Virus genome (UHGV): UHGV-0210832
Length of the DNA stretch: 40,024 bases
Direction: 5' to 3' (one strand)
Source of the DNA: a virus
Shown here: positions 1 through 40,024 of the stretch, piece after piece
Position numbering within the stretch: the first letter of the stretch is position 1
How the letters are laid out: every line of letters starts with the position of its first letter
Program-made: the position numbers and the translations under genes
Notes under the pieces: generated by a model
The model's database searches: none
What the model saw: only the letters and a program-made list of their open reading frames with translations
Told to the model about the DNA's origin: nothing

Positions 1-1644
1 GCCAATGGCAAAATTTATATCGGTAAAATTGACACGGATCCGGTAAATCCTGAAAACCAGATTCAGGTTTATGTAGAGAATGAAGATGGCTCTCACGTTC
101 CTGTTTCGCAACCAATCATCATTAACGCTGCTGGATATCCGGTATATAACGGACAGATTGCCAAGTTCGTAACTGTGCAAGGCCATTCTATGGCTGTTTA
201 TGATGCATATGGTGCGCAGCAGTTCTATTTCCCTAATGTGCTGAAGTACGACCCTGATCAATTTGAGAAGAGATTGACATCTTCTGGAGGGGACAAATTA
301 GTAGGGAGCTCATGGGGAGGCGGAAGTGTTTGGGATGACTATGTGGCAAAAAAATTTGCTATTAAAGTGATTAACATTTATCCGACGATGTCAAATGATG
401 AGATTAATTCAATACTTTCTGCTGGCGGACATATTTACTTCAATGCTGGTACTTATACTGTTACATCCACATCAGAGACATTTAAGCTTGGTCAAAACAG
501 CATAGTTTATTTTCATCCAAATGCGCTTTTAATGGCTGGGGCCGATGGGGTTACGGTTCTTAGGGCATCTTCGCTAGATGTTGATTCTTCTTTCATCAGA
601 AATTGTAAAATACATGATGTACGCATTGATCTTTCAGGATTTAGCAACTGTATCGGTTTGCATCTATACAGCGCCAGGAACAACACTGGTGTTTTCGAAC
701 CTTGGGTTGATATGGGGGTAGGCACAGGGAATACAGGCATTAAAATTGAATTTATGAGTTACGGGATTATTATCGCTAACTCAGAAATTCTGAATGGCGG
801 CGCAGGTGGGAAACGTTTGTTTGTCCTTAATGGTCCGAACGCTATTACGATTAAAGACCATCGTGGATATTCTGCCGACCCGGCAAACAAGTGCGATTAT
901 GGCGTCGTAATTTTTAATGGCGTTGATGGAAGTACTGATGTTGATTTCGTGAATACATTCACAACTTCTGCTGTATGTATTACTGGTGGTTTTATCCAGA
1001 ATACAAGTCAGTTTGGACTTTATGACAGCGCTGATGGAACAAACGTCTACGGAACTTACTTTGAAAGTAACGATGTTGCTGATATTAGTTTGAGTAGTGG
1101 TAGTCGAGATTTTTACTGTTCTGGAGTACAACACAGTCACTCAAAAGGTGATTGCATGTATCGAGGAAGGGGATGTGTAGGTGCTGTCATACAATCACCA
1201 AACAACGGACTTAGAGCACGTATGTTCGACTTTTCTGGTTCTAGCAAATGTTATGCTTACATACCAAGAGCCAGAGCATTCCCCGGAGGAACAGTCATCC
1301 CAATTGGTAATACTGATGGCCTTGCTTTAGACAGGGGGAGTCAGTCGTTTCTACAATACTCGCAGTCATCGCTTCCTATAGATATTCGCCAGGGATATGC
1401 TGTGTATTATCTTAATGTAACTTCAGGGATGAACATCACTATATCTGGAACGCCATATAACGGGCAAAAGATAAATATTGTTGCCAGGGGAAGTGAGATA
1501 TCTTCCCTATCATTCGCTGGCGTTCCAGTTGATGTTACTGGCGCTAATACAACTCAAATAAAGACCGCTTCATTCACTGCAACATATTGGAGTGAGATTA
1601 ATAAGTGGACATTAACAATGCCTCAATGGACAGCCTCATCATGA
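1..1644 (+). CDS. Tailspike protein, 5'-partial (reading frame 1 is open from base 1; the first ~25 codons lie outside the window)
   Basis: Frame-1 translation from base 1 reads [33 protein letters not shown]...[15 protein letters not shown], which matches my recollection of the P22 tailspike head-binding domain. The C-terminal ~450 aa is unrelated to the P22 receptor domain. Stop at 1642-1644. Confidence 0.85.
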
Positions 1645-1879
1645 TTTAAATTACCAATACGGTTAAAGATAAACAAAGCTTTGTACTGGATTGCAAGGCT
1701 TTGTGCTATTCGATAGTTAAGGCGGATCACTCCACCTTTTCATCAAGCCAGTCCGCCCACCACTGCATCATTTCTCTGCGCTTATCTAGATACTGAGCAT
1801 GGTTGTAAATTCAACTAACCCAGTGCGTTGACAAAAAATTAGCGCAAGAGGACAAAAAATCACCTTGCGCTAATGCTCT

Positions 1880-2125
1880 GTCTCAGGTCACTAATACTAT
1901 CTAAATAGTTGATTCATAGTGACTGGGTATGTTGTGTTTTGTCGCATTTTATAGTCTGTTATTTAACCGCAAATGCGTATAACAATATGATTTTTAAATA
2001 ATTTATATGATTTTGTCATCCTTTAATAAGTAAAGTTGCACATTTAAAATCTCTTTAATTATCAATAAACTACAATGTATAGGTCATTATTAGTCAAAAT
2101 AAAATCATTTGTTGATTTCAATTTT
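1880..2125. other. attP: attP region: lambda-like Int arm-type sites (P arm about 1885-1935, P' arm about 2081-2125) flanking a divergent core near 2015-2040
   Basis: Sequence aggtcactaatactatctaaatagttgattcatagtgactg (1885-1925) and ggtcattattagtcaaaataaaatcatttgttgatttcaattttgtccc (2082-2130) closely resemble my recollection of the lambda attP P and P' arms. The core tcatcctttaataagtaaagttgca (about 2017-2040) differs from the lambda core. Confidence 0.6.
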
Positions 2126-3178
2126 GTCCCATTCTCTCCCTCGGCTGTCCCTATACCGCGCCGCCATTGAATCTGATTTATGCCCGAGAAGACGTTGAGC
2201 AAACTTATCGCCAATCTGATTCCGGTATAGCCTCGCCGACAGGCTACGCAGTTCATGGAATGTTGGCGGGTCTCCATCAAATGAGAGTCCAGATGCATTT
2301 CTCGCCTTTGTAAAATACTTAGATACTGTTTTCGGGGAAAGCGGTTCGTGATGCGTTGATGCAATTATTGTTTCACTGCCGCTGGCCTCCCTGCATTTCT
2401 GTAGTGTATCAGCCAATGAAATATTGAGCGCGTCAATCGTTAGCGTCAGCGGAATGGCGAGCTTAGCCCCTGTTTTACCCTGTTCAATGTGAAGATGGTT
2501 GTCGTTTATGTCTGACCATTTCATTTTGCACAAATCGCCGACTCTCTGACCTGTAACGACGGCCAAATCCATCGCAAGCCTCAGCCAGATTGGGAGAGGT
2601 TCGGCTGCATGGTGAATTGCGACATACTCATTAGCTGTCAGCCTTGAGCGCCTTACTTCTGACTTTGCTGTGCGGGTTGCTGTTACCGGATTCGTAGCCA
2701 CATGCCCCTCGGCTATTGCCTCACGAAAAACGTCAACAAGGGTTGACCTGATTAATTTTGCGGAAGCCGCTTTACCTTCTGCTACGTAGGTGTTTAGCAT
2801 TGCTGCCACCTCTTTCGTTGATATGTCAGCGAGCGGTTTGTCCGGCAATTTTCTTCGGATTGCCCTGATTTTGCTGGCGTAGTCGAGTAGAGTTTTCGGC
2901 CTGATACCCCTCTCGCTGAGGATTGTTTCATATCGGTCAAGCCACGCATGAAGAGTTATTGCGTCAGCGCCTTTAATTCTGTCTATCAGTGACTCACGCC
3001 TGTTCCCGGATAGCAACTCAATATTGGCCTGTATAGCTTCAGTGATTGCTATGCGTCTGTCTCGGCCTAATCCGAACTCTTTACCCGTCCTTGGGTCCCT
3101 GTAGCAGTAATATCCATTGTTTCTTATATAAAGATTAGGGGGTAAATCCCGGCGCTCATGACTTCGCCTTCTTCCCAT
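2105..3178 (-). CDS. int: Tyrosine integrase, lambda Int family
   Basis: 357 aa; N-terminus MGRRRSHERRDLPPNLYIRNNGYYCYRDPRTGKEFGLGRDRR and C-terminus HELRSLSARLY...LLGHKSDSMAARYRDSRGREWDKIEI match my recollection of lambda Int almost throughout. Confidence 0.95.
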   Translation of the reverse strand: MGRRRSHERRDLPPNLYIRNNGYYCYRDPRTGKEFGLGRDRRIAITEAIQANIELLSGNRRESLIDRIKGADAITLHAWLDRYETILSERGIRPKTLLDYASKIRAIRRKLPDKPLADISTKEVAAMLNTYVAEGKAASAKLIRSTLVDVFREAIAEGHVATNPVTATRTAKSEVRRSRLTANEYVAIHHAAEPLPIWLRLAMDLAVVTGQRVGDLCKMKWSDINDNHLHIEQGKTGAKLAIPLTLTIDALNISLADTLQKCREASGSETIIASTHHEPLSPKTVSKYFTKARNASGLSFDGDPPTFHELRSLSARLYRNQIGDKFAQRLLGHKSDSMAARYRDSRGREWDKIEINK

Positions 3179-3374
3179 TTCTGATCCTCTTCAAAAGGCT
3201 ACCTGTTACTGGTCGATTTAAGTCAACCTTTACCGCTGATTCGTGGAACAGATATTCTCTTCCATCCTTAACCGGAGGAGGGAATATCCTGCACTCGCGC
3301 ACCCATCGACGAACTGTTTCAAGGCTTCTTGGGCGTCGCTGGCGTGCGTTCCACTCCTGAAGTGTCAAGTACAT
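3156..3374 (-). CDS. xis: Excisionase
   Basis: 72 aa MYLTLQEWNARQRRPRSLETVRRWVRECRIFPPPVKDGREYLFHESAVKVDLNRPVTGSLLKRIRNGKKAKS appears essentially identical to lambda Xis as I recall it. Overlaps the int start as in lambda. Confidence 0.92.
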   Translation of the reverse strand: MYLTLQEWNARQRRPRSLETVRRWVRECRIFPPPVKDGREYLFHESAVKVDLNRPVTGSLLKRIRNGKKAKS

Positions 3375-3428
3375 CGCAAAGTCTCCGCAATTACTCGCAA
3401 GGGAACGAGTAGTGGTTGATTTTCTCCA

Positions 3429-3450
3429 ACAAAAAAGGAGCCGAAGCTCC
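3429..3450 (-). terminator. Candidate intrinsic terminator (minus strand) between upstream early genes and xis
   Basis: Minus-strand GGAGCTTCGGCTCC hairpin (5-bp GC-rich stem, TTCG loop) followed by TTTTTTGTT; + strand coordinates 3437-3450 for the hairpin, A-run 3431-3436. Confidence 0.45.
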
Positions 3451-3458
3451 TTTGATGA

Positions 3459-4082
3459 TTAAAATTCGAATTGTCTCGCCCGAAGGCTTTTCAACATTGG
3501 TCTTGCCCGTTCGAAAACGGCGCTTGTCTGATCAAGTCGTGTCGCCTCCCTTAGCAGTACATCTCTGTTTTTCGTCACCGCATAGAAGGTTTCAAACGCA
3601 ATGTCATACAGCTTACTCGCGTATGATGAGTTAAGTTCCTTCATTATCGGGTACAGGCGTTTGCAGATGTCCTGTGCATTCTCCATCTGTACCTGCATGT
3701 AGCACAGGAGGATGATTTCTTCGTCTGTGAATTGCTGCGCTGGTTGCATGTTGCGAAGTATCTTTTCGCACTCGATGAAGTATCGGCGTATCTGGCGGCC
3801 TTTTTCGTTACGCTCGACCATCGCCAGTTCTTTGGCTGTGTCGAGGGTGAGGTGGTAGTCCTTGCGGTTGTGACCGCCTCTACCAGATGTTTGCTTTCCC
3901 AAATTGGAAAGCAAAATATAGTCTTGATTTTCAATGAATTCGTATTCTGAAATGCGATTTGTAATCCATGCCGCAAACACCTTTTTCACGCCTAAAAAAG
4001 CATGCAGATCGCGGGCATTGCAGAGTAGGGCTGTTTCGTTGGATATAGTGCCGTTGAATACGGGGATGAGTTGACTGGTCAT
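3459..4082 (-). CDS. AntA/AntB-type antirepressor-like protein
   Basis: Start moved to MTSQLIPVFNG (ATG 4082-4080) because of GGAGG 5 nt upstream. NARDLHAFLGVKKVFAAWITNRISEYEFIENQDY resembles the AntA N-terminal domain as I recall it. Confidence 0.55.
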   Translation of the reverse strand: MTSQLIPVFNGTISNETALLCNARDLHAFLGVKKVFAAWITNRISEYEFIENQDYILLSNLGKQTSGRGGHNRKDYHLTLDTAKELAMVERNEKGRQIRRYFIECEKILRNMQPAQQFTDEEIILLCYMQVQMENAQDICKRLYPIMKELNSSYASKLYDIAFETFYAVTKNRDVLLREATRLDQTSAVFERARPMLKSLRARQFEF

Positions 4083-4244
4083 GATGACCTCCTTTGAAGT
4101 TTTAGTTAGCAATCACCAGTTAGTGGCTGGTGATCGGGTGTCAACTAGAGCCTTCAAAGACGCTCCGGGCATATTCCCCTTGCGGGTATTGTATTACGCC
4201 TCTCCACCCGACCTTTGTACGGATGTGACTATGCCAAATTGCAG

Positions 4245-4277
4245 GCATAAAAAAGCCGCAAAGCTATCGGGTGCGGA
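4245..4277 (-). terminator. Candidate intrinsic terminator inside the 355-bp intergenic gap of the leftward operon
   Basis: Minus-strand CCGCA-(11 nt loop)-TGCGG followed by CTTTTTTAT. A TTGACA hexamer lies about 40 nt upstream on the same strand. Confidence 0.35.
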
Positions 4278-4437
4278 TGACCGCTTTGAAGTTCTAGTGC
4301 GGTCAGTATGCGATAGCTCGAGCGGATTTGTCAAATCATGTAGTCTTTATCTTGCTGTAAGCCGCGCCATTCGGGCTTTTCCCCAGATTTGGGGGAAACT
4401 ATCTGCGAAGTATTCACCTTTAACGGCAAGTTGCAGG

Positions 4438-5001
4438 TTAGCCACGGTTAACCTCCTGCTTCGGTGCTGCTGGCATTTCACGCCAGTGCGTAACTGAGTG
4501 CGGATTCGGATATTCGGTGCCATCATCCCAGCGATTACCATTCCACATTGCAGACCACATCTCACCGTCTTCATACATGACCATTACCGGAATTAACTTA
4601 TCCGGCATTTGCTCACTACAGCTTATCCAGCCAGCCGGAGTTACCGGAGGGGTACCCGATAGCGCATTCTGCTCCAGTGATGCTTTTACAAACCACGCTG
4701 CCTGAACTATTACGCCATGAATCCAGCGCAAATCAGCATCGCGATCGTTCTTTTTCATCTTTTCACCACTTAAAGCCTGGCTTATGTGGCTGCGAACCAG
4801 GTCTTCATGTAACTCCTTCGCATCCTCAATGGTGAAACCACCAGGTAAACGCCCCGGAGTTACCGGAGAGTTACCAGCCTTGCGCATGGCAATTTCCACG
4901 ATTTCAACCATATCTTCTGGCAGAATTTTACAAAGCTGGCCAAAGCGCCTCTGCTGCCTGGCATACTCGAGGATGTGCTCCAGTTTGGTTCGATTAATCA
5001 T
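4438..5001 (-). CDS. Hypothetical phage protein, DUF551-like C-terminal region
   Basis: 187 aa ORF; ATG overlaps the stop of the upstream gene (ATGA coupling). C-terminal WISCSEQMPD...WDDGTEYPNPHSVTHWREMP resembles DUF551 phage proteins (from memory). Confidence 0.5.
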   Translation of the reverse strand: MINRTKLEHILEYARQQRRFGQLCKILPEDMVEIVEIAMRKAGNSPVTPGRLPGGFTIEDAKELHEDLVRSHISQALSGEKMKKNDRDADLRWIHGVIVQAAWFVKASLEQNALSGTPPVTPAGWISCSEQMPDKLIPVMVMYEDGEMWSAMWNGNRWDDGTEYPNPHSVTHWREMPAAPKQEVNRG

Positions 5002-5366
5002 GATTTATCCCCCTTAAGCATGGCTGCACGGCAGGCGTTCCATCCTCTCACCTCTGCAATAGCGGCAACAGCATCAACCGCGTACATGCTAAGAGGGTTC
5101 GGCATTGGTTTTTCTTCCGGCACTACTGGCGCTGGAGGGGCGGCGTATACTTCAATTGTCCCATTATCAATAGGCCACTCCCCATCCTTGATGTAGTCAC
5201 TTGTGCCATCGACCTGCTGTTCTGCAATGTGGAAAGCACCTATTGGTTTTGCTTCCAGTGATGCCAGTGCAATCCGTGCCAGTTCCATTTGTTCGCCACG
5301 AGTAAGTCCGTTATCAAGAGGATTTTTAATGAATAATTTGATACGTTCTTTGGTTATAGCGCTCAT
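4998..5366 (-). CDS. Hypothetical protein (122 aa)
   Basis: Start chosen at MSAITKERIK (ATG 5366-5364) with AAGGAGAG RBS 6 nt upstream; the longer track ORF begins in the preceding gene. Confidence 0.55.
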   Translation of the reverse strand: MSAITKERIKLFIKNPLDNGLTRGEQMELARIALASLEAKPIGAFHIAEQQVDGTSDYIKDGEWPIDNGTIEVYAAPPAPVVPEEKPMPNPLSMYAVDAVAAIAEVRGWNACRAAMLKGDKS

Positions 5367-5367
5367 A

Positions 5368-6006
5368 TCACTCTCCTTTAATGCGAATGCCAGCGGCGCG
5401 TGGCACATTAACTTCCACGATGCGCACAGTTGGTTTGTACATCTCAATCGCTGTCAGCCAGTCAGCGCCAGTCATGCGCTTTTCTGCATCGCCATTAGTC
5501 CACTTAACCGGTACACCAATAGCCTTCATCGCGATTTCTATTTCCCCGGCAATGGCGCTTTTTCCGCAACCAGTAAAACCAGAAACAACGACAAGAACTT
5601 CACCTTTGGCTGGTTTTATTTCCCGCGCTTCCAGTTCAGCAATACGCTTACTCCCATCCGAGATAACACCTTCGTAATACTCGCGTTGCTCGTTGAGTTT
5701 TGATTTTGCTTCCTCAAGCTCAACACGCAGTTTCCCCACCGTTAGCGCAATTTCCTCGTTCTCCTGGTCGCGGGATTTGATGTATTGCTGGTTCCTTTCC
5801 CGTTCATCCAGTAGTGCCAAAGCAACCTTTGGATTAAAGGCAGCAATAAATTCAGCGTTGTTTTTCAGAACGTGTTGCGCAATGGCCTGACTACTTAGTC
5901 GGACCTCATAACCACGTGCGCCACGGTGTGGTTTATATGAGTCCCAGTCTCCCCACGTTGCTTTCTCTGCCGCTTCACGCAGTGCCTGATAGTCAATCTT
6001 GCTCAC
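5368..6006 (-). CDS. Ead/Ea22-like protein
   Basis: 212 aa; N-terminal MSKIDYQALREAAEKATWGDW... and central coiled-coil resemble the Ead/Ea22 family common in lambdoid early-left regions (from memory). Confidence 0.6.
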   Translation of the reverse strand: MSKIDYQALREAAEKATWGDWDSYKPHRGARGYEVRLSSQAIAQHVLKNNAEFIAAFNPKVALALLDERERNQQYIKSRDQENEEIALTVGKLRVELEEAKSKLNEQREYYEGVISDGSKRIAELEAREIKPAKGEVLVVVSGFTGCGKSAIAGEIEIAMKAIGVPVKWTNGDAEKRMTGADWLTAIEMYKPTVRIVEVNVPRAAGIRIKGE

Positions 6007-6262
6007 TGGTTGCCTCCGTTTCCCACGTTTTCAAACTTTCACCACAGAACGGGCAAAAGCACATTGCAATGCCACGACCGATATATTTCCCCGAGTGAAT
6101 TTGAGCAATATCTATGCATGACTCGCCGGTGTTTATGTTCACACGCTCCGGGATAAATATGCCTTTACTCTTGAATGTTGGATTTCCATATTCGAGAGAT
6201 TTTGCCAACGCCGCGCACGGTTCTATCTTGTTGCCATTAATTTGGCATTTTGACTCACTCAC
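5993..6262 (-). CDS. Hypothetical Cys-rich small protein (possible zinc ribbon)
   Basis: 89 aa ORF with C...C and CPFC spacing; tightly packed in the operon. Confidence 0.45.
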   Translation of the reverse strand: MSESKCQINGNKIEPCAALAKSLEYGNPTFKSKGIFIPERVNINTGESCIDIAQIHSGKYIGRGIAMCFCPFCGESLKTWETEATSEQD

Positions 6263-6696
6263 TGGTTGCCTCCTTTGCGAAGCTGGGCGGCTAACTCATC
6301 ACATATGTGCGTCAAAGAGCAAAGTTTGATTGATGGATGTTCGCGCATCATCTCAACCCCCTGCGCCCGCACCTCAGCAAGGAAAGCATCGGTGGCTGGG
6401 GTGCCTGATTGCAGAGACTTTGCGCGATAGTCATTCCACCCTCTTGCATACATGGGATTAACTTGCACTCCATCTTTTACGCAATATGCCTGCCCTCCAC
6501 GGTTGATAACCTTGATTTCGTCCATAGCGCCAGACTTCAGCCCCGCATTCTCCGCTGCCAGCGCCGCGCACTTGGCCTGCGCTTCAGCAAATTTACGCAC
6601 CAGATATTCAGCGTTTGTTTCGTTAACCTTTAAATCTCGTGGGATGCATTTACCTTTCAGAAATCCATCCATCTCAATTAGTGTCATTTGTTTCAT
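6259..6696 (-). CDS. Hypothetical protein (145 aa)
   Basis: ORF in operon register; start/stop overlap with neighbours. Confidence 0.5.
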
Positions 6697-6860
6697 TTCT
6701 TCCCACTCCGCAACATCGCATTCAGATATTTGTTTTGATTCACTGACGGAAAAGAATTTCTCTTAAGCAATTCTTCCTCTCTCGATGGCATTGGCTTTAC
6801 GCGTTGGCGAATAATCATTTCTGCCGGAAGAATGCCGGGATTGTATGCAAGTCCTCTCAT
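6693..6860 (-). CDS. Hypothetical small protein (55 aa)
   Basis: Start set at MRGLAYNPG (ATG 6860-6858) with GAGGAA RBS; the longer track ORF would overlap the upstream gene by 56 nt. Confidence 0.4.
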
Positions 6861-6870
6861 GGTAAATTCC

Positions 6871-7164
6871 TCAGTCATTACTGATAGCGCCATAGCGTGA
6901 GCGGTAATTACGCAGGCGCGGGTCAATTTCAGGGAATTTGTCTATTGTCGCTTTTCGCAACGGTCGCATTGCTGTTTCGTTTGTTCGGTCCTTCTCATCT
7001 TTTAACGCGAGCTGTATATCGCGTCGGTACATCCGTTCTGCTTTTGTTTCTGGTGTCAGAGCAAGAAACGCGTCGAAATTGTTTTTGATATTTTCCAGCA
7101 CCTCCGCCTTGGAGCTACCGGAGCAGTTGCGCGGGTCATCCGCACCATACAGAGGCGCTGGCAT
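6871..7164 (-). CDS. Hypothetical protein (97 aa); weak guess at an Abc2-like anti-RecBCD function
   Basis: 97 aa ORF immediately downstream of the recombination module. The Abc2 idea rests only on position and size, not on recognised sequence. Confidence 0.4.
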
Positions 7165-7187
7165 AATGGGAGCCTTATTTTCAGTAA

Positions 7188-7775
7188 TCAGAAAGGAGGG
7201 TAATCGTTCTGGCTGTAACCATAATCATCTGCATGATTCTGGCTTACGTTTTTAGAGCGATTGTCTTTATCTTTGAGGCTGGCAACCATGTTGGCGATAG
7301 CTTCTGGTTGCTTGCCTTCCGCCTTTTCTTTAAGGGTTTGACCTGTTTGTGCAATAAACGGGATGCGTATTTCCATCTGGTAGCTGTCTGCGCCAGTCTT
7401 TTTGTTTGTGGTTAATACTTTCTGGAGCACTAACCCGATTTTCTTTCCATGAAATTCAGGTGCAACAAATTTACTGGCGGAAACCATATGCTGCGTTAAT
7501 TGTCCAATCCCGGCACACCCCATCATGGCGTGAACGACATTTGCGCCAAATTTGTTTTCCGTTCCGTCATTTTTCTGAACACAGACGCTAAGATATTGGA
7601 TTTTACGTCCGTCGTCAGATTCGCCAGAAAACTCAATAAATTTGGCTCCTTTTTCTGATTGCTTTAGTTCTGCTTCAGTAATGGTAATGATATGAGCACC
7701 AGTTTCGTTAATAAAACCACCTTGCCCTGCGGTCAGTGCTGCTTCTTCGTTATAAGTAAAAATCACGTTGCTCAT
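7188..7775 (-). CDS. Sak4-associated ssDNA-binding-like protein (DUF669-like)
   Basis: 195 aa, translationally coupled to the upstream RecA-like ATPase. Family assignment is from memory of Sak4 modules and not verified. Confidence 0.45.
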   Translation of the reverse strand: MSNVIFTYNEEAALTAGQGGFINETGAHIITITEAELKQSEKGAKFIEFSGESDDGRKIQYLSVCVQKNDGTENKFGANVVHAMMGCAGIGQLTQHMVSASKFVAPEFHGKKIGLVLQKVLTTNKKTGADSYQMEIRIPFIAQTGQTLKEKAEGKQPEAIANMVASLKDKDNRSKNVSQNHADDYGYSQNDYPPF

Positions 7776-8452
7776 GCGGCGTTTTCCTTAATTTGATGAA
7801 CATTATTGATGCCGTAGTAATCACAAACAGTGGCATCGACGAAAGAGAGATCGTTATCAATCTCATTGGAATCAAACATTCCCATTGGGGATTTAACAGT
7901 GTCTGCACCGTTGTTTTTTGTGGTGAAAAAGAACTGGTCATCACGGGTAAGGGTGCGAAGAACTATAGTAAACATGCCTTCGACAGTGATTTTCTCGTCC
8001 AGCATTTTGCCGATAGTCTTCATTTTCACACGCCCCATAGGAGTTTCTTCGGTGTGCGCAAGAAAATAGACTCTCAGATCATCAGGCGCATCCTGCGCAG
8101 CCTTAATGACCTCCCATGCGTGGCGGCCTATCTCAGTAAACTTATCAAACGATTTTTCTTCTGAGCGGCGCATAAACTCATTGCTCATCACATACTGGAA
8201 GTCATCAACAATAACGATTCTTTTTCCGTATTCGTGAGCACGCTTAATTACAGCAACTATTACGTCCCATTTGTCAGTGGTAACTACGGTTCCTTTTTTT
8301 GCTCTGGCATCCCACGCCAGCCATTCTTTTGATTTAAATGGTAGCGGCTTGCCTATTGGTTTTATAAGTATTGCTTCCTCTGGGTTGATATTTCTCATAC
8401 TGGTTGATTTTCCGGTGCCAGATTCACCGAGTATTAATGTTGCAGTTCCCAT
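7772..8452 (-). CDS. Sak4-like RecA-fold ATPase (core-only recombinase)
   Basis: 226 aa; Walker A GESGTGKS near the N-terminus and Walker B-like RIVIVDD; size and motifs fit Sak4-type phage recombinases. Confidence 0.65.
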   Translation of the reverse strand: MGTATLILGESGTGKSTSMRNINPEEAILIKPIGKPLPFKSKEWLAWDARAKKGTVVTTDKWDVIVAVIKRAHEYGKRIVIVDDFQYVMSNEFMRRSEEKSFDKFTEIGRHAWEVIKAAQDAPDDLRVYFLAHTEETPMGRVKMKTIGKMLDEKITVEGMFTIVLRTLTRDDQFFFTTKNNGADTVKSPMGMFDSNEIDNDLSFVDATVCDYYGINNVHQIKENAA

Positions 8453-8460
8453 AATTCACC

Positions 8461-8649
8461 TCAGAATGGTAATTCGGATGGGGAGGAAAGAAACTCGCGC
8501 TCATTCATGCGCTCTCTTTGTGCCTGCCATAAACAAAGTTGTTTCTTTGATTTATCTCCCGCTTTACGCCAGTAACGAGCCTCAGCAATGTGATATTCTC
8601 TTTTTAATCGACTTAACTCTGGAGTTTTCGCCAGTTCTACCGGAATCAT
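8461..8649 (-). CDS. Hypothetical small protein (62 aa)
   Basis: Start at MIPVELAK (ATG 8649-8647) with GGAGG upstream; ATGA overlap with the kil stop. Confidence 0.4.
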   Translation of the reverse strand: MIPVELAKTPELSRLKREYHIAEARYWRKAGDKSKKQLCLWQAQRERMNEREFLSSPSELPF

Positions 8650-8759
8650 TTTGACCTCCATTTCCTGTAGGCTTCGACGGCCTCACGAAACATCTTTTCA
8701 TCGCCAATAAAAGTGGCGATAGTGAATTTAGTCTGGATAGCCATAAGTGTTTTATCCAT
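8646..8759 (-). CDS. kil: Kil-like host-killing protein (37 aa)
   Basis: MDKTLMAIQTKFTIATFIGDEKMFREAVEAYRKWRSK resembles my recollection of the lambda Kil N-terminus. The ATG overlaps the cIII stop; the longer track ORF is an upstream extension. Confidence 0.6.
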   Translation of the reverse strand: MDKTLMAIQTKFTIATFIGDEKMFREAVEAYRKWRSK

Positions 8760-8892
8760 TTTTGGGAACTCCTGGCTGATTAAGTATGTCGATAAGGCGT
8801 TTCCATCCGTCACGTAATTTACGGGTGATTCGTTCAAGTAAAGATTCGGAAGGGCAGCCAGCAACAGGCCACCCTGCAATGGCATATTGCAT
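8752..8892 (-). CDS. cIII: CIII (FtsH inhibitor), 46 aa
   Basis: Not in the ORF track (under 60 aa). Manual translation from ATG 8892-8890 gives MQYAIAGWPVAGCPSESLLERITRKLRDGWKRLIDILNQPGVPKNG, matching lambda CIII as I recall it; AAGGAG RBS 7 nt upstream. Confidence 0.8.
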   Translation of the reverse strand: MQYAIAGWPVAGCPSESLLERITRKLRDGWKRLIDILNQPGVPKNG

Positions 8893-8964
8893 GGTGTGCT
8901 CCTTATTTATACATAACGAAAAACGCCTCGAGTGAAGCGTTATTGGTATGCGGTAACGCCGCGC

Positions 8965-9333
8965 TCAGGCGGCTTTGATAGTCATATCATCTGAATCAAA
9001 TATTCCTGATGTATCGATATCGGTAATTCTTATTCCTTCGCTACCATCCATTGGAGGCCATCCTTCCTGACCATTTCCATCATTCCAGTCGAACTCACAT
9101 ACAACACCATATGCATTTAAGTCTTTCGAAATTGCTATAAGCAGAGTATGTTGCGCCAGCATGATTAATACAGCATTTAATACAGAGCCGTGTTTATTGA
9201 GTCGGTATTCAGAGTCTGACCAGAAATTATTAATCTGGTGAAGTTTTTCCTCTGTCATTACGTCATGGTCGATTTCAATTTCTATTGATGCTTTCCAGTC
9301 GTAATCAATGATGTATTTTTTGATGTTTGACAT
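8965..9333 (-). CDS. Hypothetical acidic protein (122 aa)
   Basis: ORF with GAGGAT RBS upstream of ATG 9333; no recognisable domain. Confidence 0.5.
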   Translation of the reverse strand: MSNIKKYIIDYDWKASIEIEIDHDVMTEEKLHQINNFWSDSEYRLNKHGSVLNAVLIMLAQHTLLIAISKDLNAYGVVCEFDWNDGNGQEGWPPMDGSEGIRITDIDTSGIFDSDDMTIKAA

Positions 9334-9485
9334 CTATTCATATCCTCATAGATAAAAAATCGCCCTCACATTAGAGGGCAAAGAAGATTTCCAATAATCA
9401 GAACAAGTCGGCTCCTGTTTAGTTACGAGCGACATTGCTCCGTGTATTCACTCGTTGGAATGAATACACAGTGCTTATTCGCAGC

Positions 9486-9812
9486 CTACATAATTATTCC
9501 GGTTATTATTACCATTTCAATATCACTATCTTTCATAATGATTGGAGTTGAGTTATCAACTTTACTTTTACTCCATTTTCCTGCATCAGTTTTTACCACT
9601 CCACAATAAGAAAGCCAATCATCATCACAATGTTCTGGGTCGCTAATTCTAACAAGAACACGTGATAGTGCTTTTTCGATACTTTCATCACAATCAGCAT
9701 TTATGTAATTGCCGTGAGACAATTTCAAATCGTTAACCTCATCTTCATTGGCATCAAAAATATAGATTTCAGTCGACTCTGGAATATTTTCATAAACCAT
9801 TAAAATTTTCAT
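9486..9812 (-). CDS. Hypothetical protein (108 aa)
   Basis: ORF in the pL operon between N and cIII; no recognisable motif. Confidence 0.45.
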   Translation of the reverse strand: MKILMVYENIPESTEIYIFDANEDEVNDLKLSHGNYINADCDESIEKALSRVLVRISDPEHCDDDWLSYCGVVKTDAGKWSKSKVDNSTPIIMKDSDIEMVIITGIIM

Positions 9813-9866
9813 TTTTACCCCATATTGTTTATGCCAAAAAATAAAGGCCGACTATGCGGCCTGAAA

Positions 9867-10316
9867 TTACTTAACCAATGATGCTGCATATTCGATAAGG
9901 TAAAGCTTTGGGGCCAGCAAAATTTTTAACCATGTCATATTGGTTACTACAGCAATAATAAAGCTTACCCACAGAACAAAAACTGCAGCTAATGGTAAGA
10001 TTAGAAAACTAATCTCACCGTTACTTTCCCAAATCATAGTCGGTTTGTATTTAGTCTTCCCCTTCTCCCATAACCATCCTTCATTATCGAATATACCAAT
10101 TTCAACTTTTTGGTACTGTTTCTTCATAAACCAGAAAACCAGTGGGATTGTTAGAATGGCTATTAATGTTTTAATCAGGCTATCAACCATATTCCATAGC
10201 AGCAACTGATGAACAACATCAGGAATCTGTGCCTGGCTAAATGAAACAGCCGCATCTATTCCATTGCTGGCTTTTTGCAGTAGTTCTACGAGAATCTTGT
10301 TTGCTTGTTCTTCCAT
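9867..10316 (-). CDS. Hypothetical membrane protein (149 aa, about 2 predicted TM helices)
   Basis: Hydrophobic stretches LIKTLIAILTIPLVFWF and ISFLILPLAAVFVLWVSFIIAVV; AAGGTG RBS before ATG 10316. Confidence 0.5.
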   Translation of the reverse strand: MEEQANKILVELLQKASNGIDAAVSFSQAQIPDVVHQLLLWNMVDSLIKTLIAILTIPLVFWFMKKQYQKVEIGIFDNEGWLWEKGKTKYKPTMIWESNGEISFLILPLAAVFVLWVSFIIAVVTNMTWLKILLAPKLYLIEYAASLVK

Positions 10317-10461
10317 ATATCACCTTAAATAGTGGATTGCGGTAGTAAAGATTGTGCCTGTCTTTTTACCACATCAGGCTCGGTGGTTCTCGTGTACCCC
10401 TACAGCGAGAAATCGGATAAACTCTATTCACCCCTACAGAGAGAATGATGGAGATTCACCG

Positions 10462-11001
10462 ATGAGTAACTGGTGGCAGGAACTGTTACGTTTCTTCCTG
10501 CGTGGTCTTACGCTACAACAGTTAATTCATATGCTTATTATTTTAATTGCCTTGATAATAATCACCCCAGCATCAATTAAAGAGTGGGTAGATATAAGGA
10601 ACCCAGAAATACTTCCAGATCACTGGATGTATTACGCAATGCTTTTGTGTATCAGTTATGTTCTGAACAGGGTGATGGAGTTTATATTTCTGGCATCTTC
10701 AGACAGATATAAAAAATATCTCAGTAAGAGAGATGAGGCTAAAGTAATTGTGGAGACTGAGCGCCTGTTCAATTCTCTGAGTATTCAGGAAAAAGAGGTT
10801 TTAGCATTTGCTGTTATGGCAAATAACAAAATTGTACTTAAGCACGGCGATCCGGTCGCTTTATCTCTTATGAGAAAAGGCCTTCTCCATCGCTCAGGTG
10901 TGACTTACAGCGCGTCAGGTAAAGAGAAATTTGTTATACCTGACGTCTGGTTCCATGAGTGTTATATGCGCTTTGCTGGTAAAGCTGATGAGCTAATTTA
11001 G
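10462..11001 (+). CDS. sieB: Superinfection-exclusion SieB-like membrane protein
   Basis: Start set at MSNWWQELL (ATG 10462) with GGAGA RBS; N-terminal TM helix LIHMLIILIALIIITPASI. Sits between N and cIII on the opposite strand to pL, as I recall for sieB in lambda and P22. Confidence 0.4.
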   Translation: MSNWWQELLRFFLRGLTLQQLIHMLIILIALIIITPASIKEWVDIRNPEILPDHWMYYAMLLCISYVLNRVMEFIFLASSDRYKKYLSKRDEAKVIVETERLFNSLSIQEKEVLAFAVMANNKIVLKHGDPVALSLMRKGLLHRSGVTYSASGKEKFVIPDVWFHECYMRFAGKADELI

Positions 11002-11022
11002 TTCCTCGACGGCGGGGGATCG

Positions 11023-11229
11023 TCACCTCGCTGTCAGTTGTTTTGATTTCCGGTAGCCTGCCGCGTAAATGGCTACGTTTGGCAGGCAGCACGAACCACA
11101 TTCAACCTTCTTCCTATTCGCTCCTGCTAGCGAAACCACCATTGAAACACGGTCAATATTTTTACGTTTTGCTGTCGCCTCTTTGTGCTTACGAGCGCGT
11201 TCGAGTTTGCGAATCTCTCTTGCTTTCAC
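11023..11229 (-). CDS. N: N-like early antiterminator (P22 gene 24 type)
   Basis: 68 aa with GTG start and GGAGG RBS. C-terminal SLAGANRKKVECGSCCLPNVAIYAAGYRKSKQLTAR resembles my recollection of P22 gp24. First gene downstream of pL/nutL. Confidence 0.65.
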   Translation of the reverse strand: MKAREIRKLERARKHKEATAKRKNIDRVSMVVSLAGANRKKVECGSCCLPNVAIYAAGYRKSKQLTAR

Positions 11230-11383
11230 TGGATACCTCCGATGATTGACTTTGGTGATTTGATGTCATGTGTCGATCCCCTTATTGCGGCTATCCATCC
11301 TGCCCAAAATGCAGGTGCTCACCGCTAAGTGGTAGCGCATCGACCTGCGCATTCATCAAATCCCAAAGCCAACCTCTCTTTGG

Positions 11384-11422
11384 TGGGGACGAATCATCCC
11401 CATTCCATCAATGTTAAAGAGC
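11384..11422 (-). promoter_or_regulatory. nutL: boxA (GCTCTTTAACA) and boxB-like hairpin (TGGGGA-TGATTCG-TCCCCA)
   Basis: Read on the minus strand between pL and the N start; boxA matches the lambdoid consensus CGCTCTTTA(A)CA. Confidence 0.6.
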
Positions 11423-11468
11423 CTGCCAATCTGTTCCGTTTGGCTTCCTGCGTCCTGCTGATGACTTA

Positions 11469-11554
11469 AAGATAACTTAGGTTATAGGTGTGGTCAATAA
11501 CTTAGTTTATATTTTGTGGTAAATAAGTTATAAGTGATGGATAACAAAGGTATT
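11469..11554 (-). promoter_or_regulatory. OL operators and pL promoter
   Basis: Palindromes ATAACTTAGGTTAT (11472-11485), ATAACTTAGTTTAT (11497-11510) and ATAACAAAGGTATT (11541-11554). Minus-strand TTGACC (-35) and TATCTT (-10) with 17-nt spacer overlap the first operator. Confidence 0.6.
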
Positions 11555-11682
11555 TTATTTTTGTAAATGTTGAGGATGAAGGTGATGGGGCAGGGATCAG
11601 GGTTGCACTGTTTAGCAAGTTGTATCTATTTATTTTTCAACAAATACAATTGGTTATGTGTTTTTAGGTGGGCGAACGTGAG

Positions 11683-11710
11683 GCAAAGAAAACCCGGCAC
11701 TGAGGCCGGG
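11683..11710 (-). terminator. Candidate intrinsic terminator ending the cI-side operon (tIMM-like)
   Basis: Minus-strand CCCGGC-CTCAGT-GCCGGG hairpin followed by TTTTCTTTG, about 15 nt after the small ORF stop. Confidence 0.5.
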
Positions 11711-11724
11711 ATGTGAGGAATTAA

Positions 11725-11910
11725 TTACAGAGCAAAGAGATCACGCATTAGGTTGCTGTTCATCTGGTGGTTGAATTGATACGGCTCCAGTTCTTTTTTG
11801 ATCTCGTTCAGGTGCTGTTCCGCTTTTCTTGCCAGATTGCGACTTTCTTGGATCTGGCTTTCCAACATTTTGTTGAGAATTTCCATCTCCGGTTGCAGAT
11901 TCTTCGGCAT
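11725..11910 (-). CDS. Small predicted coiled-coil protein (61 aa) in the rex-equivalent locus
   Basis: AAAGAGGA RBS 8 nt before ATG 11910; codons in this frame are host-typical (CTG, CCG, AAC, GAG); the frame closes 14 codons upstream of the ATG. Confidence 0.5.
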   Translation of the reverse strand: MPKNLQPEMEILNKMLESQIQESRNLARKAEQHLNEIKKELEPYQFNHQMNSNLMRDLFAL

Positions 11911-12745
11911 TAGTATTGTCCTCTTTATCTTGTGTAGTAAGAGGGAAATCCATCACCCTTGGTTTTCCAAACGTTGGGATTTCACCACTATGAATCTTAT
12001 CACAGAAAAAATTATCGAGTATTTCTGTTATACCTTTAGGACATTCAACACACTTGAAAAGTTCCTTGGCTTCTTTTCTGTCGATAACAAATCCATGTGA
12101 AGGATACGAAGCGATGAGTTTGCTTAACGCCCCTTCTTTTAGACTACTTGGCTTGTCTGCTAACCGTTGACCATAAGTGATAGCAATGCTCATCGCACGC
12201 TGATGCTCACCAAGTTTTATTGGATCTATCTGAGCAGCCATGGGGGCTATCAATGCCTCTGTAAGTCTGGTTGCGATGTCAGCAGATATTTTAGTGCTTA
12301 TCTGGTTTTCGTATTTTATCTGAACAAGGTATGAGTTAAACGCTGAAATAGAGCGCTCCTTCAGTGCATCGAGAGCTGTCATAATGGCTAAACCAGAACT
12401 CATCTCACCTATTTCATCGTTTTTTTTCAGTTGGATATCTAATGGCCCGAGCTCACCCATGTCACCGATAACAAGTTTATTCGCAGCTATGGCTATTAGT
12501 GTACCAGCACTTTTGCACGGCCCAACAACTAAAAGTGTTACCGTTTCATAATAGTGCTGGAGAGCCCTACCTATACGATAACCAGCATTAGGATCACCGC
12601 CATAAGTAGCAACACAGAAGATAACATTCTTTTTTAATTCATTTTGTGACTTACGCTTCTTGATTTTATTGGTTAGATCAAGATAACCATCACGATGAAT
12701 ATCGCCTATATACACATAAACATCATTATTTTCAATAGTATTCAT
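11741..12745 (-). CDS. ClpP/crotonase-fold (S49/SDH-like) serine-protease-domain protein in the rexAB-equivalent position
   Basis: 334 aa; GGGAG RBS before ATG 12745. N-terminal ~130 aa align by eye to ClpP: VATYGGDPNAGYRIG against YINSPGGVITAG and VVGPCKSAGTLIAIAANK against CMGQAASMGAFLLTAG (putative nucleophile Ser in KSAG). The last ~56 codons overlap the 61-aa ORF in another frame and use rare codons. Confidence 0.55.
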   Translation of the reverse strand: MNTIENNDVYVYIGDIHRDGYLDLTNKIKKRKSQNELKKNVIFCVATYGGDPNAGYRIGRALQHYYETVTLLVVGPCKSAGTLIAIAANKLVIGDMGELGPLDIQLKKNDEIGEMSSGLAIMTALDALKERSISAFNSYLVQIKYENQISTKISADIATRLTEALIAPMAAQIDPIKLGEHQRAMSIAITYGQRLADKPSSLKEGALSKLIASYPSHGFVIDRKEAKELFKCVECPKGITEILDNFFCDKIHSGEIPTFGKPRVMDFPLTTQDKEDNTNAEESATGDGNSQQNVGKPDPRKSQSGKKSGTAPERDQKRTGAVSIQPPDEQQPNA

Positions 12746-12888
12746 TCGTTAAACTCCCTGTTGTGGTTACGATGAATGTATTCATGTTGAGGATAAGACA
12801 TAGTGGTTTGTCATCATCGCTAATCTGGCGCAATTGACTTTTCATAAATCACAATTGGAATCACCCAAACGTCTCTTCAGGCCACTGG

Positions 12889-13596
12889 TTACCAGCTATG
12901 TGATGACCAGAATACTCTACCAATAATCCTTACTGTTTCATGAAACTCATCTCTATCCATTACTTCATCAGGGTACTCTTCGCGATTTATTGATCTGATT
13001 ATCACCGATGTTGGGGTGGCGATTAATGTTTTTACTCGTAACAAATCAGACTGGCAAATAGCGTAGGTTTTACCATCTCTGATTGTGGTATCTTGTGTGT
13101 TAACGCCAACAACATCTCCGTCGTGAAGCGTTGGTTCCATGCTTTGCCCTACAACCCTAACTAGCTTGGCTGATCTTTCAGATACCCCCATCTTTTTCAG
13201 ATAGTACTTTCTGAAAACCAAAGAGAACTCTGATGATTCCTCTAGCTCGCAGCTACCGCTTCCAGCTGAAAGCGAAACGTTAAGAAGAGGCAACGCGACA
13301 AACTCGTCATCGTTTCTTTTAATATCTTCCCATACCACAGCTTTTAAAGATGATTCACGGACATTGGATGGTTCTTCATGTGTACCATCCCTCATTTCAC
13401 CAATACCAGAGCTAAGCCATTCAGGGCGTACTTTTAAAGCATTGGCTAATTCAACCATCTTGCGAGATCCGTTTGTTTTACCGGATGACATCTTCTGTAT
13501 GGCTGGCTGAGATATTCCAACCATGTCAGCAAGCTGTGATTGCGATACGCCTGCTGAGCTCATGGCTGCATTTAGTCTTTCTGCGAATGTTTTCAT
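12889..13596 (-). CDS. cI: CI-type prophage repressor (HTH plus LexA/S24-like autocleavage domain)
   Basis: Start set at MKTFAERLN (ATG 13596) because the longer track ORF would run into the OR3 operator. HTH region QSQLADMVGISQPAIQKMSSG; C-terminal GQSMEPTLHDGDVV fits the S24 peptidase Ser region. Confidence 0.8.
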   Translation of the reverse strand: MKTFAERLNAAMSSAGVSQSQLADMVGISQPAIQKMSSGKTNGSRKMVELANALKVRPEWLSSGIGEMRDGTHEEPSNVRESSLKAVVWEDIKRNDDEFVALPLLNVSLSAGSGSCELEESSEFSLVFRKYYLKKMGVSERSAKLVRVVGQSMEPTLHDGDVVGVNTQDTTIRDGKTYAICQSDLLRVKTLIATPTSVIIRSINREEYPDEVMDRDEFHETVRIIGRVFWSSHSW

Positions 13597-13608
13597 ACCC
13601 ACAAATCT

Positions 13609-13671
13609 ATAACTACGGTTATCCAAAGTAAAATAACAAAGGTTATTGCTATTTTTTATAACTTGAGTTAT
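13609..13671. promoter_or_regulatory. OR operators (three ATAACnnnnGTTAT palindromes) with embedded divergent pRM/pR
   Basis: ATAACTACGGTTAT (13609-13622), ATAACAAAGGTTAT (13633-13646) and ATAACTTGAGTTAT (13658-13671), spaced about 24-25 bp, between divergent cI and cro. Confidence 0.7.
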
Positions 13672-13707
13672 CTTTGGTTATAAGTAATGACCACAAGAGG
13701 TATGCTC

Positions 13708-13932
13708 ATGAATTTAGTAATTCAACGAGCCTTGAAAATTGTTGGTAGCCAAAAGCGCCTTGCCGACAAGTGTGGTGTAACGCAGCCAGCAGTACACAAA
13801 TGGCTGAAAGGCGGGTTGGTCTCTCCAGAGAAAGTTACCGCCATCGTTAACGCCACTGGAGGGCAGATCAAGGCTTACGAAATTCGCCCCGATTTGCCAC
13901 ACCTGTTTCCAAAACCGAATCAGGCAGCATAA
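13708..13932 (+). CDS. cro: Cro-like repressor
   Basis: Start set at MNLVIQRALK (ATG 13708) with AAGAGG RBS at 13695-13700. HTH GSQKRLADKCGVTQPAVHKW; first rightward gene after OR. Confidence 0.7.
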   Translation: MNLVIQRALKIVGSQKRLADKCGVTQPAVHKWLKGGLVSPEKVTAIVNATGGQIKAYEIRPDLPHLFPKPNQAA

Positions 13933-14029
13933 GTAACACCGCTCTTTAAACAATCAGGTCGGGGATGATTCGTCCCCACAAAAAACGCATCAACAGATGC
14001 GTAATATTCACTATTGGAAATCATAAGAA

Positions 14030-14326
14030 ATGGAACAAACAAGTTACAGCAAACTATCACAGCGCGACGTTGATCGCGCAGAAACAGATTTACTTATCAA
14101 CCTGTCAACGCTTACCCAGCGCGGTCTGGCAAAGATGATTGGCTGTCATGAATCGAAGATAAGCAGAACGGACTGGAGATTTATTGCTTCGGTTCTGTGT
14201 GCTTTCGGAATGGCATCAGACATCAGTCCGATTAGCAGGGCTTTTAAGTATGCGCTTGATGAAATCACAAAGAAAAAATCCCCGGCCGCCACCGAGGATT
14301 TTAAGCAAATTGATATGCAATTCTGA
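14030..14326 (+). CDS. cII: CII transcriptional activator
   Basis: 98 aa; C-terminus KKKSPAATEDFKQIDMQF parallels lambda CII KKRPAATERSEQIQMEF (from memory); position between cro and O. Confidence 0.75.
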   Translation: MEQTSYSKLSQRDVDRAETDLLINLSTLTQRGLAKMIGCHESKISRTDWRFIASVLCAFGMASDISPISRAFKYALDEITKKKSPAATEDFKQIDMQF

Positions 14327-14358
14327 GGGAATTACTGGATCAATCCACAGGAGTAATT

Positions 14359-14520
14359 ATGACAAAACGTCGTAAGAAATACCAGGAAAAAGAAGAGATT
14401 CGACACCCTGATTCACCTGAGGGATTAGTGGTAGCCGCAGCAAATAACAGGGCGTTCGCAGAGCGCCTTGTTGGTGTTTACAGACTAGCCAAAGCAGGAG
14501 TGAAACATGGGCGTCGTTAA
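14359..14520 (+). CDS. Small basic ORF (53 aa) between cII and O
   Basis: Not in the track. AGGAG RBS 6 nt before ATG 14359; manual translation [53 protein letters not shown]; ends overlapping the O start. Confidence 0.35.
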   Translation: MTKRRKKYQEKEEIRHPDSPEGLVVAAANNRAFAERLVGVYRLAKAGVKHGRR

Positions 14521-15328
14521 GTTAGCTGATTACAGGCCTCAACTGGAGGTCGTGGAGCATCGCGTGGCAGATACCGAAGATGGTTTCATGCGCGTTGCTA
14601 ACGAGATTACCGACAGTCTGCTGATGGCTGATTTAACCGTCCGGCAGCTGAAGGTGATGCTCGCTATCATGCGCAAGACATACGGATTCAATAAGCCGAT
14701 GGATCGACTCACAAACACGCAGATAGCAGCCATGACAGGTATTCATCACACTCATGTTTGCGCTGCCAAGCGCCAGCTTATTGAGCGTAAATTCCTCATT
14801 GCTGATGGCGTGAAAATCGGAGTGAACAAGGTGGTTTCTCAGTGGATTAGCCAGGACAGCTTAACATTAGCTAAAACAGCTAATAAAACATTAGCCGAGT
14901 CGGCTAATGGGTATAAGCCAAGTCAGCTAAACACAAAAGACAATATACAAAAGACAATAAATACAAATACCCCCTTACCCCCTAACGGGGGCGGCGATGG
15001 GCAGGTTAAACCTGAACGTCGCAAGGCAGAACGCATCGACTACGAATCCTTCCTGAACGCCTACAACACCGAAGTCGGTGACAGACTGCCACACGCTGTT
15101 GCGGTCAACGAGAAACGCAAACGCCGCCTGAAGAAAATCATCCCGCAACTGAAAACGCCAAACGTGGACGGTTTCAGAGCGTATGTCAGGGCGTTTGTGC
15201 ATCAGGCCAAGCCGTTTTACTTCGGAGACAACGACACGGGCTGGACAGCTGATTTTGATTACCTGCTGAGGGAAGATTCGTTAACGGGAGTACGGGAAGG
15301 GAAGTTTGCAGACAGGGGGATTGCATGA
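14507..15328 (+). CDS. O: Replication initiator, lambda O-like
   Basis: 273 aa with an HTH-like N-terminal domain ([30 protein letters not shown]), a low-complexity linker and a C-terminal domain; sits directly before the helicase gene. Confidence 0.65.
14866..14975. repeat. Candidate replication origin inside O: AGCYRA iteron cluster plus AT-rich direct repeat
   Basis: ttAGCTAAaacAGCTAAtaaaacattAGCCGAgtcGGCTAAtgggtataAGCCAAgtcAGCTAAac followed by ACAAAAGACAATA tandem copies; coincides with the linker of the O-like protein, as for lambda ori. Confidence 0.45.
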
Positions 15329-16701
15329 GACAGGATATCGAAGCGAGCGTTATCGGCGGCCTGCTGATTGGTGGATTAACACCAACTGCCAGTGACGTTC
15401 TGGCAACGCTTGAGCCGGAAGCGTTTTCAATTCCGCTCTACCGGAAAGCCTTCGAGGTTATCCGCAAGCAGGCGCGAAACAGAAACCTAATCGACGCGCT
15501 GATGGTTGCCGAGGAGTGCGGAGAGGAGCATTTCACGTCAATCCTGATGACCAGCAAAAACTGCCCGAGTGCCGCAAACCTGAAGGGATATGCCGGAATG
15601 GTCGCGGATAACTATCACCGCCGTCTGGTGCTGGAAATCATGGATGAAATGCGTGAACCAATTCAGAGCGGAACCATCGACGCATCGAGTCAGGCGATGG
15701 ATGAACTTGTAAAGCGTCTCTCAGCCATCAGAAAGCCCCGTGACGAGGTTAAACCTGTACGGTTAGGGGAAATCATCACCGACTACACTGACACGCTTGA
15801 CAGGCGTCTGAGGAACGGAGAAGAGTCAGATACCCTGAAGACCGGAATCGAAGAACTTGACGCCATCACCGGAGGGATGAACGCGGAAGACCTGGTGATA
15901 ATAGCTGCTCGTCCTGGTATGGGGAAAACCGAACTGGCGCTGAAGATTGCCGAAGGCGTTGCAAGCCGTGTTATTCCTGGTTCTGACGTCCGGCGCGGAG
16001 TATTGATTTTCTCAATGGAAATGAGCGCATTGCAGATTGCAGAGCGGAGCATTGCCAACGCCGGGAGGATGTCGGTTAGCGTACTGCGAAATCCTGCATC
16101 GATGGATGACGAAGGCTGGGCGCGCGTTGCTAACGGCATGAGTCAGCTTGCAGATTTGGATGTATGGGTAGTCGATGCCTCGCGGTTATCGGTCGAAGAA
16201 ATTCGCTCAATCGCAGAACGGCACAAACAGGAAAATCCAAACCTGTCACTCATCATGGCGGATTATCTTGGCCTGATTGAGAAGCCGAAAGCAGATCGCA
16301 ACGACCTCGCAATTGCTCACATCTCCAGAAGCCTGAAGGCGATGGCGAAAGACCTGAAAACGCCTGTTATCTCCCTGAGTCAGCTTTCGCGCGATGTTGA
16401 GAAGCGACCAAACAAACGCCCGACAAACGCAGATTTGCGTGATTCAGGAAGCATTGAACAGGACGCAGACTCAATCATCATGCTCTATCGGGAAGCTGTA
16501 TATGACGAGAACAGTAGCGCCGCGCCATTTGCTGAAATCATTGTGACGAAAAACCGTTTTGGCTCACTTGGTACGGTTTACCAGCGGTTCTGCAACGGAC
16601 ACTTTGTTGCATGTGACCAGGATGAAGCCAGACAGATTTGCACAGCATCAAATGCACCTGCTGCGCGTGGCAGACGATATGCGCAAGGGGCTGACGTATG
16701 A
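15325..16701 (+). CDS. Replicative DNA helicase, DnaB family
   Basis: 458 aa; Walker [14 protein letters not shown], Walker B-like [10 protein letters not shown] and overall DnaB-like layout; start overlaps the O stop. Confidence 0.85.
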
Positions 16702-16773
16702 CCATCTACATCACTGAGCTGATAGCAGGCCTGCTGGTAATCGCAGGCCTTTTTATTTGGGGGAGGGTAAATC

Positions 16774-16980
16774 GTGGCTGAGTTAATTTTCTCTGCATTG
16801 AGGATTCTCGGTGCTATGTGGATGGTGGCGACGTTCATTGTTGTTGCCAGCAGTTTTGTCCGGTTGGTAGGCGAAGGTAAAGACCTGGTGGGTGTGCTTT
16901 TCGGTAGCATTTTCCTGTGGGTGATTATCGGTGTTATGCCTGTTGTCGTAGCAAAAGTGGCGTGGCGTTTTGTGAGTTGA
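16774..16980 (+). CDS. Small hydrophobic membrane protein (68 aa)
   Basis: GTG start with GGAGGG RBS 6 nt upstream; two hydrophobic segments. Confidence 0.4.
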   Translation: MAELIFSALRILGAMWMVATFIVVASSFVRLVGEGKDLVGVLFGSIFLWVIIGVMPVVVAKVAWRFVS

Positions 16981-16987
16981 GGTAACG

Positions 16988-17434
16988 ATGAAGCAAATAT
17001 ACATGCTTCGCAACGAAGCAATCAGAAACAATGCCATAGACGCAATACTCTCACTTCCCATCGACGACAAGTCACCTCACGAAGTCCACATTAAAGAACC
17101 AAAGCGGAGCAATCCTCAAAACCGCCTTATGTGGGCGTTATTGCAGGACGTATCACGTCAGGTGCTTTGGCATGGAAAGAGACTTGCGCCGGAGGACTGG
17201 AAAGATCTGTTCACTGCCCTGTGGCTTAAGACCAAAAAACTGGAGCAACGAAGTGCGCCTGGTATCGACGGTGGCGTTGTTATGCTTGGCGTGCGTACCA
17301 GCAAAATGCGAAAGGCCAGCATGACTGAGCTTATCGAAATCATGTTCTGGTTCGGCTCAGAGCGCAACGTGCGGTGGAGTGATGACTCCCGGCGAGAGTA
17401 TGAATGGTCACAACGAAAAGGGAGGGCTGCATGA
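16988..17434 (+). CDS. ninB: NinB (Orf-family recombination mediator)
   Basis: 148 aa; NPQNRLMWALLQDVSRQVLWHGKRL and C-terminal [21 protein letters not shown] resemble lambda NinB as I recall it. Confidence 0.8.
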   Translation: MKQIYMLRNEAIRNNAIDAILSLPIDDKSPHEVHIKEPKRSNPQNRLMWALLQDVSRQVLWHGKRLAPEDWKDLFTALWLKTKKLEQRSAPGIDGGVVMLGVRTSKMRKASMTELIEIMFWFGSERNVRWSDDSRREYEWSQRKGRAA

Positions 17435-17958
17435 CTATCAAATCAAATACGCCAGCACACGACAAGGACTGCTGGCAAACGCTGCTCTGGCTTTTTGATG
17501 CACTGGATATTGAGTTTGGATTCTGGCTGGATTCGGCAGCGAGCGACAAAAATGCTCTGTGCGCTCACTGGCTAACTGAGGCCGACGACGCACTCAATTC
17601 TGAGTGGATAAGCCACGGTGCAATCTGGAATAACCCACCGTACAGCAATATCAGGCCGTGGGTGGAAAAAGCCGCTGAGCAGTGCATACAACAGCGACAG
17701 ACGGTAGTGATGCTTGTGCCAGAGGATATGTCTGTCGGATGGTTCAGCAAGGCTCTGGAGAGCGTTGACGAAGTTCGCATTATCACTGATGGACGGATTA
17801 ATTTTATCGAACCATCGACAGGGCTGGAGAAGAAGGGAAACAGCAAAGGCTCCATGCTGCTGATTTGGAGACCGTTCATCAGTACTCGACGGATGTTTAC
17901 TACTGTATCCAAAGCGGCATTGATGGCGATCGGGCAGGGCGTCAGGAGGGCGGCATGA
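17431..17958 (+). CDS. Phage DNA N6-adenine methyltransferase (Dam-type)
   Basis: Start set at MTIKSNTP (ATG 17431, ATGA overlap with ninB, GGGAGGG RBS). Catalytic-type motif IWNNPPYSN. Confidence 0.7.
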
Positions 17959-18137
17959 GGCGACAGCGACGAAGTATCACCGACATAATCTGCGAAAACT
18001 GCAAATACCTTCCAACGAAACGCTCCAGAAATAAACGCAAGCCAATCCCAAAAGAATCTGACGTAAAAACCTTCAATTACACGGCTCACCTGTGGGATAT
18101 CCGGTGGCTAAGACATCGTGCGAGGAAAACAAGGTGA
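17955..18137 (+). CDS. ninE: NinE
   Basis: 60 aa [30 protein letters not shown]... matches my recollection of lambda NinE; GGAGGG RBS; ATGA overlap with the upstream stop. Confidence 0.75.
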
Positions 18138-18304
18138 TTGACCCAAATCGAAGTTACGAACAAGAAAGCGTCGAGCGGGCTTTAACGTGCGCTAACTGCG
18201 GTCAAAAGCTGCATGTGCTGGAAGTTCACGTGTGCTCCGATTGCTGCGCAGAACTGATGAGCGATCCGAATAGCTCAATGTACGAGGAAGAAGACGATGA
18301 ATGA
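18134..18304 (+). CDS. ninF: NinF
   Basis: GTG start; [48 protein letters not shown] resembles lambda NinF (from memory). Confidence 0.65.
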
Positions 18305-19019
18305 GTTAATAAATGGCAATGCCATCAAAATGACAAGCATTGAAATCGCTGAGTTGGTGGGAAGTCGTCCAGATAACGTAAAAATATCAATAGAGCGCCT
18401 GGCTAAATCTGGAGTTATTCAACTTCCTGCATTGCAGGTTTTCGAAAAAATCAATAACTTAGGACTGCGCCGTAGTGTCGAGGCTTACGTCTTCGAAGGC
18501 GAACAAGGTAAGCGCGACAGCATTATTGTCGTTGCCCAGTTGTCGCCGGAATTCACCGCTCGTCTTGTTGACCGTTGGCGAGAGCTTGAAGAAACTGCGG
18601 TTAATATCCCCAAAACACTACCAGAAGCGTTGCGCCTTGCTGCTGATCTTGCTGAGCAGAAAATGCAACTGGAAAACCAGCTCGCAATTGCCGCACCTAA
18701 AGTTGAGTTTGCCGATCGAGTTGGCGAGGCCAGCGGAATTTTGATTGGAAACTTTGCAAAGGTTGTTGGTATTGGTCCAAACAAACTGTTTGCGTGGATG
18801 CGCGATCACAAAATCCTTATTGCTTCAGGTTCCCGGCGCAATGTGCCAATGCAGGAATATATGGATCGCGGCTATTTCACAGTGAAAGAAACAGCGGTCA
18901 ACACAAATCACGGAATACAGATATCGTTCACCACAAAAATCACCGGGCGTGGCCAACAGTGGCTGACCAGAAAGCTGCTCGATAACGGAATGCTGAAAGT
19001 AACAGGAGAGGCTGCTTAA
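18297..19019 (+). CDS. Rha-family phage regulatory protein / KilAC-type antirepressor-like
   Basis: 240 aa; N-terminal MTSIEIAELVGSRPDNVKISIERL is Rha-like and the C-terminal half resembles KilAC/antirepressor domains (from memory). Confidence 0.55.
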   Translation: MNELINGNAIKMTSIEIAELVGSRPDNVKISIERLAKSGVIQLPALQVFEKINNLGLRRSVEAYVFEGEQGKRDSIIVVAQLSPEFTARLVDRWRELEETAVNIPKTLPEALRLAADLAEQKMQLENQLAIAAPKVEFADRVGEASGILIGNFAKVVGIGPNKLFAWMRDHKILIASGSRRNVPMQEYMDRGYFTVKETAVNTNHGIQISFTTKITGRGQQWLTRKLLDNGMLKVTGEAA

Positions 19020-19309
19020 TGGTTAACCTACGCAAAGAAGCGCGCGGCAGAGAATGCCAGGTACGTATTTACGGCGTATGCAATGGTAATCCTGAAACTA
19101 CAGTTCTGGCACATTACCGGATGGCTGGAATTTGCGGAACTGGAATGAAGCCTGACGACCTGATCGGTGCATGGGCTTGTAGTTCGTGTCACGATGAAAT
19201 CGACCGACGCACCCATAATCTCGACAACAAAGACGCCAGACTTTACCACCTCGAAGGCGTGATCAGGACGCAGGCGATACTGCTGAAGGAGGGGAAGATT
19301 AAGCCATGA
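19019..19309 (+). CDS. Nin-region Cys-rich protein (DUF1364 / NinX-like)
   Basis: 96 aa with CxxC...CxxC spacing (CQVRIYGVC ... CSSCHDEIDRR); nin-region position. Confidence 0.5.
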   Translation: MVNLRKEARGRECQVRIYGVCNGNPETTVLAHYRMAGICGTGMKPDDLIGAWACSSCHDEIDRRTHNLDNKDARLYHLEGVIRTQAILLKEGKIKP

Positions 19310-19668
19310 ACGAATATCAGTTTGTGCTTCCATACCCGCCGTCGGTGAACACCTACTGGCGAAGACGGGGAAGCCAATACTACATCAGCGATAAAGGCCA
19401 GAAATACCGAAAAGACGTTCAGCAAATCATCCGCCAACTCAAGTTAGATATTTTCACCAAATCACGACTCCGTATCAAAGTCATCGCAGACGTTCCAGAC
19501 TCCCGCCGCCGCGACCTCGACAACATCCTGAAAGGTTTACTCGACTCCCTTATCCACGCCGGATTTGCGGAAGACGACGAGCAATTCGATGACATTCGCG
19601 TAATTCGTGGTGTGAAAGTACCAGGCGGAAGGCTTGGAATAAAAATCACCGAACTGGAGAACGTATGA
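19306..19668 (+). CDS. rusA: RusA-type Holliday junction resolvase
   Basis: 120 aa; LPYPPSVNTYWRRRG and the DLDNILKGLLDSL acidic catalytic region typical of RusA. Confidence 0.8.
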   Translation: MNEYQFVLPYPPSVNTYWRRRGSQYYISDKGQKYRKDVQQIIRQLKLDIFTKSRLRIKVIADVPDSRRRDLDNILKGLLDSLIHAGFAEDDEQFDDIRVIRGVKVPGGRLGIKITELENV

Positions 19669-19853
19669 ACGCCACAATTCAAACGATACCAGAGCTTCTT
19701 ATCCAGACACGAGGCAATCAGACCGAAGTGGCAAGGATGCTTTCCTGCGCAAGAGGAACAGTGCTCAAGTACAACCGAGACAGCAAAGGCGAGCGTCACG
19801 TAATAGTTAACGGCGTCCTGATGGTCACGCCAGGCAAAAAGGGAAGACGATGA
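19665..19853 (+). CDS. ninH: NinH
   Basis: 62 aa MNATIQTIPELLIQTRGNQTEVARMLSCARGTVLKYNRD, a NinH-like HTH small protein (from memory). Confidence 0.65.
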   Translation: MNATIQTIPELLIQTRGNQTEVARMLSCARGTVLKYNRDSKGERHVIVNGVLMVTPGKKGRR

Positions 19854-20368
19854 GTATAAGAGAGCTAAACCTCACCAAAGAACAGCACGAGTGGCTGAAT
19901 GGCTGGCTTGAACTGTGGGGCGCATGGGTTTATTCAGGTCGTCTTGAAAAGCGCATGAGCAGCGTAATAGCGAAGTTCATGGAGAGCGTAGAGCCGGGAA
20001 GAGTTATGACAAGGCCAATGTGCAATGATGATGATGGAATGTTGATTTCTCAGGTCGTCGATTCCGTCATGTACATTGACAAGAAAGCCTTTGGCATCCT
20101 CCTCAGCTACTACGCTCATGGTTCATCTAAGAGAGCAATTGCATCCTACTATCACGCGACTGCAAAGCCACGCAAGATGTGTGGACGCGGTGGCGAGGGA
20201 TGGAGAAAACCTTCACTGGCAACCTGTAGAAACGAAATTGACGATATCCTGAAAGCGTCATTATTTGTTTTGTACCAACCAATGCAAAATGCTTTCAAAA
20301 TGCGTAAACGTGTTGAGAAAGTTAAGCATGTTGCTGTTAAAAACCTTGACATGCAATTAGCCATTTAG
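19850..20368 (+). CDS. Q: Late-gene antiterminator Q-like
   Basis: 172 aa; last gene before the late promoter and lysis cassette. Sequence-level recognition is weak; the call is mainly positional. Confidence 0.55.
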   Translation: MSIRELNLTKEQHEWLNGWLELWGAWVYSGRLEKRMSSVIAKFMESVEPGRVMTRPMCNDDDGMLISQVVDSVMYIDKKAFGILLSYYAHGSSKRAIASYYHATAKPRKMCGRGGEGWRKPSLATCRNEIDDILKASLFVLYQPMQNAFKMRKRVEKVKHVAVKNLDMQLAI

Positions 20369-20375
20369 CCATAAT
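20346..20375 (+). promoter_or_regulatory. Candidate late promoter pR'
   Basis: TTGACA (20346-20351), 18-nt spacer, CATAAT (20370-20375), straddling the Q stop codon. Confidence 0.45.
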
Positions 20376-20385
20376 TAGAGGGTAA

Positions 20386-20430
20386 GCTGCCGTTAGTGAC
20401 TCTTAAGTTGCAACGGTGGCTTTTTTATTT
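20386..20430 (+). terminator. Hairpin plus T-run just downstream of the candidate pR' (tR'-like or Q-dependent pause/termination signal)
   Basis: GCTGCCGTT ... AACGGTGGC imperfect stem (contains palindrome GTTGCAAC) followed by TTTTTTATTT, ending immediately before the tRNA-Asn 5' end. Confidence 0.4.
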
Positions 20431-20505
20431 GGGTCAGTCGTATAAAGGTCATTACGGAAGGCTGTTAACCTTCTTATCGTGGTTCGAGTCCACGCTGTCC
20501 CGCCA
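20431..20505 (+). tRNA. tRNA-Asn (anticodon GUU), 75 nt with encoded CCA
   Basis: Hand-folded cloverleaf: 7-bp acceptor stem (one mismatch), anticodon stem GAAGG/CCTTC with loop CTGTTAA (U33, A37), T-arm CGTGG-TTCGAGT-CCACG, discriminator G, CCA. Confidence 0.55.
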
Positions 20506-20510
20506 AATAT

Positions 20511-20586
20511 GCTGGTTTAGCTCTAATGGTAGAGCAGTCGCCTTGTAAGCGAATGGGTAGCGGTTCAAGTCCGTTAACCAGCACCA
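20511..20586 (+). tRNA. tRNA-Thr (anticodon UGU), 76 nt with encoded CCA
   Basis: Hand-folded: perfect 7-bp acceptor stem GCTGGTT/AACCAGC, D-arm GCTC-TAATGGTA-GAGC, anticodon loop CTTGTAA, T-loop TTCAAGT, discriminator A, CCA. Confidence 0.55.
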
Positions 20587-20828
20587 TAACTGAGCCGTAG
20601 CCACTGGCTATCCTGAATTCATCAGTGATAGTTATGCTGCGGCCTTCTAAACATGACCTTCGTGAAAGCGGGTGGCAAGAGGCTGCGCTAACAACCTCAT
20701 GCCGTTTTGCTCGTGCATATCGGTCACGAACAAATCTGTTTACTAAACACAGTAGCCTGGATTTGTTCTATCAGTAATCGACCTTATTCCTAATTAAATA
20801 GAGCAAATCCCCTTATTGGGGGTAAGAC

Positions 20829-21152
20829 ATGAAGATGCCAGAAAAACATGACCTGTTAGCCGCCATTCTCGCGGCAAAGGAACAAGGCATCGGGGCAATC
20901 CTTGCGTTTGCAATGGCGTACCTTCGCGGCAGATATAATGGCGGTGCGTTTACAAAAACAGTAATCGACGCAACGATGTGCGCCATTATCGCCTGGTTCA
21001 TTCGTGACCTTCTCGACTTCGCCGGATTAAGTAGCAATCTCGCTTATATAACGAGCGTGTTCATCGGCTACATCGGTACTGACTCGATTGGTTCGCTTAT
21101 CAAACGCTTCGCTGCTAAAAAAGCCGGAGTAGAAGATGGTGGAAATCAATAA
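20829..21152 (+). CDS. S: Class I holin (lambda S-like; dual-start MKM motif)
   Basis: 107 aa [39 protein letters not shown]... appears nearly identical to lambda S as I recall it. Confidence 0.9.
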
Positions 21153-21612
21153 TCAACGTAAGGCGTTCCTCGATATGCTGGCGTGGTCAGAGGGAACTGA
21201 TAACGGACGTCAGAAAACCAGAAATCATGGTTATGACGTCATTGTTGGCGGAGAGCTATTCACTGATTACTCAGATCACCCTCGCAAACTTGTCACGCTA
21301 AACCCCAAACTCAAATCAACAGCAGCCGGACGTTACCAGCTTCTTTCCCGTTGGTGGGATGCCTACCGCAAGCAACTTGGCCTGAAAGATTTTTCGCCAG
21401 AAAGCCAGGACGCTGTAGCGCTGCAGCAGATTAAAGAGCGTGGCGCTTTGCCGATGATTGATCGCGGTGATATCCGTCAGGCTATCGACCGTTGCAGCAA
21501 TATCTGGGCTTCACTGCCGGGCGCTGGTTATGGTCAGTTCGAGCATAAAGTTGACAGCCTGATTGCAAAATTCAAAGAAGCTGGCGGAACGGTCAGAGAG
21601 ATTGAGGTATGA
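21136..21612 (+). CDS. R: Endolysin (lambda R-like lytic transglycosylase)
   Basis: 158 aa [39 protein letters not shown]... matches lambda R as I recall it. Confidence 0.9.
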
Positions 21613-22046
21613 GCAGAGTAACTGCGATTATCTCCGCTCTGGTTATCTGCATCATCGTCTGCCTGTCATGGGCTGTTAATCATTACCGTGATAACGCCAT
21701 CGCCTACAAAGAGCAGCGCGATAAAGCCACATCCACAATCGCTGACATGCAGAAGCGTCAACGTGATGTAGCAGAACTTGACGCCAGATACACAAAGGAG
21801 CTTGCTGATGCTAACGCGACTATCGAAAGTCTCCGTGCTGATGTTTCTGCTGGTCGTAAGCGCCTGCAAGTCGCCGCCACCTGTGCAAAGTCAACGACCG
21901 GAGCCAGCAGCATGGGCGATGGAGAAAGCCCAAGACTTACAGCAGATGCTGAACTCAATTATTACCGTCTCCGAAGTGGAATCGACAAGATAACCGCGCA
22001 GGTTAACTATCTGCAGGAATACATCAGGACGCAATGCCTGAAATAA
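21609..22046 (+). CDS. Rz: Rz i-spanin
   Basis: 145 aa; N-terminal TM anchor ([14 protein letters not shown]) and coiled-coil periplasmic domain; directly follows R. Confidence 0.85.
21808..21993 (+). CDS. Rz1: Rz1 o-spanin lipoprotein, embedded in Rz in the +1 frame
   Basis: [20 protein letters not shown] with lipobox VSAC followed by a Pro-rich stretch ([13 protein letters not shown]); entirely inside Rz. Confidence 0.7.
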
Positions 22047-22078
22047 TTTTTTTGCAAATCACAAAGTCCATTTAATGA

Positions 22079-22101
22079 GCCTCGCGATGCGGGGCTTTTT
22101 T
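22079..22101 (+). terminator. Candidate intrinsic terminator after the lysis cassette
   Basis: GCCTCGC-GATGC-GGGGC hairpin (6 bp including a G-U pair) followed by TTTTTT, 33 nt after the Rz stop. Confidence 0.45.
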
Positions 22102-22248
22102 ATGTCCGCAGTAAACGCGCTTCACACGCGCGACTTCTGAACACAGAACCTTTCAGGATGACCCTTGAGGATGCCGGTTTGGTGATCGGTGCCTTTCTGT
22201 GGGCCGGAATCCTGTGTGACAAGGTTCATCACTAAAAGGTAATCACTG

Positions 22249-22779
22249 ATGAAGTACCCAACAGTTATTGTCAATGGTGTGTCCGTTCGTGTTGATGAGG
22301 ATGGACGCTACAACTTAAACGATCTCCATGCAGCAGCAGTTGCAAATGGAGAGGCTACAGAGCAACAGCGCCCAAGCCAGTTTTTGCGTAGCGCGCAGAT
22401 AAAACGCTTCATAAAAGCACTGGAGGCCAAAGTGCAAAAAAGCACTTTGGAACAAATTCAACCACTTAAAATAATCAAAGGTGGTGCAGAACCAGGTGTG
22501 TGGGGTGTTGAACTTCTGGCAATCAGATATGCAGCATGGATTAAGCCGGAATTTGAAATCGAAGTTTATGAAGTTTTCAAAACGGTTGTCCGTCTCGGCG
22601 TTGGCGCAATGTCCCGTCTGAATAGAATCGATCACATCATCAATACTGAAACCAAAGCGATAAGCCAGTGCGCAAGCCAAATGGCTAAGTGGGGCGTTGG
22701 TGGGCGAAAAAGATTGCTTCATGTTGCACGTCAGAGAGCGGCAAATGAAGTGCAAATGTATTTGCCCGGAATGGTGTGA
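22249..22779 (+). CDS. KilA-N domain protein
   Basis: 176 aa; N-terminal VRVDEDGRYNLNDLHAAAVANG fits the KilA-N pattern (DG-Y-N-L--L-KA-G) as I recall it; between lysis and packaging genes. Confidence 0.45.
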   Translation: MKYPTVIVNGVSVRVDEDGRYNLNDLHAAAVANGEATEQQRPSQFLRSAQIKRFIKALEAKVQKSTLEQIQPLKIIKGGAEPGVWGVELLAIRYAAWIKPEFEIEVYEVFKTVVRLGVGAMSRLNRIDHIINTETKAISQCASQMAKWGVGGRKRLLHVARQRAANEVQMYLPGMV

Positions 22780-23036
22780 TTCTGCTGGTTAATCCAGTTC
22801 TTGCATTACGGCAGTACAGCGACACAACCCAAGCCAGAAAGTGGGGAAATAACACTGGCAGCCACTGAAAGATGAACCTCCAGCCTTATGGCAAAAAAAG
22901 ATTCTTTGTGGTGGCGGACTGATGGAAAGACATCGGTTATTGCAGAGGCCATTCAATGAGTGGTCTCGACAATGGCTTATACCCTACACGGGATAACTTA
23001 ACTGATATCCCTTTTAACGGATAAACGGAGCCAACA

Positions 23037-23279
23037 ATGGCAGAGATTATTCCCATGACTGAAGAACAGAAATTCAAGTTAGAAATTTACCGACTGCTAT
23101 CTAAGAACAATTCAGCGGCAGAGGAAGCGTTTGCATTCATTGGGGCTGACCAGCTGAAACTGGAATTGTTCAAGTTGCACTACAACGATGGCGGTGCAAA
23201 TCCAGACTTCACATCTCGCACTATCGAAGCGGTGCGTAAATCGAAGGAAGCGTTAGACCTGTTCACTACCGGAGCATGA
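23037..23279 (+). CDS. Hypothetical protein (80 aa)
   Basis: ORF with AACGGAG RBS upstream; no recognised motif. Confidence 0.45.
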   Translation: MAEIIPMTEEQKFKLEIYRLLSKNNSAAEEAFAFIGADQLKLELFKLHYNDGGANPDFTSRTIEAVRKSKEALDLFTTGA

Positions 23280-23280
23280 T

Positions 23281-23460
23281 GTGAGCCGCGTAATCAATTT
23301 GGGTAAGGAGAAGAAATTCCCAATTACTCAAGAGCTATACGAGCGGCTTGAAAGCGTCATCCATGATTACGATGGTGAAATCAGTTTATGCGAGGCGATT
23401 GGCACACTCGAATTGCTGAAGCAGTCACTGATTGAAGGCGCGAAAGAGTCCTCAGCCTGA
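23281..23460 (+). CDS. Hypothetical small protein (59 aa, GTG start)
   Basis: Not in the track; manual translation VSRVINLGKEKKFPITQELYERLESVIHDYDGEISLCEAIGTLELLKQSLIEGAKESSA; GGAG 7 nt upstream; fills the gap before terS. Confidence 0.3.
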   Translation: MSRVINLGKEKKFPITQELYERLESVIHDYDGEISLCEAIGTLELLKQSLIEGAKESSA

Positions 23461-23477
23461 AATGACAATTAAGTGAG

Positions 23478-23906
23478 ATGAATATGGCGACTGAACCAAA
23501 AGCTGGTCGCCCCTCTGATTATATGCCGGAGGTGGCTGACGATATCTGCTCGTTGCTTTCTTCTGGCGAAAGTTTGCTGAAAGTATGTAAGCGTCCTGGT
23601 ATGCCGGATAAGTCCACTGTTTTCCGCTGGTTGGCAAAGCATGAGGATTTTCGCGACAAGTACGCGAAGGCAACTGAGGCACGAGCTGATTCTATTTTCG
23701 AAGAGATATTCGAAATTGCTGACAATGCGATTCCAGATGCTGCTGAGGTGGCAAAGGCAAGGCTTCGCGTTGATACCCGCAAATGGGCGCTGGCCCGAAT
23801 GAATCCCCGTAAGTATGGCGACAAGGTAACTAACGAGCTTGTCGGTAAGGACGGCGGCGCAATTCAGATTGAAACATCACCGATGAGCACTCTATTCGGA
23901 AAATGA
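23478..23906 (+). CDS. terS: Terminase small subunit (Sf6 gp1-like)
   Basis: MATEPKAGRPSDYMPEVADDICSLLSSGESLLKVCKRPGMPDKSTVFRWL... matches my recollection of Sf6 TerS. The true start may be the ATG at 23484 (MATEP) rather than 23478. Confidence 0.85.
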   Translation: MNMATEPKAGRPSDYMPEVADDICSLLSSGESLLKVCKRPGMPDKSTVFRWLAKHEDFRDKYAKATEARADSIFEEIFEIADNAIPDAAEVAKARLRVDTRKWALARMNPRKYGDKVTNELVGKDGGAIQIETSPMSTLFGK

Positions 23907-25318
23907 CCTCGATTAATCCTATCTTTGAACCGTTCATTGAGGCGCATCGCTACAAAGTCGCCAAAGGCGGTAGAGGTAGCGGTAAATCATGGGCAATTGC
24001 GAGACTGCTTGTTGAAGCGGCGCGTCGGCAGCCTGTGCGTATTCTCTGCGCTCGTGAACTGCAAAACAGTATCAGCGATTCGGTAATCCGGTTGCTTGAA
24101 GATACCATCGAGCGTGAAGGGTATTCGGCTGAGTTTGAAATTCAGCGTTCCATGATTCGTCATCTCGGAACGAATGCTGAATTCATGTTCTACGGCATCA
24201 AAAACAACCCGACGAAGATTAAATCGCTCGAAGGTATTGATATCTGCTGGGTGGAAGAAGCGGAAGCGGTAACGAAGGAATCATGGGATATCCTGATACC
24301 AACCATCCGTAAGCCGTTCTCTGAAATATGGGTGAGCTTTAACCCGAAGAACATACTCGACGATACCTATCAGCGATTCGTTGTAAATCCTCCCGATGAT
24401 ATTTGTCTGCTGACAGTGAACTACACCGACAATCCGCACTTTCCTGAAGTTCTCCGTCTGGAGATGGAAGAGTGCAAACGCAGAAATCCGACACTGTATC
24501 GTCACATCTGGCTTGGTGAGCCAGTAAGCGCAAGTGATATGGCAATCATCAAACGTGAATGGCTTGAAGCCGCAACCGATGCGCACAAGAAACTCGGATG
24601 GAAAGCGAAAGGCGCTGTTGTCTCTGCGCATGACCCATCAGATACAGGGCCAGATGCTAAAGGTTATGCATCGCGTCACGGTTCGGTAGTTAAGCGCATT
24701 GCCGAAGGTCTGCTGATGGACATCAACGAGGGTGCTGACTGGGCTACTTCGCTGGCGATTGAAGACGGCGCTGACCATTACCTGTGGGATGGTGATGGCG
24801 TCGGTGCGGGCCTACGCAGACAGACAACGGAAGCGTTCTCCGGCAAGAAAATCACCGCCACGATGTTCAAGGGCAGCGAATCGCCATTCGATGAAGATGC
24901 GCCGTATCAGGCCGGAGCATGGGCTGATGAAGTCGTACAGGGTGACAACGTTCGCACTATTGGTGATGTGTTCCGCAATAAGCGAGCACAATTCTATTAC
25001 GCGCTGGCTGACAGGCTGTATCTGACATATCGGGCGGTTGTTCACGGTGAGTATGCAGACCCAGACGACATGCTGAGTTTCGACAAAGAAGCGATAGGCG
25101 AGAAGATGCTGGAGAAGCTGTTTGCAGAACTGACGCAGATTCAGCGCAAATTCAATAATAACGGGAAGCTGGAGCTTATGACTAAGGTCGAAATGAAGCA
25201 GAAGCTCGGTATTCCATCTCCTAACCTGGCTGATGCGCTGATGATGTGTATGCATTGCCCAGAGTCGGCTGCGCAACCCGACTATTCCAGTTACTCAATT
25301 CCTTGTGGTGTAGGTTGA
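23903..25318 (+). CDS. terL: Terminase large subunit
   Basis: 471 aa; Walker A-like KVAKGGRGSGKSWA near the N-terminus; acidic nuclease-type C-terminal region; follows terS with ATGA overlap. Confidence 0.9.
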   Translation: MTSINPIFEPFIEAHRYKVAKGGRGSGKSWAIARLLVEAARRQPVRILCARELQNSISDSVIRLLEDTIEREGYSAEFEIQRSMIRHLGTNAEFMFYGIKNNPTKIKSLEGIDICWVEEAEAVTKESWDILIPTIRKPFSEIWVSFNPKNILDDTYQRFVVNPPDDICLLTVNYTDNPHFPEVLRLEMEECKRRNPTLYRHIWLGEPVSASDMAIIKREWLEAATDAHKKLGWKAKGAVVSAHDPSDTGPDAKGYASRHGSVVKRIAEGLLMDINEGADWATSLAIEDGADHYLWDGDGVGAGLRRQTTEAFSGKKITATMFKGSESPFDEDAPYQAGAWADEVVQGDNVRTIGDVFRNKRAQFYYALADRLYLTYRAVVHGEYADPDDMLSFDKEAIGEKMLEKLFAELTQIQRKFNNNGKLELMTKVEMKQKLGIPSPNLADALMMCMHCPESAAQPDYSSYSIPCGVG

Positions 25319-25319
25319 T

Positions 25320-27518
25320 ATGGCAGAAAAAAAGATGACTGACTGGCATCGCAAGGTGCTGTGCAACTTTGATAATGCCTGGTCAGCAACGCAGGATATG
25401 CGTGAGCAGATTATTGAAGCTCAACGTTTCGTCCGGGTGTCCGGCGCACAGTGGGAAGGCAGCACAAACGCTGGTTACTCATTTGATGAAGGCAGGTTTG
25501 AGCATTACCCGCGCTTTGAGCTGAATAAGATTGCCCGTGAATGTGATCGCATCATTGGCGAGTATCGACAGAATCGCATCAGCGTTAAATTCAGGCCGAA
25601 GGATGACAAGGCATCGGAAGCGTTAGCCGAAAAGATGAACGGCAAATTCCGCGCTGACTATCAGGAAACATCCGGTGGCGAAGCGTGTGATAACGCATTT
25701 GATGATGCTGTAACGGGCGGATTCGGTTGTTTCCGCATGTGTGCCGATTACGAAGATGAAATGGATCCGAGTAACGAGCAGCGACGCATCAGCCTTCTTC
25801 CTGTTTACGACCCAGCGACATGCGTCTTCTTCGATCAGGACAGCAAGCAATATGACCGCTCTGATGCTATGTGGGCTATGGAAATGTTCTCCATGACGCC
25901 TAAAGCGTTCGAGGCTGAATACCCTGATTCCATCGCGGCAAGCCTTTCTCGTGATGACACTGGCACTCAATATGACTGGTCAACTCCTGATGCTATCTAT
26001 GTTGGTCGCTACTACGAAGTTCGCATAGAGAAGGTGAAGCTCACAGCATGGCGTAACCCTGTTAGCGGAGAAACGGCAATCTATGATGAAGATCAAATCA
26101 AAGATATTGTCGATGAGCTAACCGATGGTGCATTCGAACTGATCGGTGAGCGGACGGTGAAGAAACGCAGAGTTTATTGCGGTCTTCTGTCTGGCGCTGA
26201 ATGGCTGGAAGAACCGAAGCGTATTCCGGGCGAACATATTCCTCTCATCCCGGTATATGGGCGTCGTTCATTTGTTGATAATCAGGAGCGAATCGAAGGC
26301 CACGCAGCAAAAGCGATGGATGCACAGCGTCTTGAGAACCTGATGGTTTCCATGATTGCAGATAACGCTACTCAGGCTGGCGGTGATGGCATTCCTATCG
26401 TGGATGTTGATTTCATTCCCGGTCCATTAATGAATCACTGGGCAGAGAGGAATAAGAAAAGGCCTGCAGTTCTTCCCATGACCAGCAAGAAGGACAAAAA
26501 CGGAACGGTCATTTCAGAGGCTCAGGTTGCTGGCTGGACACCTCCGACACAAATGCCTCCTGCTCTTGCCGGGCTATTGCAGTACACCGGAACGGCTATT
26601 CAGCAAATTACAGGTGCGTCGCAGCTTGAGAGCATGCCGAGCAACGTCGCCACCGATACCGTTGATAGCATCTTTAACCGGATGGACACGCAGTCCTATA
26701 TCTACATGGACAACATGGCTAAATCCATGCGCCGTGCTGGCGTCGTGTGGCTTTCTATGGCTCGTGAAGTCTATGGCAGCGATACGCCGATGCGTATCGT
26801 TAATGAGGACGGCAGCGATGACGTGGCGCTGATGACTGGTGAAGTGGTTGACCGTCAGACAGGGCAGGTTATCGCGCTTAATGACCTTTCGCAGGGTAAC
26901 TATGAAGTGACTGTCGATGTTGGGCAGTCGTTCGCTACTCGCCGTGATGCAACGGTTAAGTCGTTACTTTCCATGCTGGCACTTATCCCACCAGGAACGC
27001 CGAAGCACGACCTTGTATCGTCGATGATTCTCGACAATATGGACGGCGAAGGGATGGACGACCTGAAAGAATACAACCGCAATCAGTTGCTTCTGTCTGG
27101 CGTTATCAAGCCGAGAACGCCTGAAGAACAGCAGATGGTTGAACAGGCGAAACAACAACAGGCCAGTCAGCCAGATCCGGCTATGGTTGCAGCGCAAGGT
27201 CAGCTTCTTGCTGGTCAGGCTGAATTGCAGAAAGCGCAGAACGAGCAGGCAGCCATTCAGGTTAAAGCATTCCAAGCACAGACTGATGCTCAGGTTGCAG
27301 CGGCAAACGTTGTGAAAATCCTCGCATCTGCTGATAGCCAGCAGAAATCTGATATCCGCGAGGCTCTGAAACTGCTCGGACAGTTCCAGCAACAGCAAGG
27401 AGACAATGCCCGTGCTGATGCAGAGCTTGTCCTGAAAAGTCAGGCACAGGGCCATGCGCAGCGCATGGACATCAGCAGCATCCTGCAAAAATCAACTCAG
27501 CAACAACCACAGCAGTAA
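25320..27518 (+). CDS. Portal protein (P22 gp1-like, with Gln-rich C-terminal barrel)
   Basis: 732 aa directly after terL; C-terminal helical Q/A-rich tail (QQQASQPDPAMVAAQGQLLAGQAELQKAQNEQAAIQ...) as in P22-family portals. Confidence 0.85.
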   Translation: MAEKKMTDWHRKVLCNFDNAWSATQDMREQIIEAQRFVRVSGAQWEGSTNAGYSFDEGRFEHYPRFELNKIARECDRIIGEYRQNRISVKFRPKDDKASEALAEKMNGKFRADYQETSGGEACDNAFDDAVTGGFGCFRMCADYEDEMDPSNEQRRISLLPVYDPATCVFFDQDSKQYDRSDAMWAMEMFSMTPKAFEAEYPDSIAASLSRDDTGTQYDWSTPDAIYVGRYYEVRIEKVKLTAWRNPVSGETAIYDEDQIKDIVDELTDGAFELIGERTVKKRRVYCGLLSGAEWLEEPKRIPGEHIPLIPVYGRRSFVDNQERIEGHAAKAMDAQRLENLMVSMIADNATQAGGDGIPIVDVDFIPGPLMNHWAERNKKRPAVLPMTSKKDKNGTVISEAQVAGWTPPTQMPPALAGLLQYTGTAIQQITGASQLESMPSNVATDTVDSIFNRMDTQSYIYMDNMAKSMRRAGVVWLSMAREVYGSDTPMRIVNEDGSDDVALMTGEVVDRQTGQVIALNDLSQGNYEVTVDVGQSFATRRDATVKSLLSMLALIPPGTPKHDLVSSMILDNMDGEGMDDLKEYNRNQLLLSGVIKPRTPEEQQMVEQAKQQQASQPDPAMVAAQGQLLAGQAELQKAQNEQAAIQVKAFQAQTDAQVAAANVVKILASADSQQKSDIREALKLLGQFQQQQGDNARADAELVLKSQAQGHAQRMDISSILQKSTQQQPQQ

Positions 27519-27608
27519 TTAACCCATAACGTGCAATGGCTGTCTTTATGAGGCCTGGCACCCTATTGCCTTCCGATGGGCTGAACATCGAGTAAACAGG
27601 GGTAACAA

Positions 27609-28502
27609 ATGGACCAGATGGCAGAAAACACACCAGAAGTTGAAATCGAAACCGATGCGTCAGAGCAGATTCCTGATGATGTCGAACTGGCTGAAGAAGT
27701 CGAAACAGAAGATGACAGTGAGTCCTCCGGCAATGATGCAGAGGAAGCTACTGAAACTGATGACGACGAATCAGAACAGGAATTCTACTTTGGTGACGAA
27801 AAGCTGGATTCGCCAACCAGCGAAGATGGCGCAGAGCATGGACTGGTAAAACACCTGCGCAAGACGATTAAAGAGAAAGACCGCGAGCTGAAAGAGCTGA
27901 TGCGTCAGTCTCAGAAACCCGTCGAGCAGCAGCCGGTAATCACTCAACCACCGCGAATGCCAAAACTGGACGATGAGGACATCGGTTTCGATGAAGAAAT
28001 CTACCAGCGACGCATGGCTAAGTGGGCAGAGGATAACGGCAAGTACCAGCAACAGGAGATGGCTCGCAAGCAGAAGGAGCAGGAGCTTCAGGCTGCCTAT
28101 CAAGAGCGATTATCTAAATATCAGCAACGTGTTAAGGCTCTCAAGGTTCCTGGCTATCAGGAAGCAGAACAGGCCGTACTCGAGGAAATCCCCATCGAGA
28201 CACAAAACGCGATCCTGTTTGAGTCAGAGAAGCCGGAAATCGTTGTTCTGGCACTCGGTCGCAACGCTGAACTGCGCAAGCAACTGGCAGAAGCTACCAA
28301 CCCCGTAGCAATTGGTCGTCTGCTGGAACGTATCGAATCGAAGGCCAGAATCATGCCAAAAGCAAAAACCACGGCAGCCACAACCCCGACAGTTAAGGGG
28401 AGCAACGGCGCAGTAATCAATAACCTCGACAAACTGAAAGCCAAGGCGCTGGAAACTGGTGACTGGACGCCGTATTTCGCCGCTAAAAAGGCAAAAAAAT
28501 AA
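27609..28502 (+). CDS. Scaffolding protein
   Basis: 297 aa, highly charged and helical with acidic N-terminal region, between portal and coat as in P22/Sf6. Confidence 0.8.
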   Translation: MDQMAENTPEVEIETDASEQIPDDVELAEEVETEDDSESSGNDAEEATETDDDESEQEFYFGDEKLDSPTSEDGAEHGLVKHLRKTIKEKDRELKELMRQSQKPVEQQPVITQPPRMPKLDDEDIGFDEEIYQRRMAKWAEDNGKYQQQEMARKQKEQELQAAYQERLSKYQQRVKALKVPGYQEAEQAVLEEIPIETQNAILFESEKPEIVVLALGRNAELRKQLAEATNPVAIGRLLERIESKARIMPKAKTTAATTPTVKGSNGAVINNLDKLKAKALETGDWTPYFAAKKAKK

Positions 28503-28520
28503 CCTATCGGAGCATTAAGC

Positions 28521-29774
28521 ATGGCTAACCAATTAGCAAAAGACCTTGAAATCATGTTCGAAAACTACGTTGAAGGCTTTGAGGCCGCCTGCGTAGTTTC
28601 CCGTAACGCTAAAAAATTCCGTCCCGGTGATACCGCAATGCAGCGAGCAGGTGATGTTCTGTATCGTCCGCAGCATTACCACATGAACATTGAAGAAGGC
28701 CTCGATCTCAGCGGCAAAACGCCTACAGCACTGGTTCAGCGCCTTGTTCCTTCTGTGTTCAAGGAGCCGAAAAACATTCTGTACACTCTGGATGCGCGTG
28801 AAATGCGTGACCCGGAACATAAAACTGAAGCTGGTCGAGCCGCAGGTATGCGCCTTGCTGCACAGATTGACTCTGACCTGATTTCCATGGTCACGCAGCG
28901 TGCTACTAACGTGATCACGATGGCTGACTCAACCACAGGTTCACAGGGCCGTGATTTGTGGAACTGTGCGGCAGGTATTGATGCCACCATGACGGCGATT
29001 GGTGTACCTCAGGGCATCAACCGTCGCTCTTTCTGGAACCCCTTCAACTACAAAGACCTTGCTGGCGAGCTTGGTCACCGTGCCTATGCTCAGGGCGCAA
29101 CCCTGACAGCATACGAAAAAGCGCAAATCCCTCCGGTTGCGTCCTTCGATAGCTACAAGACCGATATTTCTGGTCGTGTTCCGAAGGGTACAGCAACTTC
29201 CATTACGCTGGCAGCAGCACCTGCGCACAAGGTTGAAGCGAAAGATGCTAACGATATGCCAGTGGATAACCGACAGGGGACCATTACGGTATCTGCTGAA
29301 GGTTTGCAGGTTGGCGATGCGTTTACCATCGCAGGGGTGAATTCTGTACACCAGATCACCAAAGATACCACCGGGCAGCCGCAGGTATTCCGCGTTCTGG
29401 CAGTAAGCGGAACGACAGTAACTATCTCCCCGAAAATTCTGCCGCCTGACAACGCGGATGTCGCCAGCCGACCATATGCAAACGTTGATGCTAATGCGGC
29501 AAGTAGCGCAGCAATCACCATTCTCAACAAAAATGCCGCACCGGCTAACCTGTTCTGGGCTGATGGTTCTGTTGAACTGATGTACGGCAAGCTGGCGTTC
29601 CCAACTGGTCAGGGTCCACAGGTAATGACAGCAACCACCGAGCAGGGCGCTACGCTGATCATGTCTTACGCCTTCGACCACATCAAAGGCGTAACCACTG
29701 CGCGTTTCACCACTCTGTACGGTTGCTCTGTACTGGTTCCTGAATATACGGGCATCGTTATTGCCGGGCAGTAA
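28521..29774 (+). CDS. Major coat protein
   Basis: 417 aa, position and size match the P22/Sf6 coat protein; followed by a strong terminator hairpin. Confidence 0.85.
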   Translation: MANQLAKDLEIMFENYVEGFEAACVVSRNAKKFRPGDTAMQRAGDVLYRPQHYHMNIEEGLDLSGKTPTALVQRLVPSVFKEPKNILYTLDAREMRDPEHKTEAGRAAGMRLAAQIDSDLISMVTQRATNVITMADSTTGSQGRDLWNCAAGIDATMTAIGVPQGINRRSFWNPFNYKDLAGELGHRAYAQGATLTAYEKAQIPPVASFDSYKTDISGRVPKGTATSITLAAAPAHKVEAKDANDMPVDNRQGTITVSAEGLQVGDAFTIAGVNSVHQITKDTTGQPQVFRVLAVSGTTVTISPKILPPDNADVASRPYANVDANAASSAAITILNKNAAPANLFWADGSVELMYGKLAFPTGQGPQVMTATTEQGATLIMSYAFDHIKGVTTARFTTLYGCSVLVPEYTGIVIAGQ

Positions 29775-29781
29775 TTTTGGT

Positions 29782-29803
29782 GGGGCTTCGGCCCCATTTT
29801 TAT
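29782..29803 (+). terminator. Intrinsic terminator-like hairpin immediately after the coat gene
   Basis: GGGGC-TTCG-GCCCC perfect 5-bp GC stem with tetraloop followed by ATTTTTATT. Confidence 0.6.
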
Positions 29804-29815
29804 TGGGAGAAGACA

Positions 29816-30004
29816 ATGGCACGAACAATGCTCTATAAGCCAGGCAACATGATCACCTGCGGTCAGTTTGCTGTCGATTACATCATTGTTGATGACGAAG
29901 AAGTTAAATCTCACCTGAAAAAAGGTTGGGCAAAAACTCCTGAAGAAGCCGCAACGAAGCAAAAAGTGGCTAAGGCGGAAGAAGATGGCGAAAACGAAGG
30001 GTGA
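29816..30004 (+). CDS. Small head-associated hypothetical protein (62 aa)
   Basis: Start set at MARTMLYKPG (ATG 29816) with GGGAGAAG RBS; the longer track ORF would run through the terminator hairpin. Confidence 0.5.
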   Translation: MARTMLYKPGNMITCGQFAVDYIIVDDEEVKSHLKKGWAKTPEEAATKQKVAKAEEDGENEG

Positions 30005-30446
30005 TCTCGTTCTAAAGGCTTTACGAAAAGCTGGGCTGTATTCCAATGCCACGTTGACAGATGCTGACCCTCAGGCAATTGAAGATGCCATTAATGACCT
30101 CGAAGACATGATGGCAGCATGGCAGGCGAAAGGTATCGAGCTTGGGTATCAGTTTGCTGATACAGAAAACGGCATCATGCCGTTACCTGACGATGATTCA
30201 GGCATCCCTGCATGGGCAAATGATGGCGTCGCTTTGAAACTCGCTGTGCAAGTGTGCATGGATAACGTCATTCAGCCGTCAGACGCTCTCCTTACCGCTG
30301 CTGACAGTGCATATCAAACAATCTGTATCGCTTTAACCAAAATACCACCACTTGAGCGGCGAAATGACATGCCTCGCGGTAGTGGTAACAAAAGCGCGTT
30401 TACGTGGAATAGGTTTTACATCGAGAAAGATGATCCGAGTACGTGA
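29985..30446 (+). CDS. Head completion / packaged-DNA stabilization protein (P22 gp4-like)
   Basis: 153 aa; assignment by synteny and size after coat. Confidence 0.6.
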   Translation: MAKTKGDLVLKALRKAGLYSNATLTDADPQAIEDAINDLEDMMAAWQAKGIELGYQFADTENGIMPLPDDDSGIPAWANDGVALKLAVQVCMDNVIQPSDALLTAADSAYQTICIALTKIPPLERRNDMPRGSGNKSAFTWNRFYIEKDDPST

Positions 30447-30455
30447 GGTGAATAA

Positions 30456-31874
30456 ATGCCGATTCAGCAACTTCCGCTTATGAAAGGTGTCGGCAAAGAC
30501 TTCCGAAACGCCGACTATATCGACTATCTGCCAGTGAATATGCTGGCTACACCCAAAGAAATCCTGAACAGCAGCGGATATCTTCGCTCATTCCCGGGCA
30601 TTGCCAAACGTTCTGATGTGAACGGTCTATCTCGCGGCGTCGAGTACAACATGGCGCAGAATGCTGTTTATCGCGTGTGTGGCGGCAAGCTGTACAAAGG
30701 AGAAAGTGAAGTCGGTGATGTTGCCGGAAGTGGTCGTGTATCATTGGCTCATGGTCGGACATCACAGGCGGTAGGCGTTAATGGTCAACTGGTCGAGTAT
30801 CGCTATGATGGCACGGTTAAATCCGTCTCAAACTGGCCTACAGACAGCGGATTCACGCAGTATGAGTTAGGTTCGGTTCGCGACATTACGCGCTTGCGTG
30901 GGCGTTATGCGTGGTCAAAAGACGGCACTGATTCATGGTTTATCACTGACCTTGAAGACGAATCGCATCCTGACCGCTACAGCGCACAATATCGCGCAGA
31001 ATCGCAGCCGGACGGCATCATCGGCATCGGAACATGGCGAGACTTCATCGTATGCTTTGGTTCATCAACGATTGAATATTTCTCCCTGACTGGTGCAACC
31101 ACCGTTGGTGCTGCTTTGTATGTCGCACAGCCATCGCTGATGGTGCAAAAAGGCATCGCCGGGACTTACTGCAAAACGCCGTTTGCTGATTCCTATGCTT
31201 TCATCAGCAACCCGGCAACGGGTGCGCCGTCTGTGTACATCATCGGTTCCGGTCAGGTATCACCAATCGCCAGCGCGAGCATTGAGAAAATACTTCGCTC
31301 CTACACTGCTGATGAACTGGCTGATGGCGTAATGGAGTCTCTGCGATTTGATGCGCATGAGCTGCTGATTATCCATCTTCCGCGCCATGTCCTCGTATAC
31401 GACGCATCTTCAAGCGCCAATGCTCCGCAATGGTGTGTACTGAAAACAGGTCTGTATGATGATGTGTACCGCGCTATCGACTTCATTTACGAAGGCAATC
31501 AGATAACGTGCGGCGATAAGCTGGAATCTGTTACCGGGAAACTGCAATTCGACATCAGCAGCCAGTACGACAAGCAACAGGAACACCTGCTGTTTACTCC
31601 GTTGTTCAAAGCGGATAACGCCAGAGTTTTCGACCTTGAAGTTGAATCTTCAACTGGCGTTGCGCAGTATGCTGACAGCCTTTTTCTCTCTGCAACCACT
31701 GACGGCATCAATTACGGGCGTGAGCAGATGATTGAGCAGAATGAACCGTTCGTTTACGACAAACGCGTTTTGTGGAAGAGAGTCGGGCGCATCAGGAAAA
31801 ATGTTGGCTTCAAATTGCGCGTTATCACGAAGTCACCTGTCACTCTGTCTGGCTGCCAGATAAGGATTGAGTAA
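30456..31874 (+). CDS. Head completion / tail accessory protein (P22 gp10-like)
   Basis: 472 aa, same length and position as P22 gp10. Confidence 0.65.
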
Positions 31875-32722
31875 TGGCTGATTCGAATCTCAATGAGCCA
31901 GTAATCATCCAGGCTACGCGGCTCGATACATCAGTTCTTCCACGCAATATCTTCTCGCAGTCGTATCTGCTTTACGTTATCGCACAGGGCACTGATGTTG
32001 GTAACGTGGCTAACAAGGCCAACGAGGCCGGACAGGGCGCTTATGACGCACAAGTTAGGAACGATGAGCAGGATGTGATTCTGGTCGATCACGAAATTCG
32101 ACTGGCATCGGCTGAAGCGAAGATACAGGACCACGAAACAAGGATCACTAACGCAGAAGCGGCGATAGTCAACCTTGATTCACGATTAACGACAGCAGAA
32201 AACGATATTGATTATCTGACGGATGAAGTTGTCGCCATTCAAAACACGCTTTCAGACCATGAAACGCGCATTGATGCTCTGGAGTATGCCACTACTCGCA
32301 AAAAGTCAGAGGTTGTTTACTCTGGCGTATCTGTAACCATCCCGACAGCGCCGACCAACCTTGTTAGCCTGCTGAAAACGCTCACGCCGTCATCCGGCAC
32401 TCTGGCACCGTTCTTCGACACCGTTAACAACAAGATGGTTGTGTTCAACGAGAACAAAACCTTGTTCTTCAAGCTGTCGATTGTCGGGACGTGGCCCAGC
32501 GGAACCGCCAATAGGTCAATGCAGCTAACCTTTTCCGGCTCTGTTCCTGACACACTGGTTAGCAGTCGTAATGCGGCGACAACAACCGACAACATCCTGT
32601 TAGCTACGTTCTTCAGCGTGGATAAAGACGGATTTCTTGCCACAAATGGCAGTACGTTAACTATTCAGTCAAATGGGGCGGCGTTTACTGCCACAACCAT
32701 CAAGATAATCGCGGAGCAGTGA
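31874..32722 (+). CDS. Tail needle protein (P22 gp26-like, with C-terminal knob as in Sf6)
   Basis: 282 aa; N-terminal [27 protein letters not shown] and heptad-like repeats ([29 protein letters not shown]...[10 protein letters not shown]). Confidence 0.7.
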
Positions 32723-33189
32723 TGGAAATAAAGCTCATCGATAATCCGGTGAAGCTTGCAGAATTCCTCAACAACCCGGCAAACACGGGAAATATCGTAG
32801 ATAGTGGAGACAAATACTACATCAAGCCTGATGCGGTATACCTCGGCATGTACGAAGGATTAGTGCTGGCTGGCGTTCATGAAGTGCGTAACTTCTGGCA
32901 TAGCGTTGTTGAATGCCATGCGGTGTACGACCCCGGATTCCGTGGTGAATATGCACTGCAAGGGCATCGATTATTCTGCAAATGGCTTCTCGAAAATTCA
33001 CCATTCCTTAACAGCATCACTATGGTTCCTGACACCACGAAATACGGACGGGCAATTATCCGTTTGCTTGGCGCTACCCGTGTTGGTCACCTTGATGATG
33101 CGTACATGAGTAACGGAAAACCGGTAGGAATCACACTCTATCAATTACCTCGTTCGAAATATGAGGAGCTATTAAATGTTAGTACTTAG
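32719..33189 (+). CDS. Head/ejection-associated protein (P22 gp14-like)
   Basis: 156 aa; assignment by synteny. Confidence 0.5.
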
Positions 33190-33856
33190 CGAAAGCTTCA
33201 AGAATAAATTGCTTCCCATGAATGGGTATATGAAAGGCGGCAGCGACTCCGGCTCTAAAGCCCAGGCACGCGCAACTGAAAAGGGTATCGAATTGCAGCG
33301 TGAAATGTGGCAAACGAACATGCAGAACCTTGCACCGTTCACGCCACTCGCTCAGCAGTACGTATCAGAGTTGCAAAATCTTTCCTCTCTTCAGGGGCAA
33401 GGTCAGGCGCTTAACCAGTATTACAACTCCCAGCAGTATAAAGACCTTGCAGGGCAGGCGCGCTATCAGAGTCTGGCAGCAGCAGAGGCAACGGGTGGAT
33501 TAGGCTCTACAGCAACAGGAAACCAGTTAGCAGCAATCGCACCTACACTCGGCCAAAACTGGCTGTCAGGTCAGATGAACAACTACAACAATCTGGCAAA
33601 TATCGGCCTTGGTGCTCTTACAGGTCAGGCAAACGCCGGGCAGAACTACGCTAACAACGTCAGCCAGTTGTATCAACAGCAGGCGGCGGCAGCGGCAGCA
33701 AATGCCAATAAGCCTTCAGGCCTACAGAGTTTTGCTACAGGTGCCATTGGTGGGGCCGCATCAGGTGCAATGATTGGTAGTGCAGTTCCTGTTATTGGGA
33801 CTGGTATTGGTGCTCTTGCTGGCGGTGTTATCGGTGGTCTTGGATCATTGTTTTAA
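33176..33856 (+). CDS. Ejection (DNA transfer) protein, P22 gp7-like
   Basis: 226 aa; Gly/Ala-rich hydrophobic C-terminus (IGGAASGAMIGSAVPVIGTGIGALAGGVIGGLGSLF); synteny. Confidence 0.6.
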   Translation: MLVLSESFKNKLLPMNGYMKGGSDSGSKAQARATEKGIELQREMWQTNMQNLAPFTPLAQQYVSELQNLSSLQGQGQALNQYYNSQQYKDLAGQARYQSLAAAEATGGLGSTATGNQLAAIAPTLGQNWLSGQMNNYNNLANIGLGALTGQANAGQNYANNVSQLYQQQAAAAAANANKPSGLQSFATGAIGGAASGAMIGSAVPVIGTGIGALAGGVIGGLGSLF

Positions 33857-33865
33857 GGTGGGAAT

Positions 33866-35215
33866 ATGGCTACTTGGCAACAAGGAATCAACTCAGGCGG
33901 TTTTCTTGCTGGTATCGGTGGGCAAAACTCAAATGCGCCAAAGGCAAGTGATGTAAGTGAGGCGTTGGCCTATATTCGCCAGAACAACGAAATGGAGCGA
34001 TCAGGTCGCAATAACATCGGCCTTCAGGCGTTGCAGGGGCTGGGTAGTGTCGCTCAAACATATCAAGCCGCAAAGCAACAGGAAGCGGATGCTGCATTCC
34101 AAAAAGAATATGCGGCAGCCATCCAGTCAGGTGATCGACAGCAGGTGCGAGATCTGATGACCAAATATCCTGGTCAATTAGAGAAGATTCAGTCTGGTAT
34201 GAAGTGGGCAGACGAAGACCAGCGTGATGAAATTGGCAATCTAGCGGCAGGCGGTCAAATTGCCTCCATGATGGGTGGTGATGCATTTAGCAAGTGGATT
34301 GGAAACAATGCAACCAGATTGTCTAATCAGGGGGTAGACCCACAACAACTCCTCAGCATGTATCAAAAAGACCCACAAGCAACATCACAACTTATCGGAC
34401 AATATGGTCAGTTTGCATTAGGACATGAAAAGTATTGGGATTTGCAGGACAAGATGGTTGGTCGCCAACTTGAGAAAGGGCGATTGGATGAAAGCATCCG
34501 TCAGGCTGACATGGAGAACGCGAGAGGATGGGCAAATATCCAAAACGCTCAACTAGACAGGGCTCAGCGGGCACAAATGCATAATGATAACGTAGCCCTG
34601 AAGTTGCAGGAATTAGGGATGAAACAACAGGAAAGCGGAAAGATTGACCCAAAACTTGTTCGAGATCTGAATAGTGATATTAATGGGTTCTCAAAGAATT
34701 ATTCTGCAATGCGCAGTGCTTCTGACAACCTACAAGCCCTTGGGAAGCGCAACACTCCAGCATCGCAGTTGGGAATGATTTTCAACTATATGAAATCGCT
34801 GGATCCGCAATCTGTGGTACGCGAAGGTGAGCAAGTGCAGGTAAAACGCACTGATGGAATATTTGGCACACTTGGTAACTATGTTAGCCAATTATCTAAC
34901 GGCAAGATGCTGAATAATGAGCAAGTCCAAGACTTAATCAACACCTCAAAACTGATGGCAAATACTGAAGGCGAAAAGTTTAACCAGCAAATGGATGATT
35001 ATCTTTCAACTTATGGAGATTCTCTCCCCAGCGGACTAACTAAGCAATTGCAATCCAGAAAAGCCAAGCTGTATGAAGATATTCAGCAGCCTGCGCAACA
35101 ACAGACACAACAAGCAACATCTGGCGGTCAAACATTTCGAGAAGGTATGACCGCGAAAAATCCTAAAACTGGTCAGAAAATTATTTACAGGAACGGACAA
35201 TGGCAACCAATGTAG
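33866..35215 (+). CDS. Ejection (DNA transfer) protein, P22 gp20-like
   Basis: 449 aa; synteny and size. Confidence 0.6.
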   Translation: MATWQQGINSGGFLAGIGGQNSNAPKASDVSEALAYIRQNNEMERSGRNNIGLQALQGLGSVAQTYQAAKQQEADAAFQKEYAAAIQSGDRQQVRDLMTKYPGQLEKIQSGMKWADEDQRDEIGNLAAGGQIASMMGGDAFSKWIGNNATRLSNQGVDPQQLLSMYQKDPQATSQLIGQYGQFALGHEKYWDLQDKMVGRQLEKGRLDESIRQADMENARGWANIQNAQLDRAQRAQMHNDNVALKLQELGMKQQESGKIDPKLVRDLNSDINGFSKNYSAMRSASDNLQALGKRNTPASQLGMIFNYMKSLDPQSVVREGEQVQVKRTDGIFGTLGNYVSQLSNGKMLNNEQVQDLINTSKLMANTEGEKFNQQMDDYLSTYGDSLPSGLTKQLQSRKAKLYEDIQQPAQQQTQQATSGGQTFREGMTAKNPKTGQKIIYRNGQWQPM

Positions 35216-37323
35216 GTTTACCAGAGGGATTTGTTCTGGATGAACAGCCTGATAACTCACAGCTTCCTGATGGCTTTGTGCTTGATGCCCAACCAGAACA
35301 GCAGCAATCTCCTTTGGTTTCACCAGAGGAAAATTCCAGACAGGAAAATGTTGTTAATAATGCTAACGGTTTCGACCGTTTTATGTATGGCGTTCTCAGT
35401 GGATTGATGGATGTTGGTAAAGGTGTTGGTCTATTTCAGGATATGACACCAGAAGAGCAAGCCGCAATTCAGTCTCTACAGCAGAAGTTAGCGGCAAAAC
35501 CATCAACCGCACAAGATGTTGGTGAGTTCGTTGGACAAGCAGCACCATTTGTTAGTGGTGGTGGGATTATTTCTCAGGTTCCGAAAGGGGCGGCAAGGCT
35601 GGCTGCCGCCGCAGGGCTTGGTGCTGGAGAAGGGGCTATTGTAGCCAATGGAACAAATAGCGATGTTGCTTCTGGAGCTGCTATTGGCGCTGTGGCTGGC
35701 CCTGTAGCAGAGATTGTTGGTCCAGCTCTTGGGAAGATTGCAGGAAAAATTAAAAATAGTGCCGGAGATATTTATCGCTCATCCGTAGGGATGGGGAGTA
35801 AATCATCTAAAGCAACGTTAAAGAAAGCTGCTGGCGCAATGGACAATAAATTTATCGGCGGCCAACGAGCTATTCAAGATTTCGCCGATGAAGTTAATCC
35901 TGATTTTAACGCGATAAATGCTATTCGTGAGCTAGAACTGGAAAATTATGCCACTCCAGGCATGATCTCTAATAATCCTGCTGTCAGGGCTCTTGATAAT
36001 GCAGTGGCAAGTCTCCCTGGAACAGAGATTAGTGAGGCGCATAAGCGTTTTATTACTGAATTAGGAAGAAAAGCTGATGAAATGATAACTTCATTTGGGG
36101 GAAGCCTTGATAAGCAACTGGTTTCTGACAGGCTTGCAGATAATTTTGATAAAACCATTTCATCATTACAAAATCAGTCAGATAACATCTACAACAAAAT
36201 TGCCGAAAAGGTTCCTGTAAGAGACCGGATTGAGGCAACTAATACATTGAATTTTTTAGAGGATTTTGCTGATGATATAGGTGGAATTGATGAATTATCT
36301 CCAATAATGAAGCGGACATTGAACCGACTTGATCCAAACACCTTGCCAACGTATGGGCGTTTAGATCTCGCTAGAAAGCAGGTTGGACAAGCTATTGGCA
36401 AAGGCTCTGGTCCATTCAAGGATGAAGAAACAGGTGTTCTTAAAAAGTTATATGCAGCCATAACAGATGACCAACAGGCTGTCGCAGAAAAATATGGCGC
36501 AGGGGAATTATGGACGCTTGGTAAGGAGTTGGTAAAAAAACGAAAATCCATTGAAGATGATGCTGTAACCGTCTTGGGTAGAAAACTTCAGCAATCAGCA
36601 ATTCCAAAAGTTGAAAGTGCTGTTGTTAATATGGCAAAAGGAAACGGTGGCGACTTTAGGCAATTAATGAAGTCGATTCCAAAGGATATGCGGCAGGAAG
36701 TTGCGCTCACCTCAATGAATAAAGCATTTACCAGCTATGCCAAATCACCTGGTCAGCAATTAGGAGTTGATGGATTTGTAAAATGGTATAACGGAATGTC
36801 ACGCAATGGGGCCAATATGAAGGCTCTCCGTGATGCTATTGGCACAGATGCATCAAAGCGCCTTGATACGATTTATCAAGCAGCTAAGGCTATGAATAGA
36901 CTCAATACTGGTAAGCAGTATGCTAGTAGTCTTGTGGATCAGCAAGTTAATAACTTTCTGAAAGAAAAGGGTAGTCTCGCAAAAATTTATGGAATAGCCT
37001 CAAAAGCTGCTGCGGCGGAAGGTATTACAAGCTTATCTGGTCTTCCTGGTGTAGGTGCAACAGGGGTGATAACGTCAGCATTGATGTCAGGGAAAACAAG
37101 TAGGATAAAGGCTGCTGATGCTCTACTGTCTTCTCCTGAGTTTAAATCAATGCTATTTCGCCTGCAAAACGCACCAGTAGACAGAGCAGAAGTGAGACGC
37201 GCAATAGAAAGGAAACTGATGCAATCTGGGGCATTTAAGAGATGGGAGAAAACCTTATCAACAGATGAAGCAAAAACCATTGCCCGCACGGGGATTATTA
37301 CATGGCTCGCTAGTGACAGTTAG
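35200..37323 (+). CDS. Ejection (DNA transfer) protein, P22 gp16-like
   Basis: 707 aa, last gene of the rightward morphogenesis block; contains Gly/Ala-rich hydrophobic segment (AAAGLGAGEGAIVANG...AIGAVAGPVAEIVGPALG). Confidence 0.6.
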   Translation: MATNVGLPEGFVLDEQPDNSQLPDGFVLDAQPEQQQSPLVSPEENSRQENVVNNANGFDRFMYGVLSGLMDVGKGVGLFQDMTPEEQAAIQSLQQKLAAKPSTAQDVGEFVGQAAPFVSGGGIISQVPKGAARLAAAAGLGAGEGAIVANGTNSDVASGAAIGAVAGPVAEIVGPALGKIAGKIKNSAGDIYRSSVGMGSKSSKATLKKAAGAMDNKFIGGQRAIQDFADEVNPDFNAINAIRELELENYATPGMISNNPAVRALDNAVASLPGTEISEAHKRFITELGRKADEMITSFGGSLDKQLVSDRLADNFDKTISSLQNQSDNIYNKIAEKVPVRDRIEATNTLNFLEDFADDIGGIDELSPIMKRTLNRLDPNTLPTYGRLDLARKQVGQAIGKGSGPFKDEETGVLKKLYAAITDDQQAVAEKYGAGELWTLGKELVKKRKSIEDDAVTVLGRKLQQSAIPKVESAVVNMAKGNGGDFRQLMKSIPKDMRQEVALTSMNKAFTSYAKSPGQQLGVDGFVKWYNGMSRNGANMKALRDAIGTDASKRLDTIYQAAKAMNRLNTGKQYASSLVDQQVNNFLKEKGSLAKIYGIASKAAAAEGITSLSGLPGVGATGVITSALMSGKTSRIKAADALLSSPEFKSMLFRLQNAPVDRAEVRRAIERKLMQSGAFKRWEKTLSTDEAKTIARTGIITWLASDS

Positions 37324-37547
37324 TCAACTTTGGTTATTTTGCCTTCTTTTTCTTGATGAACTTTGCATCCATCATCTTTTGATAGCCAAACTAAAAACTT
37401 TAAAACCTTAAACACAAGTACGGCTACTGCAATGAAAGCACCAATTGCAATTATTGCAAGCGAAATTATTTGCATTGGTGCTTTTAATGCAGGGAAAATA
37501 GTGTAAATGATCGCGAAAACAGTAATTATGAGGAACCATCGCTTCAC
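37320..37547 (-). CDS. Small membrane protein (75 aa, 2 predicted TM helices)
   Basis: GTG start with AAGGAGG RBS 5 nt upstream; hydrophobic WFLIITVFAIIYTIFPAL and IISLAIIAIGAFIAVAVLVF. Confidence 0.45.
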   Translation of the reverse strand: MKRWFLIITVFAIIYTIFPALKAPMQIISLAIIAIGAFIAVAVLVFKVLKFLVWLSKDDGCKVHQEKEGKITKVD

Positions 37548-37577
37548 ACCAACCTCCTTAGTTTTGAGCAGGATACC

Positions 37578-37943
37578 ATGAAAAAAGTTAACATTGGAAA
37601 CGTACCAAAGATGCTCGTTCCGCTCTTTGAGAGCGGTACAATTGTGTTTTGTAGAGACTTTCCAGAATGGCAACGCCTGCATCAAAAACTTGGCGTTGAC
37701 GTGCATGACTCGGACGCCAACGGAGCGTCTCATACAATGAGTAGCGAGAATGGTGTTTTGCATGTGATAGGCGTGTTCAATGGCAAACTATCTACTATTG
37801 CCCATGAGTGCGCTCACATGGCATTCGATATCTGCTCAAGGGTAGGTGTTGATGTTGAACCAGGAAGAGCCAACGAGACTTACTGCTACTTAATGAGCAG
37901 GCTTGTTGAGTTCTGCGAGCGACATATCAAAAAGCCGGAGTGA
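37578..37943 (+). CDS. Small HExxH-motif protein (putative zinc metallopeptidase-like), 121 aa
   Basis: Motif IAHECAHMAF (H-E-x-x-H) in a soluble-looking 121-aa protein; AGGA RBS. Function inferred from the motif only. Confidence 0.45.
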   Translation: MKKVNIGNVPKMLVPLFESGTIVFCRDFPEWQRLHQKLGVDVHDSDANGASHTMSSENGVLHVIGVFNGKLSTIAHECAHMAFDICSRVGVDVEPGRANETYCYLMSRLVEFCERHIKKPE

Positions 37944-37956
37944 CCCGGCTTGATTA

Positions 37957-38181
37957 TTACTTTTTTTGGTATGTTAAGAATGGCAAGTCGCCAGTGTACC
38001 CCAAGCGGAAAAGCTCCAATTGCTTATCTCTTATGGATAAAAAATAATCGTTTCTTGCCTTTTTAAGCCACAACCAGCCGATCATCAAGATGAATAATAT
38101 TGATATTATTGGCATCGGGGAGATCAACACCACTCCGATGAATAATGACGCTAGCAGCACCGATAAAATAGCAGAAATCAT
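37957..38181 (-). CDS. Small membrane protein (74 aa)
   Basis: Two hydrophobic helices (ILSVLLASLFIGVVLI and IISILFILMIGWLWL); sits where P22 carries superinfection-exclusion functions. Confidence 0.45.
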   Translation of the reverse strand: MISAILSVLLASLFIGVVLISPMPIISILFILMIGWLWLKKARNDYFLSIRDKQLELFRLGYTGDLPFLTYQKK

Positions 38182-38206
38182 ACTAATCTCCCACTAAGGT
38201 AACAAT

Positions 38207-38392
38207 ATGACCATAGAAGAACGCCTGAACAACATTGAATTGAATCAAACCTTGCTTGACCAGCGCCTTTCAGATCTTGAGCTTAAAGATCTTGATGCGC
38301 AAATATCAGAAGCAGAAGCCAAGCTCTCCAGCTTAAACCACCGCAAGAAGCAAATCCGCAACAGAATTACTCAGGGACGCGGAAGCTGTTGA
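38207..38392 (+). CDS. Small predicted coiled-coil protein (61 aa)
   Basis: AAGGT RBS 6 nt upstream; heptad-like LNNIELNQTLLDQRLSDLELKDLDAQISEAEAKL; 3' end overlaps convergently with the next minus-strand ORF, so uncertain. Confidence 0.3.
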   Translation: MTIEERLNNIELNQTLLDQRLSDLELKDLDAQISEAEAKLSSLNHRKKQIRNRITQGRGSC

Positions 38393-38576
38393 GGTGGGAT
38401 GCTAGGTCTCTATCGTTAAAATCAAGGCTGCTAATCATTTCATTGTAAATGGCGTTTTTATCTTCCATTGGCAGCCTTGAGTAAACCAGACACAGAGCAT
38501 ATTTCAGGGAGTTTAGCTCTTTCTCTAGATCTTCCTTGCTTGACGTTTTTGACTTAATAAACTGTTTTTTATTCAT
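38367..38576 (-). CDS. Hypothetical protein (69 aa) translationally coupled downstream of mnt
   Basis: ATGA overlap with the mnt stop. Confidence 0.45.
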   Translation of the reverse strand: MNKKQFIKSKTSSKEDLEKELNSLKYALCLVYSRLPMEDKNAIYNEMISSLDFNDRDLASHLNSFRVPE

Positions 38577-38809
38577 TTTGCATCCTTACCATACATGGTT
38601 TTCAGTGTTTCAAGCAGCGCATCCCTGAATTTGTCAGCCTCTTTCTGAGCAAATTCATTGCTATTAAGCGATCTACCACAAACAGCATCTTCGATAATCT
38701 GTATTATTTCAGCATTCATGGAACGCTTATTATGTTGCGCCCTGGCTTTAACCTTTGCCTTTAACTCTTTGGAAATCCTGATATTTATTTGCGGCTCTTC
38801 GCGTGACAT
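38573..38809 (-). CDS. mnt: Mnt-like ribbon-helix-helix repressor
   Basis: 78 aa; N-terminal QINIRISKELKAKVKARAQHNKRSMNAEIIQIIEDA matches the Arc/Mnt RHH pattern (P22 Mnt FNFRMPMEVREKLKFRAEANGRSMNSELLQIV, from memory). Confidence 0.75.
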   Translation of the reverse strand: MSREEPQINIRISKELKAKVKARAQHNKRSMNAEIIQIIEDAVCGRSLNSNEFAQKEADKFRDALLETLKTMYGKDAK

Positions 38810-38897
38810 ACCACCTCCATAGCATTTTGGTGATATTACTATTGCATCACTGCGATCACAATGGTATAACGGTTATACCAAATTGATTGGAGGTAAT
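38810..38897. promoter_or_regulatory. Divergent mnt/arc-ant control region (probable Omnt/Oarc operators and promoters)
   Basis: 88-bp AT-rich spacer between divergent mnt and arc containing the dyad tggtataaccgttataccaa; operator identity is by analogy to P22 immI. Confidence 0.45.
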
Positions 38898-39071
38898 ATG
38901 ATAGTCAAGTCAGACGCACCAAAGTACCCTTTGCGCATCCCATTAGAGGTTAAGTTAGCAATCGAGAAGTCAGCGAAAGAAAATGGTCGCTCAATAAATA
39001 CCGAGATGGTAATGCGGTTAGTGGATAGTTTAAGGCGGGATAGTTCTAAAGGTAATCTAGCAAAAAGTTGA
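38898..39071 (+). CDS. arc: Arc-like ribbon-helix-helix repressor
   Basis: Start at MIVKSDAPKYPLRIPLEV (ATG 38898) with GGAGGT RBS; RHH core PLEVKLAIEKSAKENGRSINTEMVMRL resembles P22 Arc. Confidence 0.7.
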   Translation: MIVKSDAPKYPLRIPLEVKLAIEKSAKENGRSINTEMVMRLVDSLRRDSSKGNLAKS

Positions 39072-39133
39072 AGCCCCAACTGCGGTAACAGTCAGGGCTT
39101 CGGTATCAACAAATCGGATTAGGAAATATTGAC

Positions 39134-40012
39134 ATGAAAAGTATAGCAAAGGCACAAAACGATTTCACCATCTTCAAATTCGGCGACAGTGAAATCCGCG
39201 TCATCAACAAATGCGGTGAGCCGTGGTTTGTAGCAAAAGATGTTTGTGATGCTTTAACCCTGACTAACTCACGCAAGGCGCTTACTGCACTTGATGACGA
39301 TGAAAAGGGAGTAACTTTAAGTTACACCCTTGGTGGTGAGCAGAATCTAAGCATTGTTAGCGAATCAGGTATGTATACATTGGTTCTGCGCTGCCGCGAT
39401 GCTGTCAATAAAGGTTCGGTCCCGCACAAATTCCGCAAGTGGGTAACAGCAGAAGTTCTACCTTCAATTCGCAAACATGGCGAGTATGTGAAAGGCAAGA
39501 AAACCACTGTTGAGGAAAGAACGCCGCTACGCGATGCAGTAAACATGCTGGTAGGAAAGAAAGGACTTCGCTATGACGATGCATACAATATGGTTCATCA
39601 GCGTTTTGGTATTGACAGCATTGATGAACTTTCAATTGAACAAATCCCGCTGGCCGTAGAGTACATCCACAGGGTAGTGCTTGAAGGCGAGTTTATCGGC
39701 AAACAAGAGAAGAAAACCAACGAGCTTTCTGCAAAAGAAGCAAACAGCCTTGTATGGTTATGGGATTATGCCAACCGTTCACAGGCATTATTCCGCGAAC
39801 TGTATCCGGCGCTAAAACAAATTCAATCGAACTATTCCGGCAGATGCTACGACTACGGTCATGAGTTCTCGTATGTTATCGGAATGGCGAGAGACGTTTT
39901 AATAAACCACACACGAGATGTTGATATTAATGAGCCAGACGGACCAACGAATCTTTCCGCATGGATGAGACTTAAGAATAAAGAATTACCTCCTTCAGTA
40001 CATAACTACTGA
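39134..40012 (+). CDS. ant: Antirepressor Ant (Bro-N/AntA N-terminal domain)
   Basis: 292 aa; N-terminal [45 protein letters not shown] is a classic Bro-N/Ant pattern; follows arc as in P22 immI. Confidence 0.8.
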
Positions 40013-40024
40013 CAGATAACCAAC

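Follow-up and report, generated by a model that had tools for sequence, protein, structure and literature searches.

The phage genome analysed here carries, between its tailspike gene and int, an attP that, as judged from its sequence, belongs to an integrase module of the long-known HK022 type and not of the lambda type; what sets it apart from HK022 is the 7-bp overlap between its core-type sites, AATAAGT. We consider it likely that the best candidate for the attB of this phage is a ybeT-like gene with Sel1 repeats in Escherichia albertii. The combination of lambda-type arms, a non-lambda core and an HK022-type Int has been textbook knowledge since about 1990. The novelty here is modest and lies in a natural variant of the overlap together with a probable new attB in a second species, and in the finding that identical copies of the Int protein are paired with different overlaps at different loci.

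The attachment site and its genes

The window, by which we mean the whole stretch of DNA analysed (40,024 nucleotides), is the genome of a mosaic P22-like temperate phage. Its top overall relatives were the Escherichia phages Gally, JEP4, HK620, CUS-3 and HK97, each of which covered 30-40% of the first 25 kb. In P22-like genomes an ant-like gene precedes the tailspike gene; in the window it lies at the far end, and the window is therefore an almost full circular permutation. The genes and sites that concern us are the following, where sequences are divided by hyphens at the edges of the overlap here and below.

1..1644, plus strand: 3' part of the tailspike gene, from the list of open reading frames; the start lies outside the window; stop codon at 1642-1644
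1839..1873: sib / tI hairpin, stem TTAGCGCAAG ... CTTGCGCTAA, near-identical in the alignment with lambda and HK022
1885..2111, plus strand: whole attP (P arm, core and P' arm), by homology to the annotated HK022 attP (X51962, 243-469)
1885..1894, plus strand: arm-type Int site P1, AGGTCACTAA, sequence and position as in lambda and HK022
1916..1925, minus strand: arm-type Int site P2, CAGTCACTAT on the minus strand, an exact match to the arm consensus and conserved in the alignment
2018..2024, plus strand: core-type site C, ATCCTTT, identical to the C site of HK022
2025..2031, plus strand: overlap O, AATAAGT, the 7 bp between the predicted strand-exchange points, with its register taken from the alignment with lambda and HK022
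2032..2038, plus strand: core-type site C', AAAGTTG, reverse complement CAACTTT
2081-2090, 2091-2100 and 2101-2110, plus strand: arm-type sites P'1, P'2 and P'3, identical to HK022 and with 1-2 changes relative to lambda
2105..3178, minus strand: int, 357 aa, HK022-type heterobivalent tyrosine integrase
3156..3374, minus strand: xis, 72 aa, overlapping the start of int
3459..4082, minus strand: AntA/P22_AR_C-type gene, adjoining xis and outside the att machinery
39134-40012: ant-like gene at the far end of the window

Window positions 1860-2125 aligned end to end with the annotated HK022 attP (87% identity over 266 bp, E 8e-84) and, also over their full length, with the annotated lambda attP (76% identity, E 2e-41), which confirmed the place that the initial annotation had assigned to the attP. 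The arms aligned without gaps with those of both phages, so that P1, P2 and P'1-P'3 have the lambda spacing around the core; P'3 overlaps the int stop codon. A bare scan for the arm consensus over 40 kb gave 61 matches where 54 were expected, which is not above chance, and the evidence for the arm sites is therefore their positional homology and not the number of motifs. The HK022 stretch homologous to the hairpin at 1839-1873 is annotated as 'sib transcription processing site'; sib is a site of retroregulation that lies downstream of int across attP, and the hairpin is conserved in the window. The features of the lambda family were thus present in the form of a three-domain Int with R-K-H-R-H-Y, an Xis gene overlapping int, and sib beyond attP. 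Across the core the window attP reads CATCCTTTAATAAGTAAAGTTGCAC, and both the geometry and the sequence fit a 7-7-7 arrangement in which two inverted core-type sites surround a 7-bp overlap (ATCCTTT-AATAAGT-AAAGTTG); the predicted cleavage positions are at the edges of this overlap. The intact attP is flanked by the tailspike gene, which ends at 1644, and by int (2105-3178), and the sequence is therefore in the phage arrangement, as the initial annotation had proposed from the adjacency of these two genes.

The N terminus of the tailspike is of the P22 head-binding type; among its relatives, those at 97% identity are 573 aa long and carry Pfam PF09008 Head_binding, and they occurred only in E. 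coli-labelled prophages with a P22-type (other) integrase and gtr genes. The receptor-binding part was 98.9% identical to the prophage tailspikes of E. coli C41 (CP127252) and MB50 (CP073949), where a DUF6056 gene comes next, in place of attP, and relatives at about 75% identity were tail-spike proteins of Enterobacter hormaechei prophages. A hunt for lysogens by way of these tailspike relatives yielded no information on att or host; in a second hunt, by way of the Ant gene at the end of the window, 1659 blocks were found to carry Ant, far too many to help. A 2.6-kb Logan contig of SRR8240711 matched window positions 3065-5667 at 99.96% identity and ended within int; the same contig was the single carrier of the 187-aa DUF551 protein.

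Integrase type, core sequence and the loci used by relatives

The initial annotation had described the arms, Int and Xis as nearly those of lambda. This was borne out for Xis, which matched lambda Xis at 71 of 72 residues and HK022 Xis at all 72, and for Int residues 1-55, which are identical to lambda, but not for Int as a whole, where identity was 97.2% with HK022 Int and just 75.8% with lambda Int. The preference for HK022 was seen in each domain: the arm-binding domain (1-64) was 100% identical to HK022 and 90.6% to lambda, the core-binding domain (65-169) 99.0% and 69.5%, and the catalytic domain (170-357) 95.2% and 74.3%. Similarly, the arm sites occupy the lambda positions but the arms are closer in sequence to those of HK022, and the int-xis-attP DNA as a whole was 94% identical to HK022 and about 77% identical to lambda-type phages. 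The catalytic residues of Int are all intact (R212, K235, H308, R311, H333 and Y342); Pfam analysis of an identical Int protein gave PF09003, PF22022, PF02899 and PF00589, and that of Xis gave PF07825.

Window Int carries the HK022-type residues D99, P282, K283, K287, R319 and R329. Substitutions that turn lambda Int towards the HK022 site include N99D and H329R (PMC10863862). When Int was aligned with lambda and HK022 Int, as the initial annotation had suggested, the residues at all of the tested positions were those of HK022, which speaks against a modified lambda protein. Dorgai, Yagil and Weisberg reportedly found in 1995 that positions 282, 283, 287 and 319 are the remaining determinants of specificity. 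The Int domains, the tested residues and the C site are all of HK022 type, and the altered core-binding specificity that had been read from the core is therefore the known specificity of HK022; it is indeed not that of lambda, but the element that differs from HK022 is the overlap. The three cores compare as follows.

Lambda core: C CAGCTTT, O TTTATAC, C' TAAGTTG
HK022 core: C ATCCTTT, O AGGTGAA, C' TAAGTTG
Window core, 2018-2038: C ATCCTTT, O AATAAGT, C' AAAGTTG

Half-sites of the HK022-type family end in CTTW; the window has the C of HK022 and a C' whose reverse complement is CAACTTT. The lambda core CAGCTTTTTTATACTAAGTTG, whose presence near the site would, by the initial annotation's own test, have spoken against its reading, had no match anywhere in the window with up to 3 mismatches allowed. 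In outline, then, that annotation was right to assign the module to the lambda integrase family, with lambda-type arms, a non-lambda core and a site other than lambda attB.

The exact 357-aa Int was listed in 599 blocks of the assembly collection. E. coli prophages with this identical Int (CP034212, CP148463, RM14723 and FORC 064 are examples) were located at panC-rpnC and at the ibs/sib repeats that lie upstream of mdtA. The junctions and empty sites at the ibs/sib repeats, together with the junctions at the torS-torT site, read as follows.

ibs/sib-mdtA lysogens, attL: GGCCTTA-AATAAGG-TAAGTTG
ibs/sib-mdtA lysogens, attR: ATCCTTT-AATAAGG-AAAGGGT, then the ibs start codon
K-12, empty ibsB site: GGCCATA-AATAAGG-AAAGGGT
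K-12, empty ibsA site: GGCTTTT-AATAAGG-AAAGGGT
torT-side attR: ATCCTTT-AGGTGAA-AAAGGTT
torS-side attL: GCACTTT-AGGTGAA-TAAGTTG

At the ibs sites the identity between attP and attB is exactly the 7-bp overlap, and the register of the overlap was thereby confirmed. Prophages with the overlap AGGTGAA and with a P-arm end 100% identical to that of the window were sited at torS/torT. Comparison of the junctions at ibs with those at torS/torT therefore showed that the same arms and near-identical Ints pair with different overlaps and different targets. The prophages at ibs/mdtA and panC-rpnC share with the window an Int identical over 357 aa and near-identical P and P' arms; their overlap, however, is AATAAGG (a match to the AATAAGT of the window at 6 of 7 positions) and C' starts with T, whereas it starts with A in the window.

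In K-12 the ibs locus (L010, 2250-3030) contains tandem sibA/ibsA and sibB/ibsB repeats, each with a B-O-B' whose AATAAGG lies on the ibs ribosome-binding site, and integration at these repeats parts the ibs toxin gene from its upstream region. Some lysogens (L016) retain one ibs copy between attL and mdtA and others (L013) retain none; more than one repeat copy therefore appears to act as attB. At panC-rpnC the junctions of the identical-Int prophages are off register (attL in L015, L019 and L008; attR in L076; empty K-12 site in L101). The empty site there is TAACTTA-AATAAGG-TTAATTACC, with a poor B' half-site (reverse complement GTAATTA); attL, ...AATAAGGTTAAGTTG, has one T above expectation and attR, ...AATAAGGTAATTACC, one T below it, and the exchange therefore seemingly took place to the right of the canonical overlap.

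Other arrangements of the same parts were also seen. In L020 (CASDMV010000035.1) a prophage with the identical Int has its P' arm fused at ...GGAAAATATTC-AATAAGG-TAAGTTG, where the left half-site is poor, to DNA of another prophage with cif and ospG-like effector genes. The canonical attP, ATCCTTT-AATAAGG-TAAGTTG, is intact in L014 (JACYGE010000009.1), where int is followed by other prophage genes, and an intact HK022-type attP lies in the chromosome of E. coli EC5931 (L078, CP104592) between a tailspike gene and int; the intact attPs of L014 and L078 suggest tandem prophages, a prophage within a prophage, or rearrangements. Several records of Stx1a-converting phages, for example LC744181 (L002), begin at an HK022-type core, GCACTTA-AGGTGAA-TAAGTTG, and their host flank is the torS-side flank of HK022-type lysogens (compared with L081); the attB of these Stx1a phages is therefore that of HK022, apart from a single base in B. 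When the literature was searched for mdtA/yegL, ibsA and ybeT as prophage sites, the only find was a table entry that places a lambda-like prophage of an STEC O145:H25 strain at yegL (PMC7437938); there was none for ybeT.

A candidate attB in Escherichia albertii

Searches with the core itself gave no match outside the window. Neither the P'-side pattern AATAAGTAAAGTTGCAYATTTAAAAT nor its P-side counterpart TTTGTCATCCTTTAATAAGT had a match in the GTDB species representatives, IMG/VR or the JGI metagenomes, and the exact core of the window was absent from 5,426 complete E. coli genomes and from the INPHARED phages. A K-12 ibs/sib paralogue with AATAAGT was considered and rejected: ibsA and ibsB have AATAAGG, and ibsC, ibsD and ibsE have other sequences. 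A broader pattern, TTGTCATCCTTTAATAAG, had 44 matches in GTDB representatives, all of them in unrelated taxa and attributed to chance, and a gapped core pattern retrieved from IMG/VR just HK022 and mEp235 plus two chance matches.

The AntA-like protein encoded at 3459-4082 proved more informative. Exact copies of it were found on only 7 contigs, beside lambda-type, HK022-type and window-type int cassettes. The identical protein adjoins xis next to a lambda-type Int at ybhC (L080 and L082), next to an HK022-type Int at torS (L081), and in the window type; the int-xis-att cassette has therefore been swapped as a unit at the AntA boundary. The AntA trail led to L079, contig ABHXOV010000016.1 of E. 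albertii GCA_024950485.1, in which the P' arm matches that of the window at 100% identity from AAAGTTGCAC up to the int stop and abuts a Sel1-repeat gene whose identity to E. coli ybeT is only about 83%. The fused protein, EJS1736227.1, is named Escherichia albertii by NCBI. The int-xis-antA block of this prophage is 98.3% identical in DNA to that of the window, whereas its Int differs at 10 residues and the rest is only 90-96% identical.

A protein search with the host part retrieved an uninterrupted allele of 184 aa (P0001), and all members of its cluster are named E. albertii. The DNA of this intact allele (P0001/L097) reads CGGCGAACTTAAATAAGTAAAGACATAATGG, and the site itself is CGGCGAACTTA-AATAAGT-AAAGACA-TAATGG, with the B-O-B' GAACTTA-AATAAGT-AAAGACA. 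Its overlap is identical to that of the window at 7 of 7 positions, and the match spans 11 of 11 in AATAAGTAAAG; each of its two half-sites, GAACTTA and TGTCTTT (the latter read on the opposite strand), ends in CTTW, as do the other sites of the family that we saw. At the same place E. coli ybeT has AATAATC, and among the E. coli loci examined there was no site that matched the window core exactly. The host match to the core that the initial annotation had called for was thus found in E. albertii but not at the E. coli loci. An 11-mer match alone is expected by chance about twice per 4.7-Mb genome; this one is convincing because it lies exactly at the junction of a prophage that has the P' arm of the window. 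Conservation of the site at the DNA level is represented by two sequences, L097 and, for the B side, L079, together with the peptide VFTYLSS across the site, which is kept in all of the E. albertii variants listed.

The search for attL and attR in lysogens, also suggested by the initial annotation, gave this related prophage at the E. albertii position, with an attL that lacks one T. L079 was the sole lysogen found at the E. albertii site, and its attR is on another contig. Its attL (L079, 7045-7064), GAACTTAAATAAG-AAAGTTG, lacks the T of AATAAGT that the intact host allele and the window attP both have; the 6-bp spacer that results is not expected to function. The missing T may be a real deletion, which would probably lock the prophage in place, or an assembly error. 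The product of a precise attL (MCNFTYLSS..., three alleles) had no exact match in the protein collection, and no E. albertii YbeT beside phage DNA was found in IMG/VR.

For the window phage itself, for which we infer integration at E. albertii ybeT, the predicted junctions are attL GGCGAACTTAAATAAGTAAAGTTGCACATTT and attR TTTGTCATCCTTTAATAAGTAAAGACATAATGG. In this predicted attL (window 2032-2050 plus L097) the GCACAT of the P' arm, or ATGTGC on the other strand, offers an in-frame ATG with a stop codon before it, so that YbeT residues 40-184 would be made with MCNF at their front; in the canonical P' arm, which has GCATAT, there would be no such in-frame ATG. The HK022 P' arm supplies the promoter that drives torS in lysogens (PMC6814406). 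We speculate that the P' arm at ybeT would also give an in-frame ATG (MCNF-TYLSS...) for a truncated YbeT.

The target of the phage might instead be the ibs/sib repeats that precede mdtA in E. coli, with the changes from G to T at the seventh position of the overlap and from T to A at the first position of C' being tolerated polymorphisms, recent mutations or a sequence error. Its Int is 100% identical to the Int of the ibs/mdtA and panC lysogens, its overlap matches theirs at 6 of 7 positions, an A opening the right half-site is normal in B' sites (AAAGGGT and AAAGGTT), and no lysogen with the exact core of the window was found in the collections searched. The one overlap mismatch, however, lies next to the second exchange point, and work on lambda has shown that a single heterology in the overlap strongly lowers recombination. 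Moreover, the AAAGTTGCAC P' arm is present in an independent E. albertii prophage as well, and the A, at least, is therefore no sequence error; and a site with a perfect 7 of 7 overlap does exist, in E. albertii. For these reasons the ibs/sib repeats seem to us an unlikely target.

The absence of the exact core from everything else searched, together with the defective appearance of the attL of the single related lysogen, with its 6-bp spacer, would also be expected of a dead or crippled attP, a variant core that has lost its functional partner in a phage that no longer lysogenises by integration. Such decay is very improbable, as int and xis are intact, the catalytic residues, the five arm sites and the 7-7-7 geometry are kept, and a perfectly matching B-O-B' is present in E. 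albertii. Still harder to credit is that lambda Int, together with Xis, evolved a specificity of core binding all its own and so came to use a new place in the chromosome. The arm sites and Xis do resemble those of lambda, as does Int over its first 55 residues, and the core is not that of lambda; but identity to HK022 Int is 99% in the core-binding domain and 95% in the catalytic domain, against 70% and 74% for lambda, every specificity position checked is of HK022 type, and the C site is that of HK022. Furthermore, all ten differences from HK022 Int are also present in the prophages with another overlap, whose Int protein is identical, and a new protein specificity is therefore neither needed nor indicated. 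We give this possibility hardly any weight, and the ybeT-like gene of E. albertii remains our preferred candidate.

Proposed mechanism and comparison with known systems

The near-identity of the module to those of HK022 and lambda allows a mechanism to be proposed. The attP would be part of an HK022-type int/xis/sib/attP recombination module carried on a mosaic P22-like phage. The N-terminal domain of Int would bind the arm sites P1, P2 and P'1-3, presumably with IHF, and its HK022-type core-binding and catalytic domains would bind C (ATCCTTT) and C' (AAAGTTG). Int would then pair C-O-C' with a B-O-B' of the same overlap and exchange strands 7 bp apart, at positions flanking AATAAGT, and Xis, using the same arms, would reverse the reaction. 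Integration in the ybeT-like gene would split it at about codon 40. For HK022 Int, the 7-bp overlap is arbitrary if identical in both partners, and B and B' need 5 bp each (PMC7736782). Going by the sequences compared here, the shift of target relative to HK022 likely occurred through the overlap alone, with Int unchanged.

We suggest, tentatively and with somewhat more doubt than conviction, that one unchanged Int may serve several targets in two species (ibsA/ibsB and panC-rpnC with AATAAGG, ybeT with AATAAGT) and that in this family a switch of host and target may come about in nature by 1-2-bp changes at the boundary between overlap and C'. The 'saf' mutants of lambda arise by pick-up from a secondary site, and by analogy the 1-2-bp overlap changes could have been picked up from a secondary site as well. 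A phage with AATAAGG-TAAG that entered AATAAGT-AAAG and was excised with the right exchange inside AAG would acquire exactly the core of the window, and the off-register junctions at panC and in L079 might be traces of such imprecise events.

If the E. albertii assignment is true, the window provides a natural case of an HK022 Int re-addressed by the 7-bp overlap alone, which so far has mainly been shown by engineering, and adds the fourth or fifth natural target of the family (torS-torT, ibs/sib-mdtA, panC-rpnC and E. albertii ybeT). It would also suggest a route by which close temperate phages pass between E. coli and E. albertii and, in practical terms, would give CRIM-type integration vectors an orthogonal attP/attB pair that is ready for use. 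It leaves our understanding of the mechanism as it was.

With lambda (J02459; attB between gal and bio) the window shares the order of sib, P1, P2, core and P'1-3, and an int that overlaps xis; it differs from lambda at Int residues 99, 282, 283, 287, 319 and 329, and the lambda core, CAGCTTT-TTTATAC-TAAGTTG, is absent. The likeness to HK022 (X51962, AF069308), whose attB lies between torS and torT (PMC6814406), is closer, since sib, the five arm sites, the C site and the 7-7-7 geometry are held in common and the mechanism is presumed to be identical. In contrast to HK022, an HK97-like siphovirus, the module of the window resides in a P22-like podovirus; its overlap is AATAAGT where that of HK022 is AGGTGAA (5 of the 7 positions differ), and its C' is AAAGTTG where that of HK022 is TAAGTTG. 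The torS-torT attB and the junctions at torS/torT carry AGGTGAA, unlike the window, and for this reason the torS-torT site is not the target of the window phage.

Follow-up and report, generated by a model that had tools for sequence, protein, structure and literature searches.

The window analysed here is a 40,024-nucleotide stretch of viral DNA (UHGV virus genome UHGV-0210832), and taken as a whole it represents a mosaic P22-like (Lederbergvirus) genome. The listing of its open reading frames places three intact minus-strand ORFs, encoding proteins of 226, 195 and 97 amino acids, side by side over a joint span of 6871–8452, which is exactly the span delimited in the first-pass annotation. 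In the direction of transcription these are sak4 (hkaL in phage HK620; positions 7772–8452), ssb (hkaK in HK620, also 'SSB-2'; 7188–7775) and abc2 (6871–7164). By position, a fourth gene belongs to the same module: hkaM (8461–8649, minus strand), which encodes 62 amino acids and probably starts at the ATG at 8649, ahead of which stands GGAGG.

Both flanks of the module, also on the minus strand, consist of recognisable phage genes. On the left, kil (8646–8759) matches PF06301 (E 5.7e-21) and, in tblastn, is identical to lambda Kil at 31 of 34 residues over 8759–8658; beyond it, cIII (8752–8892) is identical to lambda cIII at 53 of 54 residues over 8892–8731, so that the description of these neighbours as lambda-like stands. 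An in-frame TAA ends cIII at 46 codons, as it does in HK620. On the right, the gene at 6693–6860 (hkaI in HK620, orf56 in P22) encodes a DUF2737 protein (PF10930, E 3.5e-30). The module has its place in the early-left operon, with kil on one side and the ea genes on the other, and it is syntenic with the annotated pL operon of HK620 and with HK629. Judging from this position and from synteny with the HK620 operon, we infer that pL, under N antitermination, would drive early expression of the module; promoter and terminator matches are at consensus level only. An Rfam scan of the module neighbourhood returned the lambda cIII thermoregulator (RF01804; 8847–8905, 88.5 bits) as its sole match, and no repeats were found within positions 6500–9000. 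The window contains no Chi sites, against 1.1 expected by chance, a difference that is uninformative.

Accessory recombination functions are encoded elsewhere in the phage genome, in the nin region and on the plus strand: the recombination mediator NinB/Orf (16988–17434; PHROG 72, E 5.6e-60; PF05772, E 1.8e-48), which lies outside the module, and a RusA-like Holliday-junction resolvase (19306–19668; PHROG 34, E 6e-54; PF05866, E 1.1e-16).

Identity of the encoded proteins

The 226-amino-acid protein matches PHROG 2872, 'Sak4-like ssDNA annealing protein', over residues 1–220 of 226 (E 3e-108), and a tblastn search of 50,697 phage records showed it to be identical at all 226 residues to HkaL of HK620. 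Its Walker A motif, GESGTGKS, occupies residues 9–16, and a Walker B-like motif, IVIVDD, residues 79–84; within these motifs S11, G14, K15 and D83 are invariant in 11 homologues with identities down to 25%. Homologues with identities reaching down to 25% are found among phages that infect Pseudomonas, Acinetobacter and Firmicutes as well as among crAss-like phages; several carry a Sak4 annotation. At 226 amino acids the protein is much shorter than RecA (353), and on its sequence it can be assigned to the Sak4 family of core-only RecA, or mini-Rad51, annealases, in agreement with the Sak4-type ATPase that had been proposed from the GESGTGKS motif. Among Pfam families, the matches to AAA_24 (30 bits, cutoff 27) and AAA_22 are borderline. 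A defence-system reading by PADLOC was dropped: Sak4 gave a mad8 match confined to Walker A and a weak PDC-S19 match, both of which are P-loop noise.

Relating this family to RecA from our own comparisons gave little signal. An 11-sequence Sak4 profile aligned by hhalign to Escherichia coli RecA produced a match with a probability of 10% (E 0.003), in which the Walker A-to-Walker B region is in register (Sak4 1–90 with RecA 59–152); the terminase and DnaB-like helicase that served as controls reached about 1%, so that the RecA result stands above both, yet is weak and is not taken as evidence. A hidden Markov model of the 11 homologues searched against PDB sequences returned only non-significant P-loop matches (FtsY, ABC transporters), which have no bearing on homology to RecA, and a single-sequence AF2 model had a pLDDT of 44, too low for use. 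Because these profile and model results are weak, we base the homology of Sak4 to the RecA core on the published profile-profile comparison, which placed it with RecA, RadA and Rad51 and found RadB closest (PMC2896510).

What the protein does is known from direct experiments on the identical Sak4 of HK620 (PMC5928155). Its binding to ssDNA and its annealing of complementary strands both require ATP, and it neither performs strand exchange nor helps RecA. In oligonucleotide recombineering, sak4 by itself stimulated recombination 15-fold and sak4 with ssb 210-fold, the latter being equal to the effect of the whole four-gene module; ssb alone had no effect, nor did abc2 when added to sak4, and abc2 and hkaM contributed nothing above sak4 with ssb (PMC5928155). 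The recombineering assay that the first-pass annotation suggested is therefore already in print for identical or near-identical proteins.

The stop codon of sak4 and the start codon of ssb overlap as ATGA (7775–7772), ssb beginning four nucleotides before the end of the sak4 stop, which suggests that the two genes are translationally coupled; an ssb-like gene lies directly beside about 80% of sak4 genes (PMC5928155). The 195-amino-acid product of ssb is assigned to PHROG 743 ('single strand DNA binding protein'; E 2.4e-66) and is identical to HkaK of HK620 at 193 of 195 residues, with the C-terminal NDYPPF unchanged, all of which agrees with its tentative reading as the SSB-like partner of Sak4. 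The accompanying suggestion of a DUF669 domain fared less well: a Pfam hmmscan of the protein returned no family at E <= 0.1, and only a spurious CBM9_1 at E <= 10, though many of its 147 homologues are named 'DUF669 domain-containing' by NCBI. Nor did any Pfam, NCBIfam or PDB sequence match indicate similarity to SSBs of the bacterial type.

A structural model built from an alignment of 40 sequences (pLDDT 80.4, pTM 0.76) has a beta-rich core and one helix arranged in the order of an OB fold, followed by a tail, residues 177–195, that is disordered in the model (pLDDT below 50) and that ends in a phenylalanine, F195, nearly invariant across the 40 homologues. The structural neighbours of the model are ssDNA-binding proteins, the closest solved structure being PrgE of the Enterococcus plasmid pCF10 (PDB 8s4s; 13% identity). 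PrgE has neither the long linker nor the tail of the NDYPPF type that are present in the SSB of the window, and it acts in conjugation, with no Sak4-type partner known for it. The 195-amino-acid protein is accordingly modelled as an atypical OB fold that lies outside the bacterial SSB sequence family. Deletion of the last six residues (NDYPPF) from the HK620 protein lowered the stimulation of recombineering 10-fold and abolished the binding of Sak4 to SSB-coated ssDNA (PMC5928155).

The 97-amino-acid protein, which had been thought possibly Abc2-like, matches the Pfam family 'anti-RecBCD protein 2' over its entire length (PF11043; E 1.7e-37, 127.9 bits against a cutoff of 25, residues 1–97 of 97), as well as PHROG 656 ('abc2 anti-RecBCD'), and it can be aligned along its whole length with the solved P22 Abc2 (PDB 8b1t_A; E 5.4e-34, residues 1–97). 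Its identity amounts to 61.9% with P22 Abc2 and 61% with the HK620 protein, and it is 99% identical to the Abc2 of phage JEP4, than which it is one Tyr shorter (97 versus 98 amino acids). This allele occurs in 60 phage records at 95–99% amino acid identity, mostly Stx phages, among which it is frequent. P22 Abc2 binds RecC at its Chi-recognition domains and does not inhibit the helicase activity of the enzyme (Wilkinson et al., PMC9836394), and its Pro68 engages the host protein PpiB (PMC9836394); the window, HK620 and JEP4 all have this residue, and it is aligned with that of P22. By homology the protein encoded in the window would likewise bind RecC and modify RecBCD; given an identity of only 61–62% with the alleles that have been studied, those of P22 and HK620, its exact effect on the RecBCD of E. 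coli is stated here as a prediction.

The product of hkaM belongs to PHROG 1723 and is identical to HkaM of HK620 at 61 of 62 residues. Its gene, an orphan between kil and sak4, takes the position that arf has in P22. The C-terminal PSELPF of HkaM is invariant in homologues of 66–68% identity and resembles the tips of SSB tails (DDDIPF, NDYPPF). These homologues precede Erf in the Salmonella phages ES18, where they are accompanied by Erf, a bacterial-type SSB, a nuclease and Abc2, and L, where they are accompanied by Erf, Abc1 and Abc2; their placement ahead of Erf rules out hkaM as a Sak4-specific gene. The OB-fold model close to PrgE and the SSB-tail-like C-terminus of HkaM are minor additions of the present analysis.

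Extent and boundaries of the exchange

Searches by tblastn of the 40-kb window in its six frames, with Exo, Bet, Gam and orf60a of lambda and with P22 Erf, Arf and Abc1 as queries, yielded nothing beyond chance alignments (best E 0.005–0.7 over 20–50 amino acids), and the positive controls of the same search (lambda cIII, lambda Kil and, at 62%, P22 Abc2) all matched strongly. PHROG scans recognised no annealase, exonuclease or Gam among the other ORFs of the early region, which instead encode an integrase, an excisionase, Ant, SieB, N, the repressor, CII, O and a DnaB-like helicase, together with NinB/Orf, a methylase, an HNH protein, RusA and Q. Because neither the tblastn nor the PHROG scans turned up such homologues, the first-pass conclusion that Sak4 has replaced Erf or Red-beta, with Exo and Gam likewise missing, holds for the window as a whole.

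The exchange itself was mapped by a four-way DNA alignment of the window, HK620, JEP4 and P22. Between the window and HK620, identity is 97–98.5% from cIII through ssb, including the 23-nucleotide spacer between ssb and abc2. All four phages have kept the first 40 and the last 54 nucleotides of abc2, along with the DUF2737 gene (in P22, 37 of the 40 and 44 of the 54 nucleotides), and the central 200 nucleotides of abc2 are 61% identical to HK620 and P22 and 96% identical to JEP4. It follows from this alignment that arf-erf-abc1 of P22 has been exchanged for hkaM-sak4-ssb, that abc2 and the DUF2737 gene are anchors shared with P22, and that abc2 is itself a mosaic. The module swap proposed from the sequence is therefore visible at the nucleotide level, with the amendment that Abc2, common to P22, is outside the swapped cassette.

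Relatives of the module

The closest characterised counterpart is the hkaM-hkaL(sak4)-hkaK(ssb)-hkaJ(abc2) module of HK620 (AF335538), which has the same order, spacing and overlaps as that of the window and encodes proteins with amino acid identities of 100% (Sak4), 99% (SSB) and 98% (HkaM); window and HK620 share one allele of the sak4-ssb core, and HK620 differs in carrying another abc2 allele and in the genes downstream of DUF2737. The 2.2-kb block from DUF2737 to cIII, with the abc2 allele of the window, recurs at 97–98% identity and with point differences only in JEP4 (MT740315) and in dozens of Stx1a- and Stx2a-converting phages (LC616xxx, LC744xxx), whose remaining genomes differ mosaically from the window. 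At a coverage of at least 80%, this block is present in 65 phage records, and it occurs in 180 of 5,426 complete E. coli genomes (about 3%).

The arf-erf-abc1-abc2 genes of P22 match the module in position (kil to orf56/DUF2737) and in possessing a homologous Abc2 (62% of amino acids, P68 kept). The P22 annealase, however, is Erf, which has a Rad52-like fold and works without ATP, and in P22 Abc1 and Arf occur instead of the SSB and HkaM of the window. The gam-bet-exo genes of lambda also match in operon position, downstream of cIII-kil, and the whole set is replaced in the window. Lambda Red and the module share a task, RecA-independent annealing recombination combined with neutralising RecBCD, and recombineering by the HK620-type module is comparable to that by lambda Red at some loci (PMC5928155). 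The two systems differ in that Red has its own 5'-3' exonuclease and a Gam that blocks RecBCD fully, whereas the module is nuclease-free and its Abc2 modifies RecBCD; moreover, the annealase of the window is a RecA-core ATPase that needs its cognate SSB. The two systems show no sequence similarity.

Proposed mechanism and alternative explanations

We put at about 94% the probability that this stretch, from a temperate coliphage resembling P22, is a homologous-recombination (Rec) module of the HK620 type, in the order hkaM-sak4-ssb-abc2. The manner in which it operates has been shown experimentally for Sak4 and SSB proteins that are identical or 99% identical, and we infer the same for the copy in the window. 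Under this model, Abc2 would act on RecC of the host RecBCD and alter the late, Chi-dependent processing of DNA ends, leaving unwinding unblocked, such that RecBCD-Abc2 would resect the ends of phage DNA and not destroy them. The phage SSB, as an atypical OB-fold tetramer, would cover the resulting ssDNA with its NDYPPF tail exposed, and Sak4 would be drawn through this tail to the SSB-coated strands, where it would anneal complementary sequences with ATP and without strand exchange. The expected outcome is recombination of the annealing type, independent of RecA, and the module would probably also aid concatemer formation and replication. Because abc2 and hkaM add nothing over sak4 with ssb in recombineering, any passing of DNA from RecBCD-Abc2 to SSB/Sak4 is hypothetical. 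A more integrated version, in which all four products form one pathway, with the 3' tail passed from Abc2-modified RecBCD to SSB/Sak4 and with the PSELPF of HkaM mimicking an SSB tail, so as either to divert the clients of host SSB or to regulate the recruitment of Sak4, is speculative, and we think it improbable.

The most serious competing view concerns the purpose of the module and not its chemistry: its main job could be replication, that is, a switch to recombination-dependent or rolling-circle replication that supplies concatemers for headful packaging, in which case its recombineering activity would be a by-product seen in the laboratory. The window derives from a P22-like phage that packages by the headful mechanism, and such phages need concatemers; Rec modules are implicated in switching from theta to sigma replication (PMC12315714); and, according to work cited in PMC5928155, the Sak4 and phage SSB of a Staphylococcus phage are needed for growth and for genome multimers. 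Against this, no replication phenotype for HK620 sak4 is reported in the cited literature, and the phage has an O-like initiator and a DnaB-like helicase of its own. Since the biochemistry would be the same, a replicative role is compatible with the Rec-module reading, and as the principal function we regard it as a real possibility, albeit one that we do not favour.

Two further alternatives would deny the module its activity. That the 226-amino-acid protein might be a generic P-loop NTPase (a kinase, a packaging ATPase or a replication loader), and the 195-amino-acid protein no ssDNA-binding partner at all, draws on the borderline AAA_24/AAA_22 matches, the P-loop noise of the PDB profile search, the 10% hhalign probability against RecA and the failure of the smaller protein to match any Pfam or NCBIfam family. 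Yet the larger protein is 100% identical to one shown to bind and anneal ssDNA (PMC5928155), the smaller shares 99% of its residues with a demonstrated SSB and has a predicted OB fold with ssDNA-binding proteins as its neighbours, and the window has genes for a terminase and a replication helicase at other sites, all of which makes this explanation scarcely credible; the non-recombinase P-loop NTPase that the first-pass annotation had weighed against its own reading is excluded by the biochemistry published for the identical protein. The in-frame stop in cIII, just upstream of the module, and a tailspike-like ORF at the start of the window that is without its N-terminal part might be taken as signs that the cassette is a decaying, non-functional remnant of a cryptic prophage. 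The viable HK620, however, shows the identical truncation of cIII, all four ORFs of the module are intact and of full length in DNA that is 97–99% identical to that of the viable phages HK620 and JEP4, and the window holds a complete P22-like set of early, lysis and structural genes, such that decay is very unlikely.

The module favoured here, a Rec module of the HK620 type, is already known and characterised and is to be viewed as ordinary rather than novel. This module was recognised in 2010 (PMC2896510), lambdoid prophages were surveyed for it in 2013 (PMC3784561), its biochemistry was published in 2018 (Hutinet et al., PMC5928155), and in 2025 it served as a prototype among 13 types of lambdoid Rec module (PMC12315714); the mosaic exchange of the module with Erf and Red modules is likewise on record in these four papers. 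The finding is thus small as a discovery, and its practical worth lies in correct annotation. In the Stx-converting phages and E. coli genomes that carry the module, an annealase of relaxed fidelity may favour prophage mosaicism. In many database records these genes still go under the names 'DNA binding ATPase', 'hypothetical protein' or 'recombinase'.

HkaM and the mosaic structure of abc2

The Rec module, of the type found in phage HK620 (hkaM-sak4-ssb-abc2), opens with hkaM (8461-8649, minus strand), an orphan gene whose 62-aa product belongs to PHROG 1723; the 'recombinase' label of that family could not be supported. The HkaM protein ends in PSELPF, a motif that is invariant in its homologues from Salmonella phages ES18 and L (66-68% identical) and similar to the C-terminal tips of single-stranded DNA-binding proteins, such as DDDIPF in E. 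coli SSB and NDYPPF in SSB_HK620, the Sak4-associated SSB. HkaM homologues stand in front of three types of Rec module (Sak4+SSB, Erf+SSB and Erf+Abc1). HkaM may be a mimic of the SSB tail.

The abc2 gene (6871-7164, minus strand), which encodes a predicted RecC-binding modifier of RecBCD, is a mosaic in its own right. The window, HK620, Escherichia phage JEP4 and P22 all share conserved sequence over the first 40 nt and the last 54 nt, whereas the central 200 nt occur as two alleles that are only about 61% identical to each other, one in the window, JEP4 and Stx phages and the other in HK620 and P22. The two conserved ends have the look of anchors for recombination.

The Chi octamer (GCTGGTGG) does not occur on either strand of the whole window; because only 1.1 copies are expected by chance, its absence is not significant. 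A lack of Chi would nevertheless fit a phage that does not rely on it and instead uses Abc2 to modify RecBCD.

Other genes and RNA elements

The cIII gene (8752-8892, minus strand) is 53/54 identical to that of lambda and is shortened by an in-frame TAA to 46 codons, in overlap with the start region of kil; the gene is truncated in the same way in HK620. The thermoregulator RNA of lambda cIII (Rfam RF01804, 88.5 bits) is present in intact form at 8847-8905 on the minus strand.

A 334-aa ORF (11741-12745, minus strand) matching a PHROG without assigned function (21683, E = 4e-172) lies between N (11023-11229) and the repressor gene (12889-13626), in the slot that rexAB occupies in lambda. It shows weak similarity to ClpP/SDH-type serine proteases (Pfam E = 3.7e-6, under the cutoff) and had no match in a PADLOC search; a moron or defence gene expressed in the lysogen is one possible reading.

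At the left end of the window, the ORF at 175-1644 (plus strand) lacks the N-terminal head-binding part, since it matches tailspike-type PHROGs only from about profile position 86-96 onward. At the right end, a P22-type sar antisense RNA (39066-39132; Rfam, 72.7 bits) precedes the last ORF (39134-40012, plus strand), which makes ant the probable identity of this ORF.

Rfam also detected an sRNA-Xcc1 match (4124-4213, minus strand; 64.5 bits) within the region of the ea genes, where it is flanked by the Ant-like ORF (3459-4112) and the DUF551 ORF (4438-5001), and two tRNA genes (20431-20583, plus strand) just downstream of Q.

Follow-up and report, generated by a model that had tools for sequence, protein, structure and literature searches.

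The interval between the N and cIII genes of UHGV virus genome UHGV-0210832 belongs to a lambdoid prophage, where it makes up the N-proximal part of the early leftward (pL) operon. It is a mosaic, in which the only unusual part is an 830-bp cassette that occupies the ral slot. The window, that is, the whole stretch of DNA analyzed, comprises 40,024 nucleotides. The cassette carries two real genes, encoding a 149-aa membrane protein with two transmembrane (TM) segments and a 108-aa acidic protein, which form no functional unit with each other or with the adjacent ea10 and sieB genes. The position and distribution of these two genes favor early host-takeover, counter-defence or exclusion roles, for which both are plausible candidates.

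Mosaic organization of the N-to-cIII interval

The sequence-only reading of this interval reported four open reading frames, all of which are recovered in an ORF check of the window: 8965-9333, 9486-9812 and 9867-10316 on the minus strand, and 10354-11001 on the plus strand. The interval is bounded by cIII (8752-8892; Pfam Lambda_CIII, 9e-31) and N, and its features are as follows.

8847-8905, minus strand: thermoregulator RNA element of lambda cIII, at the start of the gene (Rfam RF01804, E=1.6e-21, with a score of 88.5 bits where the gathering threshold is 50)
8922-8941, minus strand: intrinsic terminator-like hairpin 3' of ea10 (terminator scan), within a block 97% identical to lambda
8965-9333, minus strand: ea10, 122 aa, acidic (Pfam DUF2528, 5e-47; phrog_646, 1.5e-70)
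9352-9440, minus strand: PreS (LPR1) small-RNA locus, with almost the same sequence as between ea10 and ral in lambda
9360-9381, minus strand: stem of tL2a, the end of PreS (terminator scan)
9475-10304, no strand assigned: replacement cassette, 830 bp, low GC (blastn to lambda)
9486-9812, minus strand: 108-aa acidic alpha/beta protein (phrog_4658, 4.7e-39 over residues 1-108)
9845-9862, minus strand: intrinsic terminator-like hairpin directly 3' of the 149-aa gene, with a T-run after the stem (terminator scan)
9867-10316, minus strand: 149-aa two-TM protein, similar to the Sf6 gene 34 product (phrog_3054, 3.4e-59 over residues 1-149)
10462-11001, plus strand: sieB of the P22 type, 179 aa (Pfam SieB, 5e-20; phrog_1301, 4e-94)
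11008-11035, plus strand: terminator-like hairpin 3' of sieB (terminator scan)
11023-11229, minus strand: N antiterminator, short form, 68 aa, GTG start (Pfam N_peptide, 6e-16; phrog_271)

Gene order and strands are those of the N-sieB-ral/orf28-PreS(tL2a)-ea10-cIII segment of lambda (NC_001416, 33299-35438), and the expression logic, with the pL promoter, N antitermination and internal terminators, is also common to the two phages. In a blastn comparison, positions 8657-9474 of the window align with lambda 33228-34045 at 97% identity, and positions 10305-10439 with lambda 34346-34480 at 95%. The kil, cIII and ea10 genes and PreS with tL2a are of the lambda type (97-98% identical); identity to lambda across the PreS/tL2a region and the junction upstream of sieB is 95-97%. 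In contrast, SieB has no blastp match to lambda SieB, and the 68-aa N protein has an N-terminal arginine-rich segment different from that of lambda N. The sieB/esc gene and the C-terminal part of N are of the P22 type: N, the GTG start codon of which is preceded by the ribosome-binding site GGAGG, is 65% identical to P22 gp24 over the C-terminal 48 residues of the latter, and SieB is 49% identical to P22 SieB. The P22 segment 24-sieB/esc-ral-orf78-orf87-17-c3 (NC_002371) also has the architecture of the present locus. According to its annotation, P22 carries ral, orf78, orf87, gene 17 and sieB/esc in this interval, and its slot carries counter-defence functions (ral and gene 17, the latter annotated as 'allows growth on phage Fels2 lysogen'). 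None of the P22 ral, orf78, orf87 and gp17 products, however, shows similarity to the 108-aa or the TM protein in blastp searches, and an hhalign comparison of gp17 with the 108-aa family likewise detected no relation. The positional argument of the sequence-only reading holds: the N-cIII interval is mosaic, and in lambda it does contain ea10, ral/orf28 and sieB.

The 122-aa protein is lambda Ea10, with 98% amino-acid identity over 122 aa, a DUF2528 (PF10800) score of 159 bits against a cut-off of 22, and the same position as in lambda, between cIII and the tL2a region. A PDB sequence search with Ea10 yielded no solved structure, and the literature on DUF2528 is limited to a mention in one essentiality screen. 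The sieB-like gene is a true P22-type sieB that starts at ATG 10462; the 215-aa frame opened by GTG 10354 is too long at its 5' end, as residue 37 is where both the PHROG and the Pfam match begin. The protein scores 72 bits against a cut-off of 26 for SieB (PF14163) and has an N-terminal membrane segment; its gene lies on the opposite strand between N and the ral slot, and the internal in-frame start is kept, with Met24 (codon at 10531) aligned to P22 Met25, the esc start. Accordingly, the original picture of three minus-strand unknowns next to sieB changes: one of the three is ea10, sieB is standard, and only two unknowns that do not constitute a single unit are left. The statement that no domains are recognizable fails for the 122-aa protein and stands for the other two, which match no functional family. 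The 108-aa and 122-aa proteins are indeed acidic (pI 4.3-4.4, net charge -12 to -13), as had been noted.

The non-coding content of the locus, namely the PreS/tL2a small-RNA locus and three intrinsic terminators, was overlooked in the sequence-only reading. The terminator scan detected 7 intrinsic terminators against 1.9 expected. PreS, located between ea10 and the 108-aa gene, differs from its lambda counterpart by only two substitutions, both in the terminator loop, which identifies this locus as PreS; an Rfam search of the interval gave no match. Sf6 carries the same PreS/tL2a sequence, annotated as 'bsq4 boundary sequence' and tL2A. The lambda RNA is Hfq-dependent, and its experimental properties are Hfq binding and up-regulation of dnaN. 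In lambda, LPR1/PreS lies between ea10 and ral, has its 3' end at tL2a and is ~88 nt long (bioRxiv 10.1101/2024.10.31.621285); the 5' end given here was placed from that size.

The cassette in the ral slot

The cassette stands in place of lambda 34046-34345, which encompasses ral and most of orf28, and brings in two genes unrelated to those it replaces. It has no match to lambda in blastn, its GC content is 0.34-0.35 compared with ~0.44 in the flanks, and it is bounded by two junction sequences common to lambdoid phages, so that the replacement of ral/orf28 is exact. At the right junction, the ribosome-binding site and the first codons (AAGGTGATATATGGAAGAA) are the same as those of lambda orf28 and Sf6 gene 34. 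The possibility that the TM gene is a remnant of lambda orf28 was rejected, given that only the ribosome-binding site and the first three codons are common and the orf28 protein is unrelated. A Pfam search for the Ral antirestriction protein (PF11058) returned no match among the ORFs in 8965-11001.

Both cassette reading frames are intact and are preceded by ribosome-binding sites. That they are chance ORFs is ruled out because the 108-aa protein has full-length homologues and its gene shows a dN/dS of 0.07-0.09 (at dS ~1.3), and because the 149-aa protein belongs to a family of at least 475 homologous sequence clusters. As judged from these sequence comparisons, the cassette genes are subject to purifying selection (the 108-aa gene, from dN/dS) or broadly conserved. 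The same observations weigh against the view that the two genes are passengers without function or decaying remnants. Neither protein has a known function, few E. coli carry the 108-aa gene (16 of the 5,426 complete genomes), and the GTDB representative genomes scanned contain no relative of it; nevertheless, the intact frames, the low dN/dS, the numerous homologues with invariant residues (785 representative sequences for the 108-aa protein) and the confident fold prediction for the 108-aa protein make this view, already disfavored, extremely improbable.

Elsewhere, either gene can be found in the absence of its neighbor, and the two therefore do not make up a functional unit. Sf6, Gally, HF4s, Stx2 phages and many E. 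coli genomes carry the TM gene but lack the 108-aa gene; the 108-aa gene is found without the TM gene beside Ral, with Nmad5 and Ral, with a 104-aa ORF, or with N plus an 83-aa ORF. A two-gene module was rejected on these grounds. A broader proposal, in which the TM protein, the 108-aa protein, ea10 and sieB jointly comprise one co-functioning anti-defence or exclusion cluster, could draw on the contiguity of the four genes, seen both here and in one metagenome contig, and on the presence of ral, sieB or gene 17 in the corresponding interval of the model phages. We consider it very improbable, given that each gene is paired with different partners at other loci, that the ancestries differ (lambda-type, P22-type and a foreign low-GC segment), and that sieB is on the opposite strand and, by annotation, has its own promoter in P22.

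The operon position suggests that the 108-aa and 149-aa genes are transcribed early from pL. RNA polymerase modified by N would read through the hairpin at 9845-9862 (AGGCCGCATAGTCGGCCT then TTATTTTTT), tL2a at 9360-9381 and the hairpin at 8922-8941; expression of the cassette would therefore be expected during lytic growth or induction, and not in the repressed lysogen. Both families are also present in early regions of obligately virulent phages, in line with an early role in lytic growth.

Possible roles of the two cassette proteins

The designation of the two unknowns as candidate anti-defence or exclusion factors is a reasonable hypothesis, and it is kept as such because no family, fold or profile search links either protein to a function of this kind: Pfam, NCBIfam, PADLOC, PHROGs, the PDB (by sequence only for the 149-aa protein) and hhalign revealed no connection to defence, anti-defence or exclusion families. 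Homology searches also placed neither protein in a characterized housekeeping phage family. None of the peptide strings of either protein that were searched for in the supplements of the accessory-gene screen of Silas et al. 2025 matched, and the identifiers phrog_3054 and phrog_4658 are not mentioned in any paper.

The 108-aa protein (pI 4.3, net charge about -12) has full-length phrog_4658 relatives in many phages, with 25-40% identity, and the family is represented in very different phage types; all 69 remote relatives match phrog_4658. In an alignment of 34 sequences, H, N and G residues are invariant; in the wider set of 69, only G105 is invariant, and P11 and N38 are nearly so. The AlphaFold model is confident (pLDDT 94.7), and PDB searches by sequence, profile and fold found no relative, solved anti-defence structures (Ocr, ArdA, Acb, Tad, Gad and similar ones) included. 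The family has no Pfam or NCBIfam match, a Pfam scan of the 69 remote relatives was also empty, and the only PADLOC-DB match, to DpdF at E=0.015, is at chance level. A metagenome scan yielded only seven loci. In every prophage context seen, the homologue lies between N/ral and PreS, cIII or ea10, a position kept even by a homologue with 48% identity. The virulent phages that carry the family in their early regions are the T4-like phages (where it lies between ndd and the holin gene t), Jedunavirus and Stephanstirmvirinae. In some contexts, the neighboring genes encode proteins with counter-defence roles, namely Ral, Nmad5, Mom-like proteins and one similar to P22 gp17; such anti-restriction neighbors are not universal.

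These observations are compatible with a cytoplasmic early effector that might bind or inactivate a host factor, most likely a nucleic-acid-directed defence system or some other host protein, through a putative site formed by the conserved residues P11, E12, H33, Y36, N38 and G105, which are grouped into one site from the order of secondary-structure elements. We tentatively suggest that the 108-aa protein founds a counter-defence family with a new fold, an early effector that would employ this pocket against restriction- or signaling-type immunity, with phrog_4658 serving in a few lambdoid prophages as an alternative or an addition to Ral; we see this as a possibility well short of an expectation. 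The 108-aa protein resembles Ocr, ArdA, Arn and Ral in being small, acidic and early, in its occurrence in virulent and temperate phages and in its location in the ral slot. The likeness is confined to size, charge and location, however, with no fold or sequence similarity to any solved structure and no Pfam or NCBIfam match. The strong acidity would also fit a protein of general host takeover, which could mimic DNA or inhibit a nucleoid or transcription protein such as H-NS or RNA polymerase, and the wide spread over phage types would suit a conserved host target, as would the location of the T4-like homologues in the ndd-to-t early region among takeover genes such as ndd. Such a role nevertheless appears rather unlikely: lambdoid prophages carry the gene in the variable anti-restriction slot, its rarity in E. 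coli points to a target confined to particular strains more than to a core host protein, and the invariant His, Asn, Tyr and Glu residues suggest a defined pocket and not the diffuse acidic surface of a mimic.

The 149-aa protein belongs to phrog_3054, the clusters of which are all annotated as 'hypothetical' and come from temperate and virulent phages of Escherichia, Salmonella, Klebsiella, Vibrio and Pseudomonas. Its hydropathy profile is consistent with the two TM segments proposed earlier and places them at approximately residues 46-64 and 106-124, the topology being derived solely from hydropathy and the positive-inside rule; the AF2 model is of low confidence (pLDDT 62.6), too low for a fold search. 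The N-terminal (~1-45) and C-terminal (~128-149) helices are conserved across the family, and the TM1-loop-TM2 core is swappable. Thus, the Sf6 gene 34 protein, encoded at the same operon position, has nearly identical termini, and the sequences around the ribosome-binding site and start and at the downstream boundary with tL2A are common to the two loci, whereas the core is unrelated (140 versus 149 aa, 48% identity overall); Sf6 also differs in keeping ral upstream and in having neither the 108-aa gene nor sieB. In the HK633 copy, annotated as two CDS, translation of the matching frame gives a loop of just 8 residues, so the loop is not required. Homologues are located in the early operons or regions of obligately virulent phages, namely N4-like Schitoviridae, phi92-like, Pseudomonas and Vibrio phages; Vibrio phage 115E34-1 has its homologue inserted on the opposite strand, as a single gene, between those for tail completion and head closure. 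The TM protein has no match in PADLOC-DB, and sequence and profile searches of the PDB with the family retrieved nothing.

The membrane protein could span the inner membrane as a hairpin whose termini both face the cytoplasm, and its conserved terminal helices might act on a conserved envelope-associated target; exclusion of superinfecting phages or neutralization of a membrane-linked abortive infection system would both be conceivable roles. A more specific proposal views it as a moron: the prophage would express it as a superinfection-exclusion or abortive-infection factor, and the lysogen would thereby be protected, as with HK97 gp15, P22 SieA and T4 Imm. The intrinsic terminator directly downstream of the gene, the low GC content, the adjacent sieB and the typical moron arrangement in Vibrio phage 115E34-1 all point in this direction, and exchange of the TM1-loop-TM2 core among alleles with constant termini is what would be expected if specificity were under diversifying pressure. 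A consensus scan of the minus strand at 10317-10461, however, detected no sigma-70-like promoter (a weak or non-consensus one could escape such a scan); the ribosome-binding site and start are common with lambda orf28, and the gene sits inside the repressed pL operon. Furthermore, virulent N4-like and phi92-like phages hold homologues in their early operons, the loop is dispensable, and hhalign comparison shows no relation of the TM family to P22 SieA (probability 0.6%) or to the SieB of this window (0.2%). The moron interpretation therefore seems doubtful to us.

Significance of the locus

The N-to-cIII stretch of the lambdoid pL operon is an exchange point for small accessory genes, such as those for Ral, P22 gene 17 and SieB/Esc, and in the window a cassette has been swapped in cleanly at defined junction sequences. 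Taken as a whole, the account of a mosaic locus with a cassette of two independent pL-early genes, including the proposed effector and membrane roles, strikes us as evenly poised between right and wrong. The locus exposes two widespread, uncharacterized phage families, phrog_3054 and phrog_4658. The latter, with no Pfam entry, a confident structural model, no fold relative in the PDB and a distribution that spans virulent and temperate phages, has a profile of the kind found in many recently discovered anti-defence proteins, and the 108-aa family is the part of the cassette worth experimental study. If neither protein has such a role, the locus is a case of ordinary lambdoid mosaicism; if either is a counter-defence or exclusion factor, a new family would be added and the slot would be worth mining.

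Mosaic organization of the interval between N and cIII

The open reading frames that the sequence-only reading had described between N and cIII are all present where it had placed them. Its statement that the minus-strand products contain no recognised domains does not hold for the 122-aa protein, which matches Pfam DUF2528 (159 bits; cut-off, 22) and phrog_646, and is 98% identical to lambda Ea10; as a whole, the observation is thus partly confirmed. The terminator scan detected 7 terminator-like hairpins compared to 1.9 expected.

Features of the interval and its flanks
8752-8892: cIII, flank (Pfam Lambda_CIII, 9e-31)
8847-8905: lambda cIII thermoregulator (Rfam)
8922-8941: terminator-like hairpin after ea10 (terminator scan)
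8965-9333, minus strand: 122-aa ORF (Ea10)
9360-9381: terminator tL2a (terminator scan)
9486-9812, minus strand: 108-aa ORF
9845-9862: terminator-like hairpin directly 3' of the 149-aa gene (terminator scan)
9867-10316, minus strand: 149-aa ORF
10354-11001, plus strand: long ORF containing sieB
11008-11035, plus strand: terminator-like hairpin after sieB (terminator scan)
11023-11229, minus strand: N, flank (Pfam N_peptide, 6e-16)

Correspondence with lambda (blastn)
8657-9474: lambda 33228-34045, 97% identity
9475-10304: no lambda match; stands in for lambda 34046-34345
10305-10439: lambda 34346-34480, 95% identity

The gap between the two lambda-matching blocks indicates that 830 bp replace 300 bp of lambda, namely ral and most of orf28. 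The GC content of this cassette is 0.34-0.35, compared to ~0.44 in the flanks. The right junction consists of the RBS and first codons (AAGGTGATATATGGAAGAA), which the 149-aa gene shares with lambda orf28 and Sf6 gene 34; orf28 has nothing else in common with the 149-aa gene, and the orf28 protein is unrelated. The left junction is the beginning of the region of PreS, a small-RNA locus, and is denoted 'boundary sequence' in the Sf6 annotation. The replacement at 9475-10304 is a textbook swap of cassettes between conserved linkers. It belongs among the lambdoid pL accessory cassettes, and the anatomy is settled: a mosaic segment of the early leftward operon (pL) in which the ral slot contains two unrelated, independently assorting accessory genes.

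ea10 and the 108-aa gene are 152 bp apart, and the ~140 bp of this spacer nearest ea10 are almost identical to lambda, with two substitutions that fall in a hairpin loop. PreS (LPR1) is an Hfq-dependent small RNA of ~88 nt that has its 3' end at tL2a and up-regulates host dnaN (bioRxiv 10.1101/2024.10.31.621285). The spacer upstream of ea10 contains an intact copy of this lambda locus with tL2a (9352-9440, minus strand). This copy, absent from the sequence-only reading, also forms the cassette's left recombination junction.

Flanking genes and the lambdoid setting

The plus-strand gene, described previously as sieB-like, is a true sieB (Pfam SieB, 5e-20; phrog_1301, 4e-94); both matches begin at residue 37 of the long ORF, and the true start is the ATG at 10462, yielding a 179-aa product. 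This protein is 49% identical to P22 SieB, with the P22 esc start aligned with Met24; blastp finds no match between it and lambda SieB. The N antiterminator (11023-11229, minus strand) is unusually short, 68 aa, with a GTG start behind a GGAGG RBS. Similarity to P22 gp24 (65%) is confined to its C-terminal 48 residues; the first 20 residues are a different stretch rich in arginine and lysine (KAREIRKLERARKHKEATAKRK), suggesting a distinct boxB specificity.

Beyond the interval, a CI-like repressor and P22-like late genes identify a lambdoid prophage. The recombination region (7188-8452, minus strand) encodes a Sak4-like ATPase/annealing protein (226 aa, phrog_2872) and an SSB (195 aa, phrog_743) instead of lambda Red or P22 Erf; a 66-aa ORF of a 'recombinase' family lies at 8461-8661. 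The 79-aa ORF at 8646-8885 (minus strand) overlaps cIII, and its similarity to the lambda Kil domain is confined to residues 44-74, so that the real kil is probably a short internal-start ORF within it, as in lambda.

In the position occupied by rexAB in lambda, with pL/N on one side and the CI-like repressor (12889-13626) on the other, lies a gene for a 334-aa protein (11741-12745, minus strand) that matches phrog_21683 (4e-172), a family without an assigned function. This protein shows weak similarity to ClpP/SDH-type serine proteases (Pfam SDH_protease, 3.7e-6, under the cut-off) and has no PADLOC match; it is a candidate for a prophage-expressed defence or lysogenic-conversion gene.

The two cassette genes

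The 149-aa membrane protein matches phrog_3054 (3.4e-59) and has at least 475 homologous clusters, every one named 'hypothetical'; among the matches listed, the nearest relatives are from Escherichia albertii (99%). Searches of Pfam, NCBIfam and PADLOC yielded no match, and PDB contains no sequence relative; hhalign detects no kinship with SieA or SieB, and the AF2 model (pLDDT 62.6) is too uncertain for fold searching. Homologues include Sf6 gene 34 and proteins of many P22-like and lambda-like phages and, among virulent phages, phi92 gp220 and proteins of N4-like Schitoviridae of Shigella, Salmonella and Vibrio and of Pseudomonas phages. Family members begin with an acidic N-terminal helix (~40 residues) that leads into TM1; a loop 8-40 residues long connects TM1 to TM2, and the chain ends in a conserved helix (WLKIWLAPKLYLIEYAASLVK-like). 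The alleles (121, 134, 140, 145 and 149 aa) differ chiefly in the TM/loop core. The 5' and 3' ends of the 149-aa gene are 85-95% identical in DNA to the EC6622 and Sf6 alleles, whereas the middle (9934-10178, TM1-loop-TM2) shows no DNA similarity to either. The gene has thus undergone an intragenic cassette swap. In the HK633 allele, the acidic loop is only 8 residues long (read off the intact frame under the match, where the record annotates two CDS), which favours an N-in/C-in hairpin whose conserved termini carry the function.

The 108-aa protein (pI 4.3, net charge ~ -12) matches phrog_4658 (4.7e-39). Its close relatives are rare: only 5 clusters in a first search of 5.8 billion proteins, 16 of 5,426 complete E. 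coli genomes, and none in the GTDB representative genomes scanned. The exact protein occurs on one metagenome contig, with the gene order of the window. In every prophage context found, the gene occupies one slot: N or ral lies upstream, and the PreS boundary, cIII or ea10 follows directly. The upstream neighbours differ.

Prophage contexts of the 108-aa gene
EC6622: TM gene upstream
O25:NM: 104-aa ORF upstream
ETEC1738: Ral upstream, P22 gp17-like gene downstream
ETEC1701: Nmad5 and Ral upstream
Logan contig: Ral and 67-aa ORF upstream
Metagenome contig: N and 83-aa ORF upstream
More distant lambdoid element: 48%-identical copy, slot unchanged

Full-length homologues with 25-40% identity are present in virulent phages, namely T4-like Pseudotevenvirus and relatives (between ndd and holin t), Klebsiella Jedunavirus and Stephanstirmvirinae. 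In one of the latter, Klebsiella phage vB_KpM_FBKp34, the homologue (2501-2833) lies among tellurite-resistance-type genes, preceded by TerC and followed by a vWA/TerF-like gene and two TerD genes. A profile search of 1.84 billion representatives retrieved 785 members at E<=1e-3; the best 150 are all stand-alone proteins, 58-148 aa long and for the most part 80-140 aa. All 69 relatives tested match phrog_4658, and none contains a Pfam family. The conserved residues (full-length numbering) are P11, E12, K30, H33, Y36, N38 and G105, and dN/dS is 0.07-0.09 at dS ~1.3.

Predicted expression and function

Given the operon position and established lambda biology, the cassette genes would be expressed early from pL, with N-dependent read-through of three hairpins. 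The presence of both families in early regions of obligately virulent as well as temperate phages favours roles in lytic development, such as host takeover, counter-defence or exclusion of superinfecting phages, over lysogenic conversion. For the membrane protein, an exclusion role and an anti-Abi role are both possible. The alternative that its gene is a moron accords with the adjacent terminator and with a Vibrio myophage in which the homologue is a lone reverse-strand gene within the structural cluster. That no promoter was detected and that homologues lie in early operons of virulent phages count against it.

In several features the 108-aa protein is like known anti-defence proteins, namely rarity in E. 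coli prophages, the Ral slot, acidity, conserved polar residues and an occasional DNA-modification or anti-restriction neighbour; a Mom-like gene is found near a 40%-identical homologue. A general host-takeover factor is about equally possible. The proposal that the unknowns of this interval are candidate anti-defence or exclusion factors is thus supported in part: the slot logic was right, but the assessment of two of the four genes was mistaken, and the searches revealed no functional link. The main value of the locus lies in the 108-aa family, which is widespread, not represented in Pfam, and confidently modelled without a known fold relative.

What the first reader, a model, noticed from the sequence alone, without database searches (positions are those of the whole stretch)
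11725..12745. Two-gene insert in the rexAB-equivalent position: a ClpP-fold protease-like protein plus a small coiled-coil protein
A 334-aa gene and an overlapping 61-aa gene lie on the cI strand between the cI stop (12889) and OL/pL (11469-11554), exactly where lambda carries rexA-rexB. They are followed by their own terminator (11683-11710). The N-terminal ~130 aa of the large protein align by eye with the ClpP core, including a candidate nucleophile Ser in the GPCKSAG context; the C-terminal ~200 aa are helical and unassigned. Lysogen-expressed genes at this locus in lambdoid phages are typically exclusion or abortive-infection functions, and I do not recognise a serine-protease-domain protein here as a described system. 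This is my best candidate for a new prophage-encoded defence or lysogenic-conversion module.
Basis: partly seen in the sequence, partly recalled or inferred. Interest (0 to 1): 0.85.

Follow-up and report, generated by a model that had tools for sequence, protein, structure and literature searches.

The report
Prophage protease gene hiding a second gene
Next to the repressor gene of an E. coli prophage, where phage lambda keeps its rexAB exclusion genes, sits a rare mobile cassette encoding a ClpP-fold serine protease with a second, 61-residue helical protein encoded in another reading frame inside the protease gene's tail; it is probably a new prophage defence or accessory module, but its function is untested.

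Summary
ORF 11741-12745(-) (334 aa) and ORF 11725-11910(-) (61 aa, +1 frame, 170-nt overlap) lie between cI (12889-13626) and OL/pL, and end at an intrinsic terminator (11683-11710).

- **Small ORF.** It appears to be a real, usually unannotated gene. In the overlap the substitution pattern switches to the +1 frame (frame-0 dN/dS about 0.95, +1 about 0.40). Its ATG and Shine-Dalgarno (SD) ribosome-binding site are conserved, and it models as one long helix.
- **Mobility.** The cassette is rare (28 of 5,426 E. coli genomes). It travels without other partner genes. It sits behind different repressors (19 of 51 distinct viral loci, and in Bartonella) or next to integrases.

A defence or exclusion function is inferred from position only. 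Verdict: new variant of a known kind, interest about 0.6.

The parts
11741..12745 (-). 334-aa SDH-type ClpP-fold serine protease. Residues 1-105 form the alpha/beta core, 118-270 a helical domain, and 271-334 a disordered hydrophilic tail.
12509..12511 (-). Codon of Ser79, the predicted nucleophile, in the motif GPCKSAG.
   Evidence: Aligns with S. aureus ClpP Ser98. Lies at the strand-to-helix elbow E68-77/H80-86. Conserved in 36 of 37 diverse homologues.
12437..12439 (-). Codon of Asp103 (motif GELGPLD), the candidate triad Asp. Candidate His codons are H181 (12203-12205) and H217 (12095-12097).
   Evidence: Invariant in 37 of 37 homologues. No His lies between residues 80 and 180, so the ClpP Ser-His-Asp order is excluded (sequence). 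The geometry was not checked.
11725..11910 (-). Nested 61-aa gene in the +1 frame: MPKNLQPEMEILNKMLESQIQESRNLARKAEQHLNEIKKELEPYQFNHQMNSNLMRDLFAL. It models as one long amphipathic helix. Its last 5 codons lie beyond the protease stop codon.
   Evidence: In the overlap, frame-0 dN/dS is 0.95 (CI 0.70-1.43) and +1 frame dN/dS is 0.40 (CI 0.29-0.51). The pos1/pos3 substitution ratio is 1.69, against 0.22-0.5 in the core. Amino-acid identity is 0.70 in +1 and 0.57 in frame 0 in a gap-free set, Wilcoxon p=0.004. A second clade and two sequence pairs show the same trend. AF2 gives a helix over 3-60, pLDDT 86. A few records call it a 61-aa hypothetical protein.
11919..11925 (-). Shine-Dalgarno-like AAGAGGA, 8 nt upstream of the nested gene's ATG (11908-11910).
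   Evidence: Sequence. GAGG-type motifs at the same spacing recur across most of the enterobacterial clade.
11683..11710 (-). Intrinsic terminator that closes the cI-protease-small ORF transcription unit.
   Evidence: Terminator scan. Equivalent hairpins follow the small ORF in most of the enterobacterial and Morganella-like homologous loci examined.
12746..12903 (-). Upstream end of the mobile cassette. It is an intergenic leader with SD CAGGGAG before the protease ATG and no convincing promoter of its own.
   Evidence: Homology to other E. coli prophages runs from 11593 to 12903 and stops at the cI stop codon. The promoter scan finds nothing usable.
12889..13626 (-). cI-type repressor (HTH_3 + Peptidase_S24). 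It is context and the presumed source of transcription. The true start is probably the ATG near 13596.
   Evidence: Pfam. An OR operator overlaps the TTG start given by the ORF list.
11469..11510 (-). OL operators (11472-11485, 11497-11510) and the pL-like promoter.

Best explanation
**Shown.** This is a self-contained mobile accessory cassette that sits directly downstream of the prophage repressor gene. It encodes two proteins from one stretch of DNA.
1. A cytoplasmic ClpP-fold serine protease of the Ser-Asp-His (SDH, PF01972-like) type. Its conserved residues suggest it is catalytically competent.
2. A 61-residue amphipathic helical protein, translated from its own SD and ATG in the +1 frame inside the protease's disordered tail.

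**Inferred.**
- In the lysogen the cassette is read through from the cI promoters and stops at its own terminator.
- Its role is protection of the lysogen against other phages, by superinfection exclusion or abortive infection. This is the role of rexAB and bstA at the same slot.
- The protease is the effector. It would cleave a phage or host protein needed for infection.
- The helical protein is its partner: an inhibitor, a substrate or a sensor. Its conserved nonpolar C-terminus ([DE]-x-[FYC]-x-[LFM]) resembles a C-terminal degron or a protease-docking tail. The closest analogy is the NfeD protease, which cleaves the C-terminal hydrophobic region of its operon partner stomatin.
For: - **Anatomy and fold:**
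- **Catalytic residues:** S79, D103, H181 and H217 are invariant or nearly so in 37 homologues at 41-90% identity.
- **Nested gene:** purifying selection acts on the +1 frame while frame 0 is relaxed. The ATG and SD are conserved, a terminator follows directly, and the C-terminal residues outside the overlap are conserved. The model is a single helix.
- **Frame 0 is kept open:** with synonymous codons resampled on the +1 protein, the median probability that frame 0 stays open is 0.065 per lineage. Both products therefore seem to be retained.
- **Lysogenic-expression niche:** the upstream same-strand neighbour is an S24/HTH repressor in 19 of 51 distinct viral loci and in Bartonella. Elsewhere the gene lies next to an integrase or at an element edge.
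- **No third partner:** upstream and downstream neighbours are otherwise diverse.
- **Rare and mosaic:** it is in 28 of 5,426 complete E. coli genomes, single copy, as two alleles behind different repressors. Phages with the same immunity carry other cargo or nothing in the slot.
- **Hotspot:** the cI-N interval is a documented mosaic hotspot that holds the abortive-infection systems rexAB and bstA (Owen et al., bioRxiv 10.1101/2020.07.13.199331). SieB is encoded 0.7 kb away. GmrSD is the neighbour in two loci.
Against: - No experiment or paper links this family to phage resistance.
- PADLOC-DB v2 has no matching model, so membership of any known defence system is unsupported.
- Position is only circumstantial. 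Virulence, regulatory and metabolic accessory genes (morons) use the same slots.
- The catalytic triad is inferred from conservation, not geometry.
- Expression of the small ORF is inferred from evolution only. PGAP never annotates it.
- Selection on the +1 frame is clear in the enterobacterial clade and suggestive in three or four others. It is not shown for the whole family.
- Openness of the +1 frame is largely a by-product of a hydrophilic frame-0 tail.
- An HMM of the enterobacterial small protein does not significantly detect the +1 peptides of other clades.
Confidence: 0.45

Rival explanations
1. It is a lysogeny or induction accessory rather than a defence. The protease acts on the prophage's own regulatory circuit. 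For example, it could clear repressor fragments after RecA-stimulated S24 self-cleavage, or degrade Cro-, CII- or N-type regulators. That would tune maintenance or induction.
For: - The gene lies directly downstream of S24/HTH repressors in 19 of 51 distinct viral loci and in Bartonella.
- In the Klebsiella phage it sits beside an XRE plus ImmA/IrrE immunity pair.
- Host ClpXP is known to clear LexA cleavage fragments (my own knowledge, not tested here).
Against: - The same cassette sits behind unrelated repressors.
- It also occurs with no repressor nearby: next to integrases, at element edges, or alone in a Neisseria chromosome.
- Phages with the same cI manage without it.
Confidence: 0.15
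2. It is a host-directed lysogenic-conversion factor. An NfeD-like protease would process a host protein, for example an SPFH/stomatin-family protein or another envelope or stress factor. This would change host physiology rather than phage sensitivity.
For: - The best Foldseek PDB hits are the stomatin-specific protease 1510-N and SppA.
- Pfam NfeD1b_N scores 5e-4.
- Accessory genes at this slot include non-defence functions.
Against: - There is no signal peptide or membrane segment (sequence).
- No SPFH gene is linked to it in any locus examined.
Confidence: 0.1
3. Only the protease is real. The 61-aa ORF is not translated, and its apparent conservation reflects nucleotide-level constraints or the composition of a hydrophilic tail.
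For: - A frame-0 tail poor in NTN codons cannot create +1 stops. The median probability that +1 stays open, given frame 0, is 0.55.
- D/E/N-rich tails create ATG and GAGG motifs in the +1 frame.
- PGAP does not call the ORF.
- There is no significant cross-clade homology among the +1 peptides.
Against: - Composition does not explain why substitutions concentrate at the +1 wobble position: 501, 318 and 259 at frame-0 positions 1, 2 and 3, against 7460, 3335 and 23310 in the core.
- The +1 peptide is more conserved than the frame-0 tail (0.70 vs 0.57).
- Frame-0 dN/dS is about 1 while +1 is about 0.4.
- The five C-terminal codons beyond the protease stop keep a conserved motif.
Confidence: 0.15
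4. It is a displaced remnant of a head-maturation protease and scaffold module. Such modules often nest a scaffold gene in the 3' part of a ClpP- or S49-like protease gene, as in lambda C/Nu3.
For: - Weak hits to ClpP-related head-maturation proteases: NCBIfam NF045542 at 7e-8 and PHROG 1684 at 6e-7.
- A helical protein nested at the 3' end recalls protease-scaffold nesting (my own knowledge).
Against: - Scores are far below the family cut-off (32.6 vs 120 bits).
- The gene lies in the immunity region on the lysogenic strand, about 11 kb from the terminase, portal, scaffold and coat genes.
- The window resembles P22-like phages such as HK620 and CUS-3, a type that needs no prohead protease (my own knowledge).
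- The gene also occurs in P2-like and other phages as an extra gene.
Confidence: 0.04

Closest known systems
SDH-type ClpP-like serine proteinases (Pfam PF01972, NCBIfam NF047768; MEROPS S49-related)
   Same: It shares the ClpP-fold core plus a helical domain. Invariant Ser, Asp and His occur in that order. PGAP gives homologues this name. Foldseek aligns 230-285 columns with PF01972-annotated giant-virus proteins.
   Different: It is very divergent: 26.6 bits against the Pfam cut-off of 31.3, and 34 bits against the NCBIfam equivalog cut-off of 250. It has a 64-residue disordered tail that carries a nested +1 gene. It is a prophage moron. The function of the family itself is unknown.
NfeD / 1510-N protease with its operon partner stomatin (Pyrococcus PH1510/PH1511)
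   Different: 1510-N uses a Ser-Lys dyad and is membrane-anchored. Its partner is a separate SPFH-domain gene, not a nested ORF. No sequence-level membership was found (NfeD1b_N 20 bits vs 40).
Lambda rexAB and Salmonella BTP1 bstA (abortive-infection genes downstream of cI)
   Same: They occupy the identical slot between cI and OL/pL, on the cI strand, with their own terminator. They are a mosaic cargo hotspot, expressed in lysogens (Owen et al.).
   Different: There is no sequence or fold relationship (PADLOC 0 hits). RexB is a membrane protein, and BstA carries a KilA-N/DNA-binding domain (my own recollection, not checked here); neither is a protease. A defence phenotype is proven for them and untested here.
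ClpP (S14)
   Different: There is no His about 25 residues after the Ser; D103 occupies that stretch. It has an extra helical domain. No ClpX- or ClpA-type partner is linked, and its oligomeric state is unknown.
Nested or overlapping phage gene pairs (lambda C/Nu3, Rz/Rz1)
   Same: Two functionally linked proteins are encoded in one stretch of phage DNA. The second protein starts inside the first gene.
   Different: Nu3 is in frame with C, and Rz1 lies wholly inside Rz. Here the second gene is in the +1 frame, overlaps only the disordered tail, and runs 16 nt past the first gene's stop. This comparison is from my own knowledge and was not tested.

Membership tests
ClpP/crotonase fold | alpha/beta core with the nucleophile at a strand-helix elbow | tested here: met
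SDH-type proteinase (Pfam PF01972) | score at or above the Pfam gathering threshold | tested here: not met
   26.6 bits vs 31.3; only profile positions 96-161 of 286 align. Most homologues carry a precomputed PF01972 hit.
SDH-type proteinase (NCBIfam NF047768 equivalog) | score at or above the curated cut-off | tested here: not met
   34.1 bits vs 250. PGAP nevertheless applies the name to homologues.
SDH-type proteinase | catalytic Ser, Asp and His in that sequence order | tested here: inconclusive
   S79 (36/37), D103, H181 and H217 (37/37) are conserved in the right order.
SDH-type proteinase | full-length architecture (core plus helical domain) | tested here: met
   BFVD Foldseek top hits are 'Serine dehydrogenase proteinase' of giant viruses: E 6e-8 to 1e-5, 230-285 aligned columns, TMt up to 0.71.
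ClpP (S14) | Ser-His-Asp triad with the His about 25 residues after the Ser | tested here: not met
   There is no His between residues 80 and 180. The aligned stretch is ELGPLDIQ.
SppA/NfeD (Ser-Lys dyad proteases) | general-base Lys paired with the Ser | tested here: inconclusive
   K78 is invariant and K108 nearly so, but their equivalence to the dyad Lys was not established. Pfam NfeD1b_N scores 20.1 vs 40.
ClpP-related head-maturation protease (NF045542) | curated score, and location in the head-morphogenesis module | tested here: not met
   32.6 bits vs 120. The gene lies in the immunity region on the lysogenic strand.
RexAB | homology to RexA or RexB | tested here: not met
   No PADLOC hit for either protein. 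Only the genomic position is shared.
Any catalogued anti-phage defence system (PADLOC-DB v2.0.0, 2023) | match to a system protein model | tested here: not met
   0 families for both proteins at E<=1. Newer catalogues (DefenseFinder 2024 onward) could not be searched.
Functional overlapping (dual-coding) gene pair | purifying selection on the alternative frame, beyond compositional effects | tested here: met
   Enterobacterial clade: +1 dN/dS 0.40 (CI 0.29-0.51), frame-0 0.95 (CI 0.70-1.43), pos1/pos3 ratio 1.69. Gap-free set: p=0.004. Second clade: 0.46 vs 0.68. The L069/L078 pair has 0.87 identity in +1 vs 0.56 in frame 0.
Functional overlapping (dual-coding) gene pair | translation of the nested ORF | not testable with these tools
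   Only indirect evidence is available: the ATG with an SD 8 nt upstream is conserved across most of the enterobacterial clade.
Anti-phage defence (functional class) | reduces phage infection when expressed | not testable with these tools
   Needs plaque or infection assays.

The most novel reading that the evidence does not exclude
The cassette is a new kind of single-locus prophage immunity module. Its effector is an SDH-type ClpP-fold protease. Its regulator, a labile inhibitor, substrate or sensor, is a coiled-coil protein overprinted in the +1 frame on the protease's own disordered tail. The two products would then be made in fixed linkage from one mRNA. This overprinted pair would be conserved across Proteobacteria.
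Probability: 0.25. Interest if true: 0.8.

Novelty: new variant of a known kind. Interest (0 to 1): 0.6.

Why it matters
- **A new candidate at a classic slot.** If the cassette protects lysogens, it adds a protease-based mechanism to the cI-N hotspot that already gave rexAB and bstA. It would also give a first biological role to the uncharacterised SDH (PF01972-like) protease family. That family reaches from enterobacterial prophages to Bartonella and, at the fold level, to giant viruses.
- **A missed gene.** Whatever the function, the nested +1 gene is a clean case of a conserved dual-coding region that standard annotation (PGAP) misses. An annotated disordered tail can hide a second protein. 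The case also supplies a ready genetic test: the ATG can be killed by a change that is silent in the protease frame.

Tried and rejected
- **Literature.** Nine full-text searches found no functional study of this family. One apparent 'SppA' hit was a text artefact. Brenes & Laub 2025 on E. coli prophage defence systems is not held. DefensePredictor and a domain-centric screen do not mention Clp/S49/SppA proteases in their main text.
- **PDB by sequence.** A profile search found nothing. Only fold searches were informative.
- **AFDB50.** The fold library was unavailable.
- **Open reading frame as evidence.** I first took the near-universal open +1 frame as evidence for the nested gene, then rejected it. 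A hydrophilic frame-0 tail lacks NTN codons and so cannot create +1 stops. The same composition creates ATG and GAGG motifs.
- **The +1 dN/dS measure alone.** NN/NS also falls to 0.33-0.5 in strongly constrained core windows. It is meaningful only together with frame-0 dN/dS near 1 and the shift in codon-position substitutions.
- **Cross-clade homology.** An HMM of the enterobacterial small protein finds no significant match among other clades' +1 peptides.
- **Upstream partner.** The 37-aa ORF 12732-12845 and the 71-aa Klebsiella upstream ORF are unrelated, so there is no conserved upstream partner.
- **Failed control.** An ungapped 'core' control was misaligned and is disregarded. The core figures come from the codon alignments.
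- **Frameshift fusion.** A programmed-frameshift fusion product was considered. No slippery site lies in the 14 codons between the upstream +1 stop and the ATG, and the ATG and SD are conserved, so independent initiation is more likely.
Full report
**What is in the sequence**

The window is a lambdoid, P22/HK620-like E. coli prophage. On the minus strand the order is as follows.
- OR, with three ATAAC-N4-GTTAT operators at 13609-13671.
- cI at 12889-13626, carrying HTH_3 and Peptidase_S24.
- A 143-nt leader.
- A 334-aa ORF at 11741-12745.
- A 61-aa ORF at 11725-11910. It overlaps the last 170 nt of the large ORF in the +1 frame.
- A GC-rich hairpin with a T tract at 11710-11683.
- OL, with two operators, and a pL-like promoter at 11510-11469.
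- N at 11023-11229.

SieB is encoded on the other strand at 10462-11001. Cro and CII lie to the right of OR. The operator palindrome occurs nowhere else in the 40 kb, and none of 100 shuffles reached the observed count.

**It is a mobile insert**

- The block 11593-12903 runs from just beyond the terminator to the cI stop codon. It recurs at 99-100% or about 90% identity in other E. coli prophages, behind repressors unrelated to this one.
- Phage SH2026Stx1 has about 92% DNA identity across the cI region. It carries a DUF3024 gene and two other ORFs in the slot. Stx1a_10051 has nothing there.
- Only 28 of 5,426 complete E. coli genomes carry the gene, each as a single chromosomal copy.
- Only 2 of 50,697 deposited phage genomes carry it.

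**The large protein**

- *Sequence models* give weak but consistent hits. They are Pfam SDH_protease 3.7e-6, CLP_protease 5.5e-4 and NfeD1b_N 5e-4, plus NCBIfam Clp_like_SDH 1.9e-8 and ClpP-related head-maturation protease 7e-8. All are below or at their curated cut-offs. PHROG 21683, of unknown function, matches full length. PADLOC gives nothing.
- *The AlphaFold model* was built from a 37-sequence alignment. It is confident for residues 4-106 and 116-270 and disordered for 271-334.
- *Against viral models*, the best hits are giant-virus 'serine dehydrogenase proteinases' aligned over 230-285 columns. The helical domain therefore belongs to the SDH-family architecture.
- *Catalytic residues.* S79 (GPCKSAG) aligns with the ClpP catalytic Ser98. 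Across 37 homologues at 41-90% identity, S79 is kept in 36, and D103, H181 and H217 are invariant. K78, R57, R60, H64, E98, Q105, R183, D222 and R223 are also invariant. No His lies where ClpP has one.

My reading is that this is an active Ser-Asp-His protease and a divergent subfamily of the SDH proteinases. The triad geometry itself was not checked. PGAP already names homologues 'SDH family Clp fold serine proteinase', so the family is known by name. I found no study of its function.

**The small ORF**

At first sight the evidence looks overwhelming. In almost all of about 90 homologous loci at 40-100% identity, the +1 frame is open for 55-120 codons and ends a few nucleotides after the protease stop. 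The loci are 80 from IMG/VR plus genomic ones. The +2 frame is closed.

This is mostly a compositional artefact. A hydrophilic tail lacks NTN codons and so cannot generate +1 stops. Given the frame-0 tail, the median probability that +1 stays open is 0.55.

The substitution pattern is not an artefact. In codon alignments of 20 distinct enterobacterial sequences:

| Measure | Core | Last 60 codons |
|---|---|---|
| Differences at frame-0 positions 1, 2, 3 | 7460, 3335, 23310 | 3637, 2496, 2100 |
| Frame-0 dN/dS | 0.06-0.3 | 0.95 (bootstrap CI 0.70-1.43) |
| +1 frame dN/dS | not applicable | 0.40 (CI 0.29-0.51) |
| Position-1 to position-3 ratio | 0.22-0.5 | 1.69 |

- *Gap-free subset.* In eight sequences without gaps, the +1 peptide is 70% identical on average and the frame-0 tail 57%. 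The paired per-codon test gives p=0.004.
- *Other clades.* A Morganella-like clade shows the same shift (frame-0 0.68, +1 0.46, ratio 1.26). Two sequence pairs do too (+1 vs frame-0 identity 0.87 vs 0.56, and 0.52 vs 0.33). Alignments of the remaining clades' tails are too poor to judge.
- *Start, end and C-terminus.* The ATG is preceded by a GAGG-type SD at 7-9 nt across most of the enterobacterial clade. A terminator follows the stop codon directly. The five C-terminal residues, which lie outside the overlap, keep a [DE]-x-[FYC]-x-[LFM] motif.
- *Frame 0 is also kept open.* If the +1 protein is held fixed and its synonymous codons are resampled, frame 0 stays open with a median probability of only 0.065 per lineage. 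The protease tail is therefore also being kept, and the region is dual-coding.
- *Structure and annotation.* The 61-aa protein models as one long amphipathic helix with pLDDT 86. A handful of records annotate it as a 61-aa hypothetical protein. PGAP never does.

Translation remains unproven.

**Genomic niche**

- In 19 of 51 distinct viral loci the upstream same-strand neighbour is an S24 repressor, and 14 of the 51 match HTH_3.
- The same arrangement occurs in Bartonella at 44% protein identity.
- Other homologues lie next to an integrase at a prophage end. Examples are the P2-like Burkholderia phage and locus L092.
- Others lie at the edge of a mobile element (Malonomonas), as an opposite-strand moron beside an XRE/ImmA pair (Klebsiella phage), or alone in a Neisseria chromosome.
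- Downstream neighbours are diverse: N five times, integrase two or three times, GmrSD twice, plus methylases and a toxin-antitoxin antidote.

The unit that moves is the protease gene with its nested ORF and terminator. It has no third partner. It lands where genes are expressed from the resident prophage.

**Function (inference)**

- The cI-N interval is a recognised mosaic hotspot. It houses the abortive-infection systems rexAB (lambda) and bstA (BTP1), both thought to share the repressor's strong lysogenic promoter (Owen et al., bioRxiv 10.1101/2020.07.13.199331).
- The same is true, from my own knowledge, of integrase-proximal slots in P2-like phages.
- The cassette is rare and mosaic, swaps with alternative cargo, and sits next to sieB.

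Together these make a superinfection-exclusion or abortive-infection role the most likely one, at about 0.45. I propose that the protease is the effector. The helical protein would be its co-translated partner: an inhibitor, a substrate or a sensor. Its nonpolar C-terminus resembles a degron or docking tail. The closest structural analogue is NfeD 1510-N, which cleaves the hydrophobic C-terminal region of its operon partner stomatin. None of this is tested.

The rivals are:
- a role in the prophage's own repressor or induction circuit (0.15);
- a host-directed conversion function (0.1);
- a protease-only gene with an untranslated ORF (0.15, which concerns only the small ORF);
- a displaced head-protease and scaffold remnant (0.04).

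**Novelty and verdict**

The fold, the family name and the genomic slot are all known kinds. What is new is the combination: an SDH-type ClpP-fold protease as the rex-slot cargo, absent from PADLOC v2 and from the searchable literature, with a conserved overprinted partner gene that annotation misses. I rate it a new variant of a known kind, with interest about 0.6. It is still well above ordinary, because the dual-coding architecture is real and gives a sharp, cheap experimental handle.

Noticed in passing
window 10462-11001 (+): A SieB superinfection-exclusion homologue (Pfam SieB 3e-20) is encoded antisense to the pL operon, just left of N. The immunity region therefore already carries one recognised exclusion gene beside the protease cassette.
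   Followed up: partly
window 9867-10316 (-), 9486-9812 (-), 7188-7775 (-): Three pL-operon ORFs of 149, 108 and 195 aa have no Pfam match. They are further unassigned early-left genes. ORF 8965-9333 is DUF2528.
   Followed up: no
window 13687-13932 (+): The Cro-position gene scores better against Pfam YdaS_toxin (1.5e-17) than against P22_Cro (1.3e-5).
   Followed up: no
window 12420-12427 (-): An A8 run (CTGAAAAAAAAC) encodes K107-K108-N109, in the only low-confidence loop of the protease core (residues 107-115). It is a potential slippage site. One homologue (L019) has a truncated 142-aa ORF, but I did not check where it breaks.
   Followed up: no
L086 (phage SH2026Stx1) 2812-4184; L087 (Stx1a_10051): Phages with the same immunity carry different cargo in the cI-OL slot (a DUF3024 protein, a 177-aa ORF and a 44-aa ORF) or none. 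The slot is variable.
   Followed up: partly
L088 (Bartonella) 8001-8984; L092 7001-7984; enterobacterial loci: The +1 peptides of distant clades share a short P-Y-[QH] motif near the C-terminus (LEPYQF, IPYQI, TPYH). This hints at real cross-clade homology that the HMM search did not detect.
   Followed up: no
L088 (Bartonella chromosome) 4078-8984: Two HTH+S24 repressor genes and the protease gene sit in what looks like a small degraded prophage remnant next to housekeeping transporters. The repressor-protease pair may persist after the rest of the phage has decayed.
   Followed up: no
two IMG/VR loci among L006-L085 (downstream neighbours): GmrSD-type restriction endonuclease domains occur immediately downstream of the protease cassette in two loci. 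This is a weak defence-island signal.
   Followed up: no
window 13596-13626 (-): The mechanical ORF start of cI (TTG at 13626) overlaps an OR operator (13609-13622). The real start is probably the ATG of MKTFAERL, about 30 nt downstream.
   Followed up: no

What the first reader, a model, noticed from the sequence alone, without database searches (positions are those of the whole stretch)
11741..11910. 170-nt dual-frame overlap at the 3' end of the protease-like gene
The last ~56 codons of the 334-aa ORF encode a low-complexity tail rich in host-rare codons (AGA, CGA, GGA, CCA). The 61-aa ORF in the +1 frame over the same DNA uses host-typical codons and has a strong RBS (AAAGAGGA). Frame B is closed 14 codons upstream of its ATG, so this is not a simple frameshifted fusion. 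Either the genes genuinely overlap, or the tail of the large ORF is not meaningfully coded, or a frameshift is involved.
Basis: seen in the sequence. Interest (0 to 1): 0.5.

Follow-up and report, generated by a model that had tools for sequence, protein, structure and literature searches.

The report
Hidden small gene overlapping protease tail
The 170-base two-frame overlap is real: an unannotated 61-residue helical protein gene is written in the +1 frame over the disordered tail of a prophage protease, and comparison of about 96 related loci shows that the small gene is the reading frame evolution mainly protects.

Summary
On the minus strand, a 334-aa ClpP/SppA-fold protease ORF (12745..11741) and a 61-aa ORF (11910..11725, +1 frame) share 170 nt. 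The small ORF has the motif AAAGAGGA 8 nt before its ATG, and the +1 frame is closed 14 codons upstream.

Both ORFs appear to be real genes.
- **Selection:** Across 23-29 enterobacterial homologues, changes silent in the protease but altering the small protein occur at about 0.2 of the protease's core synonymous rate (32 observed, 172 expected, p=3e-39). The reverse class runs at about 0.7. The protease-frame synonymous rate drops about five-fold from codon 281, two codons after the small ATG.
- **Other clades:** Three more clades give the same signal.
- **Start signals:** The ribosome-binding motif and ATG are conserved within each clade.
- **Independence:** In two relatives the small gene lies downstream with only a 4-nt ATGA overlap, in another frame.

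The "rare-codon, low-complexity" tail is predicted disordered, weakly constrained, and largely a compositional shadow of the helix codons. Sequencing error, frameshift fusion and chance ORF are rejected.

The pair sits between cI and N, the rexAB/bstA slot. A defence role with the helix as the protease's partner is inferred, not shown. NCBI's PGAP pipeline did not annotate the small gene in any of the nine E. coli loci I inspected.

The parts
11741..12745 (-). 334-aa serine protease with a ClpP/SppA fold. NCBI's PGAP annotation pipeline names its homologues 'SDH family Clp fold serine proteinase'. Residues 1-270 are folded; residues 271-334 are a predicted disordered tail.
   Evidence: ORF. 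phrog_21683 matches full length at E=4e-172. PF01972 scores 26.6 bits, below its cut-off. The AlphaFold2 core has pLDDT above 90 and the tail about 30. Foldseek's best matches are B. subtilis SppA, ClpP and the 1510-N protease. The search returned 1569 homologues.
11725..11910 (-). Unannotated 61-aa gene in the +1 frame, predicted to form one long alpha-helix. This is the strongly constrained frame within the overlap.
   Evidence: ORF. Changes that alter only the small protein run at 0.22 of the core synonymous rate. The helix spans residues 3-60 with pLDDT 86. Only 9 clusters at 90% identity and 4 representatives at 50% identity exist in public protein sets. PGAP annotates only the protease in L001-L009.
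11741..11910 (-). Dual-coding stretch of 170 nt, covering protease codons 279-334 and small-ORF codons 1-56.
   Evidence: The protease-frame synonymous rate is 1.0-2.0 over codons 1-280 and falls to 0.12-0.29 over codons 281-322. The most variable codon phase is protease position 1, which is small-ORF position 3, in all six clades.
11919..11926 (-). Ribosome-binding (Shine-Dalgarno) motif AAAGAGGA for the small ORF, lying inside the protease coding sequence with an 8-nt spacer to the ATG.
   Evidence: GAGGA, GGGGA or GGAG at working distance from an ATG is kept across the enterobacterial homologues.
11693..11710 (-). Intrinsic terminator stem-loop (CCCGGCCTCAGTGCCGGG followed by a T-rich run; the tail runs on to about 11683). 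It begins 15 nt after the small-ORF stop and ends the operon.
   Evidence: It is conserved in L001-L009.
12889..13626 (-). cI-type repressor (helix-turn-helix plus S24 peptidase domains) immediately upstream on the same strand. It presumably supplies the lysogenic promoter for the cassette.
   Evidence: PF00717 at E=2e-17 and PF01381. A repressor of this type lies upstream of the protease in many distant homologous loci.

Best explanation
This is a genuine same-strand, out-of-frame overlapping gene pair at the end of a prophage immunity-region cassette. The order is cI, then protease, then small gene, then terminator.

The 61-aa ORF is a separate gene. It is translated from its own ribosome-binding site and ATG, both embedded in the protease coding sequence, and it encodes a single long amphipathic helix. 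The last 56 protease codons are read from the same DNA one base out of phase and give an intrinsically disordered C-terminal extension.

The tail's composition is largely the shadow of the helix codons read in the other frame. K/E/Q/N/L/M codons in the small frame become xAA, xGA, xCA, xCT and xAT codons in the protease frame. Those encode K/E/Q, R/G, S/P/T/A and N/D/H/Y, with codons such as GGA, AGA, CGA, CCA and CAA. This explains both the 'rare codons' and the low complexity.

**Shown here**
- The small frame is under purifying selection.
- The overlapped tail is only weakly constrained.
- The pair is conserved family-wide, with the overlap varying from 4 to about 210 nt.
- Initiation of the small ORF is independent of the protease frame.

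**Inferred**
- Both genes are co-transcribed with cI in lysogens.
- The helix is the protease's partner, acting as regulator, substrate or adaptor.
- The cassette is a Rex/BstA-like superinfection-exclusion or abortive-infection module.
For: **Selection within the enterobacterial clade**
- In 23 sequences, changes silent in the protease but non-silent in the small ORF numbered 32 against 172 expected from the core synonymous rate (p=3e-39). The reverse class numbered 86 against 132 (p=1e-5). The direct contrast between the two classes gives p=1.7e-6 for transitions and 4e-4 for transversions.
- The synonymous rate in the non-overlapping linker just upstream is normal at 0.96. The drop starts at codon 281, two codons after the small ATG at codon 279.

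**Other clades**
- The rate for small-only changes is 0.22, 0.36, 0.37 and 0.41 in four separate clades. The rate for tail-only changes is 0.69, 0.65, 1.04 and 0.43.
- The codon-phase pattern is inverted relative to a normal protease frame in all six clades.

**Start signals**
- A ribosome-binding motif and ATG are conserved within each clade. In cluster 6 the main recognisable conserved tail residues map to the GGAG motif and the start codon.

**Distribution**
- 93 of 96 unique loci carry a same-strand out-of-frame ORF of at least 45 aa at this position. The other three have it too, but with a more distal first ATG. Median length is 67 aa.

**Independence of the small gene**
- In L097 and L084 the small gene follows the protease with a 4-nt ATGA overlap, in frame +2.
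- L089, whose protease core is 82% identical to L097's, has the same small protein in frame +1 with a 20-nt overlap (E=3e-12).
- A profile built only from the overlapping ORFs recovers both L089 and L097.

**Structure and context**
- The tail has pLDDT about 30 and the small protein is a confident helix.
- The cassette lies between cI and N, next to a SieB gene, and ends in a terminator.
- The cI-N interval is a known defence hotspot that holds rexAB and bstA (PMC8585504).
Against: - There is no direct evidence of translation. No Ribo-seq or proteomics data were available.
- Homology of the small proteins between clades is not detectable by profile-profile comparison. 'One ancient family' therefore rests on position, frame, length and the per-clade signals.
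- Support for selection keeping the protease frame open is only moderate under the conservative codon-permutation test. The window gives p=0.008; clade medians are 0.06-0.30.
- No defence-system model matches either protein (PADLOC), and no paper on this family was found. The functional part is inference from position alone.
Confidence: 0.88

Rival explanations
1. Only the small gene matters in the overlap. The protease is functionally complete at about residue 270, and its last 56 or so codons are tolerated read-through with no function of their own. The stop codon simply happens to lie late.
For: - Tail-only changes run at 0.65-1.04 of the neutral rate in three of four clades.
- Within the overlap, protease-frame dN/dS is about 1.2.
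- The tail is predicted disordered.
- Overlap length is labile, from 4 to about 210 nt. Some relatives end the protease early (L084 at 278 aa, L086 at 294 aa).
- The apparent conserved motif near the tail's C-terminus (TGAVSIQPPDE) is just the shadow of LEPYQFN in the small frame.
Against: - Given the small protein, the protease frame stays open to its observed stop in fewer than 1 of 400 recodings for the window. Clade medians are 0-0.13. Under permutation the window gives 0.008.
- Tail-only changes are still depleted in the enterobacterial clade (p=1e-5) and run at 0.43 in cluster 5.
- A disordered acidic-then-basic tail exists even where it does not overlap the small gene, as in L097.
Confidence: 0.3
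2. The 61-aa ORF is a chance open frame that the hydrophilic tail permits. Only the protease is a gene.
For: - The +1 frame stays open in 20-75% of synonymous recodings.
- ATG and purine-rich ribosome-binding-like motifs are common in acidic coding sequence.
- PGAP does not annotate the small ORF.
Against: - There is a five-fold loss of protease-synonymous change from codon 281, two codons after the small ATG.
- Small-only changes are depleted at p=3e-39.
- The signal is replicated in three further clades.
- At 60-78% core identity, motifs persist in the +1 frame although the small protein's second codon position is the protease's third position.
- Homologues of the small gene exist that barely overlap the protease and sit in another frame.
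Confidence: 0.04
3. A sequencing indel or a programmed ribosomal frameshift joins the two frames into one product.
For: - The commonest E. coli allele has an A7 run inside the overlap.
- One metagenome protein (P0009) fuses the small protein's N-terminus to the C-terminus of the protease tail.
Against: - The window has AAGAAAA rather than A7 at that position.
- The frame structure is identical in 28 complete E. coli genomes, in a Klebsiella phage, and in IMG/VR and metagenome contigs.
- A ribosome-binding motif and ATG are conserved within each clade.
- The L097 and L084 small genes have a 4-nt overlap and sit in frame +2.
- No slippery site is conserved across the alleles aligned; this was judged by eye, not by a formal scan.
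Confidence: 0.02
4. The constrained element is the plus-strand 100-aa ORF 11798..12100. Its third codon positions coincide with those of the small ORF.
For: It is open in the window and in the Klebsiella phage. It would give the same codon-phase periodicity.
Against: - All three antisense frames carry on average 2-3 stops across the small ORF in most homologues.
- Its product has the Phe/Cys/Ser/Leu/Ile/Trp-rich composition expected when Lys/Glu/Gln/Asn-rich codons are read on the opposite strand, as for a 'shadow' ORF.
- The operon, ribosome-binding motif and terminator are all on the minus strand.
Confidence: 0.01

Closest known systems
Lambda Rz/Rz1 spanin genes (from my own knowledge)
   Same: A lambdoid-phage gene pair in which a small gene is read in the +1 frame of a larger gene on the same strand. 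Both products are functional and they act together.
   Different: Rz1 lies wholly inside Rz and encodes a lipoprotein. Here the small ORF runs 16 nt past the protease stop and has no signal or lipobox sequence. It overlaps only a disordered tail, and it sits in the immunity region rather than the lysis cassette.
Overprinted viral genes in which one product is disordered (Rancurel et al. 2009; from my own knowledge)
   Same: Dual-coding DNA in which one frame encodes an ordered, constrained protein and the other a compositionally biased, disordered and weakly constrained segment.
   Different: Here the disordered partner is the C-terminal extension of an otherwise ordinary enzyme. The extent of overlap slides between relatives, from 4 to about 210 nt.
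Lambda rexAB and Salmonella BTP1 bstA, the prophage defence genes downstream of cI (PMC8585504)
   Same: The cassette occupies the same slot between cI and N, has the same orientation as cI and ends in a terminator. RexAB is likewise a two-gene module. A SieB gene lies nearby.
   Different: There is no sequence or fold relationship to RexA/B or BstA. No anti-phage phenotype has been shown, and PADLOC gives no match.
B. subtilis SppA (PDB 3rst, 4kwb) and ClpP
   Same: These are the best structural matches to the protease core (Foldseek E about 1e-4). The title of entry 4kwb describes SppA with its own C-termini bound in the active sites and mentions self-processing. That is a precedent for a C-terminal tail acting as an in-built substrate or inhibitor.
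   Different: Sequence identity is only 12-16%. The protease here has no membrane anchor and carries a different helical domain (residues 117-253). Self-processing of this tail has not been tested.

Membership tests
Same-strand out-of-frame overlapping (dual-coding) gene pair | Two ORFs on one strand in different frames share a long stretch, and both stay open in homologues. | tested here: met
   The overlap is 170 nt. Both frames are open in all close and distant homologues examined.
Same-strand out-of-frame overlapping (dual-coding) gene pair | Purifying selection on the alternative frame, seen as suppressed synonymous change in the annotated frame. | tested here: met
   Small-only changes run at 0.22-0.41 of the core synonymous rate in four clades. 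The drop begins at codon 281, two codons after the small ATG at codon 279.
Same-strand out-of-frame overlapping (dual-coding) gene pair | The second ORF has its own initiation signals. | tested here: met
   AAAGAGGA lies 8 nt before the ATG. A ribosome-binding motif and ATG are conserved within each clade.
Same-strand out-of-frame overlapping (dual-coding) gene pair | Both products are detected experimentally. | not testable with these tools
   No Ribo-seq or proteomics data were available.
SDH-type ClpP-fold serine proteinase (Pfam PF01972, NCBIfam NF047768) | The score reaches the curated family threshold. | tested here: not met
   PF01972 scores 26.6 bits against a cut-off of 31.3. NF047768 scores 34 bits against 250. 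The precomputed table does list PF01972 for the identical protein P0010, and PGAP uses the family name.
SDH-type ClpP-fold serine proteinase (Pfam PF01972, NCBIfam NF047768) | A ClpP/crotonase-like fold with conserved candidate catalytic Ser, Asp and His residues. | tested here: inconclusive
   The fold is matched. S79, D103, H181 and H217 are invariant in 30 homologues. Which of them form the active site was not established.
Programmed ribosomal frameshift cassette | A conserved slippery site, and no independent start for the downstream frame. | tested here: not met
   An A7 run is present in one allele only and absent from the window. This was judged from the alignment, not by a formal slippery-site scan. 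An independent ribosome-binding motif and ATG are conserved. Homologues with a 4-nt overlap sit in another frame.
Rz/Rz1-type embedded spanin pair | The small gene is fully embedded and encodes a lipoprotein, within the lysis cassette. | tested here: not met
   The small ORF ends 16 nt beyond the protease stop. It is predicted to be one soluble helix. The locus is the immunity region.
Prophage immunity-region defence cassette (the rexAB/bstA slot) | Located between cI and N, co-oriented with cI, and ending in a terminator. | tested here: met
   The same repressor-then-protease order is seen in distant loci.
Prophage immunity-region defence cassette (the rexAB/bstA slot) | Confers resistance to superinfecting phage, or matches a known defence family. 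| tested here: not met
   PADLOC gives no match for either protein. The phenotype cannot be tested with these tools.

The most novel reading that the evidence does not exclude
The protease and its hidden helical partner form a previously unrecognised two-component prophage exclusion or abortive-infection system. It would be widespread in temperate phages of Proteobacteria. In this reading the dual coding ties the two genes together. The disordered protease tail serves as a built-in pseudo-substrate or autoinhibitor, as the SppA C-terminus does, and its release is controlled by the helix on infection.
Probability: 0.2. Interest if true: 0.75.

Novelty: new member of a known kind. Interest (0 to 1): 0.55.

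Why it matters
**Annotation.** A conserved small gene accompanies a protease family with at least 1569 members. It is almost absent from public protein sets: 4 representatives among 1.84 billion proteins. PGAP annotated only the protease in the nine E. coli loci inspected.

**Experiments.** Any work on this protease has to allow for the hidden gene.
- C-terminal tags, truncations or 'synonymous' recoding of the tail would silently mutate it.
- Cloning the 'single' protease gene co-clones all but the last 16 nt of the small ORF, losing its last five codons and its stop.
- Phenotypes could therefore be assigned to the wrong protein.

**Method.** The case shows that an open alternative frame over a disordered tail proves nothing in itself, while substitution classes and sliding overlaps do. 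It also shows how a 'rare-codon, low-complexity' tail can arise as the shadow of an overlapping helix.

**Biology.** The cassette is a candidate two-gene module in the best-known prophage defence slot.

Tried and rejected
- **Open frame as evidence.** I rejected it. Recoding shows the tail's composition leaves the +1 frame open 20-75% of the time.
- **A conserved short motif in the protease tail (G[TA][LIV]P..QPD).** I noted this early and then retracted it. It is the same DNA as the invariant LEPYQ of the small protein. Synonymous changes in the small frame turn GAVSI into GTLPA.
- **Cross-clade homology of the small proteins.** hhalign gave nothing significant, with a best probability of 12%.
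- **Genome-collection scan.** It returned only 6 distant loci. The viral and metagenome scans supplied the data.
- **Family and defence libraries for the small protein.** Pfam, NCBIfam, PHROGs and PADLOC gave nothing meaningful.
- **RNA families.** Rfam gave nothing for the region.
- **Literature.** Searches on the SDH family, PF01972, SppA with prophage, and ClpP-like with anti-phage found nothing on this family. The E. coli defence screen mentions no such protease.
- **Large-frame-guided codon alignment.** It failed for clusters 3 and 6, which are too diverged. I used phase diversity and motif alignments instead.
- **Antisense shadow ORF.** I checked it and rejected it.
- **Two big-database searches with small-protein profiles.** They found only a handful of called proteins and no named family.

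Full report
**1. The observation**

On the minus strand, a 334-aa ORF (12745..11741, stop TGA) and a 61-aa ORF (11910..11725, stop TAA) overlap by 170 nt. The small ORF is in the +1 frame and begins at protease codon 279.
- AAAGAGGA lies at 11926..11919, 8 nt before the ATG.
- The +1 frame is closed by a TGA exactly 14 codons upstream of the ATG.
- Rare codons are enriched in the tail (8/56) relative to the protease core (24/277) and the small ORF (2/61).

**2. Context**

The locus is a lambdoid immunity region.
- A cI-type repressor with helix-turn-helix and S24 peptidase domains lies at 12889..13626 (-), directly upstream.
- An intrinsic terminator at 11710..11693 begins 15 nt after the small-ORF stop.
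- Beyond it lie an N-peptide homologue (11023..11229, -) and a SieB homologue (10354..11001, +).

The large protein has a ClpP/SppA-type fold.
- PF01972 scores below its threshold, while phrog_21683 matches full length.
- The AlphaFold2 core has pLDDT above 90.
- Foldseek's best matches are B. subtilis SppA, ClpP and the 1510-N protease.
- Residues 271-334 have pLDDT about 30, so the whole overlap lies in predicted disorder.

**3. Related loci**

Twenty-eight complete E. coli genomes carry the cassette at 99% or about 90% identity. NCBI's PGAP pipeline annotates only the protease in each of the nine I inspected. A Klebsiella phage keeps both frames open, with the protease 78% and the small protein 75% identical.

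The protease has 1569 homologues, almost all of them 280-350 aa long. All the close relatives, and the great majority of the rest, have an acidic-then-basic low-complexity tail. Viral and metagenome scans supplied DNA for 140 loci ranging from 41% to 100% identity.

**4. A trap**

Nearly every homologue has an open +1 frame of 55-90 codons over its tail, while the +2 frame is always closed. This is expected from composition alone.
- A +1 stop needs T at the second position of a protease codon, which means a hydrophobic residue.
- NNT followed by GAN or AAN, which is frequent in acidic tails, closes the +2 frame.
- Synonymous recoding leaves the +1 frame open in 20-75% of trials.

Openness is therefore not evidence for the small gene.

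**5. What is evidence**

(a) *Substitution classes.* I built a neighbour-joining tree, inferred changes by parsimony, and scaled each class to the protease's own core synonymous rate.

In 23 enterobacterial sequences, changes silent in the protease but non-silent in the small ORF numbered 32 against 172 expected (p=3e-39). The reverse class numbered 86 against 132 (p=1e-5). The direct contrast gives p=1.7e-6 for transitions and 4e-4 for transversions.

Results for the four clades that could be aligned:

| Clade | Small-only changes | Tail-only changes |
|---|---|---|
| Cluster 1 (29 enterobacterial sequences) | 0.22 | 0.69 |
| Cluster 2 | 0.36 | 0.65 |
| Cluster 4 | 0.37 | 1.04 |
| Cluster 5 | 0.41 | 0.43 |

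In cluster 1, the core nonsynonymous rate is 0.07 and the synonymous rate in the upstream linker is 0.96. The three further clades were aligned using the protease frame as guide, which biases against the small frame.

(b) *Position of the drop.* The protease-frame synonymous rate is 1.0-2.0 over codons 1-280. It falls to 0.12-0.29 over codons 281-322, just after the small ATG at codon 279.

(c) *Codon phase.* In all six clades the most variable phase in the overlap is protease position 1, which is small-ORF position 3. Protease position 3 is the least or nearly the least variable in five of the six.

(d) *Start signals.* Each clade keeps its own ribosome-binding motif and start codon:
- GAGGA, 8 nt, ATG in the enterobacterial clade;
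- GAAGG, 8 nt, ATG in cluster 5;
- GGAG, 6 nt, ATG or GTG in cluster 6.

In cluster 6 the main recognisable conserved tail residues correspond to that motif and start codon.

(e) *Deep divergence.* At 60-78% core identity, where protease third positions are saturated, the +1 products still share motifs. These include AIRQASQRSAEIAK in cluster 6 and LLM..Q..KAR.MSKML in cluster 3. The tails in the protease frame are barely alignable.

(f) *Independent homologues (the decisive test).*
- In L097 and L084 the small gene follows a shorter protease with only a 4-nt ATGA overlap, in frame +2.
- L089, whose protease core is 82% identical to L097's, has the same small protein in frame +1 with a 20-nt overlap.
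- A profile built only from the overlapping ORFs recovers both L089 and L097.

The overlap therefore slides from 4 to about 210 nt around one independent gene.

(g) *Antisense frames.* These carry stops in most homologues.

**6. The protease tail**

The tail's sequence is weakly constrained, and some relatives end the protease early. Even so, the frame stays open to its observed stop more often than expected given the small protein.
- Under recoding, the window gives fewer than 1 in 400, and clade medians are 0-0.13.
- Under the conservative permutation test, the window gives 0.008 and clade medians are 0.06-0.30.

The tail is probably made and mildly useful, but it is not sequence-critical.

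Its composition follows from the overlap. Helix codons AAR, GAR, CAR, CTN and ATG, read one base earlier, give xAA, xGA, xCA, xCT and xAT. Those encode K/E/Q, R/G, S/P/T/A and N/D/H/Y, with GGA, AGA, CGA, CCA and CAA prominent among the codons. A C-terminal 'motif' that I first saw in the tail is simply the shadow of the invariant LEPYQ of the small protein.

**7. The small protein**

It is predicted to form one long helix covering residues 3-60, with pLDDT 86. It has no Pfam, NCBIfam, PHROG or PADLOC family. It is almost never called by gene finders: 9 clusters at 90% identity, and 4 representatives among 1.84 billion proteins. Homology between clades is not demonstrable by profile-profile comparison.

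**8. Mechanism**

Shown: two genes, independent initiation of the small one, strong constraint on the small frame, and family-wide linkage of the pair.

Inferred: co-transcription with cI in lysogens, and the helix acting as the protease's partner. A defence or exclusion role is also inferred, because the cI-N interval is the rexAB/bstA hotspot (PMC8585504). A cI-type repressor also precedes the protease in many distant loci. The title of PDB entry 4kwb describes SppA with its own C-termini bound in the active sites and mentions self-processing, which suggests the tail could be an in-built substrate or inhibitor. This is untested.

**9. Verdict**

The overlap is genuine and ancient, and the small gene is real and unannotated. 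Sequencing error, frameshift fusion and chance ORF are rejected. As a kind of feature it is known: it is a same-strand overlapping phage gene pair, like Rz/Rz1. It is a new member of that kind, with practical consequences for annotation and for any work on this protease family.

Noticed in passing
window 11500-11724; E. coli hits H29 and H30: Homology to 873 E. coli records, and to Stx phages, begins within two to three bases of the small-ORF stop codon. The shared region covers the terminator and the pL/nutL side. Other prophages carry different cargo at this site, for example a DUF1828 gene. The mosaic cassette boundary therefore encloses the small ORF, not just the protease.
   Followed up: partly
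window 10354-11001 (+) and 11023-11229 (-): A SieB superinfection-exclusion homologue (PF14163, E=5e-20) lies next to an N-peptide homologue. The N homologue has a GTG start, is 68 aa long and matches only profile positions 44-100. PGAP marks an adjacent 'frameshifted' hypothetical gene in equivalent loci such as L001.
   Followed up: partly
L002, L004-L007 and L009, aligned to window about 11822-11836; protein P0009: The commonest E. coli allele has an A7 run (GGCAAAAAAAGC) inside the overlap. One metagenome protein (P0009, 55 aa) fuses the first 27 residues of the small protein to the last 28 of the protease tail, so it is a frameshift variant or assembly error at that run. The window has AAGAAAA at this position.
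   Followed up: partly
window 11798-12100 (+): A 100-aa antisense ORF has third codon positions that coincide with those of the small ORF. It is a typical shadow ORF. Antisense frames carry 2-3 stops in most homologues.
   Followed up: yes
L010 1802-2017 (Klebsiella phage ST13-OXA48phi12.4): In this phage the protease follows a 71-aa ORF that overlaps its start by 14 nt. The cassette sits beside an ImmA/IrrE-XRE pair rather than a cI-type repressor.
   Followed up: no
L011 (Burkholderia phage vB_HM387, a P2-like Tigrvirus): A homologue at 42% identity lies just downstream of the integrase gene, separated by about 840 bp, which may correspond to a P2-type cargo hotspot (not checked). It also has a 61-aa +1 ORF ending 13 nt past the protease stop, but in GC-rich DNA where open frames are cheap.
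   Followed up: no
L033 (IMG/VR UViG_2907888185_000007): The protease reading frame is truncated at 144 aa in this contig. It is probably a pseudogene or an assembly error.
   Followed up: no
window protease residues 104-125 (about 12371-12436): This stretch contains many residues invariant across 30 homologues (DIQLKKNDEIGEMSSGL), yet it is modelled with pLDDT below 50. It may be an oligomer interface or a substrate gate that a monomer model cannot place.
   Followed up: no

Follow-up and report, generated by a model that had tools for sequence, protein, structure and literature searches.

A late-leader tRNA-Asn(GUU)/tRNA-Thr(UGU) cassette in a P22-like phage genome and its possible role in replacing tRNAs cleaved by abortive-infection nucleases

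Why would a temperate phage keep two tRNA genes, and only two, at the very start of its late transcript? The question is raised by UHGV virus genome UHGV-0210832, whose 40,024 nucleotides were analysed as a whole (hereafter the window) and represent a P22-like mosaic with Kapi1, CUS-3 and HK620 as relatives. Two adjacent tRNA genes, Asn-GUU and Thr-UGU, had been proposed between its Q and holin genes. Late-leader tRNAs have a precedent in the Stx phages (933W and relatives), in which ileZ-argN-argO lies between Q/pR' and the first late genes; these are other isoacceptors, for rare Ile and Arg codons, and they are usually explained by codon supplementation. For the Asn/Thr pair we favor, with a probability of roughly 0.6, a different reading, namely that these are Q-dependent, nuclease-resistant replacement tRNAs, a role that has been demonstrated experimentally for a tRNA-Thr differing by one base and that we infer for the present copy and for tRNA-Asn.

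When both strands of the 40 kb window were scanned with ARAGORN exactly two tRNAs were called, both on the plus strand: a 75-nt tRNA-Asn(GUU) at 20431-20505 with discriminator G73, and a 76-nt tRNA-Thr(UGU) at 20511-20586 with discriminator A73. Each has an encoded CCA end, and the spacer between them, read from the sequence, is the 5-nt AATAT (20506-20510, plus strand). Rfam RF00005 agrees with ARAGORN on both genes and on the coordinates first proposed; the scores of 55.3 bits for tRNA-Asn and 63.2 bits for tRNA-Thr (whole-window E-values 2e-9 and 1e-11) are far above the gathering score of 29, and both genes span model positions 1-71 of 71. The tRNA-predictor check suggested with the original prediction thus came out in its favor, and the features it had listed (U33, A37, TTCRAGT T-loops and encoded CCA) are present in both genes, the T-loops being TTCGAGT and TTCAAGT. 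Its description of the cloverleafs as canonical is slightly generous, since the RF00005 covariance alignment places U4.U69 and U13.U22 mismatches in tRNA-Asn, while tRNA-Thr has G27 opposed to A43 and, as residue 14, a pyrimidine. The anticodon arm of tRNA-Thr reads GUCGC/GCGAA (G27 U28 C29 G30 C31 / G39 C40 G41 A42 A43). We note that the acceptor-stem mismatch of tRNA-Asn (window 20434/20498) is fixed, save for one contig in which G4 gives a G.U pair, and that at window 20524, position 14 of tRNA-Thr, T is found here and in 7 viral contigs and C in most, A being near-universal there in tRNAs.

The expectation that the two genes would be unlike those of the host and phage-specific in sequence was borne out, with identities of 58.7% to asnT and 65.8% to thrU of E. 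coli K-12. The identity elements for AsnRS are G34, U35, U36 and G73, and those for ThrRS are G1-C72, C2-G71, G35 and U36; tRNA-Asn has G34-U35-U36 and G73, and tRNA-Thr has G1-C72, C2-G71, G35 and U36. By these features they are two complete, genuine elongator tRNA genes, and the production of mature charged RNA from them is predicted. A reading as att fragments or pseudogenes was ruled out, both genes being full length and high-scoring with the CCA encoded. Both also lie 17 kb from int (2105-3178), which is not the placement of a tRNA-like attP fragment.

How the pair would be expressed is indicated by its surroundings. Upstream is the gene for a late antiterminator Q of the phage-21 type (19850-20368, plus strand; Pfam PF06530 Phage_antitermQ, E 1e-25), which shares 82% identity with phage 21 Q and 99% with Sf6 gp59 and has no relationship to lambda Q. 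Its 3' end is overlapped by a late promoter pR', TTGACA-18-CATAAT (20346-20375, plus strand), found by a promoter scan with 11/12 matches and annotated at the same position, as P R', in Sf6. Next comes a short late leader (20382-20430, plus strand) in which RNA folding and reading of the sequence place tR', with a hairpin at 20386-20420 and a U-tract at 20421-20430; the approximate qut region falls within this leader, and qut and t R' are annotated here in Sf6. The 5' end of tRNA-Asn is 1 nt after the U-tract, as it is in phage 21, Sf6 and HK446, and the phage 21 record describes a homologous 50-nt terminated transcript, "aRNA", that stops 1 nt before tRNA-Asn. Directly after the CCA of tRNA-Thr homology to lambda restarts and continues into the holin gene by way of a 242-nt lambda-type untranslated leader (20587-20828, plus strand), delimited by alignment with lambda and phage 21, in which no Rfam family was found at E<=1. 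The first late protein gene, taken from the ORF list, encodes a lambda-type S holin/antiholin with the dual start MKM (20829-21152, plus strand); this S107/S105-type gene is followed by R and then Rz, and its Sf6 homologs, genes 60 and 61, carry the annotations S107 and S105.

The promoter and the hairpin with its T-run abutting tRNA-Asn are thus where they had been predicted, and the pair does lie between Q, a PF06530 gene, and the holin, a lambda-type S. With tRNA-Asn directly after the tR' U-tract, tRNA-Thr 5 nt further on and the lysis genes downstream, the position of both tRNAs immediately beyond pR' and tR' implies expression by Q-dependent read-through, in line with the late expression originally envisaged. 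pR' would fire constitutively, and without Q the transcript would end at tR' (20430). Host RNase P and 3' trimming enzymes would then presumably free the tRNAs from the read-through transcript, and host AsnRS and ThrRS would be expected to charge them.

The cassette is already known, its annotation going back to the records of Sf6 and phage 21, and it contains no new sequence feature. The original prediction held the tRNAs to be worth confirming in this P22-like background, a point overtaken by their existing annotation in Sf6, BTP1, SPN9CC and others. A 501-bp stretch containing the tRNAs matches many phage records at 96-98% identity, and in many of these both tRNA-Asn and tRNA-Thr are annotated. 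In the Sf6 record (AF547987) the module is complete, running from a 21-like Q through P R', qut and t R' to tRNA-Asn and tRNA-Thr ("similar to phage 21") and on to lambda-like S, R and Rz. Phage 21, Sf6, HK446, BTP1 and SPN9CC (AJ237660, AF547987, JQ086372, LT714109 and JF900176, respectively) share the same genes, order, 5-nt spacing and position after tR', with 100% identity to the window in tRNA-Asn and 98.7% in tRNA-Thr. The tRNA-Asn of the window agrees at 75/75 nt with phage 21, Sf6, phage L and JLK-2012, and its tRNA-Thr is identical over 75/76 nt to those of phage 21, Sf6 and HK446, the sole difference being T for C at D-loop position 14. The pair is present, and annotated by PGAP, in 369/5426 complete E. 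coli genomes; at least 120 IMG/VR viral loci match 25 nt of tRNA-Asn; and among 126 cassette-bearing loci, mostly IMG/VR contigs with a few reference phage records, the slot holds Asn and Thr in 111. Literature searches for expression data on the BTP1 or Sf6 tRNAs gave nothing relevant, and the subject of the P22 small-RNA paper is the attP/thrW fragment, not the Asn/Thr cassette.

The cassette is not bound to one kind of late promoter region. The promoter-proximal sequence of the window matches Sf6, not phage 21, and viral contigs combine the 21-type hairpin with no fewer than four promoter-proximal sequences, while about 15 contigs have a lambda-type terminator. HK446 has the same pair behind a lambda-type Q, pR', 6S leader and tR', and there too it begins immediately downstream of the T-run. 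Since the cassette is found behind two unrelated Q/tR' types, it appears to move as a module of its own. The GenBank record of HK446 annotates neither tRNA, and ARAGORN calls both (locus positions 1214-1369); a preprint (10.64898/2026.07.10.737580) credits HK446 with one Thr(UGU) tRNA only. In P1, a temperate coliphage, Asn(GUU) and Thr(UGU) genes also lie side by side in that order, as trnA and trnT, where the genomic context is different and the identity to the window pair is 55-56% (Asn) and 76% (Thr). The adjacent Asn(GUU)/Thr(UGU) pair of a T5-like phage belongs to another sequence lineage, with identities to the window pair of 61% (Asn) and 78% (Thr); compared with that phage, the present one is temperate and has only two tRNAs, with no tRNA-Lys, yet the two anticodons are the same.

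Conservation across the lineage argues that the genes are maintained. Of 118 cassette segments of full length, drawn from IMG/VR contigs, the window and a few reference records, 105 carry this same tRNA-Asn. In 73 viral contigs sharing the lambda-like downstream leader, nucleotide diversity is 0.0075 for positions 1-50 of tRNA-Asn and 0.011 for tRNA-Thr, as compared to 0.036 for the adjacent non-coding DNA and 0.11 for the spacer, which is polymorphic (AATAT, AACAT or GACAT). Strict conservation among the cassette copies extends to anticodons, identity elements and CCA ends. In tRNA-Thr compensatory variants were found, with G5-C68 replaced by U5-A68 in five contigs and A49-U65 by G-C in one. 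Over 24 distinct tRNA-Thr sequences 94% of cells are paired, as against 21-50% with slid partners, and 9 pairs are changed on both sides; none of 500 shuffles reaches the observed score, a control that is only indicative because the sequences are related. Covariation support is confined to tRNA-Thr, as the tRNA-Asn lineage is almost invariant and its five-lineage alignment is too small. The 3- to 5-fold lower diversity of the tRNAs relative to the non-coding DNA around them, together with the compensatory changes, indicates continued purifying selection across the lineage (at least 118 contigs), and the 27-43 pair, unpaired in 20/24 tRNA-Thr sequences, makes the short anticodon stem a fixed trait of the lineage.

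The slot itself appears to have been rebuilt in some relatives. In JLK-2012 (locus positions 781-934) and about 10 IMG/VR contigs the "tRNA-Thr" is chimeric, its first 25 nt being phage-21-like and the remainder host thrU-like; G42U/U43C leaves it a 3-bp anticodon stem, and it escapes ARAGORN. Behind it stands a Gly(UCC) tRNA that shares 97% identity with host glyT and departs from it by C6-G67 to U-A, U8C and A38G. This slot looks like a captured host thrU-glyT region with later anticodon-arm mutations, and Gly(UCC) is listed as an OLD target in preprint 10.64898/2026.07.10.737580. In the Salmonella P22-like phages L (locus positions 781-852), ST64T and PS3 the second gene of the slot is a 72-nt annotated tRNA-Leu(TAA), likewise without an ARAGORN call, which may be a decayed or re-purposed tRNA.

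What such tRNAs might be for is suggested by recent work on the P2 Old protein, a Toprim nuclease that kills by cleaving host tRNA-ThrU, the sole UGU tRNA in MG1655 (PMC12445682). According to the same study phage tRNA-Thr(UGU) molecules rescue cells, including that of phage 21, "tRNA-Thr21", which owes its resistance to Old to C28U/G42A together with a shortened anticodon stem. A July 2026 preprint (10.64898/2026.07.10.737580) likewise reports strong counter-defense against OLD by the tRNA-Thr(UGU) of HK446, host tRNA-Thr(UGU) being without effect, so that in the two 2025-26 studies the phage 21 and HK446 molecules resist P2 Old and restore ACA decoding. The window tRNA-Thr has each of the features described in PMC12445682, namely the UGU anticodon, U28, A42 and an unpaired G27.A43. 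Compared via the GenBank phage 21 record, and with HK446, it is the same molecule save for one D-loop base, and its anticodon arm is identical. It would thus presumably resist Old, the experiments having been made with a copy one base different; we note that resistance and rescue were measured on the phage 21 and HK446 copies expressed from plasmids, as distinct from native late-leader expression.

For the pair as a whole, the main benefit would most likely be the provision of copies of two isoacceptors that are destroyed by enterobacterial Toprim-family abortive-infection nucleases; the diverged phage anticodon stems would lack the nuclease determinants, and decoding of ACA and of AAC/AAU would survive in late protein synthesis. 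The nuclease for which both isoacceptors are targets is AriB of PARIS, which cleaves host Lys(UUU), Thr(UGU) and Asn(GUU) tRNAs between positions 40 and 41, adjacent to U36-A-A-U39, with U39 being critical; PARIS is neutralized by the T5 versions of all three tRNAs together (PMC12409363). Around this site the window tRNA-Thr has G39 and G41 and tRNA-Asn has C39 and U41, as compared to U39 in the host tRNAs, and where host asnT has the paired CNG motif (C28-G-G30 / C40-C-G42) the phage tRNA-Asn has A28 and U42. From these differences tRNA-Asn, too, would be expected to resist these nucleases. Any diverged stem might lack CNG and U39 by chance, however, so the absence of these motifs is not evidence of selection, nor is the pattern uniform, with P1 tRNA-Asn keeping U39 and the P1 and T5-like tRNA-Thr keeping the CNG pair. 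The set is also incomplete against AriB, as ARAGORN finds Asn and Thr but no tRNA-Lys in the window, and the AriB suppressor screen recovered phage tRNA-Lys only (PMC12445682); lacking tRNA-Lys(UUU), the primary AriB target, Asn and Thr alone are probably not enough against B185 PARIS. We put forward only tentatively, at somewhat less than even odds, that tRNA-Asn is itself a counter-defense tRNA, and that the repeated pairing of Asn and Thr in lambdoid/P22-like, P1 and T5-like phages mirrors enterobacterial Toprim nucleases, perhaps AriB- or OLD-like variants, that co-target exactly these two.

The tRNA-Thr may not be the only measure of this phage against Old. The ORF at 6262-6696 (minus strand) is 41% identical to HK446 gp27 (tblastn E 1.5e-25), an Old inhibitor named Oad2 (OLD anti-defense 2) in the 2026 preprint; it adjoins abc2 and a 93%-identical gp28 homolog (6696-6860, minus strand). 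An Oad2-like gene, putatively encoding an inhibitor, alongside tRNA-Thr suggests layered anti-Old measures. On the side of the trigger, the window phage has Abc2 (6871-7164, minus strand), which does not trigger P2 Old; tblastn found no homolog of the HK446 Old trigger Gp33 in the window, and a scan of ten early-left ORFs turned up no Gam. With a non-triggering Abc2, neither Gam nor Gp33, and an Oad2-like gene present, tRNA-Thr may be redundant here or a mosaic passenger.

The familiar alternative is that the pair merely supplements decoding, supplying more decoders for codons favored by the phage, mainly ACA, whose single host decoder is of low abundance, for faster late synthesis, with no part in defense. 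The codon-usage comparison that had been proposed lends this some support for Thr: in 17 late genes 26.8% of Thr codons are ACA (14.9 per 1000 codons), and in 27 early genes 34% are (17.2 per 1000), as against 10.2% in 42 annotated K-12 genes (5.4 per 1000), a 2.8-3.2-fold higher frequency per codon than in the K-12 sample (Fisher p 6e-10 to 6e-13). For Asn it gives little, as Asn codons are only mildly enriched (47 vs 38 per 1000, p 0.003), and although this rise, the ACA enrichment of both late and early genes and a single UGU tRNA in MG1655 are what supplementation would predict, the Asn codon bias is near that of the host and the host tRNA for Asn is multi-copy. Nor is the ACA enrichment specific to late genes; the early genes are the richer, and the tRNAs are made late. 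This timing counts against counter-defense as well, given that the tRNAs lie behind tR' and yet the ACA-richest early proteins must precede Q-dependent expression. Low ACA in Q (19850-20368) and the N-like gene (9486-9812, minus strand) would fit translation before the phage tRNA-Thr is made, but with 1 and 0 such codons where about 4.5 would be expected in all, the deficit does not reach significance (Poisson P about 0.06). What supplementation leaves unexplained is that the anticodon-stem changes are exactly those that block Old cleavage, and that overexpressed host tRNA-Thr(UGU) does not rescue while the phage versions do. With ACA use about three times that of the host and one host tRNA reading ACA, supplementation probably adds to the benefit, and the same high ACA use raises the reliance of the phage on the tRNA lost to Old; as the sole explanation we consider it unlikely, though the most serious of the rivals.

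It is improbable, in our estimation, that the cassette is simply carried along with the Q/pR'/tR'-holin junction by lambdoid recombination and brings little or no benefit to this phage. The coincidence of homology boundaries with the cassette ends is what such passage would produce, and the non-triggering Abc2, the absence of Gp33 and Gam and the Oad2-like gene described above would leave tRNA-Thr little to do; the low diversity and compensatory changes across the lineage, in at least 118 contigs, speak for continued purifying selection. Less probable again is that the cloverleafs serve RNA processing, as RNase P or RNase E entry sites that cut off the terminator leader and fix where the late mRNA starts and how stable it is. 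Their location at the extreme 5' end of a transcript of more than 15 kb, directly after the tR' hairpin, would suit such a role, yet lambda has the same downstream leader and does without the cassette, a pure processing signal would not need strictly conserved anticodons, identity elements and CCA, and the near-identical tRNA-Thr works in trans from a plasmid. Least probable of all is that the pair makes good the loss of a host tRNA gene interrupted by an integrating prophage, an idea raised for HK446, whose attP resembles thrW, in preprint 10.64898/2026.07.10.737580. thrW encodes Thr(CGU), not UGU, and would leave Asn unexplained; the same cassette is present in many different lambdoid and P22-like phages. 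These phages integrate at various sites, and attP sites that target tRNA genes normally rebuild them. In the window the integrase is lambda-type, ARAGORN finds no other tRNA or fragment, and E. coli matches to the att region (1600-2150) carry no tRNA feature, attB being located only approximately.

The genome is mosaic elsewhere as well. The window also encodes SieB, the lambda-type integrase already mentioned and, at its left edge, a tailspike. Rfam matches the lambda cIII thermoregulator at 8847-8905 (minus strand, 88.5 bits) and the P22 sar antisense RNA at 39066-39132 (minus strand, 72.7 bits), and the presence of both indicates a lambda-like early-left region and a P22-type immI in one genome. 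A match to RF02221 (sRNA-Xcc1) at 4124-4213 (minus strand), with 64.5 bits against a gathering score of 53, is in an unexpected setting for that family; it lies immediately 5' of an AntA/P22AR-like antirepressor ORF (3459-4112, minus strand). Between sieB (10354-11001, plus strand) and the repressor region is a 334-aa ORF (11741-12745, minus strand) with only weak, sub-threshold ClpP/SDH-protease-like matches, which may be a moron or a defense gene.

tRNA-cleaving abortive infection, as exemplified by P2 Old and PARIS, and the replacement tRNAs with which phages answer it are an active field of research, to which this cassette contributes a temperate-phage example for Thr(UGU). The leads that it offers are the conserved tRNA-Asn, its nature as a discrete module, slots that appear rebuilt from host thrU-glyT, and an Oad2-like gene in the same phage. 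tRNA-Asn is always part of the cassette and is highly conserved, and the experimental papers have left it out of account. If it is indeed a counter-defense tRNA in its own right, the two-tRNA cassette would represent the smallest evasion set within the means of a small temperate phage.

What the first reader, a model, noticed from the sequence alone, without database searches (positions are those of the whole stretch)
37320..38576. Small-gene cluster between the ejection genes and mnt, including an HExxH protein
Five short genes in mixed orientation occupy the interval where P22 carries sieA: two membrane proteins (75 and 74 aa), a 121-aa soluble protein with an H-E-C-A-H motif, a 61-aa coiled-coil ORF and a 69-aa gene coupled to mnt. 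A small HExxH protein next to membrane proteins could be a protease-based exclusion, anti-defence or toxin-type module; I do not recognise it as a known immI-region gene.
Basis: partly seen in the sequence, partly recalled or inferred. Interest (0 to 1): 0.6.

Follow-up and report, generated by a model that had tools for sequence, protein, structure and literature searches.

The report
Known P22 hkcC: putative zinc protease
The HExxH protein is HkcC, a named but uncharacterised gene of phages P22 and HK620; it belongs to a large phage family of tiny putative zinc proteases, and the small genes around it are independently swapped cassettes, not one module.

Summary
All five ORFs and the H-E-C-A-H motif are present as described. 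The interval is the left half of a P22-type "ant moron" (immI region); mnt, arc, sar RNA and ant follow it.

The 121-aa protein is HkcC. It is 99% identical to the HK620 and P22 proteins, and the literature lists it as "unknown".

It belongs to a large phage family (517 clusters at 50% identity). Across 118 relatives of 22-74% identity, only H76, E77, H80 and E100 are invariant. This is the thermolysin-type HExxH plus Glu at +20. A confident model puts them on two consecutive helices after a small beta-sheet. Fold matches to solved zincins are weak.

Polymorphism is 29 synonymous to 3 non-synonymous. The long antisense ORF is not coding.

HkcC always lies on the late-operon strand. In divergent relatives it sits just upstream of the terminase genes. 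I therefore infer late lytic expression. Its substrate is unknown.

The cluster is not a unit: among 86 loci with near-identical HkcC, only the window has all five genes.

The 75-aa membrane gene uses the conserved sieA promoter, ribosome-binding site and GTG start, as do at least nine unrelated cargo genes elsewhere.

Verdict: a known gene of unknown function and a moderately interesting putative protease family. It is not an exclusion or toxin module.

The parts
37320..37547 (-). p75: 75-aa two-transmembrane protein in the sieA slot (GTG start at 37547, Shine-Dalgarno AAGGAGG at 37553-37559)
   Evidence: PHROG 7294 matches full length at E 1.8e-48. Hydropathy. It shares its promoter, Shine-Dalgarno sequence and GTG with sieA, hkcB and other genes, and the sequences diverge right after the GTG. 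It lacks the SieA motif FxRYPxEAxxFNK (PMC10883804).
37578..37608 (-). Sequence homologous to the annotated P22 PsieA promoter, embedded in the first 31 nt of hkcC and firing leftward into p75
   Evidence: P22-pbi annotates 'P sieA' at the equivalent position. The stretch is invariant in the 4-locus alignment. Promoter activity in this phage is inferred, not tested.
37578..37943 (+). hkcC: 121-aa soluble putative gluzincin-type zinc metallopeptidase
   Evidence: 99% identical to HK620 and P22 HkcC. PHROG 1365 at E 1.7e-39. 517 family clusters. 29 synonymous to 3 non-synonymous polymorphisms. AlphaFold2 model with pLDDT 89.3.
37803..37817 (+). Codons for H76-E77-C78-A79-H80, the HExxH motif on predicted helix 71-88
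   Evidence: H76, E77 and H80 are invariant in 118 sequences of 22-74% identity. Helix assignment.
37875..37877 (+). Codon for E100, the proposed third metal ligand, at the start of predicted helix 100-116 and 20 residues after H80
   Evidence: It is the fourth and last invariant column. Thermolysin residues 135-180 align to profile positions 73-118, stretches of equal length.
37932..37951 (.). Bidirectional intrinsic terminator (P22 t-mnt / HK620 tORF59A homologue); the hkcC stop codon lies in its loop
   Evidence: Terminator scan finds it on both strands. Annotated in P22 and HK620. Conserved across the recombination joint.
37957..38181 (-). p74: 74-aa hydrophobic ORF occupying the orf59a slot; last ORF of the mnt-strand transcription unit; coding status uncertain
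   Evidence: Not homologous to Orf59a. Found in 14 of 86 loci, always together with p61. Orphan: 4 clusters at 92% identity or more. No PHROG match. Not annotated by PGAP.
38207..38392 (+). p61: 61-aa charged coiled-coil-type protein on the late-operon strand
   Evidence: PHROG 7586 matches 61 of 61 positions at E 3.3e-44. 23 synonymous to 14 non-synonymous changes, 22 of 36 variable sites at codon position 3, no stops. The XhlA hit is far below threshold.
38367..38576 (-). p69: 69-aa soluble protein translationally coupled to mnt (4-nt ATGA overlap)
   Evidence: PHROG 16466 at E 1.8e-50. 5 synonymous to 3 non-synonymous changes, 6 of 8 variable sites at codon position 3. In other prophages this slot holds a 105-aa protein or a ClpP-like protein.
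38573..38809 (-). mnt-like Arc/ribbon-helix-helix repressor (context)
   Evidence: Pfam Arc PF03869 at E 6.8e-13.
38883..39071 (+). arc-like repressor (context); the likely true start is ATG 38909, after GGAGG
   Evidence: Pfam Arc at E 2.6e-12. Sequence.
39066..39132 (-). sar antisense RNA (context)
   Evidence: Rfam RF00262, 72.7 bits against a gathering score of 43, E 1.5e-14.

Best explanation
The interval is the variable left half of a P22-type ant moron. It holds five independently exchanged cassettes that belong to two transcription programmes.

(1) hkcC
- hkcC encodes a soluble protein of about 120 aa.
- Its only family-wide invariant residues are His-Glu-x-x-His and a Glu 20 residues further on. 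This is the metal-binding and catalytic signature of thermolysin-type (gluzincin) zinc metallopeptidases.
- I infer that it binds zinc through H76, H80 and E100, and uses E77 as the general base to hydrolyse a peptide bond in a cytoplasmic target.
- It lies on the late-operon strand, only 30 nt from the divergent upstream gene, so there is no space for a conserved promoter.
- I therefore infer that late-operon RNA polymerase reading from gene 16 towards the tailspike gene transcribes it, and that it acts late in lytic growth.
- The substrate is unknown. A host defence or housekeeping protein seems most plausible.

(2) The minus-strand genes are expressed from the prophage.
- p75 uses the conserved sieA promoter, Shine-Dalgarno sequence and GTG start in place of sieA. 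It is most likely an envelope-acting lysogenic-conversion or exclusion protein.
- p69, and p74 if it is real, ride on the mnt transcript up to the shared terminator.

(3) p61 is a second small gene on the late strand.

Shown here: gene identity, conservation, selection, mosaicism and genomic position. Inferred: zinc binding, proteolysis, timing of expression and target.
For: Identity
- 98% nucleotide and 99% protein identity to hkcC of HK620 and P22.

Family and motif
- 517 clusters at E<=1e-3.
- In 118 sequences of 22-74% identity, the only invariant columns are H76, E77, H80 and E100.

Structure
- The model has pLDDT 89.3, with strands at 11-13, 21-25, 49-56 and 59-66.
- It has a helix at 28-37, a helix at 71-88 that carries HExxH, and a helix at 100-116 that starts with E100.

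Similarity to known zincins
- All 11 weak sequence hits to solved structures are zinc metallopeptidases, including thermolysin over an equal-length stretch.
- The Foldseek top hit is the SPRTN protease.
- 26 viral models match at E<1e-3, some of them named SprT-like or metalloprotease.

Selection
- 29 synonymous to 3 non-synonymous changes.

Late-strand position
- P22-like ant moron.
- Between the lysis genes and the small terminase gene in epsilon34, ST64T and mEp044.
- Between the tail chaperone and tape-measure genes in siphovirus prophages.
- In divergent loci, the first large ORF downstream is the large terminase subunit in 24 of 50 and the portal protein in 7 of 50.
- Late-operon RNA polymerase reads through the ant moron (PMC2629481).

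Mosaicism and the shared expression socket
-.
Against: - No Pfam, NCBIfam or PADLOC family match for the window protein.
- The SprT-like Pfam signal in relatives covers only the HExxH helix.
- Metal binding, catalysis and expression timing are all untested. I had no model coordinates to measure ligand geometry.
- A promoter for hkcC inside the variable upstream cassette cannot be excluded. One weak sigma-70-like site lies at 37313-37340, but the number of such sites in the region is no higher than chance.
- hkcC is absent from many P22-like phages, so it is dispensable, and nothing here points to a substrate.
Confidence: 0.62

Rival explanations
1. HkcC and the flanking small membrane proteins form one prophage-expressed module. 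A protease acts with a membrane partner as a superinfection-exclusion, abortive-infection or toxin system.
For: - The genes are adjacent.
- The sieA slot next door holds a proven exclusion gene in P22 (PMC10883804).
- p75 and p74 are hydrophobic.
Against: - Near-identical HkcC is paired with at least nine unrelated upstream genes and three downstream states.
- 56 of 86 loci lack all four of the window's other genes.
- In most of the family HkcC-like genes sit beside terminase genes, with no membrane neighbour.
- hkcC is on the opposite strand to the prophage-expressed genes.
- No PADLOC hit.
Confidence: 0.05
2. HkcC works as one half of a conserved two-gene cassette with the convergent 59-aa Orf59a. 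For example, it could be a late protease that removes or processes a prophage-expressed partner. In that case the window carries an orphan HkcC whose partner has been replaced by p74.
For: - The hkcC > terminator < orf59a arrangement is present in 68 of 86 P22-like loci.
- It is present in all five looked-up homologues of 43-63% identity. Three are siphovirus prophages with the cassette between tail genes; one is a prophage contig with other neighbours; one is a short metagenome contig.
- It is present in 4 divergent viral loci.
Against: - Only 4 of 80 divergent family loci have an Orf59a-like neighbour.
- The ST64T, L and epsilon34 paralogue lacks it.
- HK620 keeps an intact HkcC beside an orf59a pseudogene.
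- The window and 13 other loci replace orf59a with p74.
- The linkage could simply reflect the shared terminator of a compact mobile unit.
Confidence: 0.15
3. HkcC is a phage counter-defence protease. Made late, it cleaves a host immunity protein, for instance a sensor that is triggered by late structural or packaging proteins.
For: - Accessory and dispensable, yet under strong purifying selection.
- Spread almost unchanged between Salmonella and E. coli phages whose neighbouring genes differ.
- Found in the late operon next to terminase, portal, tail or ejection genes.
Against: There is no direct evidence. I found no similarity to any characterised anti-defence protein and no paper describing such an activity. 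The argument rests on position alone.
Confidence: 0.2
4. HkcC is a minimal SprT/Wss1-like DNA-associated protease that clears proteins from replicated phage DNA before packaging.
For: - 19 of 118 relatives give weak SprT-like Pfam hits, the best at E 1e-4.
- The Foldseek top PDB hit is SPRTN.
- The family typically sits immediately upstream of the terminase genes.
- Longer members carry Lys-rich basic C-terminal tails suggestive of nucleic-acid binding.
Against: - The SprT-like similarity covers only the HExxH helix and is below the Pfam threshold: 14.5 bits against 25.6.
- The invariant third residue is Glu. From memory, SprT, SPRTN and Wss1 use a third His.
- The window protein has no basic tail.
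- The SPRTN hit has E 0.2 and TM-score 0.30.
Confidence: 0.1
5. The HExxH...E residues serve a non-proteolytic role. They could form a structural metal site, bind a ligand, or catalyse another kind of hydrolysis, so the protein would not be a peptidase.
For: - No significant fold match to any peptidase.
- The protein is very small for an enzyme with a substrate cleft.
- Zincin-like folds with non-protease activities exist (general knowledge).
Against: - Invariance includes E77, the catalytic base, and not only the three ligand positions.
- The predicted strand-helix-helix layout matches the zincin catalytic core.
- Every weak sequence hit in the PDB is a metallopeptidase.
Confidence: 0.12

Closest known systems
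HkcC of coliphage HK620 (AAK28904 / NP_112089) and the hkcC ORF of Salmonella phage P22
   Same: It is the same gene. Protein identity is 99% and nucleotide identity about 98%. The length, position between gene 16 and mnt, strand and downstream bidirectional terminator all match.
   Different: The neighbours differ. P22 has sieA upstream and orf59a downstream. HK620 has hkcB upstream and an orf59a pseudogene downstream. The window has p75 upstream and p74 downstream. No function is reported for any of them (PMC2629481, PMC4837284).
Thermolysin-type gluzincins (zinc metallopeptidases with HExxH plus a downstream Glu ligand, e.g. families M4, M3, M9)
   Same: - HExxH lies on a helix.
- An invariant Glu opens the next helix exactly 20 residues after the second His. 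This is the same spacing as thermolysin H146-E166 (my knowledge, consistent with the equal-length alignment).
- An N-E dipeptide sits at the Glu ligand.
- A beta-sheet precedes the active-site helix.
   Different: - At 121 aa it is about a third the size of those catalytic domains.
- No sequence or fold match is significant.
- There is no signal peptide or propeptide.
- Activity is untested.
SprT-like family (Pfam PF10263; SprT / SPRTN / Wss1 DNA-protein crosslink proteases)
   Same: Both are small zincin-type domains. 19 of 118 relatives give weak hits. SPRTN is the top Foldseek PDB hit. Two viral structural neighbours are named SprT-like.
   Different: - The window protein has no hit, and the family consensus scores 14.5 bits against a cutoff of 25.6, over the HExxH helix only.
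- The third invariant residue is Glu rather than His.
- There is no zinc ribbon or DNA-binding module.
ST64T Orf129 / phage L Orf129 / epsilon34 gp70
   Same: They are paralogues at 38-40% identity with the same HExxH...E motif, and they also lie on the late-operon strand.
   Different: They are located between the lysis genes and the small terminase gene. They overlap the following gene, annotated 'head decoration protein', by 1 nt. They have no Orf59a partner.
P22 SieA (inner-membrane superinfection-exclusion protein), as a comparison for p75
   Same: The slot, promoter region, Shine-Dalgarno sequence and GTG start codon are the same. Both are predicted membrane proteins.
   Different: p75 has 75 aa and two hydrophobic segments. 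SieA has 162-164 aa or more and three or four. p75 lacks the FxRYPxEAxxFNK motif and shows no sequence similarity to SieA (PMC10883804).

Membership tests
HkcC / PHROG 1365 | Full-length sequence similarity to HK620 HkcC and the PHROG 1365 profile | tested here: met
   PHROG 1365 at E 1.7e-39, covering residues 1-121 against profile 3-120 of 127. tblastn gives 99.2% identity to HK620 and P22.
Zincin / gluzincin metallopeptidases | HExxH motif conserved and located on an alpha-helix | tested here: met
   H76, E77 and H80 are invariant in 118 sequences. They lie in predicted helix 71-88, where block pLDDT is 94-96.
Zincin / gluzincin metallopeptidases | Third metal ligand is a Glu on the following helix, about 20 or more residues after the second His | tested here: met
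   E100 is invariant. It lies 20 residues after H80 and is the first residue of predicted helix 100-116. Its role as a ligand is inferred.
Zincin / gluzincin metallopeptidases | Significant structural similarity to a solved zincin catalytic domain | tested here: inconclusive
Zincin / gluzincin metallopeptidases | Zinc binding and peptide-bond hydrolysis | not testable with these tools
   This needs purified protein, metal analysis and activity assays.
SprT-like (PF10263) | Score above the Pfam gathering threshold over the domain | tested here: not met
   The window protein has no hit at E<=1. The family consensus scores 14.5 bits against a cutoff of 25.6, over profile positions 63-78 only. 19 of 118 relatives give weak hits, the best at E 1e-4.
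ImmA/IrrE (peptidase M78, PF06114) | Profile match to the M78 domain | tested here: not met
   There is no Pfam or NCBIfam hit. The family is not among those matched by 118 relatives. Only low-probability Foldseek hits reach viral models named IrrE.
Known anti-phage defence systems (PADLOC-DB v2) | Match of any of the five proteins to a defence-system component model | tested here: not met
   HkcC, p74 and p69 have no hits. p75 and p61 give only chance-level hits (E 0.052 to a 4TM effector; E 7e-4 to a coiled-coil part of PbeC).
SieA superinfection-exclusion proteins (types A-C) | About 160-200 aa, three or four transmembrane segments, cytoplasmic motif FxRYPxEAxxFNK | tested here: not met
   p75 is 75 aa with two hydrophobic segments and no such motif. 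The criteria come from PMC10883804.
SieA superinfection-exclusion proteins (types A-C) | Location between genes 16 and 9, expressed from PsieA | tested here: met
   The position is the same. The promoter region, Shine-Dalgarno sequence and GTG are identical to P22. Expression itself was not tested.
Haemolysin XhlA (PF10779), for p61 | Score above the Pfam gathering threshold | tested here: not met
   14.1 bits against 34.7, E 0.056. The RefSeq 'XhlA family' protein of 92 aa equals p61 plus an N-terminal extension of 31 residues.
Moron (independently expressed insertion in a late operon) | Variable presence among related phages, with its own promoter and terminator | tested here: inconclusive
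   Variable presence and the terminator are met (PMC2629481). hkcC has no conserved promoter, because only 30 nt separate it from the divergent gene. The promoter scan is at chance level.

The most novel reading that the evidence does not exclude
HkcC represents a large, uncharacterised family of phage minimal gluzincins of about 120 aa. There are 517 clusters at 50% identity, and no Pfam family covers them. The gene is co-transcribed with packaging and virion genes. Its product could be a dedicated late protease: either a new class of counter-defence enzyme that destroys host sensors of late phage proteins, or a DNA-associated protease that clears proteins from DNA before packaging. Because the gene is present in P22 itself, the idea is directly testable in a model phage.
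Probability: 0.2. Interest if true: 0.65.

Novelty: new member of a known kind. Interest (0 to 1): 0.4.

Why it matters
P22 is one of the best-studied phages, yet hkcC has been carried in its annotation as "unknown" for more than 20 years.

- **A testable hypothesis.** The gene belongs to a widespread phage family whose only invariant residues are a thermolysin-type metal and catalytic site. That gives a concrete hypothesis, a late-expressed zinc protease, which simple P22 genetics can test.
- **A conserved insertion point.** The sieA promoter, Shine-Dalgarno sequence and GTG form a fixed point behind which many unrelated small envelope-protein genes are swapped exactly after the start codon. 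This marks a place to look for new exclusion or lysogenic-conversion functions, p75 among them.
- **A correction.** The appealing "protease plus membrane protein module" reading is an artefact of adjacency in a hypervariable region.

Tried and rejected
- **Family libraries.** Pfam, NCBIfam and PADLOC scans of all five proteins gave no family above threshold, apart from Arc for the flanking repressors.
- **Sequence search of solved structures.** The close-homologue profile gave nothing. The wide profile gave only sub-significant zincin hits.
- **Related-locus search.** A search with the 118-sequence alignment failed because no stretch was conserved enough. Two narrower alignments worked.
- **Neighbouring metallopeptidase.** hhalign of the HkcC family against the PF18894 'PhageMetallopep' gene gave a probability of 1.6%, so the two are not related beyond the motif.
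- **Domain fusions.** Longer family members showed only basic, low-complexity C-terminal tails and no informative domain.
- **Literature.** 'hkcC' appears in only two phage papers, both listing it as unknown. Searches for SprT-like anti-defence proteins and for phage metalloproteases found nothing relevant. The P22 deletion study did not remove hkcC on its own.
- **Promoter scan.** It was at chance level.
- **Rejected: the 147-aa antisense ORF as the real gene**.
- **Rejected: p61 as an antisense artefact**.
- **Rejected: hkcC conserved only as DNA for the promoter and terminator.** Polymorphism falls at third codon positions across the whole ORF.
- **Rejected: p74 as a diverged Orf59a**.
- **Rejected: p75 as a short SieA**.

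Full report
**1. What is at these coordinates**

The window is a P22-like (Lederbergvirus) prophage. Gene 16, a DNA-transfer protein, ends at 37323.

- p75, 37320-37547, minus strand
- a 121-aa ORF, 37578-37943, plus strand
- p74, 37957-38181, minus strand
- p61, 38207-38392, plus strand
- p69, 38367-38576, minus strand

A complete immI set follows them:
- an mnt-like ribbon-helix-helix gene (38573-38809, minus strand) and an arc-like gene (Pfam Arc)
- a sar antisense RNA (Rfam RF00262, 72.7 bits)
- an antirepressor gene starting at 39134

**2. Which ORFs are real genes**

I compared the window with about 85 related loci and classed each polymorphism by codon position.

| ORF | Synonymous : non-synonymous | Note |
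|---|---|---|
| 121-aa ORF | 29 : 3 | 26 of 28 variable sites at codon position 3 |
| p61 | 23 : 14 | no stops |
| p69 | 5 : 3 | |
| p75 | 6 : 6 | none at codon position 2 |
| p74 | 0 : 2 | only two variable sites |

- p74 has a good Shine-Dalgarno sequence (GGGAG) and a hydrophobic N-terminal half. However, only four near-identical clusters exist in 5.8 billion proteins, it has no PHROG match, and RefSeq does not annotate it. Its status stays uncertain.
That stretch shows 1 synonymous, 17 non-synonymous and 1 stop change, and it carries stops in 4 of 85 loci.

**3. The HExxH protein is HkcC**

Megablast finds window 37545-37965 at about 98% identity in P22, HK620 and some 60 other phages.
- HK620 annotates this ORF as hkcC, 'unknown'.
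- P22-pbi leaves it unannotated, between the sieA promoter and the mnt terminator.
- tblastn gives 99.2% protein identity.

Two papers name hkcC, and both list it as a P22/HK620 gene of unknown function (PMC2629481, PMC4837284). It matches PHROG 1365, 'unknown function'.

**4. A large family with a gluzincin signature**

A profile search of 1.84 billion representative proteins found 517 clusters at E<=1e-3 and 143 at E<=1e-10.
- In an alignment of 118 members of 22-74% identity, mean column identity is 13%.
- The only invariant columns are H76, E77, H80 and E100.
- The family motif reads GVF(D/N)G..(S/T)TLxHExxHxxF ... NE(A/T)(F/Y)CYLL.

An AlphaFold2 model built from 20 homologues is confident: pLDDT 89.3, pTM 0.83. 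It shows a small beta-sheet and one helix, then helix 71-88 carrying HExxH, then helix 100-116 starting at E100.

HExxH on one helix and a Glu at the start of the next, 20 residues after the second His, is the arrangement of thermolysin (H142, E143, H146, E166; my knowledge). The wide profile aligns thermolysin 135-180 to profile 73-118, two stretches of equal length, though at a non-significant E of 1.5.

External support for the fold is weak but points one way:
- All 11 sub-threshold sequence hits in the PDB are zinc metallopeptidases.
- Foldseek's top PDB hit is the SPRTN protease at E 0.2.
- 26 viral predicted structures match at E<1e-3. Nearly all are uncharacterised; two are named SprT-like and one metalloprotease.
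- 19 of 118 relatives give weak Pfam SprT-like hits, but the consensus matches only the HExxH helix at 14.5 bits against a cutoff of 25.6.

I therefore file HkcC as a zincin-type, gluzincin-like protein. I do not file it as a member of SprT-like or ImmA/IrrE. Zinc binding and proteolysis are inferred.

**5. When is it made?**

hkcC is on the late-operon strand.
- Only 30 nt separate its ATG from the GTG of the divergent p75 gene.
- Those 30 nt, plus the first 31 nt of hkcC, correspond to the annotated P22 sieA promoter and leader.
- The sequence further upstream differs completely between phages, so no conserved hkcC promoter can exist.
- The promoter scan is at chance level.

The wider family shows the same strand preference:
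- The 38-40% paralogue (ST64T and L Orf129, epsilon34 gp70) lies between the lysis genes and the small terminase gene.
- The mEp044 homologue lies after the lysis genes.
- Homologues of 57-63% identity in Klebsiella, Rosenbergiella and metagenomic siphovirus prophages lie between the tail chaperone and tape-measure genes.
- In 55 non-redundant divergent viral loci, the gene is on the same strand as the downstream genes.
- In those loci, the first ORF of 380 aa or more downstream is a large terminase subunit in 24 of 50, a P22-type portal in 7 of 50 and a tape-measure protein in 1 of 50.
- The immediate neighbours include 18 small-terminase-family proteins.

I infer late lytic expression. This argues against a prophage-expressed exclusion or toxin role.

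**6. The cluster is not a unit**

Among 86 loci whose HkcC is at least 95% identical:
- 56 have none of the window's four other genes.
- Only the window has all of them.
- The downstream slot holds orf59a in 68, p74 in 14, an orf59a pseudogene in 2 (HK620) and nothing in 2.
- The upstream slot holds at least nine unrelated families. These include SieA (164 aa), HkcB (109 aa), p75, and proteins of 62, 68 (YobH-like), 99, 106, 129 and 149 aa. Most are membrane-anchored or carry a signal peptide.

The recombination joints are sharp:
- Four loci with four different upstream genes share identical sequence through the hkcC 5' end, the Shine-Dalgarno sequence AAGGAGG and the GTG, and they diverge at the next base.
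- The exact 15-mer AAGGAGGTTGGTGTG is present in 56 of 82 loci. ORFs of 62-164 aa start at that GTG.
- On the other side, homology with P22 ends at the last two Lys codons and the stop of orf59a or p74, which keeps the bidirectional terminator at 37932-37951.

In 5,426 complete E. coli genomes, 384 carry part of the region and none carries 80% of it in one piece. Rapid flux of the ant moron has already been described (PMC2629481).

**7. The other genes**

- **p75.** It matches PHROG 7294 and has two transmembrane segments. It occupies the sieA socket but is not a SieA: it is too short and lacks the FxRYPxEAxxFNK motif. By position, it is most likely a prophage-expressed envelope protein. An exclusion function is a guess.
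- **p69.** It matches PHROG 16466 and is translationally coupled to mnt. In other prophages the same slot carries a 105-aa protein or a ClpP-like protein.
- **p61.** It matches PHROG 7586 and is a charged coiled-coil protein on the late strand. The RefSeq 'XhlA family' label belongs to a 92-aa ORF that is p61 plus an upstream extension. The Pfam XhlA score is far below threshold.

None of the five proteins matches a PADLOC defence model convincingly.

**8. Mechanism and alternatives**

The best-supported reading is that HkcC is a late-transcribed, cytoplasmic, zinc-dependent hydrolase. It is most likely a peptidase, acting on an unknown host or phage protein independently of its neighbours.

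Sub-hypotheses I cannot separate:
- a counter-defence protease
- a SprT-like DNA-associated protease linked to packaging, which is suggested by the terminase adjacency and by Lys-rich tails in longer members
- a functional tie to Orf59a

On the Orf59a tie: the hkcC > terminator < orf59a cassette is conserved at 43-100% HkcC identity, in both podovirus and siphovirus prophages. However, it is present in only 4 of 80 divergent loci. It is also already broken in HK620 and in this window.

**9. Verdict**

The gene is the known hkcC. The 'module' is an artefact of adjacency in a hypervariable region.

What is modestly new is the assignment of HkcC to a large, unnamed family of minimal gluzincin-like phage proteins that typically sit at the head of packaging operons. 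In the literature I could search, I found no paper that notes this.

Noticed in passing
L001 1534-2092 (P22); L010 6001-6563; L012 6001-6556; L013 6001-6526; L015 6001-6565; L016 544-1131; also L121, L147, L149, L178: hkcC and the convergent 59-aa orf59a, separated by a bidirectional terminator, travel together as a compact two-gene cassette. The pairing holds at 43-100% HkcC identity. It occurs in P22-like podovirus prophages and inside the tail-gene modules of siphovirus prophages. Orf59a gives a weak YjzC-like Pfam hit (E 0.005, below threshold).
   Followed up: partly
window 37545-37608 and equivalent positions in L001, L002, L007 and 56 of 82 related loci: There is a conserved expression socket made of the sieA promoter region, Shine-Dalgarno AAGGAGG and a GTG start codon. 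Behind it, at least nine unrelated small genes of 62-164 aa are exchanged exactly after the start codon. Most encode membrane or secreted proteins. The conserved GTG also favours the 164-aa start for P22 SieA, which PMC10883804 calls uncertain.
   Followed up: yes
L009 2429-2965 (-) and L008 3703-4020 (-): The gene slot translationally coupled to mnt is itself variable. The window has p69 there. One E. coli prophage has a 178-aa protein annotated 'ATP-dependent Clp protease proteolytic subunit', and another has a 105-aa protein with no Pfam match.
   Followed up: no
L108 5007-6017, L110, L118, L122, L159, L162, L138; L016 544-1965: In several divergent phages the HkcC-like gene is followed, 4 nt later or after an orf59a-like gene, by a 212-aa PF18894 'putative phage metallopeptidase' that also carries HExxH. 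That gives two different putative zinc proteases in tandem just upstream of the terminase genes. hhalign shows no relationship beyond the motif.
   Followed up: partly
Proteins P0066, P0073, P0136, P0158 (family members of 173-189 aa); L006 4001-4585 (mEp044_72): Longer members of the HkcC family carry Lys/Glu-rich, strongly basic C-terminal tails, or an alanine-zipper-like tail in mEp044. This suggests nucleic-acid binding or oligomerisation. The window protein has no such tail.
   Followed up: no
L002 1913-2092 (-) (HK620): The HK620 counterpart of orf59a ('hkcD') has an in-frame stop at codon 18, so it is a pseudogene. The adjacent hkcC is intact.
   Followed up: yes
L179 2331-2609 (+); L003 1909-2187 (Kapi1_061): The 92/93-aa ORFs annotated 'hemolysin XhlA family protein' or 'CDD:XhlA' consist of p61 plus an upstream extension of 31 residues. 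They are probably over-extended gene calls, and the XhlA label is not supported by the Pfam score.
   Followed up: partly
window 39066-39132 (-), with a promoter-like site at 39168-39140 (-) and a terminator at 39101-39070 (-): There is a full-length sar antisense RNA (Rfam RF00262, 72.7 bits) between arc and ant, with matching promoter-like and terminator-like sites. The immI regulatory circuit of this prophage therefore looks complete.
   Followed up: yes
window 38883-39071 (+): The mechanical ORF for arc starts at TTG 38883. An ATG at 38909, preceded by GGAGG, is the more likely start and gives a 53-aa Arc.
   Followed up: no
L004 3001-3794; L005 3001-3794: The HkcC paralogue (epsilon34 gp70, ST64T Orf129) overlaps the start of the following gene, annotated 'head decoration protein', by 1 nt. 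This suggests translational coupling of the two.
   Followed up: no
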